From Flavobacteriales bacterium (GTDB lineage: Bacteria > Bacteroidota > Bacteroidia > Flavobacteriales_F > PHOS-HE28): a stretch of 64,000 bases of DNA. The notes under the pieces are model-generated. The model made no database searches. It worked only from the letters and a program-made list of their open reading frames with translations, and was not told the origin of the DNA. Below, in pieces: positions 1 through 64,000 of the stretch. Position 1 is the first letter of the stretch. Each line of letters begins with the position of its first letter. Location: assembly GCA_016713875.1 (NCBI GenBank), contig JADJOI010000003.1, positions 437,092 to 501,091 on the forward strand. The letters are read 5' to 3'. The position numbers and the translations under genes were made by a program.

Positions 1-219
1 GCCATGGACCGGGGCTCATCGAACACGGGTCGGCCAGCCCAGGACCAACAGGCCAGCAGTACGACCATGGTAGCCAGGAAGGCCCGGCCCACAAGGGTTC
101 GAGCGCGCCTGGACAACTTGGGTCGGACGGGCGGCGTCATGCTGGTTGGAACACGTCGGGCCCGAAGATCCGTCGGAGTTCCGGGGGAACCTTATCTTCG
201 ACCGCCTTAACGAACCACG

Positions 220-3200
220 ATGCACCGTAAACTGCTGGCTCTGGCCGCCTTGGCCACTCTCTCCTGGCATGAAGCGAAGGCCACCCACGTCTCGGGTGGT
301 GAGATCATCTACGAATGCCTGGGGAACGGCGAATATGCGTTCACCCTGATCATCTACCGGGACTGCTTCGGGACCACGCTGGGCACCTCGTATGACCTGA
401 CGTTGGAGAGCCCCTGCGGCAATCAGACCGTGACGGTCACCCAGCAGAGCTTCACCGAGGTGAGCCAGCTCTGCCCGAACGAGCTGCAGAACAGCACTTG
501 CAACGGGGGCAACCTGCCCGGCTTGGAGCAGTACATCTTCACGGGCACGGCCACGGTCCCGCCCTGCGATTTCTGGACCGTGTCCTGGTCGTTGTGTTGC
601 CGCAATGACGCGATCGTGAACCTTCAGCAACCCGGCAACGTGGACGGCTATATCGAGACCACGTTCAATAACGCGGACTACCCCTGCGAGGATTCCCCGG
701 TGTTCACAAGCGCGCCGATCCCATACGTGTGCCTGAACCAGCCGGTGTTGTACAGCTACGGTGTGTATGACCCGGACGGGGACAGCCTGAGCTACGCGCT
801 TCATCCCGCGCTGGACTTCGGCGGTGTGCCCATCGGCTATGTGTTCCCCTACACGGCGAACGAGCCGATCACCGGCATCACCTTGGATCCGCTGACCGGC
901 CTGCTCTCCTTCACGCCCAATGCCATCGGCAACTTCGTGGTGGTGGTGGAGGTCACCCAGTATGATGAGGATGGGAACGTGATCGGTACGGTGATGCGCG
1001 ACATGCAGTTCGTGGTGATCCCCTGCACGAACCAGGCGCCTGACCCGATTTATTGCATTGGCAATTTCTCCGGCACCGCCGTCCAGGTCAGCTGCACGGA
1101 GATCGAGCTCTGCGAGTCGGACAACTTCTGTTTCGACGTGGTGATCGGTGATCCCGACCTCGGGGATACGCTGGTGGTGGAAAGCAACGTGCAGCAGAAC
1201 CTGCCCGGCTCCACGCTATCGTGGACCGGAACGAACCCGGTGACCATCACCGTGTGCTGGACGGCTCAGCCGGGGAACAGCGGATTCTATCCCTTCACCA
1301 TCACCGTGGAGGACCAGAACTGCCCCATCAGTGCGTTCCAGACCTATGTGTTCAACACGAACGTGCTTCAGCGGACGTCCGTCGGTCCTGACCAGACCAT
1401 CTGCGGCCCTCAGGTGGCGAACATCGAGGCCGATGGCGGTGCCAACTTCGTGTGGTCCATCCTGCCGGGCGGCGACCCCATCACCCCGCAGAACTTCATC
1501 TGCCTCGACCCGCCCTTCTGCTCGCAGGTGATCGCGGATCCCAACAGCACCACCACCTACGTGGTCGTGAGCGATCTGGCGGGCTCCTGCATCAACTCGG
1601 ATACGATCACGGTGGCCGTGGTCAGCGACTTCTCCTTCTCGCTCACCCAGAGCGACGATACGCTCTGTCTGGGCGAGACCGCCCAGATCAACGTGATCAC
1701 CAACCCTGCGTTGCCGGGCTACACCTTCGAGTGGACGCCGTCACTCGGTCTTTCCGCGGACGATATCGCGAACCCGATCGCCGGCTACAGCCAGCCGGGG
1801 TCCTATGACTACTCGGTGGAGGTCACCAGCCCTGACGGATGTACCAAGCGGGATTCCAGCCTGACGCTGGTCGTGCTGCCCGGGTTCGTGCCCGACTTCA
1901 CGGTCACGGTCGCTGACGATTCCTTCTGCGAGGGTCAGGGCACCACGTTCACGGTCGAGATCGATAACTCACCTCCGATCTATTGTGGACAGAACTTCGG
2001 AGGCTGTACCTCGGGCATCGTGGCCGACTTTGAGCTCGGAACGGGCACCGTGCAAGGCACGGCGACGTCCTACCCCGCGCCCTTCGGCAACTGGTACAAC
2101 AGCACCAAGCACCAGGTGCTGATCCGGGCCAGCGAGCTCCTCGCGCTGGGCTTCACCGGCGGTACCATCAACGAGCTGGCTTTGAACGTGGCCGCGGTCA
2201 ACGGTCTGGCGTTGTACCCGGGCTGGCAGATCCACATGGGCTGCACCACGCTCGATTCGTTGAACATCGACCAGGGCTTCGTCACCGGCCTGTTCCCCGT
2301 GTTCGGGCCCACGGATGTGCCGGTCACGGTGGGTTGGAACAACTTCGTGCTCAATCCGGGCTTCAACTGGGATGGCGTGTCGAACGTGGTGGTGGAGTTC
2401 TGCTTCAGCAACTACCCGAACGGCTTCACCCAGAACTCGCCGACCTTCGCCACCAACACGGGCTACACTTCGGTGATCTACAACTTCACCGATGGTGCCA
2501 ACCTGTGCGACACCATCCCGCCGCCCTTCTTCAACCAAGGGGAGAGCGCCGATCGTCCGAACATGCGCTTCCGGGTGTGCGCGGGCGTGAACGAGGACCT
2601 GCTCACCTTCAGCTGGTCGCCCACGGTGGGTCTCTCCGACCCGGACGGCGCCGTGACCAACGTGGTGCCCGTGACCTCTCCGGCGAGCTACACCGTGACG
2701 GTGGGTGACCCTGGCCTGGGCTGCTTCGGCACCGCCACGGTGACCACCACTTGGGATCCTCCCGCGGATGTGAGCTTCAACCCCCTGCCCAACGAGGGCG
2801 TGGCACCGCTGGACGTTTTCTTCGATAATACCTCTTCAGGGAACGTGGTGTCGTTCAACTGGAACTTCGGCGACACCACCGGAACGTCCACCGAGTTCGA
2901 GCCCACGTACACCTTCAACGACCCTGGCGTCTACATCATCACCTTGAACGGGGTGAGCGATCAGGGCTGCACTGGTTTTTACCAGGATACCGTGATCGTG
3001 CTTCCGGATCCCATCGTCATCATCCCCAACGTGTTCAGCCCGAACGGCGACGGCAACAACGATGCCTTCGAGTACGCCGACCTGCGCGGGTGGAAGAGCG
3101 TGGACATGACCATCTACGACCGCTGGGGCACCAAGGTGTACGCCGTGCCGCAGACCACGACCAACAAAGTGATCTGGAAGCCGAGCTCCAACATCTCCGA

Positions 3201-3285
3201 GGGGACGTACTACTGGGTGTTCGTCGGGGTCGGCAACGATGGCTCCGAAGTGAAGGAACAAGGTCATGTCACCCTGCTGAGGTGA
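220..3285 (+). CDS. Large secreted adhesin-like protein with PKD-like domain and T9SS type-B (gliding motility-associated, CHU_C-like) C-terminal sorting domain
   Basis: 1021-aa ORF with N-terminal signal peptide (MHRKLLALAALATLSWHEAKA). Cys-rich Ig-like repeats. PKD-like segment (FNWNFGDTTG...YTFNDPGVYIITLNGVSDQGC). C-terminal IPNVFSPNGDGNNDAFEY...WDRWG motif typical of T9SS type-B CTD. Confidence 0.8.
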   Translation: MHRKLLALAALATLSWHEAKATHVSGGEIIYECLGNGEYAFTLIIYRDCFGTTLGTSYDLTLESPCGNQTVTVTQQSFTEVSQLCPNELQNSTCNGGNLPGLEQYIFTGTATVPPCDFWTVSWSLCCRNDAIVNLQQPGNVDGYIETTFNNADYPCEDSPVFTSAPIPYVCLNQPVLYSYGVYDPDGDSLSYALHPALDFGGVPIGYVFPYTANEPITGITLDPLTGLLSFTPNAIGNFVVVVEVTQYDEDGNVIGTVMRDMQFVVIPCTNQAPDPIYCIGNFSGTAVQVSCTEIELCESDNFCFDVVIGDPDLGDTLVVESNVQQNLPGSTLSWTGTNPVTITVCWTAQPGNSGFYPFTITVEDQNCPISAFQTYVFNTNVLQRTSVGPDQTICGPQVANIEADGGANFVWSILPGGDPITPQNFICLDPPFCSQVIADPNSTTTYVVVSDLAGSCINSDTITVAVVSDFSFSLTQSDDTLCLGETAQINVITNPALPGYTFEWTPSLGLSADDIANPIAGYSQPGSYDYSVEVTSPDGCTKRDSSLTLVVLPGFVPDFTVTVADDSFCEGQGTTFTVEIDNSPPIYCGQNFGGCTSGIVADFELGTGTVQGTATSYPAPFGNWYNSTKHQVLIRASELLALGFTGGTINELALNVAAVNGLALYPGWQIHMGCTTLDSLNIDQGFVTGLFPVFGPTDVPVTVGWNNFVLNPGFNWDGVSNVVVEFCFSNYPNGFTQNSPTFATNTGYTSVIYNFTDGANLCDTIPPPFFNQGESADRPNMRFRVCAGVNEDLLTFSWSPTVGLSDPDGAVTNVVPVTSPASYTVTVGDPGLGCFGTATVTTTWDPPADVSFNPLPNEGVAPLDVFFDNTSSGNVVSFNWNFGDTTGTSTEFEPTYTFNDPGVYIITLNGVSDQGCTGFYQDTVIVLPDPIVIIPNVFSPNGDGNNDAFEYADLRGWKSVDMTIYDRWGTKVYAVPQTTTNKVIWKPSSNISEGTYYWVFVGVGNDGSEVKEQGHVTLLR

Positions 3286-3306
3286 TCCGATCGTCGTCCG
3301 CAATGC

Positions 3307-3336
3307 GAGGGGCCCCATGGGGCCCTTCGCCATTTC
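3307..3336. terminator. GC-rich palindrome (gaggggccccatggggccc) followed by T-rich tract, possible terminator of the upstream gene
   Basis: Inverted repeat ggggcccc/ggggccc immediately after the stop codon at 3283-3285, followed by ttcgccattt. Confidence 0.3.
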
Positions 3337-3342
3337 AGGGCC

Positions 3343-4980
3343 ATGGCCTGGGCCTGCCTATTTTCGTGCGAAATGCGCACGCTTCGCCGGGGGATCGGGG
3401 TCTGTGCCTGGATGGCAGCCGGAGTCGTTGGCCTGCACGCCCAGGAGCACAGCTCGATGCTGACCGTGCACACGGCTCCGTTCGTGGAGGAGGTGGCCTT
3501 GGCACTGGACTCCGCTGGGCGGGCCATCGGGCAGCCCCCGGCCTATGGGGTGGTGCTTCCCGTGGAGGAGCGGATCGGAACGGAGCTGACCCGGACCGGA
3601 GCAGGCCGGGTGCGGATCTGTTCGGATGGCGCCCTGGCCGTGGAACCCTTTCTGGTGGATGTGCGGCTCGGTCAGGGTGAGCGCCTGGTCCTGCGCGATG
3701 CGAACACGCTTGCCGAAGTGATCGGCATCGACCGGACCGAGGTGCCTGCCAGCGGTCGCGTGGCGCTTCCGCGCGTCTTCGGCCCGTGCTGCATCGTTGA
3801 GGTCATCGGGGGAGCGGATGGTGGAACGGTCGGCACGTTCACGGTGGCCGAAGTGGGCCACACCTTCCGTGAAGTGTCGTGGCAGAAGTCCGATCCGTGC
3901 GAGGTGGATGTGAACTGCACCGAGGGCCAGGCCTTTGCCGACCAGCGTGACGCCGTGGTGCGCGTGGGGGTCCGCGCGAACGGCGCGCTGATCTGGTGCT
4001 CGGGCACCTTGATGAACAATACGGCCCTGGACTGCCGTCCCTTCATCCTCACCGCCCTCCATTGCGGCCTGAACTCCACCGCAGCCGATCTGCAGGACTA
4101 CAAGTTCTACTTCGGGTACCAGCGCACGGGCTGCGGCAGCGGAGCGGCGGACCAGACCAAGTACATCACCGGCTGCCACCGCCGTGCGGACAGCAACGAT
4201 GGAGGCCTGAACGGGTCGGACTTCCTGCTGCTTGAAGCCTACACCAGTGTACCGGCCGGCTTCGATCCCTACTGGGCGGGTTGGGACGCCTCCAGCGCGC
4301 CGAGCGCCAGCGGGGTCACCATCCATCATCCCACGGGCAGCGAGAAGAAGGTGAGCACCTACGCCATGAACCTGCTCACCTCGCAGTGGATCGCAGGTGG
4401 GCCGTACAGCCACTGGTTCGTGAAGTGGACGGCCACGGCCAACGGACATGGCGTCACCGAACCCGGTTCTTCCGGGGCACCGTTGTTGGATACGTTCGGC
4501 CGGGTGATCGGCACATTGAGCGGAGGAACCAGTTGTTGCGTCGAGGATGGCTGTGGGCTGCCCGGTTCGGGCCCGGACCAGCCGGACTACTATGGCAAGA
4601 TGAGCTTCCACTGGACGCAGAACCCCAACACCGCCGCGCAGAAGCTCAAGGCGTGGCTCGATCCGCTCGTCCTGGGGGTGCTTGCCCTGGACGGATCCCG
4701 ATCACCCTGCGCCATCGGCATTGAAGAGCTCTTGGATGAAGACCTTCGCGTGCATCCTGTTCCGGCGCACGACCGGTTCACCGTACGGTGGGAGGCGCCC
4801 GATGAGGAGATGGACCTGGTGCTCTGGTCGGTGGGCGGGCGACCGTTGCGCCGCGTGCGGAGCCGGAACGGGGCGATAATGGAGGTCGGGGATCTGCCGG
4901 CAGGCAGCTACATCCTCACGCTGACAGGCGCTTCCGGTGGACGTGCCTCACACCCGGTGATCCTGGTCGGTACGCCATGA
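3343..4980 (+). CDS. S1-family trypsin-like serine endopeptidase (lysyl-endopeptidase-like) with T9SS type-A C-terminal sorting domain
   Basis: His-motif LTALHCG and Ser-motif GSSGAPLL match the TAAHC and GDSGGP equivalents. Signal peptide. C-terminal about 80 aa (VHPVPAHDRFTVRW...AGSYILTLTG) resembles Por/T9SS CTD. Start could be 3343 or the downstream Met at 3373. Confidence 0.75.
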   Translation: MAWACLFSCEMRTLRRGIGVCAWMAAGVVGLHAQEHSSMLTVHTAPFVEEVALALDSAGRAIGQPPAYGVVLPVEERIGTELTRTGAGRVRICSDGALAVEPFLVDVRLGQGERLVLRDANTLAEVIGIDRTEVPASGRVALPRVFGPCCIVEVIGGADGGTVGTFTVAEVGHTFREVSWQKSDPCEVDVNCTEGQAFADQRDAVVRVGVRANGALIWCSGTLMNNTALDCRPFILTALHCGLNSTAADLQDYKFYFGYQRTGCGSGAADQTKYITGCHRRADSNDGGLNGSDFLLLEAYTSVPAGFDPYWAGWDASSAPSASGVTIHHPTGSEKKVSTYAMNLLTSQWIAGGPYSHWFVKWTATANGHGVTEPGSSGAPLLDTFGRVIGTLSGGTSCCVEDGCGLPGSGPDQPDYYGKMSFHWTQNPNTAAQKLKAWLDPLVLGVLALDGSRSPCAIGIEELLDEDLRVHPVPAHDRFTVRWEAPDEEMDLVLWSVGGRPLRRVRSRNGAIMEVGDLPAGSYILTLTGASGGRASHPVILVGTP

Positions 4981-4981
4981 G

Positions 4982-5006
4982 AAAAGGCGCCCAGGGGCGC
5001 CTTTTC
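4982..5006. terminator. Bidirectional rho-independent terminator between convergent genes
   Basis: aaaa-ggcgccc-agg-ggcgcc-tttt: perfect GC stem flanked by an A-tract and a T-tract, located between the stop at 4980 (+) and the stop at 5031 (-). Confidence 0.7.
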
Positions 5007-5030
5007 GATCGGGGTCCGGGTGGTCCGGGC

Positions 5031-5348
5031 TCACTTGAGCTCCTTCACCGTGCGACCGCTCGCGCGGTACTTGGCGTCCATTTCGGCCCGGGCCTTCCGG
5101 GCATCCGCTTCGCTGGTGTGACGCACCACTTGCCAGCGCTGGGCGGGCACTGTGGCGGGCAGCTTGCCGAAGCGCGCCTTCACCGCATCGTTCGAAAGAT
5201 CGGCGTCCACGGCGATCACCTCCGTGACGATCACACGACCACCCTTCTCCTCACCCACGAGGAAGGCGGCTGTGGTGGGTTGCTGGGCCTGGGCGGCGAC
5301 GGTGATGATGGCGCAGGCGGCGGCGAGAGCAAGGCGTCGGAGGATCAT
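5031..5348 (-). CDS. Small secreted hypothetical protein (105 aa)
   Basis: ORF with cleavable signal peptide (MILRRLALAAACAIITVAAQAQQ). No recognisable domain. Confidence 0.45.
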   Translation of the reverse strand: MILRRLALAAACAIITVAAQAQQPTTAAFLVGEEKGGRVIVTEVIAVDADLSNDAVKARFGKLPATVPAQRWQVVRHTSEADARKARAEMDAKYRASGRTVKELK

Positions 5349-5391
5349 GGGCCGGTGTTCGTTCGTGCAATGATACGCATCGTCGGCAAGC

Positions 5392-8300
5392 TTACCAAGC
5401 CGCCCGTGGTTCGGCGCCCGGAGCGATCACCTGCACCGGCCCCCCCTTCGTCCGGGCATAGATCCGCGCATCGTACATGGCCTCCACCTGGGCGCCCGGG
5501 AAGTGGTATCGGCCGGTGTAGGCTGCGGTCACCCGCAGATGGAAGACGGCCTTTTGTCCGCGTGCCAGATCGAAGTAGGTCATCACCCGGTCGTCGCGCA
5601 CATCCTGGTAGGTGTAGGGGCTGTCGGTATGGACCTGCTCCAGACCTTCCATGCGAGCGTTCCGGATCTCCCATCCGGAGGGGAAGACCTGCGAGAGCGC
5701 CAGATTGCTGTAGAGGGGCTCGGTGCCCACATGGGTCACCTCCACGTTCACGAGCACATCCGTGCCCTGCGTGAGCACCGCCGGGTCCAACGTGCTGCCA
5801 TTGGTCCCTGTGAAGGTGGTGCGGATGCTGAGCCCATTGGATGACGCGTTCTCCTCGCCGTGACCGGGTGTGCCGTGCCGGGTGATCCGGGTGAAGACCA
5901 AGCCGGTGCCTTTGTTGACCAGATGTACGGTGTGCGGGCGGTCCGGCGTTCCAAGCGCCATGCGCCAGGTCGAACGGGCGCTTCGCACCGTGGTGGGTTT
6001 GCCGTCGATGGCGACGGTGAGGTCGAGACCGTTGCCCTGCCCGTTGGCGGCGGTGTAGCGGGCCACGGCCATCAACGCGAAGGCCGCGCTCTGTGTGCTG
6101 AGCCACTGATCGCTGCCAAGACGCTCGGCGATGCGGAGGACCACGGGGCCGGCCTCGGGAAGACGTCCGCTGCGCAGGAGGGTCAGGGCGATGAGGGCCT
6201 CATCGCGGACCGCGCTCCCAAAGGTGCCGCTCAGTTCGGCGTAGTCCGTGATCCCGGCGGAGATGCCCGTGGTCAAGGCGTTCGCTGCATCGGTCCGGCC
6301 GAGCTCGGCGTAGGCGGCGGCCAGGGTCCACCGGGCCATGGGTTCAAGGGTGGGGATCGACCGAAGACGGTTCATGGCGGCAGGCTCCTCGGCCCCGGCC
6401 AGGGCCAGGGCGAACAGGCGGTAGGCCTGCACGAAGGCCGAACGGCCTTCGGTGGCCGGTGACCACGCCCGGGCCGCGTTGCGCTGCGAAGCGGTCCATC
6501 CGGTGCGCATGGACCCGGGCACGGCGTGACCCAGTCGGGCGGCCTCCAACAGGAAGTGCCCGGCGTAGATGCTGCTCCAGTCGTCCGTATGCGTCCCTCC
6601 CGGCCAATAGCTGAAACGACCGTCACCACGCTGGAAGAACGCCAGCTTGCGGATGGCGGCCCCCACATCGGCCTGCACCTGCTCCTTCAGGGAAGGCGAA
6701 AGGTCAACGAGGCCGTCCAGGTAGAGCTGCGGGAAGGCCTTGGACACGGTCTGCTCGAGGCATCCGTGCGGGTAGCCCAACAGCTCCTGAAGGCGTCGCT
6801 CCAGACCGAGCGGTGGCAGGCTGGTGACCTCGATGACGGCCGAGTTGGTGCCACCGGCGCCGATGGGGACCACGGAGAGGTCCACCTGCCCACCCGCCTG
6901 CACCGCTCCATCCTCCGATCGGGTGATCGGCAACATGGGCGAGCGAACGCCGATGTCGATCCGCGTGGTGGCGCGCTCTGTGCCCGCCAGGGCGGTCACG
7001 TTCACCTGAGCGGCCCCTGTGCGGTCCCCGGCACGCAGCTGGAAACGGACCACCTGTTCCCCGGTGCCGTCGAACCGCACCGCCCGTTCAAGCGGGCCTT
7101 CGCCCGTGACCGCACCGGACAGGCCGACCTTGACCGTGACCTCGCGCAGCAGCTTGTCCATGGCGAACACGGTGACGGGAAGCTCCACCGTCTCGTCAGG
7201 CCCGAGCACACGGGGCAGGGTGGCCAGGACCATGAGCGGCTGGCGCACGGGCACGGCTTGTTCGGCATGACCATAGGCCCCGTCGGGGTGGCTGGCCACC
7301 ACCATCACCCGCACCCGGCCCACGTAGTTGTCGATGGTGAACCGATGGGTGCCGCGCTGGCCCGGAGCCAGGGAGAGGGGACCGGCGTGCAGTACCACGG
7401 GCTTGAACCGCCCGATGCGGGAGGGATCGACCGGCCCGCCACCATCGCTGCCCCCGACGGCCAGCACGCGGCCGGCCTCCACCCCGAAGGCGCCGATCAC
7501 CTGGTCGTACAGGTCGAAGCTGTGCACGCCGAGCGCTTCACGCGCGTAGAGCTGTGCCCAGGGGTCGGGTGTCCGGAAGCGCGTGAGGTCGAGAAGGCCC
7601 TCGTCCACCGCATACAGCATGTAGTGCATGGCACGTCCGCTCTTCTCCGCCACCGTGAGGGTGAACTCGCGCCCGGGCTTGATCTCCGACGGCGCCTCGA
7701 TCACGGGCTCCAGGCGGGTGGCCGGGTCCTCCACCAGGATGGGGACCACCCCATAGAGGCGGATGGGCAGGTCGTTGGCCACCTCACCGTGCGGTTGCAG
7801 CAGCGTGACATGCGCGTGGATGTTCGGCATCATGGCGGCAGTGGCCTTGAAGCGATGGGTGGTGCCGCCTTCGGTCAGTGCGATCCGCGTGATCTCCACC
7901 ACGCGGTGGCCGTTCTCGAGGCTCACGATCGCGGTGCCCTTGTGCGCGGATGGGATGGTGAGCTCCACCTCGTCGCCCGGGGCGTACCGCTCCCTGGCCG
8001 TGCCGATGGCCAGACGGGTGGCCGCGGGGTCCTTGCCGTGCTCCGCCGCATCGGACGTGCCGTCCGCTCCGAAGTGGAGGCTGACGACGGCCACATGGCC
8101 GCTGGCCGGATCCTCCGCGCGGACCAGGTACCGTCCGGTGGCGGCGGCCTCCACGCGCACATCCAGGGAACCACGGCCCTGGGGATCGGTAAGCACATCG
8201 TGCGAGGAGATCACCCGCAGGCCCTCGCCGGTGCGGCCGCTCGTGGGCCCATCCATCGCGCCATGCCACCATCGCTCCTCATCCACCTTCATCACCTGCA

Positions 8301-10965
8301 CCTTCAGCGGACGACCAGGTGCGGGCTTGCCCGCACCGTCCAGGCTCACCAGGTCGAAGCGGTGCGGCCGGCCGGCCAGGTAGGTGTCCCAGGCCCCGTC
8401 CGGTGAGGGAGGCCGCAGACCCGCGTAGGTGCGATAGGGGTGGAGCACCACCTCCTGCTGGTCCGTGCTGGCATCCCCGCCTGGATCGCTCACGCGGCTG
8501 ACGACCGTGAGCCGCAGTGCCGAAGGGGCGCCCGCCGATGGCTTCAGGTCGAAGGGGAAGACCGCGCGCCCCTGTGCGTCGGTGCGCCCCTCGAACACGA
8601 TGGTCTCGCCCTCGGTGAGCTGATGACCGATATCGTCGAACACGAAGTCGTCATGCCCTTTCGGCTTGAACTCGGCCCGGGCGAGGCCCACGGAGACCAC
8701 GACCGGCGCCTGAACGGCGGGAGCTCCATGCAGCCAGACCGCCTCGAGCCGGATAGCACGCGGAAGTTGATCCGCCAGCAGCGGACCGGTGCCGAGGTCG
8801 AGCGCGATCCGCATCCGGTTGGGTTTCACCGTCTCGATGCGCAGCGACCGATGGAAGGCGGCATCGCCCACCGTCACCCGCCCCAGCCAGAGGCCGGTGG
8901 GTGCATCCGGTGATGTGGCGCACGGGAATCCGTACTGGTCACCCACCGCCTGTCGACGCACGGCACGGTGCACGACCCGGCCGTTCGGGTCCATCAGTTC
9001 GAACACCACCGGATGGTCCTTGGGGAGGGCCTTGTCGCGGTCGTTCAGGATGAAGGCCAGATGGAGGGAGTCGCCGGGTCGCCACACGCCGCGCTCGCCG
9101 TAGAGGAAGCCCTTCAGGCCTTGAGGAAGCGCCTCCCCACCCACGTCGAACGCGCTTACATCGAGCGCCGAACCATCATCCACACGCAGGTAGCCGCGCT
9201 GTTCCTTCGATCGGGCCACCACCAGAAAGGGGGTATGCGCCGGGGCCGGCAGTGCGGCGAAACCCTGACCGTCGGTGGTCAGGTGGCCCAGGATGCGCAG
9301 TTGCGGATCGAGCACATCCACCTCCGCTCCGGGGATGGCTGCACCGCTCCGCAGGTCGCTCACCACCACCCGGAGGGCACCGTTCGCGTCGCGTTTGGCC
9401 AGCAGACCGAGGTCGCTGGAGAGCACATTGCGGCTGGTCTTGCGACGGCTGCCGTAATAGCTGGATGAGCAAGGGTTGTCGCGTTCCCGATGGTCATAGT
9501 CATCCGTATACCAGGAGTCGTCATAGTAGTAGTAGTAGCCCGCGCGGTCGAAGGCGCTGTCGTCCAGCGTCGGCGTTTCGGTGCGACCGTTCAGCCCCGC
9601 CTCGGGGGAGGGCGGAGTGCCGTCGCCGCACGGGAATGCGGACTGGTCCTGGCGGAAGCCGAGCTCCACCCGGTGGATGGCACCGGGTTCCGCGGAAATG
9701 AGCTTGTCGAGGTCGAGGAAATAGCGGTTCCATCGTCCGGGATCCGGGGTATCCGAGCTGATGAGGGGCACATCCTGTTCGGCCACCAGGCGCCCCACGC
9801 GGGCCAGCTCCTCGCCACCGGCCAGGTCGTTCACCTGCAGGAATTGCGGGATGTTGTCCGCGTGCACCCGGATGATCCGCACGGTCACCGCGCGCAGGTT
9901 GACGGCCTCGAAGGGGAGATTCCGGCCACCGGTGGTGGGCAGCACCACGCCATCGCCGACGAAACGCACCGCCGGGCCCGGTTCGGGGAAGCGCACACGG
10001 GTGGTCACATCCCGATCGAGGGTGAGGCCAGTGGCGGTCCGAAGGCCCGCAGCCGCGAACACGGTCTGCTCGCCGTGCTGCGGCTCGCTGGGATGAAGGA
10101 TCAGCGTGTTGCCCTCCACGGCGATGCGCATCGGTGGTTCGCCGGAGACGCCGGCCAGGCCGGTCAGGTCCTGGGCGGGGTCGGGCGGCTCGGAAAAGAG
10201 CAGGCGCACCTGCTGCTCTCCATCGAGCAGGGCGCGGGCGCTCAGCAGGGCGAAGCGTCCGGCCTCCGGCAGGTCGAGGCTCGTACGGCCCTCGTCCGCA
10301 CTGCCGATCGCCTCCGCGTCCCAGATCAGGTCCACCACGGTGGCGACGGGGCCTCTGCGCACACTATCGGCCACCACATCGTGCCGCAGCCGGTCCGGCG
10401 AGCTGCTGATGCGCAGCGGCACATCTCGACCGTCCTGCCTCGCGCTGAAGCAGGCCAACAACTGTTCCGCTCGGGCCTGATCGGCCGTGGTCACCTGCCA
10501 GGTGATGCTATGCATGCCGCCGCCGTCGCCGTCCAGCGGGGCCACGTCCTCAAGATCCACGGCGAGGTGTTGCTCGAGGGTGCGGAATCCGAAGCGGAAG
10601 GTGGACAAATGGTCGGGCAGTGACACGATGCCTCCGAGCTGAAAGGTGACCGCATGGTCGGTGCCCGGCCGCAGGGCTTCCTTGGGGACGAATGCGAGGG
10701 TGCGGGCATCGTGCCAGCGCACAGTACCCTCCACAGTGGGATCCAGATCGAAGAGGGAGGCCAGCTTCGTCGCGCTCGTGTCGGTGAGGGTGAGACCCTC
10801 CGCCAGGCGAACGAGCACGGGGGAGGAGGCTGAGACCGGCCCGGCCGTGAAGGCCGTGATGTACGGGGCGAAGGCCGGATCAGGGCGGGGGAGCGGAGGC
10901 CGGCTGCAGGCGGCGGTGAACAGGGCCAAGGAGAGGGCCGTGGGCCAGGACCAGGAACGGAGCAT
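5392..10965 (-). CDS. Bacterial alpha-2-macroglobulin family lipoprotein (YfhM-like, thioester-containing)
   Basis: About 1858-aa ORF. Lipobox LFTAAC near the N-terminus. Thioester motif GYPHGCLEQTV. MG-domain-like repeated beta-sandwich architecture and a C-terminal receptor-binding-like region. Start taken at MLRSWSW (10965) rather than the ORF-track Met at 11013. Confidence 0.85.
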   Translation of the reverse strand: MLRSWSWPTALSLALFTAACSRPPLPRPDPAFAPYITAFTAGPVSASSPVLVRLAEGLTLTDTSATKLASLFDLDPTVEGTVRWHDARTLAFVPKEALRPGTDHAVTFQLGGIVSLPDHLSTFRFGFRTLEQHLAVDLEDVAPLDGDGGGMHSITWQVTTADQARAEQLLACFSARQDGRDVPLRISSSPDRLRHDVVADSVRRGPVATVVDLIWDAEAIGSADEGRTSLDLPEAGRFALLSARALLDGEQQVRLLFSEPPDPAQDLTGLAGVSGEPPMRIAVEGNTLILHPSEPQHGEQTVFAAAGLRTATGLTLDRDVTTRVRFPEPGPAVRFVGDGVVLPTTGGRNLPFEAVNLRAVTVRIIRVHADNIPQFLQVNDLAGGEELARVGRLVAEQDVPLISSDTPDPGRWNRYFLDLDKLISAEPGAIHRVELGFRQDQSAFPCGDGTPPSPEAGLNGRTETPTLDDSAFDRAGYYYYYDDSWYTDDYDHRERDNPCSSSYYGSRRKTSRNVLSSDLGLLAKRDANGALRVVVSDLRSGAAIPGAEVDVLDPQLRILGHLTTDGQGFAALPAPAHTPFLVVARSKEQRGYLRVDDGSALDVSAFDVGGEALPQGLKGFLYGERGVWRPGDSLHLAFILNDRDKALPKDHPVVFELMDPNGRVVHRAVRRQAVGDQYGFPCATSPDAPTGLWLGRVTVGDAAFHRSLRIETVKPNRMRIALDLGTGPLLADQLPRAIRLEAVWLHGAPAVQAPVVVSVGLARAEFKPKGHDDFVFDDIGHQLTEGETIVFEGRTDAQGRAVFPFDLKPSAGAPSALRLTVVSRVSDPGGDASTDQQEVVLHPYRTYAGLRPPSPDGAWDTYLAGRPHRFDLVSLDGAGKPAPGRPLKVQVMKVDEERWWHGAMDGPTSGRTGEGLRVISSHDVLTDPQGRGSLDVRVEAAATGRYLVRAEDPASGHVAVVSLHFGADGTSDAAEHGKDPAATRLAIGTARERYAPGDEVELTIPSAHKGTAIVSLENGHRVVEITRIALTEGGTTHRFKATAAMMPNIHAHVTLLQPHGEVANDLPIRLYGVVPILVEDPATRLEPVIEAPSEIKPGREFTLTVAEKSGRAMHYMLYAVDEGLLDLTRFRTPDPWAQLYAREALGVHSFDLYDQVIGAFGVEAGRVLAVGGSDGGGPVDPSRIGRFKPVVLHAGPLSLAPGQRGTHRFTIDNYVGRVRVMVVASHPDGAYGHAEQAVPVRQPLMVLATLPRVLGPDETVELPVTVFAMDKLLREVTVKVGLSGAVTGEGPLERAVRFDGTGEQVVRFQLRAGDRTGAAQVNVTALAGTERATTRIDIGVRSPMLPITRSEDGAVQAGGQVDLSVVPIGAGGTNSAVIEVTSLPPLGLERRLQELLGYPHGCLEQTVSKAFPQLYLDGLVDLSPSLKEQVQADVGAAIRKLAFFQRGDGRFSYWPGGTHTDDWSSIYAGHFLLEAARLGHAVPGSMRTGWTASQRNAARAWSPATEGRSAFVQAYRLFALALAGAEEPAAMNRLRSIPTLEPMARWTLAAAYAELGRTDAANALTTGISAGITDYAELSGTFGSAVRDEALIALTLLRSGRLPEAGPVVLRIAERLGSDQWLSTQSAAFALMAVARYTAANGQGNGLDLTVAIDGKPTTVRSARSTWRMALGTPDRPHTVHLVNKGTGLVFTRITRHGTPGHGEENASSNGLSIRTTFTGTNGSTLDPAVLTQGTDVLVNVEVTHVGTEPLYSNLALSQVFPSGWEIRNARMEGLEQVHTDSPYTYQDVRDDRVMTYFDLARGQKAVFHLRVTAAYTGRYHFPGAQVEAMYDARIYARTKGGPVQVIAPGAEPRAAW

Positions 10966-11036
10966 GGTACAGGGATGTGCGGCAAAAGGTAGCCGCCATC
11001 GCCTCAACGACAAGAAGCTGCGGGGAATTGCCGGGA

Positions 11037-13106
11037 TCAGGGCTCCGCCATGAGGCGGTCGGCCTCGTCGGCGGTGATGACGCGGTCGCCCATGGCGCCC
11101 ACGGTGAAGGCATCGGAGAGGCCTTTCGCCTTCAACTGTTCCTTGGCGGCCTCGGCCTCGGCACGGGTGCGGAAATCGCCGTGGTAATAGCGCACCGCAT
11201 CCACGCTGGGCACGGGGGTCACGTTGCCGATCTCGATGTACTTGTCCATGATGTCCATCGGGACATTGCCCGCGAACGTGCCCACCTGCACCCGGTAGCG
11301 GATGAGGCTCTTATCGATGCCGCCCACGGCGGTGGTGCGCAGATCCTCCGGTCCGGTGAGGCGCGCTCCGGCCTCCTTGAGGCTCACCCGTTTTCCGTTC
11401 TTGAAGGCCACGAGGAACGCGCCCTTGAAGCCTTTCAGCAGCATGTCCACCTTATGCTTGGCGGCCGGGTTCACATCGGTGAAGCTGCCGGTGTAGTATC
11501 GCGTGAGACCATCCTCTCCTTCGATCACCACCAGGTCGGGGATGCCGGTGAAGATGTTCTTCGCGAGCTTGTTGCGGAAGGCGCCCAGCTGCACGCGCAC
11601 CACCACGCCCTCCGCGGAGGCCGGTCCACCGCTGCCATCAAGACCCGCACCGGCCCGGCGGACCTCCTCGTCGATGTCGATGAGCCTTCCGTCCTCCTCG
11701 GCCATCACCCGGCCGTCGATGCCTTTTCCGCTCAAGGACAGCTGCCGCCGCAATGCCTCGGGCAGCGCATCGTAGTTGCCCACCACATAGAAGGTGGTGT
11801 CGCCCTTCTCCAACGTGCGCACGTCCGGGATGCTCAGGATCTTCTGGATCAGGTCTTCGGGGATGCCTTCCATGTGCTCACCGACCTTCACCACGTAGGC
11901 CCGGCGTTTTGCGGCTGTAGCCGACCGTCCGCGAGGGCCGAAGGACTCGACCCGGGAGCTCAGCATGTTCACGTTCGCCGAGTCCTTGTAGTTCAGCCAG
12001 GCCTTCAGCAGCGCGTCATCGGTCAGGGTCACCCCGTCCGCATCCACAGCGGCGCCCGGTGCGGTGTTCAGCTCCAGGTCCAAATGGTCGGGCACGCCGT
12101 CGCCGTCGCCGTCCAGCGGACAGCCATGGGCATCCACGGGCACGCCGGACGGTGTTCCGGGGCATTGGTCGTTCCAATCCGTGACGCCGTCCCCGTCCTC
12201 GTCGTCGGCCAGGGCCAGCAGGTCCATCTCCTCGGTGGAAAGGGAGGGGCCTTCGCGATCGCGTGGCTTGCGCTGGCCGATGCCATAGTTCAGGGAGAAC
12301 GAACTGAACAGGAAACGGTCCATCCGAGCGTCGCCCTGGCGCTCCTCGCGGCTGTCCTGCGTCACACCGTCGATGAGGTCGGTGGAGGTGAAATGCATGG
12401 TCGTGCCGATGCGCAGATCGAACCGGCCGCCCAGATGCATGCGCGCACCGATGCCCACAGGGATCGCCCAGGTGAGCTCGGGGTATTTGCCGAAACCGTC
12501 GAGGTCGAGCTCGCGGATATCGCTTTCGTAGCTGTAGTCGCGTTGCAGCTGCACGGCATCGCCGGCCTGCGGGTCGTTCTCGGTCCGGTCCCGGATGGTA
12601 CCATCGCTCCAGTAGTGGTACATCCGTCCTTCAGCGTCCAGACGGTCCGTCTTGCTCAGGAACTCCACGGCCTCGACGCCGATGGAGAGGTACGGTTCCA
12701 CCCGGCGGCCGGGGTTCAGCAGCTGGTGGAAGTTGTAGGTGAACTGGACCCCACCCGTGGTGACACGGGATTCGAAGTTGAGGTTGCGGGTGATGCTGCG
12801 TTCGTTGGCGCCCATCCGGCCGTGCAGCGCGTAGAGCCCCACATCGAGCCAGGGTGTCAGCGGGGTGCCGGCCCTCAGCTCATAGCCCACACGGGTCAAC
12901 AATGGGCTGTAGCCCTTGTGTCCGTTCCCGATGTCGCCGAGGAAGGCGAACATGCCCACGCCGAGGCCGAAGGTGGGGCGGATGCTGTAGCGGCTGCTGT
13001 CCACATCTTGTGCGCAGGCACTGCCGGAGGGCGTGCAGAGCAGGGCCCCGAGCGCCACGGCGAGTGTCGTGCGCACGACGGGCCGGTGGCGAAGGTGGGT
13101 CAGCAT
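11037..13106 (-). CDS. Outer-membrane protein with thrombospondin type-3 (Ca-binding) repeats and two C-terminal SPOR peptidoglycan-binding domains
   Basis: Signal peptide. N-terminal beta-barrel-like region. DxDxDGxxDxxD repeats (DEDGDGVTDWNDQCPG, DGDGDGVPDHLD). Two SPOR-like modules (VVVRVQLGAFRNK...; YRVQVGTFAGN...). Confidence 0.7.
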   Translation of the reverse strand: MLTHLRHRPVVRTTLAVALGALLCTPSGSACAQDVDSSRYSIRPTFGLGVGMFAFLGDIGNGHKGYSPLLTRVGYELRAGTPLTPWLDVGLYALHGRMGANERSITRNLNFESRVTTGGVQFTYNFHQLLNPGRRVEPYLSIGVEAVEFLSKTDRLDAEGRMYHYWSDGTIRDRTENDPQAGDAVQLQRDYSYESDIRELDLDGFGKYPELTWAIPVGIGARMHLGGRFDLRIGTTMHFTSTDLIDGVTQDSREERQGDARMDRFLFSSFSLNYGIGQRKPRDREGPSLSTEEMDLLALADDEDGDGVTDWNDQCPGTPSGVPVDAHGCPLDGDGDGVPDHLDLELNTAPGAAVDADGVTLTDDALLKAWLNYKDSANVNMLSSRVESFGPRGRSATAAKRRAYVVKVGEHMEGIPEDLIQKILSIPDVRTLEKGDTTFYVVGNYDALPEALRRQLSLSGKGIDGRVMAEEDGRLIDIDEEVRRAGAGLDGSGGPASAEGVVVRVQLGAFRNKLAKNIFTGIPDLVVIEGEDGLTRYYTGSFTDVNPAAKHKVDMLLKGFKGAFLVAFKNGKRVSLKEAGARLTGPEDLRTTAVGGIDKSLIRYRVQVGTFAGNVPMDIMDKYIEIGNVTPVPSVDAVRYYHGDFRTRAEAEAAKEQLKAKGLSDAFTVGAMGDRVITADEADRLMAEP

Positions 13107-13130
13107 GCGGGGAAAGATAGCTTTCCCGGA

Positions 13131-14525
13131 CTATTGGACCCAGGTCTGACTGGAGAGCATCAGCGCCTCCTGCACAGAGATGCGCTCGCCGTTGTTGTAA
13201 GCCGTCACGAAGGGGCCCGGGAGCTCATGGCCGGCGGCCACCAGGGCGATGCGCTTGTCCCTGGCCTCGCGGTATTGACCGTAGGAGCCGGTGGTGTACT
13301 TGATCCAACCGTCGTGGCGCTCGATGCTGAACGGTTCGTTGAACCGGTGGCGGCCGGCGAAATACTCGCGTCCCACTTCGCGGTGCGCCGCGGTGATCTG
13401 GACCTTGTAAGCGATGCCTTTCTCCGGTGCCGGAACCCCTTTGGAAGGGGCGGGTCTCGTCGTGGCCGGCTTGCTGTCCTCGCTGGGCACCGCCTGTGCG
13501 GTCTCGGTCCTGGTCTCCTTGGCGGGCAGGTTGAGGCTGGTATCCTGGGCGTCCGTGGGGCTCATGCGGGCCTGGTCCTGATGCAGGGCGCTGAAGGCCA
13601 TGTCGCCGATGGTGAAGGTGGAGGCGCCCACGGCCACGCGCTGGGTCTCGTCGTTCAGCAGGTAGCCGAATTCACCGGAGACCGTGTAGTCGCCATCGGG
13701 CTGGCCGTTCGCACGCAGCTTGTAGGCCACTTTCAGTTCCTGGTCGGCGGGCAGATTGAGCCACACGAACTTGGCGATGCGGTCCTGCGTGGTGAAGATG
13801 GCCTGTGCGCTGCTCTTCTCCATCGCAGTGAACCCCGGGGGCAGGTTCTCCTGCAGCTTGCCGAAACCGCGGATATCGCCCTTCTTGACCATCACCTCCA
13901 CGAGGAGTTCGCTGGCGGAGACGAGGGTCACCTTCCGTTCCACGGCGACACCGCCCGGACCCTGGCCAGGGGTAGAAGGCACAGCGGGCGCTTCCTCGCT
14001 CGGCATCGGCACGGCACCTGCGGCCGTCACGATGTCGTTGGAGGCGTCCGTGGGCTGGGTGATGGGTGCAGCGGCAGGGGTTGCGGCGGCCACGGCGGGA
14101 TCGCCCATCACGGTCACCATGGCGGTGGCCAGGTCGTAAATGCGCCGTTCGTTGTCGAGGATGTAGCTGAAGCGGCCGTTGATGGGCATCTGCCCGCTCG
14201 CCGATGCGGAAGCGACCAGGTTGTACGACACTTTGAAGGACGGCTGGGTGGGCAGGGACATCCAGATGAACTTGGCCTTCTGGTCGCTGAAGGTGAAGGA
14301 GGCGCCTTTCGTTTCGATGGCGGTGCAGGTGAATCCCTCGGGGAGGTCGATCTGCAGTTTGGCGAACCCGCTGAGGTCGCCCTTCTCGACCGTCAAGGTC
14401 ACCTTGGTCTCGCTCCCCGGCATCACGGTGGCCGGCACATCCTGCGTGATCTTGATGTCGGTGAGGAGGAAGATCTCGATGAGGAGGACGCCGATGAGGT
14501 CGACGAGGATGAGCAGTTGGGCCAT
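13131..14525 (-). CDS. SPOR domain-containing protein with internally duplicated N-terminal domain
   Basis: N-terminal TM/signal anchor. Two homologous about 110-aa repeats (VTLTVEKGDLSGFAKLQIDLPEGF... versus VEVMVKKGDIRGFGKLQENLPPGF...). C-terminal SPOR-like domain (YKVQITAAHREV...WIKYTTGSYGQYREARD). Confidence 0.65.
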   Translation of the reverse strand: MAQLLILVDLIGVLLIEIFLLTDIKITQDVPATVMPGSETKVTLTVEKGDLSGFAKLQIDLPEGFTCTAIETKGASFTFSDQKAKFIWMSLPTQPSFKVSYNLVASASASGQMPINGRFSYILDNERRIYDLATAMVTVMGDPAVAAATPAAAPITQPTDASNDIVTAAGAVPMPSEEAPAVPSTPGQGPGGVAVERKVTLVSASELLVEVMVKKGDIRGFGKLQENLPPGFTAMEKSSAQAIFTTQDRIAKFVWLNLPADQELKVAYKLRANGQPDGDYTVSGEFGYLLNDETQRVAVGASTFTIGDMAFSALHQDQARMSPTDAQDTSLNLPAKETRTETAQAVPSEDSKPATTRPAPSKGVPAPEKGIAYKVQITAAHREVGREYFAGRHRFNEPFSIERHDGWIKYTTGSYGQYREARDKRIALVAAGHELPGPFVTAYNNGERISVQEALMLSSQTWVQ

Positions 14526-14649
14526 GGATCCGGAACGGTTTGCACGGCCCTTCGGTGGGCCTGAGCAAAACTACCCGGAGGCCTAGCGGCGCAAGGAGGT
14601 GAACACGCGCCCGTTGCGAACAGCGCCGTGTTGAGAAGGGGGTGCGGCC

Positions 14650-15402
14650 CTAGAAGTTCGGCTTCAGCAGGTACTTGCTGTAGAAGGCATCGATCGCGTC
14701 CACCGCCTCCTGCGCCGTGTCCACGGCCGTGATGAGGTCGAGGTCGACGGGGTTGATGTAGGCATTGCGGTCGCCCATGGTCTGCTTCACCCAATCGAGC
14801 AGGCCCTTCCAATAGGTGCGCCCGACAAGGATGATCGGGAAGCGGCCGATCTTCTGTGTCTGGATCAGGGTGAGGGCCTCGAAGAGCTCATCGAGCGTGC
14901 CGAAACCTCCAGGCAGCACGATGAATCCCTGGGAGTACTTGGTGAACATGACCTTTCGCACGAAGAAGTAGTCGAAGTGCAGGCTCTTCTCCTTGTCGAT
15001 GTAGGGGTTCGGCGCCTGCTCGAAGGGGAGCTCGATGTTGAGGCCCACGCTGGTGCCCCCGCCGCGTTGCGCACCCTTGTTGGCCGCCTCCATGATGCCC
15101 GGCCCGCCGCCGGTGATCACGCCATAGCCGTAACCGGTCAGCAGGAAGGCGATCTCCTCGGCGAGCTTGTACTCGGCGCGCTCGGGCGCGGTGCGGGCGC
15201 TGCCGAAGATGCTCACGCAGGGCCGGATGCGCTGCATGGCCTCGAAGCCTTCCACGAACTCGCTCATGATCTTGAAGATGGCCCAGCTGTCGTTGGCCTT
15301 CACCTCGCTCCAGCCCTTCCGTTTGAAGGCCTTCCGGATGCGGCGTTCGCTTTCTTCCTGTGCGTGCTGTGCCGGCACGGCCGGCTTGGGTGTGCGTTTC
15401 AT
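14650..15402 (-). CDS. LOG family protein (cytokinin riboside 5'-monophosphate phosphoribohydrolase-like, TIGR00730)
   Basis: GGGPGIMEA and PGGFGTLDEL motifs. True start is MKRTPKP (ATG at 15400-15402), overlapping the uvrA stop by ATGA. The 452-aa ORF-track extension is an upstream read-through. Confidence 0.85.
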   Translation of the reverse strand: MKRTPKPAVPAQHAQEESERRIRKAFKRKGWSEVKANDSWAIFKIMSEFVEGFEAMQRIRPCVSIFGSARTAPERAEYKLAEEIAFLLTGYGYGVITGGGPGIMEAANKGAQRGGGTSVGLNIELPFEQAPNPYIDKEKSLHFDYFFVRKVMFTKYSQGFIVLPGGFGTLDELFEALTLIQTQKIGRFPIILVGRTYWKGLLDWVKQTMGDRNAYINPVDLDLITAVDTAQEAVDAIDAFYSKYLLKPNF

Positions 15403-18287
15403 CGCAGTTCGTTGCTGAGGTAACGGGCGGTGTGGCCTCTCCCCATGCGCACGACCTCCTCGGGCGTGCCGCGGGCCACGATGCGTCCGCCGCCATCGCC
15501 GCCCTCGGGGCCCATGTCGATCACATGGTCGGCCACCTTGATGATGTCCATGTTGTGCTCCACGACGAGCACGGTATTCCCTTGGTCGACCAGCCGGTCG
15601 AGCACGGCGATCAGCTGCCGCACATCCTCGAAGTGAAGGCCGGTGGTGGGCTCGTCCAGGATGTAGAGCGTGCTGCCCGTGCCGCGACGGCCCAGCTCGC
15701 TGGCGAGCTTGATGCGCTGGGCCTCGCCCCCGCTGAGGGTGGTGCTGCTCTGCCCGAGGGTCACGTACCCGAGGCCGACGTCCATCAGGGTGCGCAGCTT
15801 CATGGCCAGCTGGGGCAGGTCGGCGAAGTGCTCCAAGGCTTCCTCCACGCTCATGTCCAGGACGTCGGCGATGCTCCGGCCCTTGAAGCGCACCTCGAGC
15901 GTCTCGCGGTCGTACCGTTTGCCACGGCATGTCTCGCAGGGCACGTCCACGTCCGGCAGAAAGTTCATGGCGATCGTGCGCACCCCGGCGCCCTTGCAGG
16001 TCTCGCAACGGCCACCGGCGGTGTTGAACGAGAAGCGGCCGGCCTTATAGCCGCGCACCTTCGCTCCGGGAAGCTGGGTGTATAGCTGGCGGATGGCGTC
16101 GAACAACCCTGTGTAGGTGGCCGGATTGCTACGCGGCGTTCGGCCGATCGGGCTCTGGTCCACTTCGATCACCTTGTCCAGGTGCGCGAGACCGTCCACC
16201 TTGCGGTAGCGCAGAGGCCGCGTGTCGGCGCGGTGGAAGTGGCGGGCCAGGATGGGGTACAGGGTGTCGCCGATGAGGGTGCTCTTGCCACTGCCGCTGA
16301 CGCCGGTGACGCAGATGAAGCTGCCGAGCGGAAGTACAAGGTCCACATCCTGCAGGTTGTGGCCCGAGGCACCGAGCACGGACAGGCGGTGCCCGTTGCC
16401 GGCGCGGCGCAGACGGGGCACGTCAATGGCCAGTTCGTTGCGCAGATAGCGGCCGGTGAGGCTGTCGGCCTTGCGGACCTCCGCGGGCGAGCCCTGGGCC
16501 ACGATGCGGCCGCCATGCTCGCCGGCCCCGGGCCCGATGTCGATCAGGTGGTCGGCCTGCAGCATCATCTCCTTATCATGCTCCACCACGATGACGCTGT
16601 TGCCACCGTCGCGCAGATGGCGCAGGCTGCCGATCAGCCGGTGGTCGTCGCGCTGGTGCAGGCCGATGCTGGGCTCGTCCAGGATGTACAGGACCCCGGT
16701 GAGCTGGCTGCCGATCTGGGTGGCCAGCCGGATGCGTTGGGCCTCACCACCGCTCAGCGTGCGGGCGCTGCGGTCGAGGGTGAGGTACTCCAGGCCCACA
16801 TCGAGGAGGAAGCGGGTGCGCGCGGTGATCTCCTTCACCACATCGCGGGCGATCAGGGCCTGGCGTCCCTGGAGGCGGTCCAGCAGCCCCTGGGTGTGCG
16901 CATGCAAACGGTCCAGTGGCAGGGAGGCGAGCTCGTGGATGTTGAGCCCGTCGAGGCGGAAGTGAAGGGCGGTGCGCTTCAGCCGGGTTCCCATGCACTC
17001 GGGGCAGGTCACCATGTGGGTGAACTGCTCGGCCCACTTCTGGGCCTGGGCCCCGCCTTCCTTCGCCTGCTCCAGGATGAAGGGGATGATGCCCTCGAAC
17101 TGCACGGTGCGGTCGCTCAACCCCACCTGGCTGCTCACGCGGAGCGGCTCATCCAGGCCGTTGAGCAGCGCGGCCACCACATCGTCGCCCATCTCCTCCA
17201 CGGGCGTGTCCAGATCATGCCCGAAGCCGGCGAGCACGGCCTCGACCTGGCGGAAGACCCAGGAGCTCTTGAAGCTGCCCAGCGGCAGGACGGCACCGCG
17301 CCGGATGCTCTTGCCGCGGTCCGGGATGATCTTGCCGATGGCCACGTCGGTGACCTGTCCGAGACCGCTGCACCGTGGGCACGCGCCATAAGGGCTGTTG
17401 AAGCTGAAGAGGTTCGGCTCCGGCTCCTCGTAGGCGATGCCGCTGGTGGGGCACATCAGGTGCCGGCTCAGGTAACGGGGCTGGGTGCCGTCCGGCGGCA
17501 GTGCCATCAGGTTGCCCTTCCCGAGCTTCAGGGCCAGGTCACAGGCATCGGCCAGGCGTTTCCGGCCGGCGCCGGCCTGCCCGGCGGCCGGCACCTTCAG
17601 CCGGTCGATCACCACCTCGATGTCGTGCACCTTGTAGCGGTCCAGGCGGGGGCGCGTGGTGAGGTCGATCACCTTGCCATCCACACGGGCGCGCAGGAAA
17701 CCCTGGCGCAGCAACTGCTCGAAGAGCTCCTTGTAGTGGCCCTTCCGACCTCGCACCACCGGTGCGAGCACGAGCAGCTCGCTGCCGGCATGCTCCTCCA
17801 TCAGCAGGTCCACGATGCGGGCATCGGTGTAGCGGACCATGCGCTCGCCTGTCACGTAGGAGTAGGCATCCGCCGCTCGGGCGTAGAGCAGGCGCAGCAG
17901 GTCGTAGATCTCCGTCACCGTGCCCACGGTGCTGCGCGGGTTGCGGCTGATGGTCTTCTGTTCGATGGCGATCACCGGGCTCAGCCCTGTGATCAGGTCC
18001 ACATCGGGGCGCTCGATACCTCCGAGGAATTGCCGTGCATAAGCGTTGAAGGTCTCGATATACCGGCGCTGCCCTTCGGCGTGCAGAGTGTCGAAGGCCA
18101 GGCTGCTCTTTCCGCTTCCGCTCAGGCCCGTGATCACCACGAGCTGATCGCGGGGGATGACCACGTCGATGTTCTTCAGGTTGTGCACCCGGGCGCCAAG
18201 CACCTCGATGGCGGCATCGCCGTTCGATGGTGCGGTGGCGCTTGCGGTGTCCGCAGCCTCACTGGTCCTGCGCACCTTCCGCGGCAT
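15399..18287 (-). CDS. uvrA: Excinuclease ABC subunit A
   Basis: 962 aa. Two ABC ATPase modules with Walker [11 protein letters not shown] and [13 protein letters not shown] signature LSGGEAQR twice. Zn-finger Cys pairs. Full-length. Confidence 0.95.
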
Positions 18288-19236
18288 CGAAATCAGCGGC
18301 AGGCAGCAGCAGCTCGTAGCGCCGGCCTGCGGGGTTGGACAGGCGCGTCTCGCGCAGCCAGGGGTTCAACAGCTTCAGCACCTTGTAGGAGGTGCCCTGC
18401 TCGGACCCGAAGGCGGCCAGGTCGTTCACGGGCCCGTCCACCACGTGGATCCGCACCTTGTAGGGCGCGTACAGGTCCTTGGAGCGGATGTGGAAGCCGT
18501 AGCGGCCGGGGTCGGCCATGATCTCCTTCATCGCAAGGGCGCGGAACACGTAGCGCGAGGTCTCCTCCGGCAGCAGCAGGTCGTAATAGTCCTTGGCGTT
18601 CTGCCGGCCGATCTGTTTGTCGAGCCCACCGACGCCCAGGTTGTACGAGGCCATGGCCATCGCCCAGGAGCCGTATCGCGCATACGCCTCCTTCAGGTAG
18701 CGGGCGGCGGCGCGTGTGCTCTTCACCACGTTGTAGCGCTCATCCACCTCGGTGTTCACCTCCAGGCCGTACCGCGGGGCGGTGTCCTTCATGAACTGCC
18801 AGAACCCCGCAGCGCCCATGGGGCTCACGGCGTTGGTGAAGCCGCTCTCGATGAGGGAGATGTACTTGAGGTCCTCGGGCACACCCTCTTCAAGCAGCAC
18901 CTGTTCGATGAGGGGGAACCAGCGTGCGGCCCGTTTATGGGCCAGGATGGAATTGCTCTGCCAGTAGGTGTTCACCAGCAGCTCGCGGTCCAGCCGTTCG
19001 CGCACATCGAGCTTCTCCAGCGGTACGCGTTCGCCGCACAGCTCCACGGTGTTCGGCAGGGTGAGGGAGAAGATCTTGTAGCTGTCGTTGAAGTGCCGCT
19101 GGTGGTCAAGGTCGTTGTGCTCCTCGATCACCGCGTACGTGAACAGGTTGGCGCCCAGGACACCCGCCAGCAGAAGGGCTCCCGCCCCGGCGATGCGCAG
19201 GGCATGGACGAGCGGTGTGCGGGGTTCAGTGGCCAT
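18259..19236 (-). CDS. Lytic transglycosylase (SLT domain) protein
   Basis: SLT catalytic motif LIESGFTNAVSPMGAAGFWQFM. N-terminal membrane anchor. Start taken at MATEPRT (19236), 5 bp after the upstream gene stop. Confidence 0.8.
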   Translation of the reverse strand: MATEPRTPLVHALRIAGAGALLLAGVLGANLFTYAVIEEHNDLDHQRHFNDSYKIFSLTLPNTVELCGERVPLEKLDVRERLDRELLVNTYWQSNSILAHKRAARWFPLIEQVLLEEGVPEDLKYISLIESGFTNAVSPMGAAGFWQFMKDTAPRYGLEVNTEVDERYNVVKSTRAAARYLKEAYARYGSWAMAMASYNLGVGGLDKQIGRQNAKDYYDLLLPEETSRYVFRALAMKEIMADPGRYGFHIRSKDLYAPYKVRIHVVDGPVNDLAAFGSEQGTSYKVLKLLNPWLRETRLSNPAGRRYELLLPAADFDAAEGAQDQ

Positions 19237-20338
19237 GTTCGGGGGGGGGAGTGGGTCGTGGGCGCCGGGTGGGCAGGTAGAGCAGCAGGAAGACCGCGAC
19301 GGCGTACAGAACGAAGATCGCCGTGTGAAGGTTCCGCCACACGCCCACGAAGCGCAGGACCGCAAAGTTAAGGAACACGCTGAGGGCCCCCAGCGCACCG
19401 AAGGTGAGGGCCACCTGGGCATCGCTCAGGCCCAGGTAGCTCAGGTGGTGGGTGGTGTGGTCACGGCCGCCCACGAACGGGCTTCGCCCACGCCCGATGC
19501 GGTTGATCGTCACGGTGGTGGTGTCCGCGATGGGCAGCAGGAACACCACGAGGGTCATGATCGCCTGCCTCCAGTGCTCGTCCGCACCGGTGACGGGGGA
19601 GGGGGCGTTCCAGAAGCAGCGGATGCCCACGTAGGCGAGGTAGACGCCCAGGAACTGGCTGCCGGTGTCGCCCATGAACATCCGGCTGGGGTTCCAGTTG
19701 TAGAACAGGAATCCGGCCAGCGCGGCGATGGTGCCCACCAGCAGCACCATGTGGACGCCCTCCACCGGGCCGAGCATCAGGTGCACCACGAGCCCGTTCA
19801 GCAGGATGAAGACGGAGACCACCGTGGTGATGGCGTCCATGTTGTCCAGCATGTTGATGGAGTTCATGATGCCGACGACCCACACGATCGTGAGGAGCAT
19901 ATCGGCCCAAGGCGCGTGGAAGAACCGGATGCCATTGCCCGAGGCGACGAGGAGGGCACCGCAGCCCACTTGGGCCAGGAACTTCAGAACGGGGCGTGTG
20001 TTGTAGGCGTCGTCGGCGAGGCCGAGCAGAAAACCGAGCGAGGTGGCGGCGATGAGGCCCAGGAGACCGGGTTGCCAGAGCGGGGCCAGCGCGGGGAAGA
20101 AGACACCGTTCACCGAGAAGGCGCCGAGGAAAACGATGAAGAAGGCGATGCCGCCGAAGGCCGGTTTATGCGTGGCGCTCCAGCGGACCAGGTCCGTGTT
20201 GTGTTCACGCGAGCCCAGCGTTCGGGCGAACCGCATGAACAGGGAGTTGATCAGGAGCGAGAAGAGGACCGCGGCGAAGAAGAGGCCGGAGTAGATGAGG
20301 AAGAGCTGGGCCGGGGTGTACATGGCCGGGCTAGGCAA
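19226..20338 (-). CDS. Undecaprenyl-phosphate sugar-1-phosphate transferase (MraY/WecA family)
   Basis: About 10 TM helices. Conserved DDxxN-like and NSINMLDNMD motifs of the polyprenyl-phosphate N-acetylhexosamine-1-P transferase family. Start could be 20338 or 20323. Confidence 0.8.
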   Translation of the reverse strand: MPSPAMYTPAQLFLIYSGLFFAAVLFSLLINSLFMRFARTLGSREHNTDLVRWSATHKPAFGGIAFFIVFLGAFSVNGVFFPALAPLWQPGLLGLIAATSLGFLLGLADDAYNTRPVLKFLAQVGCGALLVASGNGIRFFHAPWADMLLTIVWVVGIMNSINMLDNMDAITTVVSVFILLNGLVVHLMLGPVEGVHMVLLVGTIAALAGFLFYNWNPSRMFMGDTGSQFLGVYLAYVGIRCFWNAPSPVTGADEHWRQAIMTLVVFLLPIADTTTVTINRIGRGRSPFVGGRDHTTHHLSYLGLSDAQVALTFGALGALSVFLNFAVLRFVGVWRNLHTAIFVLYAVAVFLLLYLPTRRPRPTPPPEHGH

Positions 20339-20879
20339 GCGTGGGCAGAAGGTCCTTCAACGGAAGGCCGGCCTGGTCCTTGGCGTTCACGATGGGCCCG
20401 GTCACCCCCCAGTCGATCGCGAGGGCGGGGTCGTTCCACAGGAGGGTGCGTTCGGCCGCCGGGTCCCAATAACGGGAGCACTTGTACTGGAAGAGGGTGT
20501 TGTCCTCCAGCACCGCAAGGCCGTGGGCGAATCCCTCCGGGATGAACAGCATCACCGGTGCGCTCTCGTCGAGCCGGATGCTGAAGTGCCGACCCCGGGT
20601 GGGGCTGTCGGCACGCAGGTCCACGCATACATCGAGAACGGCGCCGCGCGCCACGCGCACGAGCTTGGCCTGGGCCGAGGCGCCCGTCTGCAGGTGCAGT
20701 CCACGCAGCACGTTCCGGCGCGATACCGATTCGTTGTCCTGTACGAAGCGCACGTTGAGCCCTGTGGACGCAGCGAAGGTCCGCTCGTTGAAGCTTTCCA
20801 GGAAGTGGCCCCGGTCGTCGCGGTGCACGGCAGGTCGCAGCACCAGCAGGCCATCAAGGGGAGTGGTCTCGATCCGCAT
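20331..20879 (-). CDS. rfbC: dTDP-4-dehydrorhamnose 3,5-epimerase
   Basis: 182 aa. Cupin-fold RmlC motifs (DDRGHFLESF, RGLHLQ, FIPEGFAHGL). Confidence 0.9.
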   Translation of the reverse strand: MRIETTPLDGLLVLRPAVHRDDRGHFLESFNERTFAASTGLNVRFVQDNESVSRRNVLRGLHLQTGASAQAKLVRVARGAVLDVCVDLRADSPTRGRHFSIRLDESAPVMLFIPEGFAHGLAVLEDNTLFQYKCSRYWDPAAERTLLWNDPALAIDWGVTGPIVNAKDQAGLPLKDLLPTLA

Positions 20880-23359
20880 CAGGCCCTGCCGGTGAGTTTG
20901 CCCAGAAGTCCCTTGCGGCGACCGCCCTTGCCGCCCTTCCGGTCGCCACGGTCCTCGTAATAGCCGTAGCCCGTGCCATAGCCGTGGCCATAGCCATAGC
21001 CGTAGCCGTAGCCATAGCCGTAGTTGTAGCCGTACTTATTGCGGTCGATGTCCACACCGTTCAGGATGGTGGTGATGCGGGTGATGCGGTTCTCGTTGAT
21101 CAGGCGGTCCACGTTGTGGATGAAGGCCTTCTTGCTGTAGTCCGAGCGGAAGATGTAGATGGGATAGTCCGCACGCTGGATCATGGCGATGCCGTCCGTG
21201 ACCAGGCCCACGGGCGGGTTGTCGATCAGGATCACGTCGTACGACTTCTTGAGCTCTTCGATGATGAGGTTCATGCGTTCACTGATCACCAGTTCCGACG
21301 GGTTGGGCGGGATGGGGCCGGCGGTGATGAAGTACAGGTTCTCGAGGGCGCTCTGCTGGATGCAGTTCTCCAGCGTGTCCTTGTTGATGAGCAGGGTGCT
21401 CATGCCGCGGATGTTGTCCACGCCGAAGCCCAGGTGGATCTTGGGTTTCCGCATGTCGAGGTCGAGCACGATGACGCGCTTTCCGCTGAACGCGATGATG
21501 CCTGCGAGGTTGATGGCCACGAAGGTCTTCCCCTCGCCGCTGATGGTGCTGGTGATGGCGATGAGCTTTGGCCCCGGGGTATTGTCCACGAACTGCATGT
21601 TCGTGCGCACGGTTCTGAAGCTCTCGGCGATGAGGCTCTTGGGGTTCTTATCCACGAGCAGCTGGCTGATGGGGATCTCCTTCTTGTACTTGGGGATCAT
21701 GCCCAGGATGCCGATGGACGCGCTGGAGGTCTTGGCGATGTCGTTCAGCGAGGTGATGTTGTCGTGAAGCACATAGCGCACCAGAACGATGAGGAAGCTG
21801 ATCACCAGCCCGGTGAGCAGGTAGGAGAACAACACCAGGTTGCGGTTGGGCGCCATCGGCATCGCAGGGATCACCGGTCGCTCGAGGACCTTGTTGTCCG
21901 GCACGAAGCCCGCACGGCTGATCCGGTACTCGATGTCCTTCTCCAGCAGCAGGGTATAGTACTTCTCGTTGATCTGGAACAGGCGGTCGATGCGGGCGAA
22001 CTCGAGCTCCTTCTCGGGAAGTGTGAGGAAGCGGGCCTCATGCTGGAGGATGATGTCCTCGTATTCCTTCACCTTGTCGGTGAGCCTCGAGCGCAGGCTC
22101 CGGATGCTGTTCACCACGAGGCCCTTCTGCACTTGGATGCGGTGCTCGACGTCGCGTACGGCCTGGTTGCTGGGCGTGGCCTCCAGGAAGAGCTCCTCAC
22201 GTTCGAGGAGCAGTTTCTGGAGCGATTCGATCATGGTGGTGAGCGAACGTTCGTAGGTGGTGCCGACGAGCAGGGGCATCAGATTGTAGACGTCGATGTC
22301 GCCCAGGGCTTTGTCCGTGGATTGCTCAATGGCGGAAAGCAGGTCCATCTCCACCCGCACTTCCACGATCCGGTCCTCGTACTCGCGCACCCGGTTCAGG
22401 TAGATCGGTGTCAGCTCGCTCATGTCGGACACCTTGTTCTCCATCTTGAAGGCCTGCATCCGGTACTCGGACTCGCGCAGCTTGTCGAACACGGTGTCCT
22501 TCTGCGATTCGATGAACCGCAGGATGCTCTCGGCGCTTTCGCGCATGCGCTCCACATCGTATCCGATGTAGGTCTCGGCCATGGCCTCGGCCAGGTCGCG
22601 GGCCAGCACGGGGTTGGCATCGCGGCAGTCAATGGCCACGGTCCGGGCATCGTTGTCCAGGATGCGGGCGTCGATCTGCTTGGAGTACTGGGCCACCAGG
22701 CTCGATGGACTGTTGATGCGGAAGAAGGTCGAGCCGTCCGCCTCCATGCGTTCCATCATCGCCACGTCATCAAGCCACACGCTGCAGCGGAAATGAGGAG
22801 TGGTGATGCGTTCGTTGAGGTCGAAGGTGAGGGTGAGCGGCTGGCCGGCCACGGCATAGGAGAAGGTGGCCTTTCCCTCGGTCTTCAGATCGATGAAGAT
22901 GGGCATGTCGCGCACCCGGGGATCGAGCACCTCCACATCCTCGATGCGGAAGAAGGTCCCGGTGTACAGCTCGTTGGTGAGGATCTGGCCCTTGTAGAAG
23001 TAACTGACCTCGAGCGGAAGCTTGCGCAGCGCCTTGTCGATGAAGAACTTCGAGCGGAGGAGCTCCACATCGGCCAGCAGGTTCTTGTCCTCCACGAACT
23101 GGTTCATTTCCAGCACCAGCTGGGCGTTGTTGCTCTCGCGGATCTGCAGGATGGCGCCGCTCTTGAAGGTGGGGGCGGTGTATCGCAGGTAGAGGTAGGC
23201 CGCGGCGCCCGACAGGATGATGCAGAGCATGATCCAGACGGACGATCGTTTGATGATGTACAGGAACAGCCCGAGGTCGAACTCGTTGCTGAAGTTCGTG
23301 ATCCGCTCCCGATAGCTGTCGAGGGTGATGTTCCGCTGGCTGACGTCCTCGTTCAGCAT
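20879..23359 (-). CDS. Polysaccharide co-polymerase / tyrosine autokinase (Wzc/BY-kinase family)
   Basis: N-terminal Wzz-like chain-length determinant region with 2 TM segments. C-terminal kinase with Walker A ISGEGKTFV. Tyr-rich C-terminal tail YGYNYGYGYGYGYGYGHGYGTGYGYY. Confidence 0.85.
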   Translation of the reverse strand: MLNEDVSQRNITLDSYRERITNFSNEFDLGLFLYIIKRSSVWIMLCIILSGAAAYLYLRYTAPTFKSGAILQIRESNNAQLVLEMNQFVEDKNLLADVELLRSKFFIDKALRKLPLEVSYFYKGQILTNELYTGTFFRIEDVEVLDPRVRDMPIFIDLKTEGKATFSYAVAGQPLTLTFDLNERITTPHFRCSVWLDDVAMMERMEADGSTFFRINSPSSLVAQYSKQIDARILDNDARTVAIDCRDANPVLARDLAEAMAETYIGYDVERMRESAESILRFIESQKDTVFDKLRESEYRMQAFKMENKVSDMSELTPIYLNRVREYEDRIVEVRVEMDLLSAIEQSTDKALGDIDVYNLMPLLVGTTYERSLTTMIESLQKLLLEREELFLEATPSNQAVRDVEHRIQVQKGLVVNSIRSLRSRLTDKVKEYEDIILQHEARFLTLPEKELEFARIDRLFQINEKYYTLLLEKDIEYRISRAGFVPDNKVLERPVIPAMPMAPNRNLVLFSYLLTGLVISFLIVLVRYVLHDNITSLNDIAKTSSASIGILGMIPKYKKEIPISQLLVDKNPKSLIAESFRTVRTNMQFVDNTPGPKLIAITSTISGEGKTFVAINLAGIIAFSGKRVIVLDLDMRKPKIHLGFGVDNIRGMSTLLINKDTLENCIQQSALENLYFITAGPIPPNPSELVISERMNLIIEELKKSYDVILIDNPPVGLVTDGIAMIQRADYPIYIFRSDYSKKAFIHNVDRLINENRITRITTILNGVDIDRNKYGYNYGYGYGYGYGYGHGYGTGYGYYEDRGDRKGGKGGRRKGLLGKLTGRA
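20958..21036 (-). repeat. Coding tandem repeat (gccata/gccgta units) encoding the GY-repeat tail of Wzc
   Basis: Visible 6-nt periodic repeat ccatagccgtagccgtagccatagcc in the sequence. Confidence 0.8.
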
Positions 23360-23366
23360 GCTGGTG

Positions 23367-24146
23367 CTATTGGAAGCCCCGGATGATGCCGATCACCAGC
23401 ACCACGCTGGTGAGCAGGGTGATGATCGGGGTGATGTCGGCGAGCACCTCGCGCACAAGCTCCGGGTTCGGTTCCACGTACACCACGTCGTCCGAGAACA
23501 TGACCATGTCCGCATGCCTCAGCCCTTCGATGTCCGTGAGGTCGAACTGGAAGATCTGCCTGCCCCCGGCGGGGTCGCGCCGGAAGACCTTCACCTTGTG
23601 GGCGTTGCCGCGCTTCGCCACCCCCCGTGCGCTCGCCAGCACCTCAAGCAGGGTGGTGTTCGCGTTCTCCAGAGGCACCACCACCGCATCGCCGCCCCCG
23701 CCCGGGAAGACGACCACACGGCGGTTGGTCACGCTCAACTGGACGAAAGGCCGGTTGTAGAACTCCATGTAGCGCTGTTCCAGCCAGGTCTCGGCCTCCC
23801 GAAGGGTCTTGCCCGATAGGGTGACGCGGCCGAGCAGCGGCAGCTTCACGTTGCCATCGGGCTCCACCAGGTAGTTGAACTGCAGGCGCTGCATGCTACG
23901 CGCATTATCCGCCCCGGTGCCGATGGACACCATGTCGATCATCTTGAACCCGTCGTTGGCGAAGAGCCGGAACTGCAGGTAATCGTTCGGCTGGATCTTG
24001 AACGCCAGGTCCACCGTGTCGGGTACCGAGTCGAACTGATAGCCCAGCGGTGTCTTGAACATGATGTCGCGGTTGATGGTGCAACCGCCGCCCATCAACA
24101 CCGCCACCGCCAACACCACCAAAGGCCCAAGACGTGCCGTTCGCAT
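23367..24146 (-). CDS. Polysaccharide export outer-membrane lipoprotein (Wza/Poly_export family)
   Basis: Lipoprotein signal (LMGGGC). Poly_export/SLBB-like sequence. C-terminal amphipathic TM helix (ITLLTSVVLVIGIIRGFQ). Start taken at MRTARLG. Confidence 0.8.
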   Translation of the reverse strand: MRTARLGPLVVLAVAVLMGGGCTINRDIMFKTPLGYQFDSVPDTVDLAFKIQPNDYLQFRLFANDGFKMIDMVSIGTGADNARSMQRLQFNYLVEPDGNVKLPLLGRVTLSGKTLREAETWLEQRYMEFYNRPFVQLSVTNRRVVVFPGGGGDAVVVPLENANTTLLEVLASARGVAKRGNAHKVKVFRRDPAGGRQIFQFDLTDIEGLRHADMVMFSDDVVYVEPNPELVREVLADITPIITLLTSVVLVIGIIRGFQ

Positions 24147-24175
24147 CGCGCAAAAGTAGCGTTCTGGCCCCACGG

Positions 24176-25402
24176 TCAGTTCAGCAGGGCATCGTACAGA
24201 CGGGCGGTATCGTCCACCAGGCGTGTGTAGTGGTAGCGCTGGCGCACGAAGTCCCATCCCTGCCCGCCCATCCGGCCCCGCAGCGCATCGTCCTCCACCA
24301 CACGCAGGATGGCCTCGGTCATCGTGGCCAGGTCGCCCGATGGGCTCAGCAACGCCGACCGGTCCGGCAGGACCACGTTCTCAACGCCGCCCACACGGGT
24401 GGTCACCACCGGCCGGTCCGAGGCCTGCGCCTCGATCAGGCTCACCGGTGTGCCCTCGTTCAGCGAGGTGAGGACCACGAGGTCGACACCGGCGTAGACG
24501 ATGTCCACCTCCTTGATCCAGGAGGTGAAGGTGATCGTGGCCTGGGGCACCACGGCACCTGACCCGGCGCCGTGGCCGAAGCCATGTCCGTTGAAGATGG
24601 GGCCCACGGCGTGGCTCAATCCGAGCTCCTTGACCCGCGCTTCCAAGTGGTCGCGTTCCTCACCGTCGCCCACGATGAACGCGCGCACACGCCGTTGGGT
24701 GCGTCGGGCGACCGCGGCCATGGCCTCCAGGAAGAGGTCGTGGTTCTTGATCGGGACGAGCCGGCCGACGATGGCGATGGCGATCTCGTCGTCGGCCACG
24801 CCGTAGACACTTCGGAAGAAGGCCCGCTTCTGTGCGCGGTCCTCCCGGAACCGGCTGAGGTCGAAGCCCAGGGGGATCACGCTCACCTTGTCCCCGGGAC
24901 AGATCCGGTGCTCGTCCACCAGTTCGTGCTTCTGCTTCTCGCTGATGGCGATGATGCGACTGCTGCGGCGGGCGAGGAAGCGCTCGATGTTCTTGTACAG
25001 CGCGGTACGCACCGGACCGAAGTAGCTGTGGAAGACGTGGCCGTGGAAGGTGTGGACGATGGCCTTCACGCCGAGGTCCGCGGCCGCCATGCGCCCTACC
25101 GCACCGGCCTTGGCGGCGTGGGTGTGCACGATGTCCGGCTTGAACTCGCGGATGAGCTGTTTGATGCGTCGGTAGGCGCCCCTGTCGCGCCAAGGGGCCA
25201 CCTCGCGCTGCAGCTCCGGCAGGATCATGGCCTCCACTCCGAGGGAACGGAGAATGTGATGGCTGCCTTCCTCGGTGGCCTCCTGGCTGCCCCCCACGAG
25301 CAGGGTCTCATAGTCCCCGGGCAGGTAGCGGGTCAGGTAGGCGGCGTTGTGCGTGGGCCCCCCGAGGTTGAAGCGGTTGATGATCCGGAGGATACGAGGC
25401 AT
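24176..25402 (-). CDS. Glycosyltransferase family 4 (GT-B, retaining)
   Basis: 408 aa with typical GT4 architecture and an EX7E-like C-terminal region (SLNEGTPVSLIEAQASDRPVV). Confidence 0.85.
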   Translation of the reverse strand: MPRILRIINRFNLGGPTHNAAYLTRYLPGDYETLLVGGSQEATEEGSHHILRSLGVEAMILPELQREVAPWRDRGAYRRIKQLIREFKPDIVHTHAAKAGAVGRMAAADLGVKAIVHTFHGHVFHSYFGPVRTALYKNIERFLARRSSRIIAISEKQKHELVDEHRICPGDKVSVIPLGFDLSRFREDRAQKRAFFRSVYGVADDEIAIAIVGRLVPIKNHDLFLEAMAAVARRTQRRVRAFIVGDGEERDHLEARVKELGLSHAVGPIFNGHGFGHGAGSGAVVPQATITFTSWIKEVDIVYAGVDLVVLTSLNEGTPVSLIEAQASDRPVVTTRVGGVENVVLPDRSALLSPSGDLATMTEAILRVVEDDALRGRMGGQGWDFVRQRYHYTRLVDDTARLYDALLN

Positions 25403-25439
25403 GGGCCGACGGCAAAGGTAACGGGGGCGCAGGAAGGGC

Positions 25440-27311
25440 TCAGGCCATGTACCGCCGCCACCACGTCAGATAGACGATGAGGGCATGCACGGTTGCCTGC
25501 GAACTTCCGGGCGAAGGGCCATGGAACCGGTTGAGCACCTGCCGGACGGCACCTGGCTCGAGGCCAGCGGCACGGAGCAGCTCGGTATCCGCACAGGTGG
25601 CCAGGCGGTCGGCCAATGGCCCTTTGAGCAGGGGGGTCAGCGGTACCTCGAAGCCGCGCTTGGCCCGGGTCAATGTGCCTTGGGGCAGCAGGTCCCCGAA
25701 GGCTTCGCGCAGCAGCTGCTTTCCCGAACCCTTGCGGAACTTGACCTCGGACGGAAGGGCGAAGGCCAGCTCCACCACACGCCGGTCCAGGAACGGGGTG
25801 CGTACCTCAAGGGCGTGCGCCATGCTGGTCAGGTCCACCTTGCGCAGCATGTCGTCGGGCAGCACGGTGTGCACATCCGCCCACAACAGGCCGTTGAGGT
25901 CGCGGTGCGCGGCCAGGGGGGCGGTGATCGCGGCCCGACGCTGCGCGAAGGCCCCTTCGTCGGATGCAGGATCCAGGAGGGTGGCGGCATCGAGCTCCTC
26001 GTCCCACGAGGCCAGGAGCAGGTATCGGTCCTCCGCGCTCAGCGCTGCGCTTCGTGCGAACCGGTCCAGCTGGCGCACTTTATCGGCCAGTGGGTGGTTG
26101 CGCGAACGGGGCAGTACCCTCCACAAGGGGGAGCCCAGCAGGGCCAGCCGCTCCACCGTCCCGGGTGCGCGAACGCGGAGCTCGGCCTGGTGTTTCCGGT
26201 ATCCGCCGAAGACCTCGTCCGCGCCATCACCGCTCAGGGCCACGGTCACTTGCTGCCGTGTGCGGGCGTTCAGCACGTAGCTGGGCAGGGCGCTCTGGTC
26301 CGCGAAGGGCTCGTCCAGCGCGGCCAGCAGATCGTCGTAGCTGGCGGCCAGGTCATCGTGCCCCAGGGTGAAGGTGGTGTGGTCGGTGCCCAGATGGCGC
26401 GCCACGGCCTCGGCGAAGGGGGTCTCGTCGTAGTACGCCTCGGTGTAGCCGATGCTGAAGGTGCGCAGGTCGGGTTTGTGGCGCCTGGCCAGTGCGCTCA
26501 CGATGCTGCTGTCCAGGCCGCCGCTGAGAAAGGTGCCCACGGGCACGTCGCTCACCAGCCGGATCCGCACGGCGTCATCCATCAGGTCGCGGAGCCGCTG
26601 CACGGGGTCCGAAGGCACGGGGGTCTTCGCCGCTTCGGCCTCCGCCTCGTACCAGCGGGCGGTGCGGATGCCCTGGGCATCCACCATCAGGCTGTGGCCG
26701 GGCCGCAGCTTGTGCACACCTTCCAGGATGGTGTGCGGCGCAGGGATGTAGTAGTGCGTGAAATAGGTGCGCAGTGACACGCGGTCCAGCCGGCGCGGAG
26801 CCCCCAGGGCCAGGAGGGCGCCCAGCTCGCTGGCGAACATCACCGTGTCCTCGTGCAGGCACCACAGCAGGGGCTTCACCCCGAACCGGTCGCGGGCCAG
26901 GAAGAGCGTGTCCTCCTGGGCATCGTGGATGGCCAGGGCGAAGAAACCATTGAGGTCGTGCAGGAAGGCCGGTCCTTTCAGGGCGAAGAGCCGCAGGGCC
27001 ACCTCGGTGTCAGTGCGGCTCTTGAAGCGGTGGCCCTGGGCTTCCAGCCTGGCGCGCAGCTCGGCGAAGTTGAACACCTCGCCATTGAAGACGATGGTAT
27101 ACCGGCCCTCCAGGTCGGTGAACGGCTGGTGCCCGGCGGCCGATGTGTCGATGATGCTCAGGCGACGGTGGCCGAGCACTGCGCGTCCCGCCCGGTGCAC
27201 GCCCTCGTCATCCGGCCCCCGATGGGCGATGCAGGCCAGCGCGGCCCGGATGCGCTCGTCCGACGGGGCCGGCCCGCCGCCCAGATGGTAGGTGCCGGCG
27301 ATGCCGCACAT
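25440..27311 (-). CDS. asnB: Asparagine synthase (glutamine-hydrolysing)
   Basis: N-terminal MCGIAG class-II amidotransferase nucleophile. PP-loop SGGLDSS in the synthetase domain. 623 aa. Confidence 0.9.
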   Translation of the reverse strand: MCGIAGTYHLGGGPAPSDERIRAALACIAHRGPDDEGVHRAGRAVLGHRRLSIIDTSAAGHQPFTDLEGRYTIVFNGEVFNFAELRARLEAQGHRFKSRTDTEVALRLFALKGPAFLHDLNGFFALAIHDAQEDTLFLARDRFGVKPLLWCLHEDTVMFASELGALLALGAPRRLDRVSLRTYFTHYYIPAPHTILEGVHKLRPGHSLMVDAQGIRTARWYEAEAEAAKTPVPSDPVQRLRDLMDDAVRIRLVSDVPVGTFLSGGLDSSIVSALARRHKPDLRTFSIGYTEAYYDETPFAEAVARHLGTDHTTFTLGHDDLAASYDDLLAALDEPFADQSALPSYVLNARTRQQVTVALSGDGADEVFGGYRKHQAELRVRAPGTVERLALLGSPLWRVLPRSRNHPLADKVRQLDRFARSAALSAEDRYLLLASWDEELDAATLLDPASDEGAFAQRRAAITAPLAAHRDLNGLLWADVHTVLPDDMLRKVDLTSMAHALEVRTPFLDRRVVELAFALPSEVKFRKGSGKQLLREAFGDLLPQGTLTRAKRGFEVPLTPLLKGPLADRLATCADTELLRAAGLEPGAVRQVLNRFHGPSPGSSQATVHALIVYLTWWRRYMA

Positions 27312-27393
27312 CGGAGAAAGCTGAAGGTTGAAAGCCGAAAGCTGAGAGCCGAAAGGACCGCCCGTTCAATGCTCAGCTCTCACGTTTCCCATG

Positions 27394-28782
27394 TCACAGA
27401 TGGATCACCTCGCCATAGGCGGCGGCGGCGGCCTCCATGATGGCCTCGCTCATGGTGGGGTGGGGGTGCACCGTCTTGATGATCTCGTGGCCGGTGGTCT
27501 CGAGCTTGCGGATGCTCACGCACTCGGCGATCATCTCGGTGACGTTGGCGCCGATCATGTGCGCGCCCAGGAGCTCGCCGTACTTGGCGTCGAAGATGAG
27601 CTTCACAAAGCCGTCCTTGTTGCCGCCTGCACTGGCCTTGCCACTGGCGGTGAAGGGGAACTTGCCCACCTTGATGGCCAGGCCCTTGTCCTTGCACTGC
27701 TTCTCGGTCAGGCCCACGCTGGCCACCTCGGGGCTGCAGTAGGTGCAGCCGGGGATGTTGCCGTAGTCGAGCGCCTCGGGGTGGTGCCCGGCGATCTTCT
27801 CCACGCAGATGATGCCTTCCGCGCTGGCCACGTGCGCCAGGGCCTGGCCGGGGGTCACGTCGCCGATGGCGTAGTAGCCGGGGATGTTGGTCTGGTAGTG
27901 CTCGTTCACCGTGATGCGGCCCTTGTCGGTGGCGATGCCCACCTCCTCCAGCCCGATGCCCTCGATGTTGGGGGCGATGCCCACGGCGCTGAGCACGATG
28001 TCGCACTCGATCACCTGCTCACCCTTGGCGCTCTTCACGGTCACCTTGCAGCCCTTGCCCGCGGTGTCCACCTTGGTCACCTCGGCGCCGGTCATCACGT
28101 CGATGCCCTGCTTCTTGAAGCTCTTCTCGAGCTGCTTGCTCACCTCCTCGTCCTCCACGGGCACCACGTTGGGCATGAACTCCACCAAGGTCACCTTGGT
28201 GCCGATGGCGTTGTAGAAGTAGGCGAACTCGCTGCCGATGGCGCCGCTGCCCACCACCACCATGCTCTTGGGCTGCTCGGCGAGCACCATGGCCTCGCGG
28301 TAGCCGATGATCTTCTTGCCGTCCTGGGGCAGGTTGGGCAGCACGCGGCTGCGTGCGCCTGTGGCGATGAGGATGTGCTTGGCCTCGAGCACCTGCTTCT
28401 TGCCGTCGGCGCCGGTGACCTCGAGCTTCTTTCCCGGCATCAGCTTGCCAGTGCCCATGATCACGTCGATCTTGTTCTTCTTCATCAGGAACTGCACGCC
28501 GTTGCTCATGCCCTTGGCCACGTCGCGGCTGCGCTGCACGATGGCCTTCATGTCGGGCGAGCCGCCGTTGACGGTGATGCCGTAGTCCTTGGCGTGGTGG
28601 ATGTACTCGAACACCTGGGCGCTCTTCAGCAGGGCCTTGGTGGGGATGCAGCCCCAGTTGAGGCAGATGCCGCCAAGGGCCTCGCGTTCCACGACGGCGG
28701 TCTTCAGGCCCAGCTGGCTGGCACGGATGGCGGCCACGTAGCCTCCGGGGCCACTGCCGAGGACGATCACATCATAGCTCAT
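27394..28782 (-). CDS. lpdA: Dihydrolipoyl dehydrogenase
   Basis: FAD-binding GSGPGGY. Redox-active disulfide GGICLNWGCIPTK. C-terminal dimerisation domain HPHPTMSEA. Start taken at MSYDVIVLG (28782), not the ORF-track Met at 28962. Confidence 0.9.
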   Translation of the reverse strand: MSYDVIVLGSGPGGYVAAIRASQLGLKTAVVEREALGGICLNWGCIPTKALLKSAQVFEYIHHAKDYGITVNGGSPDMKAIVQRSRDVAKGMSNGVQFLMKKNKIDVIMGTGKLMPGKKLEVTGADGKKQVLEAKHILIATGARSRVLPNLPQDGKKIIGYREAMVLAEQPKSMVVVGSGAIGSEFAYFYNAIGTKVTLVEFMPNVVPVEDEEVSKQLEKSFKKQGIDVMTGAEVTKVDTAGKGCKVTVKSAKGEQVIECDIVLSAVGIAPNIEGIGLEEVGIATDKGRITVNEHYQTNIPGYYAIGDVTPGQALAHVASAEGIICVEKIAGHHPEALDYGNIPGCTYCSPEVASVGLTEKQCKDKGLAIKVGKFPFTASGKASAGGNKDGFVKLIFDAKYGELLGAHMIGANVTEMIAECVSIRKLETTGHEIIKTVHPHPTMSEAIMEAAAAAYGEVIHL

Positions 28783-28876
28783 GAGGAAGGGGTGCGGGTT
28801 GAGGGGGCGAAGGTAGGGGCCATGGCCGATCGGCGACGGCGACGGTGGCACGCCCGCCGGTCCTACATTCGCCTCC

Positions 28877-29371
28877 ATGGCCACCACCTTCCTGCCGGAC
28901 GATTCCGGTTCCACCCAGCGCCCTGACATGCTCACGGGCCTCGGCATCCTGAGCTTCATCAACTGCGGGCTCTTTCTGCTGATCTACGGCTTGGGCCTGC
29001 TCTTCACCCTGGGTCTTCGGTCCGTGCCCGAGGAGGAGTTCATGGCGCAGATGAACGAGCAGATGGCCGGCATGAGCGACATGATGGGCGAGGAGGGCGT
29101 CGCGGCCTTCGAGGAGCTCGTGCCCCTGTTCTACCATGGCGGCGCCTTGCTGATGGGCCTGCTCCTGCTGCGTACCGTCGCCCGCTTCATCGGGGCGGTC
29201 AACATGTGGCGAGGCCGCCGCCAGGGCTTCTACCTCTACGCGGTGGCCCAGGTGGTGGGCATCTTCGTTCCGCATGCGGTGCTCCCGTGGAAGTACCTCG
29301 GGATCTTCGGCCCTTTCCTGGCCCTCGCGTTCGTGGCGCTGTACGGCAGCCAGTTGAAGCGCTTCAGCTGA
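28877..29371 (+). CDS. Hypothetical membrane protein
   Basis: 164-aa ORF with 3-4 predicted TM helices. No recognised motif. Divergent from lpd. Confidence 0.5.
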   Translation: MATTFLPDDSGSTQRPDMLTGLGILSFINCGLFLLIYGLGLLFTLGLRSVPEEEFMAQMNEQMAGMSDMMGEEGVAAFEELVPLFYHGGALLMGLLLLRTVARFIGAVNMWRGRRQGFYLYAVAQVVGIFVPHAVLPWKYLGIFGPFLALAFVALYGSQLKRFS

Positions 29372-29377
29372 AGGAGC

Positions 29378-29776
29378 GTGCGTATCGGGATGCCGATCCT
29401 GCTCGTCCTCGGACCGATGCTCGCGGGCTGTTTCACGGTCCGCAGCACGGACCGGTTCACCTACACCAAGGTCGATGCCGCCTCCTATGCGCGCCTGCTG
29501 GCGGACAGCACGGCCCGGGTGCTCGTGGACGTGCGCACCGCCGGGGAGCATGAGAAAGGTCACCTGCCGGGCGCCATCAACCGGAGCTTCCTCTCGTTCC
29601 GCTACGGCCGGCTGGTGCGCGACCTCGACCGTTCCACGCTCGTGTTCCTCTATTGCCAGACCTGCCACCGCAGCCCGCTCGCGGCACGGCGGATGAAACG
29701 GATGGGCTTTCGCCGGGTGGTGGACCTGGAGGGCGGATTTCAACGGTGGCCTGGGCCGATCACCACTGTTCCCTGA
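29378..29776 (+). CDS. Rhodanese-like domain lipoprotein (sulfurtransferase)
   Basis: Lipobox LAGC. Rhodanese fold with active-site Cys in YCQTCHRS. Confidence 0.75.
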   Translation: MRIGMPILLVLGPMLAGCFTVRSTDRFTYTKVDAASYARLLADSTARVLVDVRTAGEHEKGHLPGAINRSFLSFRYGRLVRDLDRSTLVFLYCQTCHRSPLAARRMKRMGFRRVVDLEGGFQRWPGPITTVP

Positions 29777-30603
29777 TGCGTGTTCTGTTGCCCATCAGTT
29801 GCTCCGGCCTGCTCCTGGCCCTGTCAGCCAGTGGACAGGTGCAGCGGTCCGCACCGCCTGCGCCCTTCACCTTGGGCGTGGTGGAGACCATTCGCAGCAC
29901 CACCCTCGCTGAGGACCGCGTCCTCAACATCGCCCTGCCGCAGGGCTACCACCCCGACAGCGCCGCGCGCTACCCGGTGATCTACCTGCTCGATGGAAGT
30001 GCCGATGAGGACTTCATCCATGTGACCGGCGCCGTGCAGTTCGCTTCGTTCCCGTGGGTGGATCGGGTGAAGCCGAGCATCGTGGTGGGCATCGCCAACG
30101 TGGACCGGAAGCGCGACCTCACCTTTCCCTCCACGGTGGCCAAGGACAAGGCTGACTTCCCGACCACCGGCGGAAGCGCCGCGTTCATGCGGTTCATCGC
30201 GAAGGAGATGATCCCCTTCATGGACGCCAACTACCGCACCACCCGGGAGCGCACCCTGATCGGCCAGAGCCTCGGCGGTCTCTTTGCGACGGAGCTGCTG
30301 TTGCGCATGCCCTACCTCTTTCAGCACTACATCATCGTAAGTCCCAGCCTGTGGTGGGACGATGGATCGGCCTTGGACATCCCGGCGGATGCCCTCAGCG
30401 CGCCCGACATCGGCGTGGCCTCGGTACACATCACCGTGGGCAAGGAGGGAAAGGCCATGGTGGGTCCGGCCCGCAAGCTCGCCGCCCTGGTGCGCAAGGC
30501 GCATGTGCCCCGCGTGGCCTTCCACCGCATCACCGACCTGGACCATGCCAACATCCTGCACGAGGCGGTGATGGAGGCGCTGCAGTGGCGCACGGACCGG
30601 TGA
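29776..30603 (+). CDS. Alpha/beta hydrolase, putative esterase family (enterochelin-esterase-like fold)
   Basis: Signal peptide MRVLLPISCSGLLLALSASG. YPVIYLLDG and GQSLGG (GxSxG) motifs. Start overlaps the rhodanese stop (TGATG). Confidence 0.75.
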   Translation: MRVLLPISCSGLLLALSASGQVQRSAPPAPFTLGVVETIRSTTLAEDRVLNIALPQGYHPDSAARYPVIYLLDGSADEDFIHVTGAVQFASFPWVDRVKPSIVVGIANVDRKRDLTFPSTVAKDKADFPTTGGSAAFMRFIAKEMIPFMDANYRTTRERTLIGQSLGGLFATELLLRMPYLFQHYIIVSPSLWWDDGSALDIPADALSAPDIGVASVHITVGKEGKAMVGPARKLAALVRKAHVPRVAFHRITDLDHANILHEAVMEALQWRTDR

Positions 30604-30634
30604 GTGTCCGAGCCGGGTCGGGATCGACCTCCGG

Positions 30635-31012
30635 TCACCCCTTCCAGGCCACCCCGCTGATCTCCACGTTCACCCCGCGCGGCAGGCCCTTTACGGCCAC
30701 GGCCTCGCGGGCGGGCGGCGTTTCGGTGAAGTAGGTGCCGTACACCTCGTTCACGGCGGCGTAGTGGGCCATGTCGCTCAGGAAGATGGTCACCTTCACC
30801 AGGTGCTCATAGCCCATGCCGGCGGCCTTCAAGAGGTTGCCCACGTTCTCCATCACCTTGTGCGTTTCGGTGGCGATATCGCCCATGTGCAGGTCCCCGT
30901 GTTCATCCAGCGCGATCTGGCCGCTGAGGTAGAGCGTGGGGCCGGCCTGGATGGCGGGCGTGTACGGGGCGAGGGGCTTGGCGGCGTTGGGCGGGAAGAT
31001 GGGCTGTTTCAT
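30635..31012 (-). CDS. ridA: RidA family protein (YjgF/TdcF reactive-intermediate deaminase)
   Basis: 125 aa MKQPIFPPNAAKPLAPYTPAIQAGPTLYLSGQIAL...: canonical RidA. The ORF-track 580-aa extension is rejected. Confidence 0.85.
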   Translation of the reverse strand: MKQPIFPPNAAKPLAPYTPAIQAGPTLYLSGQIALDEHGDLHMGDIATETHKVMENVGNLLKAAGMGYEHLVKVTIFLSDMAHYAAVNEVYGTYFTETPPAREAVAVKGLPRGVNVEISGVAWKG

Positions 31013-31102
31013 GTGTGCGAGTGCCCATGAGCACAAGGGCATCTGGGACGCGAAGATGGCGATCGAGCGGGCACGCCGGGTAGTTTTGCGCGCCGTCAGC
31101 CC

Positions 31103-32503
31103 ATGCTGTTCAATTCGGTCCACTACCTGTGGTTCCTGCCCACGGTGTTCGCGCTCTACTGGGGCGTGTTCCGGAGCCTGCGTGCGCAGAACCTGCTGCT
31201 GATCGTGGCCAGCTACGTGTTCTACGGCTGGTGGGACCCGCGCTTCCTCGCGCTGCTGTTCGTCAGCTCGTTCAGCGACTACTGGCTGGGCCTGTGGATC
31301 GACCGGAGCGGCGATGCGCGTGTCCGCAGGCGGGCCTTGGTGCTGAGCCTGGTCTTCAACCTGGGCATCCTGGCTTACTTCAAGTACAGCAACTTCTTCA
31401 TCGCCTCGGCGGTGGATGCGCTGCACGCCTTGGGCCTGCAGGCCAACATCGGCACCTTGAACGTGATCCTGCCGGTGGGGGTGAGCTTTTACACCTTCCA
31501 GAGCATCAGCTACACGATCGAGATCTACCGGCGCGAGATGCGACCGGTGCGCGATCCCATCGCCTACCTCGCGTTCGTCAGCTTCTTCCCGCACATGGTG
31601 GCCGGGCCTATCATGCGAGCGGTGGACCTGCTGCCCCAGATGACCGCGTCCCGGCGGTTCACCTATGCCAACGGCGTGAGCGGCCTGCGGCTCATCGTCC
31701 AGGGCCTGTTCAAGAAGGTGGTCATCGCCGACAGCCTGGCGCCCATGGTGGATCAGGTGTTCCGGCTGTATCCCTGGGAATCCGGGCCCGACCTCGCGCT
31801 GGGGGCGATCTACTTCGCCTTCCAGATCTACGGCGACTTCAGCGGCTACAGTGACATCGCCATCGGATCGGCGAAGCTCTTCGGCATCGAACTGATGACC
31901 AACTTCCGCACGCCGTATCTGGCCCGCGACATCGGCGACTTCTGGAAACGCTGGCACATCAGCCTCAGCACCTGGTTCCGCGATTTCCTGTACATCCCGC
32001 TGGGGGGCAACCGGGTGAGCCGCCCGCGGCGTGTGTTCAACACGCTGGTCACCTTCATCGCCAGCGGGTTCTGGCATGGCGCCAACTGGACCTTCCTGGC
32101 CTGGGGGGCGATCCACGGGCTGCTGTACGTCCCGCTGATCGGCAAGGCGGATGGGCCAGCGCGACCGGCCGGACAGGCGCGCATCCTCCTGTCCACGCTC
32201 CTGACCTTCGCCGGCGTCACGCTCGCTTGGGTCTTCTTCCGCGCCCGGAACATCGCTGAGGCCTTCGGCTACCTGAAGGGCATGTGCACCCAGGACGTCA
32301 TCAGCGTGCCCGACCGGCTGGACGGACTTCCTTTCGTGGGGGTCATGGTCCTGCTGGACCTGGTGAACCGGCATCACGTGCGTGATCCCTTCGGCCAGAT
32401 CACGACGCGGTGGGTGCGTTACGCCGTCTACTTCACCCTGGTGCTGGCCGTGGTGCTCTTCAGTCGGCGGAACGACGTGCAGTTCATCTACTTCCAGTTC
32501 TGA
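31103..32503 (+). CDS. MBOAT family O-acyltransferase (AlgI/DltB/PatA-like)
   Basis: 466 aa, multi-TM. Conserved MBOAT His region (FWHGANWTF, WRRWHISL). Confidence 0.85.
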   Translation: MLFNSVHYLWFLPTVFALYWGVFRSLRAQNLLLIVASYVFYGWWDPRFLALLFVSSFSDYWLGLWIDRSGDARVRRRALVLSLVFNLGILAYFKYSNFFIASAVDALHALGLQANIGTLNVILPVGVSFYTFQSISYTIEIYRREMRPVRDPIAYLAFVSFFPHMVAGPIMRAVDLLPQMTASRRFTYANGVSGLRLIVQGLFKKVVIADSLAPMVDQVFRLYPWESGPDLALGAIYFAFQIYGDFSGYSDIAIGSAKLFGIELMTNFRTPYLARDIGDFWKRWHISLSTWFRDFLYIPLGGNRVSRPRRVFNTLVTFIASGFWHGANWTFLAWGAIHGLLYVPLIGKADGPARPAGQARILLSTLLTFAGVTLAWVFFRARNIAEAFGYLKGMCTQDVISVPDRLDGLPFVGVMVLLDLVNRHHVRDPFGQITTRWVRYAVYFTLVLAVVLFSRRNDVQFIYFQF

Positions 32504-32505
32504 CC

Positions 32506-33408
32506 ATGCGCCCGTTCCTGTGGAAGACCCTGATGGCCGCCGCGCTCTGCGCCCTGGTGGCGGTGGTGCTGGACCTGGCGCTCACCCGGCGGGCCGCCGG
32601 CCGGCAGTTCGAGCGGTACGCGGACCTGCACGTGATCCGCGCGGGAAAGGCGGAGGCCGAGGTGGTGGTGATCGGCAATTCACGCGCCCGGTACCACTAC
32701 GATGCCCAGGTGATCGCCGAGCGGTTGAGGCGCCCGTGCTACAACCTGGGTATGATCGGGTATCCGCTGCTGGACCAGTTGGGCAAGCTGCGCTACTACT
32801 TGGAGCACGCGCCGGAGCCAGCGCTGGTGGTGGTGAACGTCGACGCCGCATCGTGGAGGCCGCTGGCCCGGGATACCATCATCCAGTACGAGCAGTTCCT
32901 GGATGATATCCGTGACCCTGCCGTGCTGGACATCGTGCGGCACAAGACCGGGTTCCGTCCGCTGGACCTACTTCCATGGGCGCGGTACGCAGGATTCCCG
33001 GAGTACGTGCTGAAGATCGCGACCTTGGACACAGTGACGAACGTGCACGCGGGCTTCGTGGCTTCCACGGAGGTGCTCGATCCCAAGCGTGCCCGCCAGG
33101 TCAGCCTGCCAGCGGATGCGCTGAACGGGCTGGACGGGTATCTCGAGGCCTTGCGTGCGCATCGTCGCCGGCATTGGCCCCATGCGCGGGTGGCGTTCGT
33201 GGAGACCCCCTTCCATGGCTCGGACAGCCTTTGGATCCTGCGGGCCCTGGAGCCGCGGTTGGACCGGGCGACCGAGATCGTGGTGCCGGTGGACCTGAGC
33301 TGGACGGGCGACCCCACGCTGTTCATGAACCGCACCCACTTGAACGCCAAGGGGGCCGCGCACTTCAGCGCCCTGGTGGCTGATTCCCTGCGGGCGAAGG
33401 GCTGGTGA
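32506..33408 (+). CDS. Putative periplasmic partner of the MBOAT acyltransferase (DltD/AlgJ/PatB-like, SGNH-like fold?)
   Basis: Immediately downstream (3-bp gap) of the MBOAT gene. N-terminal TM anchor then soluble domain. Start MRPFLWK at 32506. The fold assignment is an inference from synteny, not from a clear motif. Confidence 0.5.
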   Translation: MRPFLWKTLMAAALCALVAVVLDLALTRRAAGRQFERYADLHVIRAGKAEAEVVVIGNSRARYHYDAQVIAERLRRPCYNLGMIGYPLLDQLGKLRYYLEHAPEPALVVVNVDAASWRPLARDTIIQYEQFLDDIRDPAVLDIVRHKTGFRPLDLLPWARYAGFPEYVLKIATLDTVTNVHAGFVASTEVLDPKRARQVSLPADALNGLDGYLEALRAHRRRHWPHARVAFVETPFHGSDSLWILRALEPRLDRATEIVVPVDLSWTGDPTLFMNRTHLNAKGAAHFSALVADSLRAKGW

Positions 33409-33459
33409 TCCCGGTTCCCGTGGCAGGTCCGAGCGCGTGGATGGGTAGTTTCGCGGCCC

Positions 33460-34239
33460 ATGGAGCACCGACCGCTGATCCTGGTCACCAACGACGATGG
33501 CATCTTCGCCCCGGGCATCCGCGCCCTGGTGGAGGAGGTCCGCGCCTTCGGTCGCGTGATGGTGGTGGCCCCGGACAAGCCCCAGAGCGCCATGGGGCAC
33601 GCCATCACCATCCACAGCTTCCTGCGCCTGAACAAGGTGGCCTACCTGGACGACCTGGACGCTTGGAGCTGCAGCGGCACACCGGTGGACTGTGTGAAGC
33701 TGGCCATCTACAAGCTGCTGGAAGGGCGCAAGCCCGACCTGCTGGTCAGCGGCATCAACCACGGCGCGAACATCAGCATCAACGTGCTGTACAGCGGCAC
33801 CATGAGCGCGGCGGTGGAGGGGGCCATGGAAGGCATCCCGAGCGTGGGCTTCAGCCTGATGGACCACAGCATGGAGGCCGATTTCGCACCGGTGCGGCCG
33901 GTGGTGCGGAGCGTGGTGTCCAACGTCCTGCGCCACGGCCTTTCCCAGGGGGCGTGCCTCAATGTGAACGTGCCCCGCACCCGCGGCGAGGCCCTCAAGG
34001 GCATGCGCGTGTGCCGTCAGGCCAAGGCCAACTGGGAGGACGAGTTCGAGACGCGGCTCGATCCCGGCAAGCGCGAGTACTACTGGTTGAAGGGGGAGTT
34101 CAAGAGCGAGGACCACGGACAGGACACCGATGTGTGGGCCGTGAACAACGGCTACGTCAGCATCGTGCCCACCCAGTTCGACATGACGGCGCACCACGCC
34201 ATCGCCGACCTGAACACCTGGGACCATGGCCTGGAATGA
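33460..34239 (+). CDS. surE: 5'/3'-nucleotidase SurE
   Basis: N-terminal LILVTNDDGI motif and overall SurE sequence. 259 aa. Confidence 0.9.
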   Translation: MEHRPLILVTNDDGIFAPGIRALVEEVRAFGRVMVVAPDKPQSAMGHAITIHSFLRLNKVAYLDDLDAWSCSGTPVDCVKLAIYKLLEGRKPDLLVSGINHGANISINVLYSGTMSAAVEGAMEGIPSVGFSLMDHSMEADFAPVRPVVRSVVSNVLRHGLSQGACLNVNVPRTRGEALKGMRVCRQAKANWEDEFETRLDPGKREYYWLKGEFKSEDHGQDTDVWAVNNGYVSIVPTQFDMTAHHAIADLNTWDHGLE

Positions 34240-34525
34240 CCGCACGGTCGGCCTGGTGGGCGGGTTGCTGGCGCCCGCGGCCGGTTTTCTCGTGTATGCC
34301 CTGATCTACGTCAACCTGATCCGGCCCCACAACGACCTGGGCTGGTTCGTGCAGGACCTGTTCCTGGGCACCCGCCGCTACCAGGCCCCGGTACTGAGCC
34401 TGTCCCTGCTGGCCGACGTGCCGCTGTTCTTCTGGTTCGACCGCAAGGGCCGCGTGGAGGCCATGCGCGGCGTGCTGATGGCGGTGTTCATCCACGGTGC
34501 GGTGATCGTGGCCCTTTGGATATGA
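34226..34525 (+). CDS. Small hypothetical membrane protein (99 aa)
   Basis: Three hydrophobic helices. Overlaps the surE end and the lpxB start. Confidence 0.4.
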   Translation: MAWNDRTVGLVGGLLAPAAGFLVYALIYVNLIRPHNDLGWFVQDLFLGTRRYQAPVLSLSLLADVPLFFWFDRKGRVEAMRGVLMAVFIHGAVIVALWI

Positions 34526-35640
34526 GCCGGCGCGTGTACCTCATCGCCGGCGAGGCCAGCGGCGACCTGCATGCGGCCAACCTCGTGAAGGCGCTTCGCC
34601 GCGAGCACCCGGAGGTGGAGCTGCGTGGCTGGGGTGGCGACCGCATGGCGGCGGCCGGGGTGCAGGTGGTGAAGCACATCCGTGAGCTGGCCTTCATGGG
34701 CTTCGCCGAGGTGCTCCTGAACCTGCGTACCATCCTCGGCAACATCGTGGCGTGCAAGGCGGACATCGCCGCATGGCGCCCCGATGCGATCGTGCTGGTG
34801 GACTACCCGGGCTTCAACCTGCGCATCGCGACCTATGCACGCACGCTCGGCATCCCCGTGTTCTACTACATCAGTCCGCAGGTGTGGGCCTGGAAGGCCG
34901 GCCGGGTGAAGCGCATCCGCCGCGACGTCACCGAGCTCTGCGTCATCCTGCCCTTCGAGCAGGAGTGGTACGCCGAGCGCGGCATGGACGTCACCTTCGT
35001 GGGGCACCCGCTGCTGGACGCCATCGCCGAGGAGAACGACCATCCGCCGACGCCGTTGCCGGGTGCGGACGGGCGACCGGTGATCGCCCTGCTCCCGGGC
35101 AGCCGCCGCCAGGAGGTGGAGCGCATGCTGCCGGTGATGCTGGAGGCCACCGCCGGCTTCACCGACCATCAATGCGTGGTGGCCGCGGCGCCCGCGCTCG
35201 ATGATGCGGTGTACGCGCCGTTCCTCCGGAACAGCTCCGCTCTGGTGGTGCGTGAACGCACCTACGGCCTCCTGCGGCAGGCCCGGGCGGCCTTGGTCAC
35301 CAGTGGCACCGCCACGCTCGAGACGGCGCTCTTCGGGGTGCCCGAGGTGGTGTGCTACGGGGGCAGTGCCGTGAACGTGTGGCTGGCCCGGCGGCTGGTG
35401 AACGTCCGGTTCATCTCCCTGGTGAACCTGATCATGGGGCGCGAGGTGGTGCGGGAGATGATCCAGCAGGACCTGACGCCGGAGGCCCTGAACGCCGAGG
35501 TGCATAGGCTGCTGCACGATGCGCCCTACCGGGCCGCGATGCTGGACGACCTGGCCCGGCTGCGGGAACGACTGGGTGGCCCCGGGGCCAGTGCGAAAGC
35601 GGCGTCGCGCTTGTGGAAAATTCTGGTCCAGCGCTCCTGA
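34516..35640 (+). CDS. lpxB: Lipid-A-disaccharide synthase
   Basis: GT19 family: N-terminal IAGEASGDLH. 374 aa. Confidence 0.9.
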   Translation: MDMSRRVYLIAGEASGDLHAANLVKALRREHPEVELRGWGGDRMAAAGVQVVKHIRELAFMGFAEVLLNLRTILGNIVACKADIAAWRPDAIVLVDYPGFNLRIATYARTLGIPVFYYISPQVWAWKAGRVKRIRRDVTELCVILPFEQEWYAERGMDVTFVGHPLLDAIAEENDHPPTPLPGADGRPVIALLPGSRRQEVERMLPVMLEATAGFTDHQCVVAAAPALDDAVYAPFLRNSSALVVRERTYGLLRQARAALVTSGTATLETALFGVPEVVCYGGSAVNVWLARRLVNVRFISLVNLIMGREVVREMIQQDLTPEALNAEVHRLLHDAPYRAAMLDDLARLRERLGGPGASAKAASRLWKILVQRS

Positions 35641-35672
35641 CCGCCCTGTCGGGCGCGGGTACTTTCGCCGCC

Positions 35673-36836
35673 ATGCGCCTCCACCTTACTGCGTGGGCCC
35701 TGGTCGCGGCCGGCTGGGTCGGTGCCCAGTTCCAGGAAGTGCAGGTGGCGGTGCTCCATGGGAAAGGCGTCACCAGCGCCACACTGATGGGCACCCGCGG
35801 CGCCATGGCCGTGCTGACCGATGGCCGGCAGGTGGGCGAGCTCGCACCCAATGACGGGCTGCGGGTAGCCTTGGAGGACGGACGCATCGTGGGCCGGTCC
35901 TTGAGCGCGACGTGGACGGCCCGCGAGCGGATCACGCTTCGAGCGGCCTCTGGAGGTGGCGTGCGGCTGCGCGCCGTGGTGCCCAAGCTCGCCGAACGCG
36001 TGTACAGCGGGTCCATCGACATCCGTCGGGCGGGCGCCGAACTGCGCTTCGTGAACGAAGTGAAGCTGGAGGATTACGTGGCCGGGGTGGTCGAGAGCGA
36101 GGCCGGAGCGCAGCAGGCACCGGAGTACTACAAGTTGCAGGCGGTGGGCTGCAGGACCTATGCGCTGGCGAACGCGCGGAAGCATGCGCCGGAAGGCTTC
36201 GAGCTCTGCGACCAAGTGCATTGCCAGGTGTACAAGGGAAAGGCCACCCATGGACCGATCACCGAGGCCGCACAAGCCACCCGCGGCATGGTGGTGGTGG
36301 ATGCTGGGATCAGGCTGATCCAGGCCACCTTCCATAGCAACTGCGGGGGAGAGACGCTCAACGCGGAGGACATCTGGAGCAAGTCCGAACCCTATCTGCA
36401 GGCCACCACTGACAGCTTCTGCATCGAACAGCCCCATGCCACCTGGGCCATGACCATCCCCAAGGCCGACTGGCTCGGCTATATGGAAAGAAAGCATGGG
36501 CTGCGCACTGCGGATGCGGCCGTGCGCGCGGAACTCCTTGCCCACGAACCCCAATGCCGTGGCCTCTACCTCAATACCACCAAGCCGCTCGTGCCGCTGA
36601 AGCAACTACGGGAGGACTGGAAGTTGCGGAGCACCTATTTCACCGTGCGCACCGCCGGCGACCAGGTGGTGCTGGACGGTCGCGGCTTCGGACATGGCGT
36701 GGGGCTCTGTCAGGAAGGGGCCATGGAGATGGCGAGGCGTGGGATCCCCTTCATGGACATCCTGCATCACTACTACCGCGATGTGCACCTGGTGGACCTC
36801 AGTAGCCTCGAGTTCTTCCGCGACGAGGGGCAATGA
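35673..36836 (+). CDS. SpoIID/LytB domain protein (amidase enhancer / lytic transglycosylase-like)
   Basis: Signal peptide. Conserved SpoIID block (QVYKG, FHSNCGGET, core region). Start at MRLHLTA (35673). Confidence 0.8.
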   Translation: MRLHLTAWALVAAGWVGAQFQEVQVAVLHGKGVTSATLMGTRGAMAVLTDGRQVGELAPNDGLRVALEDGRIVGRSLSATWTARERITLRAASGGGVRLRAVVPKLAERVYSGSIDIRRAGAELRFVNEVKLEDYVAGVVESEAGAQQAPEYYKLQAVGCRTYALANARKHAPEGFELCDQVHCQVYKGKATHGPITEAAQATRGMVVVDAGIRLIQATFHSNCGGETLNAEDIWSKSEPYLQATTDSFCIEQPHATWAMTIPKADWLGYMERKHGLRTADAAVRAELLAHEPQCRGLYLNTTKPLVPLKQLREDWKLRSTYFTVRTAGDQVVLDGRGFGHGVGLCQEGAMEMARRGIPFMDILHHYYRDVHLVDLSSLEFFRDEGQ

Positions 36837-36923
36837 GGCCGGCCCCGCAGACCGGTCGTCGAAAGAAGTTGACGACGCTCGATGAATGGTCTATTTTTGT
36901 CGACGAACACCGAATCCAACCGC

Positions 36924-38984
36924 ATGGAGAAGTTCCTTACCCTGCTTGTTCCCGCTTTCCTGCTCTCGGCACCGGTCCACGCCCAGGTCGCCATCGGCCT
37001 GAACGAGATGCCGGCTGCCGGGGATGAACTGCGGTTGACCCAGGCCAACTTGAACCTCTTCATCAACTACGCGCAGACGGGTCCGGGCTTCACCTGGAAC
37101 TACACCAACCTGCAGGCGGTGAGCGAGGACACCACGACCTACCAGACGGTGGCCTCCACGAACATCGTCTACGCGCTGGTCTATGCGGACATCTTCTTCA
37201 ATCCGAACCGGGCCAACCATGCCACGGCCGGTGTGGACATCCCGTTCAACCAGCTGCTGCCCATCGCCGACCCGTACACGTTCCTGTACCGGAGCAATTC
37301 CCAGTACAAGAAGATCGGCTTCGGCGCGGAGCTCGCGGGCATTCCGGTGCCGATCATCTTCAGCCAGCAGGATGTGATCTATGAGCTGCCGCTGGACTAC
37401 GGCGACGCGAGCGTGTCCAGCTCGGCCTGGAACGTCAGCCTGCCGACCCTGGCGTACTACGGCTACCAGCAGACCCGCACCAATGAGGTGGACGGCTGGG
37501 GTACCATCAACACACCGGCGGGGAGCTTCAGTGCCCTGCGGGTGAAGACCACGCTGGCCGGTCGCGACACGATCAACGTGGATACGCTGGGCATCGGGTT
37601 CGCCATAGAGCGGCCCGTGGTGCGGGAGTACAAGTGGCTCACACCGGGGTTGCGCGTTCCAGTGCTTCAAGTGAACACCACGCAGATCTTCGGCTTCGAG
37701 GTGGTGTCCGCCATCTACTTCTACGACGTGCCGCGCAGCATCACGGTGGAACAACCGCTTTCCGCCAGCATCTGCCCGGGTTCCACCCTGGACATCACCT
37801 ACAGCGAGACCGGTGTGTTCAACAGCGGTGGCCTGCTCATCGACGCGAACGACTTCATCGTGCAGTTGAGCGACGCCAACGGCGACTTCAGCAATGCGGT
37901 GGACATCGGGCAGGTGACGGCCACTACGGCAGGCACCATCCCGGTGACGATCCCGGCGAACACCCCTCCAGGTACCGGTTATCGGATCCGGATCGTGTCC
38001 ACCAGTCCCGCGTTCACGGGCGAGGACAACGGCTTCGACATCACGATCGACAACACGCCGCCGGTAGCCGTTGTCTCCGCCAATGGCCCCACGACCTTCT
38101 GTGCGGGCGGAAGCGTCACCCTTGATGGGACCTCTGGTGGCGGTCTGGCCTACCAGTGGCAGTTGGACGCCTCGGACATACCGGGCGCCACGTCAGCGAC
38201 CCTGGTGGCCGATGCCCCGGGCAACTACACGGTGATCGTGTCCAGCGCGTGCGGAGTGGACGATTCGGACCCGGTGCTTGTGATCGTGAATGACCTGCCG
38301 CAGGCACCGGCCGTCCTGGCCTCGGATACCACGGTGTTCTGCGACGGTGGCTCGGTGATCCTTGTGGCCGACCTCTTCCCCGGTGTCACCTACATGTGGA
38401 GCGTCGACGGTCAGGTGATCCCCAACGCGGACACCGAGCAGCTCAACGTCACCACCGGTGGAAGCTACACGGTTGCGGTAACTGATGGCCTTGGCTGTAG
38501 CAGCGCATCGGCCGATACGCTCGCCATCACGGTCAACGCCCCGCCGGCCGAACCGGTGATCACGCAGGTGGTGGATACGCTCTTCGCCTCGGGTGCAGGA
38601 ACGTTCCAATGGTTCGTGGACGGGCAACCGATCCCGGGCGCCATGGACAGCTGGTACGTGCCCACGGCGAGCGGGGCCTACACCGTGACCATCACCGATG
38701 CCAACGGATGCACGAGCACCTCGCAGCCCTATGCGTACATCTTCACCTTGATCGGGACAGGGCATGTGGCCGACCTGCGCGCTTGGCCCAACCCCACGTC
38801 CGGGCAGCTCTGGCTGGATGGGGCGGAGGGTGAGCGGTACATGGTGACGGACGCCAGCGGTCGACTGCTGATGCAGGGCCTGGCCACAGGTCGTCCGGCG
38901 CTGGTCGACCTTGGCGGGCTGGCACCGGGCCTGTATGAACTGCGGATCGAACAGGGTTCCGTCCTGCGGGTCGTGCGTCAGTGA
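36924..38984 (+). CDS. Secreted protein with tandem Ig-like domains and T9SS type-A C-terminal sorting domain
   Basis: Signal peptide MEKFLTLLVPAFLLSAPVHAQ. Repeated Cys-containing Ig-like modules (TTFCAGGSVTL..., TTVFCDGGSVIL...). C-terminal LRAWPNPTSGQLWLD...LAPGLYELRI CTD. Confidence 0.7.
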   Translation: MEKFLTLLVPAFLLSAPVHAQVAIGLNEMPAAGDELRLTQANLNLFINYAQTGPGFTWNYTNLQAVSEDTTTYQTVASTNIVYALVYADIFFNPNRANHATAGVDIPFNQLLPIADPYTFLYRSNSQYKKIGFGAELAGIPVPIIFSQQDVIYELPLDYGDASVSSSAWNVSLPTLAYYGYQQTRTNEVDGWGTINTPAGSFSALRVKTTLAGRDTINVDTLGIGFAIERPVVREYKWLTPGLRVPVLQVNTTQIFGFEVVSAIYFYDVPRSITVEQPLSASICPGSTLDITYSETGVFNSGGLLIDANDFIVQLSDANGDFSNAVDIGQVTATTAGTIPVTIPANTPPGTGYRIRIVSTSPAFTGEDNGFDITIDNTPPVAVVSANGPTTFCAGGSVTLDGTSGGGLAYQWQLDASDIPGATSATLVADAPGNYTVIVSSACGVDDSDPVLVIVNDLPQAPAVLASDTTVFCDGGSVILVADLFPGVTYMWSVDGQVIPNADTEQLNVTTGGSYTVAVTDGLGCSSASADTLAITVNAPPAEPVITQVVDTLFASGAGTFQWFVDGQPIPGAMDSWYVPTASGAYTVTITDANGCTSTSQPYAYIFTLIGTGHVADLRAWPNPTSGQLWLDGAEGERYMVTDASGRLLMQGLATGRPALVDLGGLAPGLYELRIEQGSVLRVVRQ

Positions 38985-38999
38985 CCGACGGTCCCGAAT

Positions 39000-39037
39000 G
39001 CAAGCGCCCCCGGCCAGTAGTGGTCGGGGGCGCTTGC
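39000..39037. terminator. Strong GC hairpin downstream of the T9SS protein gene (putative terminator)
   Basis: gcaagcgcccccg-(12 nt loop)-cgggggcgcttgc: 13-bp perfect stem 16 bp after the stop. No clear U-tract. Confidence 0.4.
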
Positions 39038-39139
39038 GTTCCAGGCCTCTTGCACGATCGGCGGTTGACGATCGGTCCGGAATTCGCAGGAGCGCGGCAC
39101 ACGGTTTTCATTCCTTGGTGCGTTCGAGCATCACGCCAC

Positions 39140-40327
39140 ATGTCCATCCGCACGATCGCCGCCAGTCTGTGCCTCTTCCAGGGAGGTGTCCACGCTCAGC
39201 CGGCCAATTTCGATCCGGCCCTGGTGCGCGACCTGAGCGCCTTGTGCGCCACGCACACCTTCCGCGACCTCTATGGTTCGGACGCGGCGATCATGCCCGA
39301 GGGGTACGAACTGGTGCACACGTCCACGCCCCGCGGCATGGACAACCTGTTCCAGGTGTTCCGAAAGGGGGCGATGGGGATCATCGAGGTCCGTGGGTCC
39401 ACCGCCGACCCGTTGAGCTGGATGGAGAACATCCACGCGGCGATGCTTCCCGCCAAGGGCACGGTGGTGGTGGATGGCCGGCCCTTCGACTACCACTTCA
39501 CGGACGATACCGCGGCGGCGGTACATGCCGGCTACACCCTGGGCGTTTCCTTCCTCGCCGATGAGGTGGTGGGCCAGCTCCGCCTGCTGGACCAGCAGGG
39601 GGTGCATGACATCGTGATCACCGGGCACAGCCAGGGGGGCGCCTTGGCCCACCTGCTTCGGGCGCACCTCGAGCACCTGCCCACCACCCGGGTGTCCGCC
39701 CGTCTGCGCTTCCGTACGTACGCGTTCGCCAACCCCATGGTGGGCAACGCCGCGTTCGCGAAGTGGTATGGTGAGGCCTACTGCAGCGCGGGCACGAGCT
39801 TCAGCATCATCAATCCGGAGGACCCGGTGCCCGGGATGCCGCTGGCCTATCACGACCATCGCATTTTCTCGTCGGGCACGCTGAACGGGATGGTCTCCGG
39901 CGAGGAAGGCTATGATGTGAGGAGCGTGGCACGGAGCGCGTTGTTCCGCATGTTCCGCGGGACGCTCACCGATCTGGCGCACTACACATCGGCCTCCGTG
40001 GAGAAACGCATCGCGAAGCCGGTGGGCGAGGTGCGGCTGCCCCCGTACCGCAGCGAGATGAACTATGCGGTGATGCCGGAACGGGTGTTGCTGGACCCGT
40101 TCCCTTACCCGCTGATCCTGCGGGACAGCACCATCCTGTCGAACGATTCGATCATGCGGGCCAACCCGCGCGATGCGAACGGGGTGTTCTTGAACAAGGC
40201 GCTGTACCGCAAAGCGCCGGGCTTCTTTCAGCACAAGCCGTACAACTACTTCGTCGCCATCCTGCGGCGTTGGTTCCCGGAGCGGTACGAAGCGTTGCGC
40301 GTGAAGGTGCTGCCGGAGAATCTCTAG
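39140..40327 (+). CDS. Class 3 lipase family alpha/beta hydrolase (secreted)
   Basis: Signal peptide. Lipase_3 nucleophile elbow VITGHSQGGALAHL. Confidence 0.75.
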   Translation: MSIRTIAASLCLFQGGVHAQPANFDPALVRDLSALCATHTFRDLYGSDAAIMPEGYELVHTSTPRGMDNLFQVFRKGAMGIIEVRGSTADPLSWMENIHAAMLPAKGTVVVDGRPFDYHFTDDTAAAVHAGYTLGVSFLADEVVGQLRLLDQQGVHDIVITGHSQGGALAHLLRAHLEHLPTTRVSARLRFRTYAFANPMVGNAAFAKWYGEAYCSAGTSFSIINPEDPVPGMPLAYHDHRIFSSGTLNGMVSGEEGYDVRSVARSALFRMFRGTLTDLAHYTSASVEKRIAKPVGEVRLPPYRSEMNYAVMPERVLLDPFPYPLILRDSTILSNDSIMRANPRDANGVFLNKALYRKAPGFFQHKPYNYFVAILRRWFPERYEALRVKVLPENL

Positions 40328-41055
40328 CCGGGCGCTCCGGAGCGGATCACGTGATACCGCAGCATCACCGCCGTTCGCTGGGTGCGCTCGCCGGAGGTCC
40401 GGGCGTCCCGCATGGGTGCCGGTGCGCTCCATTCGAGGTCCTTGTCCGTGGGTGATGGCGCCAGGCCGTCGAGGTCGAACGCCAGCCAGGTGTGGTCCTC
40501 GATGCCCAGGCTGAGGATGCGACGGGCCGATCTCGAGTTCAGGTCGGCCACGGCGGTCACCAGCAGATGGCCCTCCGCCTCGCGGAAGCGGTCGCGGTCG
40601 ATGCGCGCGTAGTGGTTGTCCTTGTCGCCAGCGTACAGGCTCATGCGGACCTGGTCGGGTTCGCGGGTGCGCGGGCCCACCAGGGCGAGCGGCAGCCGAA
40701 CCTCCACTTCCAGCGCAAGGGCTTCACCGTTCAGCAGGGGAGGACGGGGAACGGAAAGCAGGCCGAGGCCGGCGATGGCGAACAAACTGCCCTGGGCCAT
40801 CACGACCGCCAGCGCTGCGGCCTTCCAGAAGCCGGACCAATCGATCGCACCGGCCAGCTTGGTGCCCAGCAGTCCGGCCAGGAAACCACCGACGAATCCT
40901 GCAGGGATGAAGAAGAACGCGATCGCGAAGCCGCGTTTGCCCTCGAAGTCGCTCACTCCCATCCGCTTCGTCACCCGATCGGACACGGGTACGGTGACCA
41001 TGGCGGTGGCGATGCCGTTCAACAGAGCGACCAAGAGAGCGACCTTCCAGGACAT
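40324..41055 (-). CDS. Hypothetical membrane protein (243 aa)
   Basis: N-terminal 4 TM helices plus soluble C-terminal domain. No motif recognised. Confidence 0.45.
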   Translation of the reverse strand: MSWKVALLVALLNGIATAMVTVPVSDRVTKRMGVSDFEGKRGFAIAFFFIPAGFVGGFLAGLLGTKLAGAIDWSGFWKAAALAVVMAQGSLFAIAGLGLLSVPRPPLLNGEALALEVEVRLPLALVGPRTREPDQVRMSLYAGDKDNHYARIDRDRFREAEGHLLVTAVADLNSRSARRILSLGIEDHTWLAFDLDGLAPSPTDKDLEWSAPAPMRDARTSGERTQRTAVMLRYHVIRSGAPG

Positions 41056-41188
41056 GGGGCGTGGTGTTCGTCAGGGATGTTCCATCATCTCGAACGTGCC
41101 GAGGCGGTTGCGGGTAAAGGTGGTGAAGCGGTCCATCATAAGCTCCTTCTCCGCATCGGTCAACGGCCCTTTCCTCCGCCGGTCCTTG

Positions 41189-41476
41189 TCATACCAGGAT
41201 GGCGGTGACGCCCTCGATGGCATCCTTCAGCTTCTCACAGGCGCGGATGGTGTCCGCGACCCGCTCCGGTCGTGGCGTCAGGGTGTTCTCGCGCAGGTTG
41301 TCCACACCGGTCACCAAGGCGGTGCAACGGCTGTCGCCGGCGATGCCACGTTCCATGTGGGATTCGATGTCGGCCAGAAGGCCATCGTCCAGCCGCCCGT
41401 GGCGCAGCTCGGTCTCCAGCATGTGGGTGGTCCGTCGAAGGCTGCGCAGCGCACGGGCCAGTTCCAGATCGGTCAT
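41189..41476 (-). CDS. Small hypothetical protein (95 aa)
   Basis: ORF MTDLELARALRSLRR... The upstream ORF-track extension is not supported. A 52-aa overlapping ORF (41071..41226, -) follows in another frame. Confidence 0.35.
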   Translation of the reverse strand: MTDLELARALRSLRRTTHMLETELRHGRLDDGLLADIESHMERGIAGDSRCTALVTGVDNLRENTLTPRPERVADTIRACEKLKDAIEGVTAILV

Positions 41477-41624
41477 GGGGTGCAAAGATCGGGGCGCCGA
41501 GACAACGCCGCAGGCTGGTATTCGCGCTTTGCTCCCGCACCTGTCGGGAACGGATCCTGTCCAGGGTGAGGCCCTGAGCGGACGTTCTGCTCTGAAGTGC
41601 CATCTTGCAGGCCCGTCGCTGCGC

Positions 41625-43943
41625 ATGCTCAAGAACGTCCTCCTTCTCCAAAGCGCAGTGCTCATCTTGAGCAGCGGCCTGCACGCCCAGTGCTGCGATC
41701 ACATCCTGCAGATGACCGACAGCTATGGTGATGGCTGGAACGGTGGTTCGTTGGAGGTGCTGGTCAACGGAACGTCCATCGGCACGTTCGCAGCTACTGG
41801 AGCCGGGAGCACCGAGACGTTCACCGTGTGCACGGGGGATGACGTGGAGCTCATCTACACCCCGCAGGACTGGGAAAGCGAGAACAGCTACGTGCTGTTC
41901 GACCAGTGGGGTAATGTGGTCTTCGCCGATGGCCCGACCCCTGCTACGGGATCAGTGTTCATCGGCCTGGGCGATTGCACGATGGTGCCGCCACCGGGCA
42001 GCACGCCCTGTTCCGCCTGGCCGATCGACACCACAGCGTGCGTGATCGCTGATAACACAACGGCCCTTGGCACCGGCATCGACCCGGGCTGCGCGAACTA
42101 CAACGGGGGCGATATCTGGTATACGATGCCCGTACCTCCTTCCGGTAACCTGGTGGTGAGCACGGCCAGCGCCGGTGACCTGAACGACACGGGTATCGCG
42201 CTTTGGGTCGGGCCGGATTGCTTCAACCGGGCGCTCGTGACCTGCGACGATGACAACGGACCGGACTATTTCTCGATGATCCTCGCCAGTGAACTCCTGG
42301 TCGGTGACACGCTCTGGATCCAGGCGTACGGCTACGGTGGCGGCACCGGAGCGTTCGAACTCTGCGTCGCTGACCCTGGCACCGTGGTGCTGGACAGTTC
42401 CGAGATCCCCATCGTGCTGATCAACACCCTGGGGCAGGAGATCGTGGATGAGCCCAAGATCGATGCGCTCATGGAGATCAAGTACAACGGTCCTGGCACG
42501 ATCACCTACCTCACCGACCCCTCGAACGTGTACAACGGCCACATCGGCATCGAGATCCGCGGAGGTTCGTCGCAGGGTTACCCGCAACAGCCCTTTGGAT
42601 TTGAGACACGCGACCCGCTCGGCGCGAACCTTGACGTTCCGTTGCTCAGCATGCCGGCCGAGAACGACTGGGTGCTGTTATCGAACTACAATGACCGGTC
42701 CCTGATCCGGAACCAGCTCGCGTTCCGGATCTCTGCGGGCATGGGTCAATATGCGCCTCGCACGCATCTGTGCGAGGTGCTGATCGACAGCGTGTACAGG
42801 GGCATCTATCTGTTCGGCGAGAAGATCAAGCGTGACAGCGGGCGTGTGGACATCGCCAAGCTTACCGGCACGGAGAACTCCGGCGACGACCTTACCGGTG
42901 GATACATCCTGGAGCAGAACTACTGGGATGCGGACAACAGCTTCGAGTCGGATCACTCCCCCATCGATCACCCGGGCTTCGATGTGCACTTCCTCTACGC
43001 GTACCCCGAGCCGGATACCATCACCGTCCAGCAGAAGGCCTACATCGCCGCTTTCGTCGACAGCCTGGAGACCGCGCTATACAGCAGCATGTTCAACGAT
43101 CCCGCCACCGGCTACCGGAAGTACCTGGACGTGAAGTCCTTCATCGACTACTTCCTGGTGAACGAAGTGGCGCGCAGCAACGATGGCTTCAAGAAAAGCG
43201 TGTTCTGGCACAAGGACAAGGACAGCAAGGGTGGCAAGCTGAAGGCTGGACCCATCTGGGATTTCGATTGGGCCTGGAAGAACATTGCGAGCTGCTCCAT
43301 TTTCGGAGCGACCGATGGTTCGGGCTGGGCGCATCTCATCAACGACTGCTTCACGGATAACTACTCCTGCGGTTGGTACGTGCGCTTGCTGCAGGACAGC
43401 ACCTTCAACAACGAGCTTCGCTGCGCCTATGAGGAGTACCGCACCACCGTGCTGGACACCACGTTCATCTTCCACACCATCGACAGCATCGGCGACCGCG
43501 TGCAGAACGCACAGGCGCGGCACTTCCAGAAGTGGCCCATCCTCGGCATGAGCGGGCCTGCTCCTGACGTTGGACCGGTGGCGACCACCTATGCCGCCGA
43601 GCTCGATTCCTTGAAGGCCTGGATCGCCCTCCGTCTGGCCTGGCTCGATGCCAACATCCCCGGGGTGTGCAGGGGCCTGGGAGGGAATGGACCCGAGCGG
43701 AACGACCTTCTGTCGTGCTATCCGAACCCGAGCACCGGAACGTTCCACTTCCAAGGCGCTGTTGACGGCGACGGTCCTTTCCTACTTCGCATCCTTGATG
43801 TGGCCTGGCGGGAAGTGGACCGCGTGAGCCTATTGCCAGGACAGGTCTCCCTGGACCGCACGATCACGCGAAGCGGTACATACTTCTTCACTGTGACTGC
43901 GGGAGGCCACCTGTTGCAGAAGGGGAAGCTGGTGGTGTTCTAG
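41625..43943 (+). CDS. CotH kinase-family protein with N-terminal Cys-rich DGWNGG domain and T9SS type-A C-terminal sorting domain
   Basis: Signal peptide MLKNVLLLQSAVLILSSGLHAQ. CotH-like core (IEIRGGSSQGYPQQP, YILEQN, WDFDWAW). C-terminal LSCYPNPSTGTFHFQ...GTYFFTV CTD. Confidence 0.75.
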   Translation: MLKNVLLLQSAVLILSSGLHAQCCDHILQMTDSYGDGWNGGSLEVLVNGTSIGTFAATGAGSTETFTVCTGDDVELIYTPQDWESENSYVLFDQWGNVVFADGPTPATGSVFIGLGDCTMVPPPGSTPCSAWPIDTTACVIADNTTALGTGIDPGCANYNGGDIWYTMPVPPSGNLVVSTASAGDLNDTGIALWVGPDCFNRALVTCDDDNGPDYFSMILASELLVGDTLWIQAYGYGGGTGAFELCVADPGTVVLDSSEIPIVLINTLGQEIVDEPKIDALMEIKYNGPGTITYLTDPSNVYNGHIGIEIRGGSSQGYPQQPFGFETRDPLGANLDVPLLSMPAENDWVLLSNYNDRSLIRNQLAFRISAGMGQYAPRTHLCEVLIDSVYRGIYLFGEKIKRDSGRVDIAKLTGTENSGDDLTGGYILEQNYWDADNSFESDHSPIDHPGFDVHFLYAYPEPDTITVQQKAYIAAFVDSLETALYSSMFNDPATGYRKYLDVKSFIDYFLVNEVARSNDGFKKSVFWHKDKDSKGGKLKAGPIWDFDWAWKNIASCSIFGATDGSGWAHLINDCFTDNYSCGWYVRLLQDSTFNNELRCAYEEYRTTVLDTTFIFHTIDSIGDRVQNAQARHFQKWPILGMSGPAPDVGPVATTYAAELDSLKAWIALRLAWLDANIPGVCRGLGGNGPERNDLLSCYPNPSTGTFHFQGAVDGDGPFLLRILDVAWREVDRVSLLPGQVSLDRTITRSGTYFFTVTAGGHLLQKGKLVVF

Positions 43944-43990
43944 GCATCTCGCTCGAATACGGGGCTCTTTCGCTCGGCTCTCTCGCTGGC

Positions 43991-44767
43991 ATGGATCGGC
44001 TAGAGTTGGGATCGTACACGCTACCTGGATCGATGTTCGAACTTCGTCGAATGCAGGGTGTACAGCGCATCATGGGTCAACATCTTCTGGTGGTCACGGT
44101 CATCCTGTCGCTGGCTGTCTGCCGCACAGAGGGCTCTTCCGCCCAACAACAGGATGAGAGTAGCTGCGCGGTCCCGGACGCGTTCGTTCAACACGTGGGC
44201 CTCGTGCTCTCCGATACCACTGGCCGCTTCTTCAACGACTACCCCGCTCCCACTCCGCTTACCTGCGAACTGCTCGGCATGCTTCAAGATGAATTGAAGG
44301 ACGACAGCGTGCGCTACCACTTCGAGCATTTGCATCAACGCTTCGATGATCCGCGTGCGAACGCAGCGTTCACCTACATCAGGCGGCATAACAACTTCCA
44401 CCTCGCCATGGCGCTCACCACGCATTGGAACCCCGATACGCGCATCGAAGCGGTGAATGCAGTGGACAACTACCGCCGCATACGGCCGATGGTGTGCGCG
44501 ACAAAGGAGCACTATGGCCGCTTGGAGGAACAGGATCGCGCGGCCGTGCGTTACTTCATCAAGGTGATGGAGACCACTCCGCTATGGATCAGCGGCAGCG
44601 AGAACGCCACCATCCACAGCGTGTACATGAGCGAAGTGGTGCATGCCTTGGATCGGTTCACCGGACAAGAGCACAGTACAACGGGTGATATGCGCAGGAC
44701 ATTCGACATGCCCGAGGCCCGACTTCAACAGGCCTTGACCGATTGGCGCAACTGGTTGGAGCAATGA
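43991..44767 (+). CDS. Hypothetical protein (possibly secreted; start may be an internal Met near 44051-44075)
   Basis: ORF only. Internal hydrophobic signal-like segment MGQHLLVVTVILSLAVC. Lower GC than surroundings. Confidence 0.4.
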   Translation: MDRLELGSYTLPGSMFELRRMQGVQRIMGQHLLVVTVILSLAVCRTEGSSAQQQDESSCAVPDAFVQHVGLVLSDTTGRFFNDYPAPTPLTCELLGMLQDELKDDSVRYHFEHLHQRFDDPRANAAFTYIRRHNNFHLAMALTTHWNPDTRIEAVNAVDNYRRIRPMVCATKEHYGRLEEQDRAAVRYFIKVMETTPLWISGSENATIHSVYMSEVVHALDRFTGQEHSTTGDMRRTFDMPEARLQQALTDWRNWLEQ

Positions 44768-45279
44768 GGGCCGCGCTGTGCTGCTTGCTGCTGCTACCGA
44801 TCGCGCTTTGCGCGCAGGATGCGCAACGCTTCCAACGGGCGTTGCGCACCGGCAATGTGCATGCGCTGGACCGTTGGATGAAGCAGGAAGTACACCGCAT
44901 GCTCAAGGGCCAGGTCCACGGGGCGCCGCAAGCGGTATACATGGGTCACGACAACAGTTACGATACGCTGGTGGCATTCCTGCGCCGCCAGCCCGGCGTG
45001 CAGGATGCGGCTTGGGATAAGTACCTGGCCAAAGCTGCCATCTGGCCGGGCCACAGTACCATCGGTATGCGCTGGCAGAAGGATGATCGGATCCACGAGC
45101 GTTGCTGGAGCGTACAGGAAGGCGTCCCCCGCACCATCAACATTTTCGGCTGGCGCCCGCGGGTGCGCGAGGACAGGCAGAATTTGAGATACGAGAACGC
45201 AAGAGATTGCCCCGGTTTCGTTGAGCAGCAGAGGAAATATCCCGAACATGGAAGGCACCAAGCGCCTGCGTATCCCTGA
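44743..45279 (+). CDS. Hypothetical secreted protein
   Basis: Signal peptide MRAALCCLLLLPIALCAQ (Met at 44764). Overlaps the previous gene's end. Confidence 0.4.
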   Translation: MAQLVGAMRAALCCLLLLPIALCAQDAQRFQRALRTGNVHALDRWMKQEVHRMLKGQVHGAPQAVYMGHDNSYDTLVAFLRRQPGVQDAAWDKYLAKAAIWPGHSTIGMRWQKDDRIHERCWSVQEGVPRTINIFGWRPRVREDRQNLRYENARDCPGFVEQQRKYPEHGRHQAPAYP

Positions 45280-45302
45280 TCATGGACGATCTCCGACCCG
45301 CA

Positions 45303-45815
45303 CTACTTCATGCCCTTCTTGATCAGCTTCAGCGCCCAGTCGTAGTGACTTGATGTCGCTCCGACCAAATAGGCGCCCAGCGAAGTGCTGCCCGTCCACG
45401 GATAACGCTTCTTCGTGAAGAGTTCGGCGTCGCTATGCCGTTCGATCAGGGCTACCACATCGGCGTGCGAGCGCTCGAACAGTGCGCGCACCTTCTTCAA
45501 CGGGATATCACTGTACTTGCGGTGGATCCATCGGTTCAGCTCCGGTGTTGCAGCCCAGGTGTAGCCCTTTGCCGGCATGTCCGGCTTGCCACCCTTCATG
45601 CCCACCGCATACCAGCCGAGCATGAACGTGTGCCAGTGGTGCAGGTGGCCCAGCACATCGCGGATGTTCCGGTTCATGGTGCCGGGTCTGAACGCGCGGT
45701 CGCGGTCGGCCGGGGAGAGGCCGACGATGAATGCGTTCAACGCTTCATATCTGGAGCGGCCTTGCGCGAGCAGGTCCTTCTTGTTCGTCGGGCGGGGCAT
45801 TCTTGTGGATCCCAT
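45303..45815 (-). CDS. ClbS/DfsB family four-helix-bundle protein (DUF1706, DinB-like)
   Basis: About 170 aa ...DLLAQGRSRYEALNAFI...LGHLHHWHTFMLGWY...: characteristic ClbS/DfsB sequence. The ORF-track 548-aa extension is rejected. Confidence 0.7.
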   Translation of the reverse strand: MGSTRMPRPTNKKDLLAQGRSRYEALNAFIVGLSPADRDRAFRPGTMNRNIRDVLGHLHHWHTFMLGWYAVGMKGGKPDMPAKGYTWAATPELNRWIHRKYSDIPLKKVRALFERSHADVVALIERHSDAELFTKKRYPWTGSTSLGAYLVGATSSHYDWALKLIKKGMK

Positions 45816-45931
45816 CGAAAGATGAGGTGAGGCCTGAAGATGTGCATTGATGAATGTCAACTTGCCATGGATGCTGGTCCGGTGCGATCGAAAGGACCGG
45901 CGTAGCGGCACTCTGACCGGGTACCCGAGAC

Positions 45932-47104
45932 TCACAGGTAGCTCAGCCACCATTTCTCCCGGTGCGCGGCGCGGTAGGTCCCGAACCATCGGCAGGGCAG
46001 GTACAACACGAGCACCACGCCGATCCAGACGAGGTACACCACCCACAATGGAAAACCGTTGTCGGCATAGGCCGCCGGGTCGACCGTGGCCGTGAGCACC
46101 GTCTCCCGGATCGGTTGCCCTTGCAGCACCAGGGCCACTGTGGCCAGTGCATGGATCAGGTAGATGTGCAGCATGTAGTAGAAGAAGGGCACGCGGCCGA
46201 AGGCGATGAAGGGTGCGCTCCAGCGAAGCCGTCGGCCATCCGCCCAGGCCAGGAAGAGCAGGGCCGGACCCAGGGTCATGCACAGGTAGAGGAGGGAGGG
46301 CGGATACTTCTGCGTGTTGAGGATGGACAGCAGGTCGAAGAGCGGTGTGGGCTGTTCCGTCCACGGTTGCGGATCGCCATAGAGGTTCCACCCGCGCAGC
46401 ACCACGAAGAGCGCGAGCGCCGCAACGCCGAGGCGGGCCAGGGTGCGGGTGCGGAGCGCCGGTGCCACTTCGGGGGTGAACAGGCGGCCCAACGCGTAGC
46501 CCAGCGCCATGGTGCCGATCCACGGTAGCACGGGATAGGCGAACACGATGATGCGTCCTGTGGCCGGTTCCAGCGAACCACGCCGGTGTAGCGCATCGAA
46601 CAGGGTGCCCGCGATGCCGCCCTCCCGGATGTGGACGTGGTCCAGCAGGTTGTGGCCGAACACGATCACGAGCCCGATGCCCAGGACCCAGCGCCACGGA
46701 AGTCGCACAAGCACGGCCAGCGCGATCATGCTGACGCCGATGGCCCAGAACACGGCGAGCATGGTGAAGGTGAACCGCGGATCGAACTGCCAGCCGAAGG
46801 CCACGATGACCACTTCCGCCACGATCATCCATGCGCCACGCGTCCAGAGGAAGCGGCTCAGTTGCGCGGGTGTGCGGGTGCGGCCGTAGAGGAACGCGCT
46901 GGTCCCTGCCAGGAACACGAACACCGGCGCACAGAAATGGGTGATCCACCGGGTGAGGAAGAGCGCGGGCGTGGTGGTGCTGAGGTCGGTGGGGTCGGGC
47001 CCGAACAGGAGCCCGTGGTGGAAGAAGTCACGCACGTGGTCAAGGGCCATGACCACCATGACCAGCCCGCGCAGCAGGTCGAGCGAAGTGATACGCTGGT
47101 TCAA
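45932..47104 (-). CDS. DUF1624 / heparan-alpha-glucosaminide N-acetyltransferase-like membrane acyltransferase
   Basis: N-terminus NQRITSLDLLRGLVMVVMALDHVRDFF matches the family signature. About 10 TM helices. No in-frame ATG upstream, so a TTG start at 47102-47104 is assumed. The 741-aa ORF-track N-terminal extension is antisense of the redoxin gene. Confidence 0.6.
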   Translation of the reverse strand: MNQRITSLDLLRGLVMVVMALDHVRDFFHHGLLFGPDPTDLSTTTPALFLTRWITHFCAPVFVFLAGTSAFLYGRTRTPAQLSRFLWTRGAWMIVAEVVIVAFGWQFDPRFTFTMLAVFWAIGVSMIALAVLVRLPWRWVLGIGLVIVFGHNLLDHVHIREGGIAGTLFDALHRRGSLEPATGRIIVFAYPVLPWIGTMALGYALGRLFTPEVAPALRTRTLARLGVAALALFVVLRGWNLYGDPQPWTEQPTPLFDLLSILNTQKYPPSLLYLCMTLGPALLFLAWADGRRLRWSAPFIAFGRVPFFYYMLHIYLIHALATVALVLQGQPIRETVLTATVDPAAYADNGFPLWVVYLVWIGVVLVLYLPCRWFGTYRAAHREKWWLSYL

Positions 47105-47302
47105 GGCGGAAAAGTAGGATACGCGGAACAGCGCGTTCGTCCGCGTGCCCTGAACGCAGGTTGTTGGGCCGTTCCGTTGCCGGGGACGGTGCTTGGGACC
47201 ACCGGAATGGTCGTGGATCGGTCCGCCGGTCGGATCGGACACGAGGTACTTTGCCGTGGAAACCCACGTTCCACCCTCCGCGGGTGACCAGCCAAGACCT
47301 CC

Positions 47303-48079
47303 ATGAGACCGACCCTCGTACTGACGCTGATCCTGAGCGGCCCGACCGCCCTCGCGCAACTGCCCAACGGGAGCGTGGCCCCGGACTTCACGCTGACCGA
47401 CCTGAACGGCACCCCGCATACCCTTTCCAGCTATCTGGATGCGGGCAGGACGGTGTTCCTGGAGATCTTCGCCGCGCACTGCCCCACCTGTTGGGGTTAT
47501 CATCAGACCCACAGGCTGAAGGACCTGTACGAACAATATGGGCCCGACGGCACGAATGAACTGATGGTGCTGGCCTTGGAGTACGATCAGTGGAACGGCA
47601 TGAACGAGCTCATGGGCATCGGGGACCCTTGGGTGACGGCGGGGGATTGGCTGACGGGCACGCCATACCCCATCTTCAATGTGGAGGATCCCGACCGGGG
47701 CGTGTTCACGGACTACAACGTCACCTTCTATCCGGCCATCTATCGCATCTGCCCGGACCGCATCGTGCAACAGGTGTTCACCTCCCAAACGGAGGCGCAG
47801 CTCCTCCAGATGCTTCAGGACTGCCAGGCCGTCCTGAACGTTGGCGAAGAGGAGGACCTGGGCGATGTATGGTTCGACACGCGTTCTCGCGCCCTGATGC
47901 TTGCCCGCCCAGCGCAGGTCCGCCAGGTGGAGGTGATCGACCTGCATGGACGGGTCGTGCTGAATGTCAGCGGCCCCATGGGACACAGGGTCGGGCTCGG
48001 GGAGCTCTCCGCAGGTGTGTGGCTCGTTCGCATCGTGACGGCATCCGGATCGCACGTGCGGCGCTTGTACGTGGAGTAG
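47303..48079 (+). CDS. Thioredoxin-fold (redoxin/AhpC-TSA-like) protein with T9SS C-terminal sorting domain
   Basis: Signal peptide. CPTC redox motif in FAAHCPTCW. C-terminal about 70 aa (...VEVIDLHGRVVLNV...GVWLVRIV...) CTD-like. Confidence 0.65.
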   Translation: MRPTLVLTLILSGPTALAQLPNGSVAPDFTLTDLNGTPHTLSSYLDAGRTVFLEIFAAHCPTCWGYHQTHRLKDLYEQYGPDGTNELMVLALEYDQWNGMNELMGIGDPWVTAGDWLTGTPYPIFNVEDPDRGVFTDYNVTFYPAIYRICPDRIVQQVFTSQTEAQLLQMLQDCQAVLNVGEEEDLGDVWFDTRSRALMLARPAQVRQVEVIDLHGRVVLNVSGPMGHRVGLGELSAGVWLVRIVTASGSHVRRLYVE

Positions 48080-48104
48080 GCGGACGCGCGCTGCACTTCC
48101 CCGG

Positions 48105-49634
48105 GTGCCGAATGATCCGTACCGTTGGGGTCCCATGCGACCATCCGTCAGCATCACCGAGGACGGCCGTTCCGGCCATGTCGTCTACAACCAAGGCCTG
48201 CGGTCCATCACCGGGTATTGGGAGTTCGGTGGCCACGACGTGGTGACCATCGTGAGCATGGGGACGCGCGCGGAGTGGGATCGTGCACACGGTTGGGCCG
48301 TAGAGCGGCGGGCGGAGATCCTGCGCTTCGTGGCCGATGAGGTGGTGCGGCAGCGGGCGCCATCGTGCACGGCGGAGATCGATCCGGAGCGTGGCGACAT
48401 CCACATCTTGCTCGGGCCGGGCCCAGGTGCTCGCAAGACCGCCGGGGTGCCTTCGCCGCAGGCCAGGTCAGCAGCGTTCGTGCGCCGGTATTCCAACCTG
48501 AAAGCCATGGTCGGACTCGGGATCCTTGTCGCGACGGTCCTCATCGGCGGCGTGCTCTGGCTCGGCAAGAAGGCGCTCACCGTGTCGCCGGTGAGCGGTG
48601 TGCCGCTGAACGACTGCGTGCGCACGGACACGCACATCGCCTCGCTCATCCAGACCACCGATCCGCATATGGTGGAGATCAGCGGACGCGGCGGCAACAC
48701 CACCACCAGCCTCAGCATCCTGCTCATTCCGCTTGATGGCACGGAACCCTTCGTGGTGCCTTTCGCCCGGGAGGTCGACGGCAACGGCTACACCCTGTCG
48801 CGCATCCTGGGCAGCGACGGGCGCACGCTCTGGTTCGACTGCATGGGCCTGCACGGTGTTCACCTGCGCGACGGCACGCTCGTGACGGCGGATGACCTGA
48901 CGACCGCGAACCCGGGCTTGCCGCCGCGCTGGTGGGAGGATGCCCGCGGCACGGACATCGTGGACGGGAAGTTGCACCTGATCAACGACGACCGCAGCGC
49001 GGCCATGGACCTGGACCCTGATACCTGGAAGGCCACGCCGGTGGCGCCCAAGCCGTCCAACGACCGCTTCCAGCGCCACGAACCCACCGACCAGCTGGCG
49101 TCCGGCCTGATCACTCCGGGCGGCACCTGGCTTGGCCTGCACGCCCCGGAAGAGCTCGAAAGCAACTTCAAGGTGGGCCAGTGGGTGCGCCGGGTGGAGA
49201 ACGCCGAGGATGCCAAGCGCGAGCGGCGGTTGTGCCGTGGGGAGCTGGAGCGCGGGTCCGACGCCGATCACTTCCGCATCCGCGGCATCGCGCCCCTCGG
49301 TGACAGTGCGTACCTGAACGCGGCCTTCCTGCGCCTGCATGCCAGGGCGGAGCCGTTGCGCCTCTCCGACCCCGAGAGCGTGCTGATGGTGCATACGGAC
49401 AAGCCGGGCCTGGGCGGCCGGCTCATCGTGTCGCGCGTGGACCTGGACGGAAAGGCGATCTGGCGCACGGAGACCGCTCTGGACCGCTACACCGTTTCCC
49501 AGATCCTGCCCGGCGCCGCGGCCTTCGCCTTTGTGGGCACACGGCCACCCGTGGAAGGCAAGTTGAGCGAGCCTTTCGTGGTGCTGGTGGACAACGCCAC
49601 CGGGAGGTTGACGGTGCATTCGCTGTGGCGCTGA
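48105..49634 (+). CDS. Hypothetical membrane-anchored protein (cytoplasmic N-domain, single TM, large extracytoplasmic domain)
   Basis: 509-aa ORF. TM helix MVGLGILVATVLIGGVLWLG about residue 145. No motif recognised. Confidence 0.45.
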   Translation: MPNDPYRWGPMRPSVSITEDGRSGHVVYNQGLRSITGYWEFGGHDVVTIVSMGTRAEWDRAHGWAVERRAEILRFVADEVVRQRAPSCTAEIDPERGDIHILLGPGPGARKTAGVPSPQARSAAFVRRYSNLKAMVGLGILVATVLIGGVLWLGKKALTVSPVSGVPLNDCVRTDTHIASLIQTTDPHMVEISGRGGNTTTSLSILLIPLDGTEPFVVPFAREVDGNGYTLSRILGSDGRTLWFDCMGLHGVHLRDGTLVTADDLTTANPGLPPRWWEDARGTDIVDGKLHLINDDRSAAMDLDPDTWKATPVAPKPSNDRFQRHEPTDQLASGLITPGGTWLGLHAPEELESNFKVGQWVRRVENAEDAKRERRLCRGELERGSDADHFRIRGIAPLGDSAYLNAAFLRLHARAEPLRLSDPESVLMVHTDKPGLGGRLIVSRVDLDGKAIWRTETALDRYTVSQILPGAAAFAFVGTRPPVEGKLSEPFVVLVDNATGRLTVHSLWR

Positions 49635-49698
49635 CCATCACCCTGGATAACGGCGTGGTCATCGTGTACGTCACAGTTCTCTCCGTGAACGAACGACC

Positions 49699-50925
49699 GT
49701 GAAGGCCCTCGCGAACGCATATCGCTTCTACGCAGGCTCCTTCGCCGGCTTCAGCCGTTCGATCTGGCTGCTCACGTTCGCCACCTTCGTGAACCGTGCA
49801 GGCACCATGGTAGTGCCCTTCCTGTCGCTCTACCTCACCAAGGACATGGGGCTCTCGCTGGAGGAGGTGGGCTGGATCATGAGCTGCTTCGGTGCGGGAT
49901 CTGTGGTGGGGTCCTGGCTCGGCGGCCGGTTGACGGATCGCATGGGCCACCATCCGGTGATGGTGGGCGCCCTGGTCACCTCGGGCCTGGCCTTCATCGG
50001 GCTGCAGTACGTGAAGGGCTTCATGCCGTTCTGTGCGGGCGTTTTCGTCCTCATGGTGCTCAGCGATGCCTTCCGCCCGGCGCTGTTCGTGGCCATTCGC
50101 CACTACGCTGCTCCTGAGCAGCGCACACGCGCCGTCACGCTCATCCGCCTGGCCATCAACCTGGGCTTCAGCCTGGGCCCGGCGCTGGGGGGCTTCATCA
50201 TCGCCCACGGGGGCTTCAGCGGGCTCTTCTGGGTGGATGCGCTCACCTGCCTGGCCGCGGCCCTTATCCTGTGGACAGGGCTGCCGCGCGTGATCATGGA
50301 CGCAAAGGCGGCCGGTGTCGACGGGAAGGCCGTCGGGTCGCCCTATCGCGATGGGCCCTACCTCTTCTTTCTGTTCATCGTGGCGCTCATCAGCATCCCT
50401 TTCCTGCAATACTTCAGCAGCGTACCGCTGTTCTACAGCCAGGGGCATGGGCTCAGCGAGGAGACCATCGGATTGCTCCTCGGCAGCAACGGTCTGCTCA
50501 TCTTCCTCACCGAGATGCCGCTGGTGCGCTATTGCGAGGACCGCCGCTTCCATGTGCACACCATCCTGCGGGTGGGCGTGCTGCTCCCCGCCATCAGCTT
50601 CGCGGTCCTCAACCTGCTGCCCACGGTGGCCTTCCTGTGGGTCGGGATGATGTTCATGACCGTGGGGGAGATGCTCTTCTTCCCCTTCACGAACCGCATG
50701 GCGAACGAGCGCGCGGACCGTGGCCGGCCCGGGACCTACATGGCCCTGTACACCATCGCGTGGAGCATGGCGCACATCGTCGGCCACAGCCTCGGGCTCA
50801 ACCTCATCGCGTGGGCGGGCTACTCGAGCACGTGGTGGATCTGTGCCGTGGTGTTGGTGGGGTGCGTGGGCATGCTGTACGTGTTGGAGCGGATGATGCG
50901 GCGTGAGCCGGGGGTCAGCACCTGA
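49699..50925 (+). CDS. MFS transporter
   Basis: 12 TM helices. MFS signature-like GGRLTDRMG between TM2 and TM3. Confidence 0.85.
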   Translation: MKALANAYRFYAGSFAGFSRSIWLLTFATFVNRAGTMVVPFLSLYLTKDMGLSLEEVGWIMSCFGAGSVVGSWLGGRLTDRMGHHPVMVGALVTSGLAFIGLQYVKGFMPFCAGVFVLMVLSDAFRPALFVAIRHYAAPEQRTRAVTLIRLAINLGFSLGPALGGFIIAHGGFSGLFWVDALTCLAAALILWTGLPRVIMDAKAAGVDGKAVGSPYRDGPYLFFLFIVALISIPFLQYFSSVPLFYSQGHGLSEETIGLLLGSNGLLIFLTEMPLVRYCEDRRFHVHTILRVGVLLPAISFAVLNLLPTVAFLWVGMMFMTVGEMLFFPFTNRMANERADRGRPGTYMALYTIAWSMAHIVGHSLGLNLIAWAGYSSTWWICAVVLVGCVGMLYVLERMMRREPGVST

Positions 50926-51117
50926 GTTCTGCGAAGCACGGCACCGCGTGTGAAAGTGCCTTTGCTACGGGCCCAGTGCACAGCGCCGGTGGACTTGTCA
51001 GTGCTGCACGATGAAACGGCGCCTCAGGTTGTCAGGGAGGCCAAGTGCCACGGCAACATAGCTGCCGTCGGGCACGCGAGGATGCACTGGCCGGCCTTTG
51101 GTAATAGCACGTTCCTG

Positions 51118-51150
<33 letters not shown>

Positions 51151-51316
51151 GGCCATGCGCGTTGTCACTCCGGGCTTGACCTGGAGGCGCGTCCGGGCTG
51201 TATCGCTGGATGCCTCCGGCTCGCTTCTGATAGTGTGCATCAGACAGGTTCCATCACGTAAGGAGCGGGAATCGGAAGTGGGCGGATACGACCTGCGCGC
51301 CTGCTTGCCGGAGGCG

Positions 51317-51385
51317 GGGGACCTCGAACCCGCCGACTGCCTCCAGCAGGTATATGCGCCAGAGCCTGAAGGAACGCCGCCAAGT
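51317..51385. repeat. Copy of a short intergenic repeat element related to 61363-61435
   Basis: acctcgaacccgccgactgcctccagcaggtatatgcgccagagcctgaaggaacgccgccaagtga versus acctcgaaaccgccgcctgcctccggcaggtaaatgcgccagaagctggtgaccaacgccgccaagta: about 80% identity over about 68 nt. Confidence 0.6.
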
Positions 51386-51514
51386 GATCGCTACGTTCAT
51401 GGAAAAGGCGTAGGGTATGGCGGCATCATCATCCGTGTGGCTCGCTCCCACTCCATGCGGCACCGAACTGATCGGTGTCATAGGTCCGGCTTCAGTCCAC
51501 TCGGAACATTTGAT

Positions 51515-53419
51515 ATGAACTACTGCTTCATGCGCTCATCACGTCCCCCCCTTCTCGCGTTCCTGCTGCTCGCCTCGGCGATGCCTGCCCATGCCCAACT
51601 CACCGAATCCGAACCGAACAACGATTTCGCAACCGCCAACTTTCTTCCGGCAGACACCGTTCTCAGCGGGGTTACATGCGCTGCTCCGGAGACGGACTAC
51701 CTCTACATTGTTCCACCGAGCGATGGGGTGATGCGGATCATCACGAGCATCAGCGCCAACACACCCTCTCCGATCCCGAATGACCTGCTCATCCAGGTGA
51801 TCTCCGATGAGATCCACCACTATGGGGACGGCATTCCCTTGGTGGGTGCGAACGGTGTGCCCATCACGGACACGTCGACCTGGACGTGCATAGCGGCCGA
51901 TACGGTGTTCTTCGTGGTGCACAACAGCACGATGTTCAACGGGTATTGCTACACCTATGAGGTGCGCTACGAAATGACAGCACCGCATTTCAGTGCGGAT
52001 GTGGAACCCAACAACTCCCTGGCCGAGGCCGTGGAGCTGCCGCACGCCACCGATGTGGAGGGACACCTGGGCTTCATCACCGATCCGGCTTATGGTGGCA
52101 GCGATATCTACGACTACTACCGGATCGTGCCTCTTGAGGATGGCGTGCTTCGCGTGATCGTGGAGTCCGAGAACACCGGCGTGCTCGTGAACCCGGTGAA
52201 CATGCACCTGGAGGAGTTCAATGCCCAGACTTTCGAGGTGGGCTTGAACAGTGTGCCGCTGGCCGATACGCTCTACTGGACCTGTCTGCGCGCCGACACC
52301 TTCCATCTGCGCTTCGCCATGCCCACCTTCACCGACTGCGGCATCAGTTACCGCCTGCGGTACGACATTCTGCCGGGGCTCTTCACCACGGAGCAGGAGC
52401 CGAACAATAGCATCGCCGAAGCCGTTGTTCTCCCTCTCGGCACGGATCAGGAAGGCCATCTGGGTTTCCTCCTTGGTCCGTTGAACACCGATTGGTACGA
52501 CTACTACCACATCGTGCTACCGGATAACGGCGATCTGCGCGTGATCATCGGATCGGAGAACGCCGGCACCGTGAGCAACACGGTGAACCTTTCGTTGGAA
52601 GGGGTTTACGAGCAGCCCATCGACATGGGTGTGAACGGGGCGCTATTCACCGATACGTTGTACTGGAACTGCCTCACCCCGGGCTCCTATCACCTGAAGT
52701 TCGCCATGCCTACCGCCACCGATTGCGGCATCACCTACCGCATGCGCTGCGATCTGCTGGCCCCGGTGTATGCCAACGATCCGGAGCCGAACGGCGTGAT
52801 CCCTCAGGCCGTTCCCGCCACAATGGGTGTGCCCGTGGATGGCCATCTGCAGCATGGATGACTCACGAGCGACAACAACGACTACTTCCGCGTGGTGAAG
52901 TCCGATACCGGCCACTTCCGCATCGTTAGCGAAGCCTACTCCCTGCAGGCCGCAGCGCAGCAATTGAACTTGGAGATCGCCGATCACACCTGGACACCGA
53001 TCGCCAATTTCACCGCGCTGATGGGCAGCAACGGAATAGTGTTGACCGATACCAGTACCATCCTCAATGCGCCCGTCGATACGCTGTACATCCGTGTGTC
53101 CATGCAGCCGGGTGCCTGTGGCGCCTACCGATTGTGGTTCACTACGGTCTCAACCGTGGGCATTGCCGAAGCGGAACAGGCGCCGCTCCTTGAGGTGTTC
53201 CCGAACCCGACCGACGGCCACGTCCGGATCAGTTGGCCGGAGGTAGGAGAGGGTACCTTGGAGTTGCACGATGCTACTGGCCGTGTGGTGCTGCAACGCA
53301 ATGTGCGGGCCGATGCCCGGAGCATCGAGCTCGACCTGTCCGGCCTGTCGCTGGGTACCTATGCCTGCATGGTGCGCAATACGGACACCCGGCATTGGGC
53401 GCGCATCTTGCGGGAGTAG
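51515..53419 (+). pseudogene. T9SS-sorted protein with four about 135-aa tandem repeat domains, interrupted by an in-frame TGA at 52859-52861
   Basis: Signal peptide MNYCFMRSSRPPLLAFLLLASAMPAHAQ. Four homologous repeats (EPNN..A..LP...D.EGHLGF.....DYY.IV....G.LR.I). ORF 52892..53419 is in the same frame and supplies the missing end of repeat 4 plus a T9SS CTD (LEVFPNPTDGHVRISW...GTYACMV). Confidence 0.6.
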
Positions 53420-53746
53420 CGCTGTGTTCGCAGTGCGCGTTCCGGCGCCGCAGGGTGGCCGGAGGAAGTCGGATCATCGGCGACCGGCCTCCTCGATCAT
53501 GAAGGCTTAGTGGCTGTGCGGGCAGATGATCTCGCTCATGCGGATGGGCTGGGGTCTGTTGTGTGGGCTTATCGCGGTCATGTCAAGACTAGAGCGCATC
53601 TCAAAAATGCCCTTTGGGCTCCGCGAGGGTCTTTCGCGCCCATGCGTCGCTGTCGAAGCCCTCACAAAGTACCCGACTATGCTCGGGTTCGACGCCTCGC
53701 CTGAACGCGAGATCCCGCTCGCTCGCTACCAAAAGCAATTTTAGAT

Positions 53747-54280
53747 GTGCTCTGGCCTTCGTGTTGCGAGCGCCGTTGTTTCAGCGACGGCGAGCTGTGG
53801 AAGTTGTGGTACACCACCATGCCGTCGGCGGAGGAAATGCGCGCCGAGATCGACCGGCGCCCTGTGCTGTTCCAACAAGGCACCGTGCTATCCTGGGCCG
53901 TGCGCGACCTCACTTCCGGCAAGGTGGTGGGCATGACCACCTTCATGAACATCGAGGCGGAGAAGCCCCGCGTGGAGATCGGTTCCACCTGGTACGCGCG
54001 CTCCGTGCAGCGCACCGCGCTGAACACCGAGTGCAAGTTGCTGCTGCTCACGCACGCGTTCGACACGCTCGGCTGCATCGCGGTGGAGTTCCGCACCAGC
54101 TTCTTCAACTTCCAGGGCCGCCGCGCCATCGAACGCCTTGGCGCCAAGCCCGATGGGATCCTGTGCAACCACATGCGCATGCCTGACGGTACGATTCGCG
54201 ACACCTGCGTGTACTCCAGCCTTCTTCACGAATGGACGGCGGTGCAGGAGAACCTGCTGTTCAAGTTGGGGCGCACTTGA
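53747..54280 (+). CDS. GNAT family N-acetyltransferase (RimJ/RimL-like)
   Basis: Acetyltransf_3-like core (VVGMTTFMNIEAEKPRVEIGSTWYARSVQRTALNTECKLLLLTHAFDTLGCIAVEF). Start uncertain (GTG at 53747 or ATG at 53819). Confidence 0.65.
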   Translation: MLWPSCCERRCFSDGELWKLWYTTMPSAEEMRAEIDRRPVLFQQGTVLSWAVRDLTSGKVVGMTTFMNIEAEKPRVEIGSTWYARSVQRTALNTECKLLLLTHAFDTLGCIAVEFRTSFFNFQGRRAIERLGAKPDGILCNHMRMPDGTIRDTCVYSSLLHEWTAVQENLLFKLGRT

Positions 54281-54344
54281 GCGCGGATCGCTGTTCTGGT
54301 CACAACGGCCTACATTCGGACCACATCCACTCCATACACACCCC

Positions 54345-54899
54345 ATGATCGCCCTCATCATCGGAGCCGTTCTCCTGCTCCTTGTGTTCTACGCCATCGG
54401 CATCTACAACAAGCTGGTGAAGTTGAAGAACCTGGTGGCCGAGGCGTGGAGCGGCATTGATGTGCAGTTGAAGAAGCGCTACGACCTGATCCCCAACCTG
54501 GTGGAAACGGTGAAGGGCTACGCCGCGCATGAGAGGGAGACCTTCGAGAGCGTGACCCGAGCGCGCGCCGCCGCACAGCAGGCCACCACGGTGGAGGGCC
54601 ATCAGGCCGCCGAGAAGCAGCTGAGCAGCGCTCTCATGAACCTGATCGCCGTCGCCGAGCGCTACCCCGAGCTGAAGGCCAATACCAACTTCCTGGAGCT
54701 GCAGACCACCCTGGCGCAGATCGAAGGTGATCTCGAGAAGTCCCGCCGCTACTACAACGGCAACGTACGCGAGCAGAACACCCTCATCGAGAGCTTCCCC
54801 AGCAACCTCATCGCCAACGCGTTCGGCTTCGTGAAGTCGGTGTTCTTCGAACTGGAGAACCCCGCGGAGAAGCAGAACCCACAGGTCAAGTTCTCGTGA
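54345..54899 (+). CDS. lemA: LemA family protein
   Basis: N-terminal TM. Conserved LemA sequence (YNKLVKLKNLVAEAWSGIDVQLKKRYDLIPNLVETVKGYAAHE...RRYYNG). Confidence 0.85.
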   Translation: MIALIIGAVLLLLVFYAIGIYNKLVKLKNLVAEAWSGIDVQLKKRYDLIPNLVETVKGYAAHERETFESVTRARAAAQQATTVEGHQAAEKQLSSALMNLIAVAERYPELKANTNFLELQTTLAQIEGDLEKSRRYYNGNVREQNTLIESFPSNLIANAFGFVKSVFFELENPAEKQNPQVKFS

Positions 54900-56611
54900 T
54901 GCGCCGCTGGCTGTTGCTGGCTTCGCTGGTGGGCGGGATGCATGCCCACGGCCAGACCGAGAAGATCAACGCGTGGCACACGGACCTCACCGTGGCGCCC
55001 GACGGGCGGCTCACGGTCACTGAGGCGATCAACGTACACGTGGAGGGCGTCGAGTTCAAGCGCGGCATCGTACGGAAGTTGCCGCTCCGCTTCACGGACC
55101 ACAACGGTCGCACGCACCACGTGAAGTACGACCTGCAGGCGGTACAGGTGTTCGGCGCCACCAGTCCGTACCACACCGCCACCGAGGGCGACGACTTCGT
55201 GGTTTACGTGGGCAGCGAGGGCAACTTCCTACAGCCCGGCGACTATCCATACACCCTTACGTACACCACCAAGGGCCAGCTCGGCTTCTTCCCCGACTTC
55301 GATGAGATCTACTGGAACGTGAACGGGAATGGGTGGGCCTTCACGGTGGACAGCATCTCGGCGCTGATCCACCTGCCTTCACCTGCGAATGTCAAGAAGA
55401 CGGCCTGTTACACGGGTGTGCTTGGTTCCACGGAGAACGCGTGCCGCGACAGCGCGATCGATGCGCACACGGTGTACTTCACCGGCCGCGCCCTGGACAT
55501 GTACGAAGGTCTTACCGTGGCCGTGGGCTTCCAGAAGGGCGTGGTGGTCGAGCCGCCACGGCCCACCTTCTGGGAGGAGCACGCCATTCCGCTGGTCGGA
55601 GGGGGCATCACCCTCTTGCTGCTGATCTACTACCTCATCACGTGGATCCGCTTCGGCCGCGATCCCGACACGCCGACGGTGATCCCTTTGTTCGAGGCGC
55701 CTGACGGCCTTTCTCCCGCCTCGGTGGCCATGGTGATGAAGGGCGGTGAGGACAACGACCAGATCACACCGGCCATGATCCATCTGGCCGTGAAGGGGTA
55801 CGTCCGCATCGAGGAGAAGAAGGAGGATGTGCTGCTGGGCCTGTTCTCCAAACGGACCTACACCATCCGGAAGCTTAAGGGAGGATCAGGCTTGCCGAAG
55901 GAAGAACAGGCGCTGCTGAACAGCATGTTCGGCTCCGGACGGGACCGCTTCGAGTTCGATGGCTCGTACGATCCCAGCGTACAGTCCATGGCCAGTTCCT
56001 TCCGGTCCTCCCTGCGCCACCAGTGGCATGGCTTTTTGAACGCGGGCAAGAACCTGCGCTTCTGGTGGATCCCCATCCTCACGGTGGTGGTGTGCGGCGT
56101 CGCGCTGCTCGTGCTCTATGCCAGCTCATGGGGCGACAACGATGGGCTCTACATCGCGGCCTTCCTCGTGGCCAATCTGGTGCTCTTCTTGTTGTACCAG
56201 TACCTCATCCGCAAGCCTAGCGTGGAGAAACTGGCCCTGCGTGCGCGCTTGCGCGGTTTCCGGATGTACCTGAGCGCCGCGGAGGAGAGGCAGCTCCAGC
56301 ACTTCAACCCGCCCGCCATGACACCGGAAGTGTTCGAGCACTGCCTGCCCTACGCCATCGCCTTCGGCGTGGAGGAGGTCTGGGGCGAGCGCTTCCAGTC
56401 GATGATCGACAAGGCACTGGTTGATCCCAACTACCGCACCACGTGGTACAGCGGCTCCGTGATGAATTATGGATCCTTCTCGCACAGCATGAGCAGTTCG
56501 TTCTCCCGCAGTGTGCAGAGCAGCAGTACGCCGCCCAGCAAGAGCGGGGGCTCCGGTGGCGGCGGTTCGTCCGGTGGCGGCGGCGGCGGCGGTGGGGGCG
56601 GGGGCTGGTAG
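54896..56611 (+). CDS. DUF2207 domain membrane protein (LemA partner) with Gly-rich C-terminal tail
   Basis: Signal peptide. Extracytoplasmic DUF2207-like N-domain, TM helices, then C-terminal SGGSGGGGSSGGGGGGGGGGGW. Start overlaps the lemA stop. Confidence 0.75.
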   Translation: MMRRWLLLASLVGGMHAHGQTEKINAWHTDLTVAPDGRLTVTEAINVHVEGVEFKRGIVRKLPLRFTDHNGRTHHVKYDLQAVQVFGATSPYHTATEGDDFVVYVGSEGNFLQPGDYPYTLTYTTKGQLGFFPDFDEIYWNVNGNGWAFTVDSISALIHLPSPANVKKTACYTGVLGSTENACRDSAIDAHTVYFTGRALDMYEGLTVAVGFQKGVVVEPPRPTFWEEHAIPLVGGGITLLLLIYYLITWIRFGRDPDTPTVIPLFEAPDGLSPASVAMVMKGGEDNDQITPAMIHLAVKGYVRIEEKKEDVLLGLFSKRTYTIRKLKGGSGLPKEEQALLNSMFGSGRDRFEFDGSYDPSVQSMASSFRSSLRHQWHGFLNAGKNLRFWWIPILTVVVCGVALLVLYASSWGDNDGLYIAAFLVANLVLFLLYQYLIRKPSVEKLALRARLRGFRMYLSAAEERQLQHFNPPAMTPEVFEHCLPYAIAFGVEEVWGERFQSMIDKALVDPNYRTTWYSGSVMNYGSFSHSMSSSFSRSVQSSSTPPSKSGGSGGGGSSGGGGGGGGGGGW

Positions 56612-56631
56612 CTCCGAGGACCTTCTACGCC

Positions 56632-57705
56632 CTACTGCCCCCAACCCTCCACCAAACGGTCCATATCCGCCGTGGTGTTGTAGAAGTGGATCCCCACCCG
56701 CACACCCGCACTGCGGAAGGCCACTTTCACGCCGTGCTGCTCCAGGTGCTTCACCTGGGCCTCATCGCCCTGCAGCACCAGGATGCCCGCACGCTGGTCC
56801 GCACGCCGGCCGTGCAGCACCGTGATCCCGGCTGCATCGAAGCGGTCGACCGCGTAGGTGCACAGAGCGCTCACATGCGCAGCGATGCGCTCCGGACCGA
56901 TGGCCGCGATCCGCTGCAACGCATCCTGCAGCCGCGTCAGGGCCACGGGATCGCGGTGCCCGGCGTTCAGCATGGGGATGGGATCCACGCCATGGCGCTC
57001 CTTCATTTCCGCACGTACGGCTTCGGACAGGTGCATGAATCCGTTGCCGAAGCCCGCCAGCGGCCACTTGTACCCGCTGGCTCCGACGATATCCACGCCC
57101 GCGGCCTGCACGTCCAGCGGCACCGCGCACCACGACTGGGTGATGTCCACCACCGACCAGGCGCCGAACGCACGGCACAACGAGGCCACGGCGTAGAGGT
57201 CGATGCGGAACCCCGTCAGCCACTGCACCGCGCTGATCGCCACCAACTGTGGCCGCTCACGTTCCATGGCGCCGCGCACGGTGTCGAGGGAGATGGTCCC
57301 GTCCGCTTCCGGAGGCACCACCACGCGCTCGGAACCGGGCAGGGCGAAGGGTGCATGCAGGGTGGGGTAGTCGTGTCCGATCAGGAGCACCTTCGGTCGG
57401 TGCTTCAGCAACGGCGCCAGTTGGGCCAGGCCCACGGTGAAGTTCTGCACCAGGGCCGTGCCGGGTCCGGTGCCATTGATGCTCGCCGCTATGGTGCGTG
57501 CCACCTCGGTATTGCCGCCGAACATCCAATGGAAGAACCGCACGCTCCCTTCGCGCATCAACCGCTCGTGCTCGAGCTGCGCAGCCTGCACCGTGCACCC
57601 GGCCATCAGGCCCATGGACGAGGTGTCCAGGTAGCAGAGGTCGGCGAAGGCGGGGTAGGCGGCGCGAATGCGGTCGTGCTCCGGCAGAAGGCTGGGGGAG
57701 GGCAT
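56632..57705 (-). CDS. Class V aminotransferase (cysteine desulfurase / IscS-SufS-like fold)
   Basis: 357 aa. PLP-lysine region VDIVGASGYKWPLAGFG. Start at MPSPSLL (57705). The ORF-track 484-aa extension is rejected. Confidence 0.75.
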   Translation of the reverse strand: MPSPSLLPEHDRIRAAYPAFADLCYLDTSSMGLMAGCTVQAAQLEHERLMREGSVRFFHWMFGGNTEVARTIAASINGTGPGTALVQNFTVGLAQLAPLLKHRPKVLLIGHDYPTLHAPFALPGSERVVVPPEADGTISLDTVRGAMERERPQLVAISAVQWLTGFRIDLYAVASLCRAFGAWSVVDITQSWCAVPLDVQAAGVDIVGASGYKWPLAGFGNGFMHLSEAVRAEMKERHGVDPIPMLNAGHRDPVALTRLQDALQRIAAIGPERIAAHVSALCTYAVDRFDAAGITVLHGRRADQRAGILVLQGDEAQVKHLEQHGVKVAFRSAGVRVGIHFYNTTADMDRLVEGWGQ

Positions 57706-57847
57706 GGGGCGAAGAGAGTGGCGCAAAGGTCGCTTGCGCCACGAAGGTGGAACGCGCCGCGAAAGGTGGCTGTCCGTGCTATCCGGGTCCGCGGCATAGG
57801 CTACTTTCGGCAGTATCCTCCTTACCTCTCTCCCAGCTTCCCCGCGA

Positions 57848-58852
57848 ATGAACCCCTCCACATTGCAACAGATCACCGGCACCATCAGCGCCGGTCTCGC
57901 CACGCTGCTTTTCTTCCTACGACTTCTGCCATTCCTAGCTGAATGGGTCAACAAGGAGACGAACAGCGACCGATGGGCGGCACCCGCCGTGAACATCCTC
58001 GCATCCATCTGGGGGCTGATGATGGTCGCGCTGCTCTGCATGACCGCCAGCGGTGGTTTCGACTGGATCCGACTGGGACGCGGCAAGCTCTACCTGCTCA
58101 CCGTAGCTGCTTCGTTCGCGCTGGCGTGCGCTTCCTACCTGTTCATCGGCCTGTATCTCCGCCCCGGCTTCACGCCGCGCGGCCTCTACAGTCCGTTCCT
58201 CTACCTCATCCTGTTCACCACCGTGCTGCTGGTGGTGGTGAGCTTGAACCAGAAGCTCGTGCCCGGAGTGTCCGTGCAATGGTTGCTTCGGCCATGGACG
58301 TGGTTCACCGCCTTGAGCCTTGTGGGCAGCCTGATCTTCTCCGGCAAATGGGTCATCAACAACAGCGGTCGCGGTCTGGCCGACGTCACCACGCGGATCA
58401 TCGTCCTCTTGCCAGCGACCAAAGAAGAGCTCGCCGAGATCGAACGGCTCGATCCGAAGAACGATCTCGAAAAGCTGGTCTGGAAGGCGAGCCTTGTTGA
58501 GAAACCGGCCGTGTGCGAGGCTGCCACGGCTCGCCTGCGTTCGGATCCGGAGTTCCTGGAGCGAATGGCCGCCATGCTGGATTCAGGCTACGCGGAACCT
58601 GCGCTGGCGTTCGTGCGCGATGCGGAGTTGACACCCGAGGAAACATCCCGCTTTGCTCGCCCCACGCTGAACGCCTTGGGGCGCTGGGTGAACAGTGCAG
58701 CCGCGCCCAACTTCACGACGTCGGAGAACCTGAAGCGTACGCGGCGTTGGGGCGATGAGATGTTCCAGGTCCTCCCCGAGAAGTTCGCCGGCACCGGCGT
58801 TGACTTCTCCGAGCTGCAGGGGTGGTACAAGGAGAAGATGGAATTGGAATAG
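57848..58852 (+). CDS. Hypothetical integral membrane protein (5-6 TM N-terminal, about 150-aa soluble C-terminal domain)
   Basis: ORF with clear TM segments. No recognisable motif. First gene of a two-gene cassette. Confidence 0.5.
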   Translation: MNPSTLQQITGTISAGLATLLFFLRLLPFLAEWVNKETNSDRWAAPAVNILASIWGLMMVALLCMTASGGFDWIRLGRGKLYLLTVAASFALACASYLFIGLYLRPGFTPRGLYSPFLYLILFTTVLLVVVSLNQKLVPGVSVQWLLRPWTWFTALSLVGSLIFSGKWVINNSGRGLADVTTRIIVLLPATKEELAEIERLDPKNDLEKLVWKASLVEKPAVCEAATARLRSDPEFLERMAAMLDSGYAEPALAFVRDAELTPEETSRFARPTLNALGRWVNSAAAPNFTTSENLKRTRRWGDEMFQVLPEKFAGTGVDFSELQGWYKEKMELE

Positions 58853-58871
58853 TGGATCCACGCACGGACCG

Positions 58872-60026
58872 ATGACGACCGCCGATCCCTTCCGCCAGCA
58901 GCTCGCGGAATTCCCTGCGCCCTTGCGCGAACTCGTGGAAGCTGAGATCCAGGCAGGCAACAGCATCGTGGCCATCGAGAACGGCTTTCCCGCTGCGCCG
59001 TGCGGAGCTTCCGTGAAACTGGCGAAGGCCGTCCAGGAGGAACACCGGCGATCGATAGGAGAGGTGCGATTCTACGCGCGCAACAACTCCTCCTACGCGG
59101 GCGAATTCACCACCGAGCAACGGCACTTCTTCGTGCTGGAGCCGCCGCTGCCGCCGGAGCCACCGCCGGACATGGACGCCATCCGCAAGGCGCTGCAGCC
59201 GAACCCGGACGTGTTATCTACCTTGTCCCAGCGGGAAGCAGGCTCGGGGGTGGAGTTCGGTAGGGCACTGTTGGATGAGCGCATGGCGGAACAAAAAGCG
59301 AACGCACGGGCACGCGCACTGTCGATCACGGAAACCGCCACCAGCGCGAAACGCCTGCTGCATTTCAACGACCATCGCGCACCGCACGAGATCCAGTTCG
59401 CGCTGGAGCGGGACCTCATGACGCTCTTCGACGCCGCCATGAAGGACGACCGCCTGATCATGACGGCCAGTTCCAAGGTGGTCGGTTCGTGGCATCACTT
59501 CACGCTGCGCTTCGAGGCGGCGATGCCCAACACCAATTGCTATTCGTTGTGCGTGGAGACCTCCTGGGCCGATGCGGCGGCCACGCACCACGACTATTAC
59601 CGGCACACGGCAGGAACGTGGTTCGAGCACTGGACGCGCGATCTCCAGCCCGCCGAACCGCCCGAAGCCGATGAAGGATCAGCCGAGCGCTACCAGAAGA
59701 TCTGCGCCGCATCGATGAACGCCGAAGCACATCTCGATACCGTACCCGCGATCCAACGAACGATCGTGGCGGCAATGAAAAGCGGCGCACGGTTCACCAC
59801 CTCGCACAAGGAGGGTGGCACGAACATCACGTGGAACCATGAGCGTTTCGTGCGCTCCGACTACGGCGATTACCCGGATCACATCACCTACGCGAGCGAG
59901 GCGCACTTCTTGGAAGCGCTGCGGAAATTCTACGACTGGGAGACCTCGCAGAACGTGTACCCGGAAAAGGTCTCGGAGCTGGTGGCGTGGAGGCTGATGC
60001 TAAGGTTGATGCGGGGGTTGCGTTGA
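58872..60026 (+). CDS. Hypothetical soluble protein (385 aa)
   Basis: ORF 19 bp downstream of the membrane protein gene. No motif recognised. Start at MTTADPF. Confidence 0.5.
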   Translation: MTTADPFRQQLAEFPAPLRELVEAEIQAGNSIVAIENGFPAAPCGASVKLAKAVQEEHRRSIGEVRFYARNNSSYAGEFTTEQRHFFVLEPPLPPEPPPDMDAIRKALQPNPDVLSTLSQREAGSGVEFGRALLDERMAEQKANARARALSITETATSAKRLLHFNDHRAPHEIQFALERDLMTLFDAAMKDDRLIMTASSKVVGSWHHFTLRFEAAMPNTNCYSLCVETSWADAAATHHDYYRHTAGTWFEHWTRDLQPAEPPEADEGSAERYQKICAASMNAEAHLDTVPAIQRTIVAAMKSGARFTTSHKEGGTNITWNHERFVRSDYGDYPDHITYASEAHFLEALRKFYDWETSQNVYPEKVSELVAWRLMLRLMRGLR

Positions 60027-60085
60027 CCATTGGGGGGCACAACGGCAGATCGATCCAACTATCTTTGAGCAACACACGAACGAAT

Positions 60086-60337
60086 ATGTCCTTCACCAAT
60101 AAACCCTCGGTGGCCCTCACGCTCGATCAAGTGATGGAGATCGTGGACCAGCTATCCCCGGCTGATACGCTGAAGGTGGCCAAGCACATCAAGAAGAAGA
60201 ACAAGGATGCGGACCTTGATGATCTGATCGCGATCTTCAGCAAGGTGAAGATGAGCGAGAAGGAAATGACGGCTATCGTAGAGGACGTCCGAGCTGAACG
60301 CTATGCCCGCGAGAAAGCGCGTTACGCTGGTCGTTGA
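60086..60337 (+). CDS. Putative antitoxin of the PIN toxin (83 aa)
   Basis: Small basic protein immediately upstream of and overlapping the PIN gene. AT-richer codon usage than the host average. Confidence 0.5.
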   Translation: MSFTNKPSVALTLDQVMEIVDQLSPADTLKVAKHIKKKNKDADLDDLIAIFSKVKMSEKEMTAIVEDVRAERYAREKARYAGR

Positions 60338-60725
60338 TGTCAATGTGTTGGTGAGCATGCTCATCAACCATGACACCGCAGGGATCAAGTGGTTGTTCAA
60401 CAAGCAAGCCTTCCGGGTGATGGTCTCATCCGGATTGTTGGGTGAGTTGGAAGAAGTCCTGATGCGACCGCAGTTCAGGCGCTACCTCACGTTGGCTGAA
60501 GCCGATCGGGCCGTGGATCGGATAGCGAACCGGTCAAGCCTGGTAGAGACTGCCTTCCAAGTGCGCCCCATCTGCCGCGACCCGAAGGACGACTACTTGC
60601 TCGCGCTGGCCAAGAAGGGCAAAGCCGACTTCCTGATCACCGGCGATGACGATCTACTCGTGCTGAAGAAACACGGCAAGACCCGGATCCTGAAACCTGC
60701 TGCATTCAGGAAGGAGTTCTTGTGA
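60303..60725 (+). CDS. PIN-domain toxin (type II toxin-antitoxin system, VapC-like ribonuclease)
   Basis: VVDVNVLVSML N-terminal acidic motif. Conserved Asp residues (DPKDDYL, ITGDDD) of the PIN fold. 140 aa. Confidence 0.75.
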   Translation: MPARKRVTLVVDVNVLVSMLINHDTAGIKWLFNKQAFRVMVSSGLLGELEEVLMRPQFRRYLTLAEADRAVDRIANRSSLVETAFQVRPICRDPKDDYLLALAKKGKADFLITGDDDLLVLKKHGKTRILKPAAFRKEFL

Positions 60726-60744
60726 GCGCCCATGATCAGCGACC

Positions 60745-61470
60745 AACCCGTGCCTTCGGCAGGCAGGTGCGCGATGAGCTGCTGACCTTCTCGCCTTTGC
60801 GTAGCCGCTTCGGCGGAGCAAGGCCGCAAGGAGCCACGACAAGACGCCCTTCCACAACCTGCGGACGCACTCCACGAGCAGCAGCCCCGGGCGGCGACCC
60901 GGGGGAAGCCGCCGAGCGCGGGGTGCCACGGCCAACCTCGTTCCGGCGGCATCGTCCCGGCGCGTCGGGACGACCCTGCGGGCGAGCGTCCTCGTTCGGC
61001 CATCCGGCTCCCGCTGTGTCGGGATGAAACAGTTGCTCCTCGATCGGAGACTTCGCTCCAGTATCCTCACTCGTCGCGCCCCTGCCTGCGGCAGGCAGGT
61101 TGGCTGGCCGAACGATCACCGCTCGTGCCATCCGTTCGAGGTTGGCCGAGGCACCCTTGGAGCACACCCAATGGGCCAAGGATGCCGACCTGCTGCGCCT
61201 TCGCGTAGCCGCTTCGGCGGAGCAAGGCCCACCCTTGCCGCCGAGCATCGACCCCCGGTCCACGAACCGGGGCTGGCCGAGGAGATGGCCGACATTGCAG
61301 GCCGCAGAACTGTCACGTCGGGCGGAGCCGAGACGTACCTCGCACATGACCTGCACGTGGACCTCGAAACCGCCGCCTGCCTCCGGCAGGTAAATGCGCC
61401 AGAAGCTGGTGACCAACGCCGCCAAGTACCCCGTGCCTCGCCAAGCCGTAGCTTCAGCGAAGGCTGGGAA
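60745..61470. repeat. Non-coding repeat-rich region: dispersed short direct repeats and palindromic cctgcc-N1-3-ggcagg hairpins
   Basis: gcgtagccgcttcggcggagcaaggcc at 60800 and 61203. cggcaggcaggt at 60755 and 61088. Perfect 19-nt palindrome cctgcctgcggcaggcagg at 61081-61099. cctgcctccggcagg at 61376-61390. No protein-like ORF. Confidence 0.6.
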
Positions 61471-61586
61471 AAGGCGAAGGGCGTGGCGACGAAGTGGGAT
61501 CGGTTGTAGGTCTTATCGTTCAAGTGTTGGTAAAAGGCTTTCGTCGTTTGATTAGATAGTTCTATACTTGCACAACACATTGTGCG

Positions 61587-61898
61587 TTGGAAGTACATAT
61601 CGATGACAAGAACCTGCTGAAGTTGTACTCCGGGGAGACTCCCAAGAAGCTGCGCGGATTGCCGCCGCAGGTCGTGGAGAAGTTCTTTGCCGCAGTGCAG
61701 GTCCTCATGGCATCCAACAGCATCACCGACATCTGGAAGTTCCCCAGCTACAATTTCGAGAAGCTCAAGACCAAGGGCATCTGTTCAATGCGACTCTCCG
61801 GCAAGTATCGGTTGGAGATGACCGTGCAGTGGACCAACCCCGAGCAGACCATCGGCATCTTCACCCTTACAGCCATCAGCAACCACTACGGCGACTGA
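61587..61898 (+). CDS. higB: HigB-like toxin (RelE/ParE superfamily, 'plasmid maintenance system killer')
   Basis: 103 aa. Pattern K.L.KLY...P......V.....L.AS.I.D........EKLK.KG..S.R....YRL......N.....I....H is characteristic of the HigB family. Immediately upstream of the HTH-XRE gene. Confidence 0.65.
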   Translation: MEVHIDDKNLLKLYSGETPKKLRGLPPQVVEKFFAAVQVLMASNSITDIWKFPSYNFEKLKTKGICSMRLSGKYRLEMTVQWTNPEQTIGIFTLTAISNHYGD

Positions 61899-61937
61899 CC
61901 AGCCTTCCGCAACCACGCATCCCGAACCCTCCGCACC

Positions 61938-63047
61938 ATGGCCAACCTCACCAACATCCGCCCGGCACAGGTCTTTCCACCTGGGTACTTCATCAAGGAC
62001 CAACTGGAACAGCGCCAATGGAATCAGAACGAACTGGCCGAAGTACTGGGCATTACTCCTCGCCATCTAAGCCAAGTGATGAACGGCGAAGCACCGCTCA
62101 ACTACGACCTGGCCATCCAACTCGGACAAGTCTTCGATACCAGCCCGCAGCTTTGGTCGAACCTCTATCTGAGCTATGCAATGTGGAACGAAGAAGCAGA
62201 AGAGGAAGCCAGTGCTACGGAAGTCAAGGCGGGCATCTACGAGCGCATGCCGATCCGCGACATGGTGAAGAAGGGCTGGCTGAAGGAGCCCAAGAATTTG
62301 AAGGATCTCGGGCAGCAAGTGGCCAAGTTCTGGGGAAAGGATGACGCTGACCTGTCCTTCATAGATACGGAGTACTCGCCCTGCCTGAATAGGAGCACCA
62401 CCTCTAAGGCGAACCAGTACAACACCAGCTATGCGCTGACGTGGTACCGCAAGGCGAGCATGTGCGCGGAGAAACGGGAAGTACCTACCTACAACAAGAA
62501 GAAGCTGGAAAGCCTGTATGACAACCTCTACTCGTACACCGCCAAGACAGCGAGCATCAAAGTCTATCTGGAGAAACTTAACGAGTGTGGTGTCAAGTTC
62601 CTCGTGCTGCCCCACTTGGAGAAGACCTATCTCGATGGCGCAGCCTTCAAGCAAGGGAGCAACCCGGTAGTGGTGTATACGGCCCGTTATAAGCGCATCG
62701 ACAGCTTCTGGTTCACGTTGGCGCATGAGATCGCGCATGTGCTGTTGCATCTCGACAAGCAACGCCCGATCATTCTGGATGATCTGCACGAAGGAGAAGC
62801 GACCGAGATGGAGAAGGAAGCGAACGAGTTAGCTGGGGAGAAGCTCCGCCACGCGGAGATCGCAGCCCGCTTCCGTGATTCAGGACAAGTACACCCGAAG
62901 CGGATCGAGGCCTGCGCGCAGCTCTATGGCGTACATCCATCCATCGTAGCGGGCAAGCTGGCACATGATGGATTGGCTGGGTATCGCGTGGTGCAGCGGT
63001 ATAGTGAGGATGTGCTGGGGCATATCCCAAGAAGCTACTTGAACTAG
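61938..63047 (+). CDS. higA: HigA-like antitoxin: N-terminal XRE-family HTH fused to ImmA/IrrE (M78) zinc metallopeptidase domain
   Basis: HTH (QNELAEVLGITPRHLSQVMNGE). HExxH zinc motif in WFTLAHEIAHVLLH. 369 aa. Confidence 0.8.
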   Translation: MANLTNIRPAQVFPPGYFIKDQLEQRQWNQNELAEVLGITPRHLSQVMNGEAPLNYDLAIQLGQVFDTSPQLWSNLYLSYAMWNEEAEEEASATEVKAGIYERMPIRDMVKKGWLKEPKNLKDLGQQVAKFWGKDDADLSFIDTEYSPCLNRSTTSKANQYNTSYALTWYRKASMCAEKREVPTYNKKKLESLYDNLYSYTAKTASIKVYLEKLNECGVKFLVLPHLEKTYLDGAAFKQGSNPVVVYTARYKRIDSFWFTLAHEIAHVLLHLDKQRPIILDDLHEGEATEMEKEANELAGEKLRHAEIAARFRDSGQVHPKRIEACAQLYGVHPSIVAGKLAHDGLAGYRVVQRYSEDVLGHIPRSYLN

Positions 63048-63049
63048 GA

Positions 63050-63477
63050 AGCCGTCACGGGCATCCTCGATGCCGCGCTGGTTACCGCCCACGCTGAAAG
63101 GCTGGCACGGTGGACCACCGATCACGATGTCTGCCTGCGGAAAGTCGAAGCCGACCTCGAGTTTAACAGCGTAGCACTCGCTGCCCAAGTTGTGGCGGCA
63201 GCTGGCGGCCGCCGAGCCTGCCCCGGCCCCAGAGCCGGGGTTCATCTCGAAGCCGATGGTCTTGTAGCCAGCGTCCGCCGTACGGCGGACCAAGGCCAAG
63301 CCACCGCAGCCATGCCTACGCTGAAGCTTCGGCAGGCAGGCCCGCGAACAGGTCCAGCACCACCCGGCCTTTCTCTTCAGTAAGGCGTTGTCTTGGATAG
63401 GCCTCCTCCTCGGTAGGCGCGCCTGCCTGCCGAAGGCAGGGCACCAACAACTCATTGATCTCCTCGATATATCCCAT
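63050..63477 (-). pseudogene. DNA (cytosine-5)-methyltransferase remnant: frameshifted in motif I and truncated after motif IV
   Basis: Motif I is split between two frames (RVVLDLFAG| in one, |CGGLALV in the other, separated by about 31 nt containing cctgcctgccgaag). Motif IV GGPPCQPFSVGGNQRGIEDARDGF is intact. Similarity ends at about 63050, exactly at the 3' end of the higA gene. Confidence 0.6.
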
Positions 63478-63600
63478 CACACGCTGCCAATCTTTTCTTA
63501 GCCGCCATAGCGCTTTGGCGAAGGCGGCTTGGCGATCGGCGTGGTGACAAAGTAAGCTCCGTTGAGATCCATCAACGTTGAGCACCTTTCTTTGAGGAAC

Positions 63601-64000
63601 ATGAAGTTCTGGGCCGGCGTCACCGACAACGATTGGTACACCTTCCTCTCCGCACGCGGGTTGGATGAGGTGAACTTCTGGCGGCCATCGCCGGGGCCTT
63701 ACTTCACGGGCTTGCCAGCGGGAACGCCGTTCCTGTTCAAGTTGAAGGCTCCGAACAACCACATCGCGGGTGGCGGCTTCTTCGTGCAGTACTCATCGCT
63801 TCCGTTGGAAATGGCGTGGGATGCGTTCGGGGAGAAGAACGGTATGCCCACGTTCCGCGACTTCGATCGGAAGATCCGTGATTACCGGAAGCTGCCCAAG
63901 GGACCATTGGAGATGGGTTGCAATGTGCTGGTGCAGCCGTTCTTCTTTCCGAGGGAACGGTGGATCGAATTGCCGACGTGGCCCAAGGCGGTGGTGCAGG
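63601..64000 (+). CDS. Partial ORF (5' part; runs off the window), hypothetical, possibly restriction-associated
   Basis: ATG at 63601. Translation MKFWAGVTDNDWYTFLSARGLDEVNFWRPSPGPYF... stays open to the window end. Divergent from the methyltransferase remnant. Confidence 0.4.
   Translation, partial: MKFWAGVTDNDWYTFLSARGLDEVNFWRPSPGPYFTGLPAGTPFLFKLKAPNNHIAGGGFFVQYSSLPLEMAWDAFGEKNGMPTFRDFDRKIRDYRKLPKGPLEMGCNVLVQPFFFPRERWIELPTWPKAVVQ

Follow-up and report, generated by a model that had tools for sequence, protein, structure and literature searches.

The locus described here carries what is left of a dead gene for a type II-like m5C DNA methyltransferase, namely its 5' third (63048-63477, minus strand, in a window of 64,000 nucleotides, by which we mean the whole stretch of DNA that was analysed), and it is probably a decayed restriction-modification pair that has been colonised by REP-like miniature elements. 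The host is an activated-sludge Flavobacteriales bacterium with a GC content of 65%, and the setting is a defence island. The methylase remnant itself is ordinary; the hairpin units in it are absent from Rfam and from the literature that was searched.

Identity and extent of the methylase remnant

The remnant of the C5 cytosine DNA methyltransferase gene begins with an ATG at 63477-63475 and, leaving inserts aside, retains about 106 of about 320 native codons, with motifs I-IV only. Translated from 63477 on the minus strand, frame A reads MGYIEEINELLVPCLRQAGAPTEEEAYPRQRLTEEKGRVVLDLFAGLPAEASA and then stops, and frame B continues as ...HGCGGLALVRRTADAGYKTIGFEMN...IVIGGPPCQPFSVGGNQRGIEDARDGF. 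When the two frames were joined over the 31-nt gap at 63309-63339 they matched PF00145 over profile positions 3-95 of 324 with an E value of 8.8e-13, and the match of frame B by itself was restricted to profile positions 53-95. Motif I, the FxGxG SAM-binding loop, is whole (DLFAG|CGG) only when the 31-nt insert is removed and is unbroken in the relatives L001 and L003, and motif IV with the catalytic cysteine is present in frame B as GGPPCQPFS. An insert-free version of the protein (P0004, from locus L001) aligns with residues 4-87 of 324 of M.HaeIII and with residues 15-98 of 327 of M.HhaI, with both of which the remnant shares motif I (DLFAGCGG, insert removed) and motif IV (GPPCQPFS). The PF00145 match of the joined frames and these alignments confirm that the gene is an m5C methyltransferase pseudogene, as had been proposed from the sequence alone.

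The remnant lacks motifs VI (ENV), VIII (QxRxR), IX and X (GNAVP) as well as the target-recognition domain, and its PF00145 match stops at position 95 of 324. In a tblastn search of the window and the next 9 kb with longer relatives as queries, no methylase homology was found past residue 105 or so, which agrees with the predicted loss of motifs VI-X and of the target-recognition domain; the sole exception in that search was an unrelated intact methylase paralogue of 325 aa. The missing parts are needed for activity and are carried by the full-length relatives, among them P0298 and P0315 with 317 and 344 aa. An active enzyme is ruled out. Full-length PF00145 relatives have 317-354 aa and are 45-50% identical to the reconstituted remnant, whereas the remnant, compared to type II C5 methyltransferases, keeps only about 30% of the gene and has its motif I split by a frameshifting insert. 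No intact close orthologue of the remnant was found, the best full-length-sized relatives being 49-64% identical over the matched stretch, and when metagenomes were scanned with a 41-nt pattern conserved in the methylase, the only hit was one contig identical to the window. Other lineages (L002, L003, and L136) also have N-terminal fragments of this methylase family, with an end close to that of the remnant. The apparent excess of truncated relatives is partly an artefact because the homologous proteins listed were all short (at most about 256 aa), and it was not counted as evidence.

Agreement of independent assemblies

The same sequence with no indel is present in at least nine independent assemblies. 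Eight loci were 99.7-100% identical to the window with zero gaps over the covered part of 60700-64000, a range that L006-L011 cover fully and L012 and L013 from 61453 onward; L140 is 100% identical to the window and L015 has no differences across the methylase fragment. Several of the source MAGs were assembled from long reads, a procedure that easily leaves small indels, and gene calls vary among near-identical MAGs in this neighbourhood, so that the frame switch and the truncation might be thought to be sequencing or assembly errors in a gene that is really intact. However, the difference is one of 31 nt, unlike a homopolymer slip, the junction with the higA-like gene is found in L001 too, and NCBI MAGs, ENA short-read contigs of the k127 and NODE types, Logan assemblies, and a CXWK contig agree with zero gaps. 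We consider such an error practically inconceivable, and the gap-free independent assemblies effectively rule out sequence indels as the cause.

Small insertions in the methylase remnant

Inserts were catalogued from alignments of the window with L001, L002, and L003. Compared to L001, a relative with the same junction, the window has six small insertions of 33, 18, 39, 31, +6, and 21 nt, and one further insert, beyond these six, is present in L002. The original prediction of a single small repeat insert thus holds for the insert itself but not for its number, since there are six, one more in L002, and most of them are in frame.

The 31-nt insert (63309..63339, minus strand) lies between DLFAG and CGG of motif I with GGC on both sides, shifts the frame, and contains the premature TAG stop (63316..63318, minus strand) that ends frame A (…DLFAGLPAEASA*). 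It reads like a hairpin unit of the F1 type (CCTGCCTGCCGAAG...AGGCATGG) that encloses an F3-like piece, GCTTCAGCGTAGGC, and it is missing from L001, L002, and L003. Taken alone it is a weak hairpin (fold z -0.69); it has an ambiguous 3-nt GGC repeat only and no terminal inverted repeats, and it has a 20-nt inverted match, 90% complementary, to 61445-61464. Its 14-mer CCTGCCTGCCGAAG (63327-63340, minus strand) recurs exactly at 60754-60767 and again exactly, though inverted, at 63422-63435; with up to two mismatches allowed there were 7 matches compared to 1.28 expected, a number that none of 100 shuffles reached. The exact match at 60754-60767 bears out the proposal that motif I was split by a frameshifting insert that carries a local hairpin motif.

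The other five insertions are as follows. The 18-nt in-frame insert (CLRQAG; 63415..63432, minus strand) belongs to the F1 family, with the hairpin CCTGCC-TGCCGAA-GGCAGG at 63422-63440, which forms a 19-nt inverted repeat, 95% complementary, with 63327-63345; the insert is present in the window and L002, is missing from L001 and L003, and has a fold z of -3.43. The 39-nt in-frame insert (63363..63401, minus strand) is confined to the window lineage, is a weak hairpin (fold z -1.42), and had no match among 120 other Bacteroidota loci, and its 3' part resembles, by eye, a diverged copy of the 18 nt on its left. At 63273..63290 a perfect F5 palindrome of 18 nt, GTCCGCCGTACGGCGGAC (fold z -2.93), replaces 11 native nt (GCTTCGAGGCC) with a net gain of 6 nt, so that GFEA becomes VRRTAD in frame. 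The 21-nt in-frame insert (PGSGAGA; 63219..63239, minus strand) is of the F6 family with a CCCCGG-N6-CCGGGG hairpin at 63221-63240, is common to the window and L002 and missing from L001 and L003, and has a fold z of -3.63. The 33-nt F4 insert (63495..63527, minus strand) is in the 5' untranslated region, has a CCGCC/GGCGG stem around the quasi-palindrome GCCAAAGCGCTATGGC, and is missing from all three relatives (L001, L002, and L003).

At least four of the six insertions are therefore hairpin-forming units (F1, F4, F5, and F6) of families whose members also crowd the MazG-like pseudogenes nearby. F1 and F3 pieces are present in the 31-nt insert, whose fold is weak, and the 39-nt insert shows no convincing hairpin and has no assigned family. 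Among the coding inserts, those of 18, 39, 6, 21, and 36 nt are in frame and that of 31 nt is the sole frame-breaker; the binomial probability of at least five in frame out of six is about 0.018, a value that rests on six events. For comparison, the MazG-like pseudogenes contain inserts of 20, 34, and 35 nt.

Junction with the HigB-like/HTH-M78 module

The last methylase codon, TTC at 63050-63048, adjoins the complement of the stop codon of the higA-like gene at 63047-63045, and with TTC directly beside this stop codon (63045-63047) there is zero spacer at the junction (63045..63050). The gene is thus truncated exactly where the higA-like gene ends, as predicted. The junction is identical in L001, and the window and L001 are 100% identical over 61356-63187. 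The higA-like gene (61938..63047, plus strand, convergent with the methylase remnant) is intact and encodes a HigA/ImmA-like protein of 369 aa with HTH_3 (PF01381, E 2.2e-10) and an extra Peptidase_M78 domain (PF06114); it matches PADLOC PD-Lambda-2_B with an E value of 4.9e-49, and the exact protein is present in NCBI Flavobacteriales MAGs. Ahead of it is an intact HigB-like toxin gene of 103 aa (61587..61898, plus strand; PF05015, E 1.2e-6, 29.3 bits with a cut-off of 27), so the pair at 61587-63047 has the HigBA order of a HigB/RelE-fold toxin followed by an HTH antitoxin. As judged from these matches the pair would resemble HigBA/PD-Lambda-2 systems, having a PF05015 toxin and then an HTH_3 protein that matches PD-Lambda-2_B, but unlike classical HigBA its antitoxin-like protein has 369 aa and an added M78 peptidase domain.

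The 3' part of the methylase was replaced, not merely interrupted, by this module. Insertion of a toxin-antitoxin cassette into the gene had been suggested; however, there is no sign of a simple insertion, since the 3' two-thirds of the methylase are absent on the far side of the cassette and the event was hence a replacement or deletion. It had also been suggested that the repeat came first and the cassette second. This order has no support from L001, which has the identical junction without any small insert, or from L002, which has two of the inserts but another truncation point and another toxin-antitoxin module, and the variants of the locus are mosaic between strains. Moreover, the presence and absence patterns of the inserts conflict with substitution distances, so recombination, rather than transposition, could explain some of the insert differences.

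Selection and residual function

The dN/dS ratio was 0.05 between L001 and L003, a distant pair (dS 1.23), 0.23 between L001 and L002, and 0.34 between L001 and the window. This increase towards the present suggests that the methylase was under purifying selection that later relaxed. It was probably functional until recently, as the low ratio in the deep comparison and the five of six coding insertions that are multiples of three both point to a recent death, and the restriction-modification pair would then have decayed.

The prevalence of in-frame inserts (5/6) and the identical GGC codons that, by eye, flank the 31-nt insert might also be taken to mean that the remnant still functions, either as a short SAM-binding protein or because the insert is bypassed between these codons. 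Translational bypass is known from T4 gene 60 and yeast mitochondrial 'byps'; with identical flanking codons a GGC-to-GGC hop would restore DLFAG-CGG, and the similar end of the family's N-terminal fragments in the three other lineages would fit a short product. What speaks against bypass is that the stop is 7 codons beyond the putative take-off site and not adjacent to it, an arrangement unlike that expected of bypass. A read-through product, moreover, has methylase sequence only up to motif IV, beyond which it is translated from the antisense strand of higA. Nothing encoding motifs VI-X or the target-recognition domain is in the vicinity, dN/dS is higher in the more recent comparisons, and the partner HNH gene is broken as well. 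A functional remnant is thus very improbable.

MazG-like pseudogenes and the broken HNH gene

The region at 60.7-61.5 kb had been described as a repeat-rich spacer that shares the motif of the insert. The shared motif is there, but the region is not a plain spacer; it is a MazG-like pseudogene full of hairpin units. This pseudogene, copy A (60732..61509, plus strand), contains F1 at 60748-60767 and 61081-61099, F2 at 60791-60825 and 61195-61229, F6 at 60885-60904 and 61253-61272, and F3 at 61445-61464. A second MazG-like copy, copy B, gave a PF12643 match (E 4.7e-6) when its protein was spliced by hand, and it lacks the F1 and F2 units of copy A. In L015 the F2 unit at 61195-61229 is absent, and part of the native sequence of the MazG-like copy has given way to an F5-like unit. 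A segmental duplication around the cassette, with copies A and B as its two ends, was considered and rejected: their homology is bounded exactly by the stop codon and a point immediately ahead of the ATG, and they are therefore paralogous gene copies.

Divergent from the methylase is the 5' part of an HNH_2 restriction-endonuclease-like gene (63601..64000, plus strand), annotated by PADLOC as HNH / 'Type II restriction enzyme', which extends past the window end. It is broken just past the window by a 164-nt MITE-like insert with 38-nt imperfect terminal inverted repeats. HNH genes are also found beside the methylase fragments in L002 and L003; their identity to the window's gene is 32% over the HNH_2 domain, and they were rejected as the same gene.

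Hairpin families and their distribution

The F1, F2, F5, and F6 units fold as hairpins and are short imperfect palindromes within the 20-40 nt range of REPs, with fold z values between -2.9 and -3.6 for F1, F5, and F6. Five F6 hairpins lie within 13 kb. Within the 73 kb that were read, F1-F6 units are found only in the pseudogenes of the island and not in other intergenic regions, and the three F2 copies of this genome in that stretch are all inside the island. The F2 core is 33 nt long, with GTAG followed by a CCGC-TTCG-GCGG hairpin and the consensus (T/G)CGCCTT(C/T)GCG-TAGCCGCTTCGGCGGAGCAAGG. In a search of genome contigs, F2 was found in more than 120 stretches from at least 55 assemblies, mostly Bacteroidota, with GC contents of 35-70% and with up to 7 or more stretches per assembly, and conservation of the core extends from Bacteroidales with 35% GC to Flavobacteriales with 65-70% GC. 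Outside the search pattern, 9 of 11 nt positions are at least 92% conserved and the flanks are variable; an outer stem of at least 6 bp is present in 42% of copies compared to 14% in controls. In low-GC loci, 85 of 88 copies are outside long open frames. Nesting recurs elsewhere: F1 occurs in other genomes both empty and filled with F2, F2 is often nested in other hairpins, and F4-like units adjoin F2 in L053 and L112. The F5 palindrome is also present in a 38%-GC Bacteroidetes MAG (L057) and in one IMG/VR contig.

F2 was not found in IMG/VR viral contigs and had no megablast match in PLSDB plasmids, and Rfam searches at permissive thresholds with the window region and six element-carrying loci gave nothing relevant. 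Full-text and keyword literature searches gave no description of F2, nor did the supplements of the two papers used for comparison with REPs, Di Nocera et al. 2013 (PMC3733652) and Quentin et al. 2018 (PMC6006769).

Proposed mobility of the hairpin units

The explanation that we consider probable is that the hairpin units are REP-like miniature mobile elements which would move as single-stranded DNA hairpins. Their mover would most plausibly be a RAYT/TnpA(REP)-type HUH tyrosine transposase acting in trans, and the units may prefer insertion sites within or beside hairpins that are already present, and persist under relaxed selection. Some of the events are replacements and not clean insertions, so repair-templated copying may also contribute. 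The signature of REPs is GTAG beside a stem, and intragenic and nested REPs have been documented (PMC3733652). Here GTAG is beside the stem in F2 (GC-GTAG-CCGC-TTCG-GCGG) and in the F3 copy at 61445 (GCC-GTAG-CTTC-AGC-GAAG), and F1, F5, and F6 are without it. Like GTAG REPs, the units are imperfect palindromes of 18-35 nt, with the GTAG of F2 immediately 5' of the stem-loop, and like the REPs surveyed (PMC3733652) they are mostly extragenic, with some intragenic in frame and some nested in other small palindromes. Unlike in GTAG REPs, the GTAG of F2 is internal to a longer hairpin and not terminal, and the stem adjoining it has 4 bp. That survey (PMC3733652) reported no GTAG REPs from Bacteroidetes, in which TnpA(REP) subclasses 2.4 and 2.6 do occur (PMC6006769). 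The units also differ from a typical high-copy REP in being confined, in the 73 kb, to the pseudogenes of the island, where the local copy number looks low. REP families are usually specific to one species or genus, whereas the same 33-nt F2 core recurs across several orders. The window and 135 loci, translated in six frames, contained no ORF with a RAYT/IS200-like HUH...Y motif, and all-against-all ORF clustering around 120 F2 copies gave no recurrent neighbour gene, the neighbours being unrelated housekeeping genes. An IS91-type transposase is near F2 copies in one Bacteroidales MAG, a link that is not recurrent.

This failure to find a transposase, either in the window and the 135 loci or among the F2 neighbours, would also be expected if the small inserts were patches of repair or recombination (short-tract gene conversion, template switching, or filler synthesis) from nearby hairpin-rich DNA or from alleles in the population. 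In keeping with patches, the units cluster within 5 kb and the window's other 61 kb has none, and native bases were replaced in two cases, by F5 at 63273-63290 and, in L015, by the F5-like unit. The locus is also mosaic between strains, and the site where F2 inserted at 60791-60825, CCTTC^CGCAAGG, has short stretches that match, by eye, the ends of the element. However, F1-F5 occur in unrelated Bacteroidota of very different GC beside unrelated genes, for which a purely local origin is insufficient, and the 33-nt core of F2 with its variable flanks behaves as a discrete element. We therefore consider patches alone a rather unlikely explanation.

It could also be that F2 and the families found with it serve the host, for example as sites for protein binding or chromosome organisation or as hairpins that stabilise or terminate RNA, and that they are in pseudogenes only incidentally. 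The strong conservation of the 33-nt core across orders from 35% to 70% GC, its mostly extragenic position, and the C(UUCG)G-type loop of the F2 hairpin, this loop being a classic stable RNA tetraloop, would agree with such a role. On the other hand, F2 shows no orientation bias relative to flanking genes, being as frequent in divergent as in convergent gaps, and has no Rfam match; copies are inside dead genes, and their presence differs between near-identical sequences. A host function is thus quite unlikely, and F2 as a sense-strand 3'-UTR RNA element in particular is unsupported, given the lack of orientation bias.

Two other kinds of small palindrome resemble these units. Cyanobacterial small dispersed repeats, which Elhai et al. 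are said to have described in 2008, are reportedly tiny palindromes in frame in coding genes, and nested. Rickettsia palindromic elements (cited in PMC3733652) are likewise tiny, palindromic, in frame in protein-coding genes, and mutually nested, but they are about 100-150 nt long compared to 18-35 nt for the units here, which are in another phylum and in genes that were already decaying. It is possible, though less likely than not, that the F2 core with F1 and F3-F6 constitutes an undescribed phylum-wide set of nested mini-elements. Such elements would enter the tips of hairpins and also live genes, the latter with lengths divisible by three, and would be moved outside a species-specific REP-RAYT pairing, for example by a conserved host single-stranded-DNA enzyme or by templated copying.

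Implications

The pseudogene as such is routine because restriction-modification genes in defence islands turn over fast. What the locus offers is a compact record of the death of a restriction-modification pair, with tiny non-autonomous insertions in both partners, a methylase truncated by an incoming toxin-antitoxin/defence module, and recombination shuffling the variants among strains. For annotation, the hairpin units cause gene-calling artefacts in the form of spurious Arg/Ala/Gly-rich ORFs across pseudogenes. The locus also brings to light very small hairpin elements that are shared across Bacteroidota. If these are mobile, REP-like biology would reach into a phylum without GTAG-type REPs catalogued in the PMC3733652 survey, and the conserved sequence of the elements would serve as a substrate with which the enzyme responsible could be sought.

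Identity and truncation of the methylase remnant

When the minus strand is read from position 63477, frame A gives MGYIEEINELLVPCLRQAGAPTEEEAYPRQRLTEEKGRVVLDLFAGLPAEASA followed by a stop codon and frame B of the methylase remnant continues as ...HGCGGLALVRRTADAGYKTIGFEMNPGSGAGAGSAAASCRHNLGSECYAVKLEVGFDFPQADIVIGGPPCQPFSVGGNQRGIEDARDGF. The two half-frames are separated by 31 nt (63309-63339), and when they were joined across this stretch the product matched positions 3-95 of 324 of the PF00145 profile (E 8.8e-13), while the match of frame B on its own began only at position 53. P0004, the insert-free version of the protein from the related wastewater contig L001, aligned with residues 4-87 of 324 of M.HaeIII and with residues 15-98 of 327 of M.HhaI. 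These matches bear out the original prediction of an m5C methyltransferase pseudogene whose motif I is split by an insert. Two full-length relatives, 317 and 344 aa long, span the entire Pfam profile, and their ENV, QxRxR, QSFP and GNAVPP motifs are missing from the remnant, as had been predicted for the later motifs. The truncation is also where it had been placed, at the end of the higA-like gene: the final homologous codon, TTC (63050-63048), adjoins the complement of the stop codon of this HTH_3/Peptidase_M78 gene (61938..63047, plus strand). No 3' remnant of the methylase was found across the TA module or within the next 9 kb, and therefore the TA module replaced the 3' part of the methylase rather than interrupting it by a simple insertion. 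We hold with very high confidence that the methylase gene is interrupted in motif I and cut short at the end of higA; taken as a pseudogene, the remnant is ordinary.

The same sequence was found, gapless, in eight other loci (NCBI MAGs, ENA contigs and Logan assemblies), a CXWK contig is identical to the window, and locus L015 shows no differences across the methylase fragment. These independent assemblies exclude an assembly error as the cause of the frame switch. Among other methylase relatives, P0008, P0049 and P0045, from contigs of 44-93 kb, are by eye frameshifted near the ENV motif, where IQISGIL is YSNKWYF read one base off, which suggests that this methylase family is frequently inactivated.

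Small inserts and the order of events

The inserts were catalogued by comparing the window with three informative related contigs, L001, L002 and L003, with L001 as the reference. L001 has the same higA/methylase junction as the window and lacks every small insert. Relative to it, the window carries a 33-nt insert in the 5' UTR (63495-63527), an 18-nt insert (63415-63432) that is also in L002, a 39-nt insert found in the window lineage only (63363-63401), the frameshifting 31-nt insert (63309-63339), an 11-to-17-nt replacement that makes the perfect palindrome GTCCGCCGTACGGCGGAC (63273-63290), and a 21-nt insert (63219-63239) that is also in L002. L002, from another Flavobacteriales MAG, has a 36-nt insert of its own in addition to the two that it has in common with the window; its truncation comes 5 codons earlier, ahead of a different module, of RelE type. 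L003, with about 74% DNA identity, is without any small insert, and its truncation comes 11 codons later, where it meets a different HNH_2 gene in convergent orientation. The L003, L002 and window-lineage truncations are separate, recent events. In L136 (6001-8914), a contig of an unrelated and more distant lineage (54% identity), a methylase fragment is likewise cut directly after DARDGF, and next to it come a 93-aa ORF, a 433-aa m5C methylase and a 328-aa HNH_2 gene; we treat this cut as a coincidence worth noting and not as evidence of a specific site.

It had been proposed that a repeat insertion came first and the TA cassette second. This order finds no support, since the junction occurs without inserts in L001 and two of the inserts occur with another truncation in L002. 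The independent coding events number six (18, 39, 31, +6, 21 and 36 nt), and all but one are multiples of three; the chance probability of at least five in frame is by our own arithmetic about 0.018, on a small sample. The bias suggests that the majority of the inserts arrived before the reading frame ceased to matter. The dN/dS ratio was 0.05 between L001 and L003 (dS 1.23) and was higher for the closer pairs, at 0.23 between L001 and L002 and 0.34 between L001 and the window, a pattern which points to purifying selection on the methylase through most of its history.

Positions 61356-63187 of the window are 100% identical to L001 and L014; divergence begins at 63188, and past about 63560 the sequences are non-homologous. 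The end of this identical block, inside the methylase remnant, is a breakpoint of recombination. The gene flanking the remnant upstream differs among strains and the substitutions are mosaic: the window resembles L002 more closely in two stretches, one upstream of the 18-nt insert and one beside the 21-nt insert, resembles L001 more closely in the middle, and is identical to L001 from 63187 downward. Recombination between variants has scrambled the history of events.

The neighbourhood and the broken HNH gene

Exact protein look-ups place the window among "Flavobacteriales bacterium" MAGs from activated sludge. Its GC content is about 65% and drops to 58-60% at the remnant end. The plus-strand gene from 63601 is an HNH_2 "type II restriction enzyme"-like gene, and the genes past the window end were read from loci that extend beyond it. 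On one of these, L006, there follow in order a second MazG-like pseudogene (12953-13423), then within 13526-18690 a pVip-like radical-SAM gene, a TIR effector, an intact 325-aa m5C methyltransferase that is DruM/MTase_II-like and only 31% identical, and a ParB_N/PD-Lambda-5_A-like gene, and just after these a PIN_10/DUF433 pair (18961-19550). The region is a defence island. The HigB-like gene scores above the PF05015 threshold, and the 369-aa HTH-M78 (HigA/ImmA-like) protein (61938-63047) matches PADLOC PD-Lambda-2_B (E 4.9e-49), so that the "HigBA" pair may be part of a phage-defence system instead of a plain TA module.

Relatives of the HNH_2 gene, of about 250-290 aa, read uninterrupted through ...TETT..AWLWNEVQ.... 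In the window lineage a 164-nt element with 38-nt imperfect terminal inverted repeats lies between the TETT and AWLWNEVQ residues (L006 12103-12266, about 40-200 nt past the window end) and shifts the frame. The methylase and the nuclease of this divergent pair are thus both dead.

MazG-like pseudogenes carrying hairpin units

The 14-mer CCTGCCTGCCGAAG inside the 31-nt insert has an exact copy at 60754-60767 and an inverted copy at 63422-63435; with up to 2 mismatches allowed, seven matches were observed against 1.28 expected, and none of 100 shuffles reached seven. The insert therefore does carry the local repeat motif and shares it with what had been called a repeat-rich spacer at 60.7-61.4 kb. 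That stretch is, however, probably not a mere spacer but a MazG-like pseudogene, copy A (60732-61509), which starts MISDQLRDELL.F.KERDWEQFHN... and ends ...KLVTNAAKYPV...EKAKG. Copy B, the MazG-like pseudogene past the HNH gene (L006 12953-13423), is 96% identical to copy A over the last 364 nt, and their homology runs exactly from start codon to stop codon. The hand-spliced protein of copy B matches PF12643 (MazG-like) just above threshold (E 4.7e-6), which is supporting rather than decisive. Gene callers predict spurious Arg/Ala/Gly-rich ORFs across both copies.

Both copies are full of the hairpin units also found in the methylase remnant, which we group into families F1-F6. Copy A exceeds copy B by one 20-nt F1 unit (60748-60767), one 34-nt F2 unit (60791-60825) and a cluster of further hairpins some 250 nt long. 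The F2 at 61195-61229 is missing in the otherwise collinear L015, and a few nt from that site, at about 120-150 of L015 (window 61164-61177), an F5-like hairpin TCCGCCGTAAGGCGGA stands in place of native MazG-like codons (..EWAK..), a replacement-type event as at window 63273-63290. Such presence/absence differences between very similar sequences are as expected of mobile or copied units. In comparison with shuffled sequence, folding is far stronger for F1, F5 and F6 (z from -2.9 to -3.6); the same test gave no such signal for the 31-nt and 39-nt inserts.

Distribution and possible mobility of the hairpin units

An exact search of genome contigs with the F2 22-mer TAGCCGCTTCGGCGGAGCAAGG gave more than 120 stretches. 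Among the matches listed there are at least 55 assemblies, of Bacteroidales, Flavobacteriales, Cyclobacteriaceae, Chitinophagaceae, Saprospiraceae, Rikenellaceae and others, and three contigs with non-Bacteroidota labels; local GC around the copies lies anywhere between 35% and 70%. Conservation extends leftward beyond the query: over the 116 copies whose flanks are unique, 9 of the 11 nt that precede the pattern on its left are each at least 92% conserved, which makes the conserved core 33 nt, (T/G)CGCCTT(C/T)GCG-TAGCCGCTTCGGCGGAGCAAGG, with window copies at 60791-60825 and 61195-61229. Their own flanks form at least 6 bp more stem around 42% of F2 copies, compared to 14% with mismatched flanks. 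Stems of poly-C/poly-G or CCTGCCTGC/GCAGGCAGG often enclose F2; in some copies the outer stem is formed by the F1 palindrome CCTGCCTGC...GCAGGCAGG, of which other genomes also have "empty" examples, and F3, F4 and F5 units are present too in unrelated F2-bearing loci. F2 is mostly extragenic, with 85 of the 88 copies in low-GC genomes falling outside long open frames, and its orientation with respect to neighbouring genes is random, a finding that speaks against a role as sense-strand RNA. F2 was absent from 2.9 million viral contigs and, by megablast, from PLSDB; no Rfam family matches. In L021 (2966-4797), from a 6.2-Mb Bacteroidales MAG, F2 lies inside a longer repeat present in at least seven places, one copy of which has an integrase fragment and an IS91-type transposase about 0.7 kb away, an association unseen elsewhere.

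The layout of F2 is GC-GTAG-CCGC-TTCG-GCGG-AGC, and GTAG beside a stem-loop is the signature of REPs recognised by RAYT/TnpA(REP), for which intragenic copies and copies nested in small palindromes are documented (PMC3733652). That survey reported no GTAG REPs in Bacteroidetes, in which TnpA(REP) subclasses 2.4 and 2.6 do occur (PMC6006769). F2 differs from a textbook REP in that GTAG is internal and the stem is short, as do the units generally in their replacement-type events and local clustering. With the GTAG of F2 and the TnpA(REP) of Bacteroidetes in view, the most economical mechanism would be an HUH tyrosine transposase that acts in trans and mobilises the hairpins as single strands in the manner of REPs, which we offer tentatively, as a possibility falling somewhat short of probable. 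No gene for such a transposase was found in the window or in the 135 loci searched.

The full-text-searchable literature gave no mention or description of these units. What this analysis adds to the methylase pseudogene is that the whole restriction-modification pair has decayed, that the 31-nt insert is one of many, and that the families to which the hairpin units belong are distributed across Bacteroidota.
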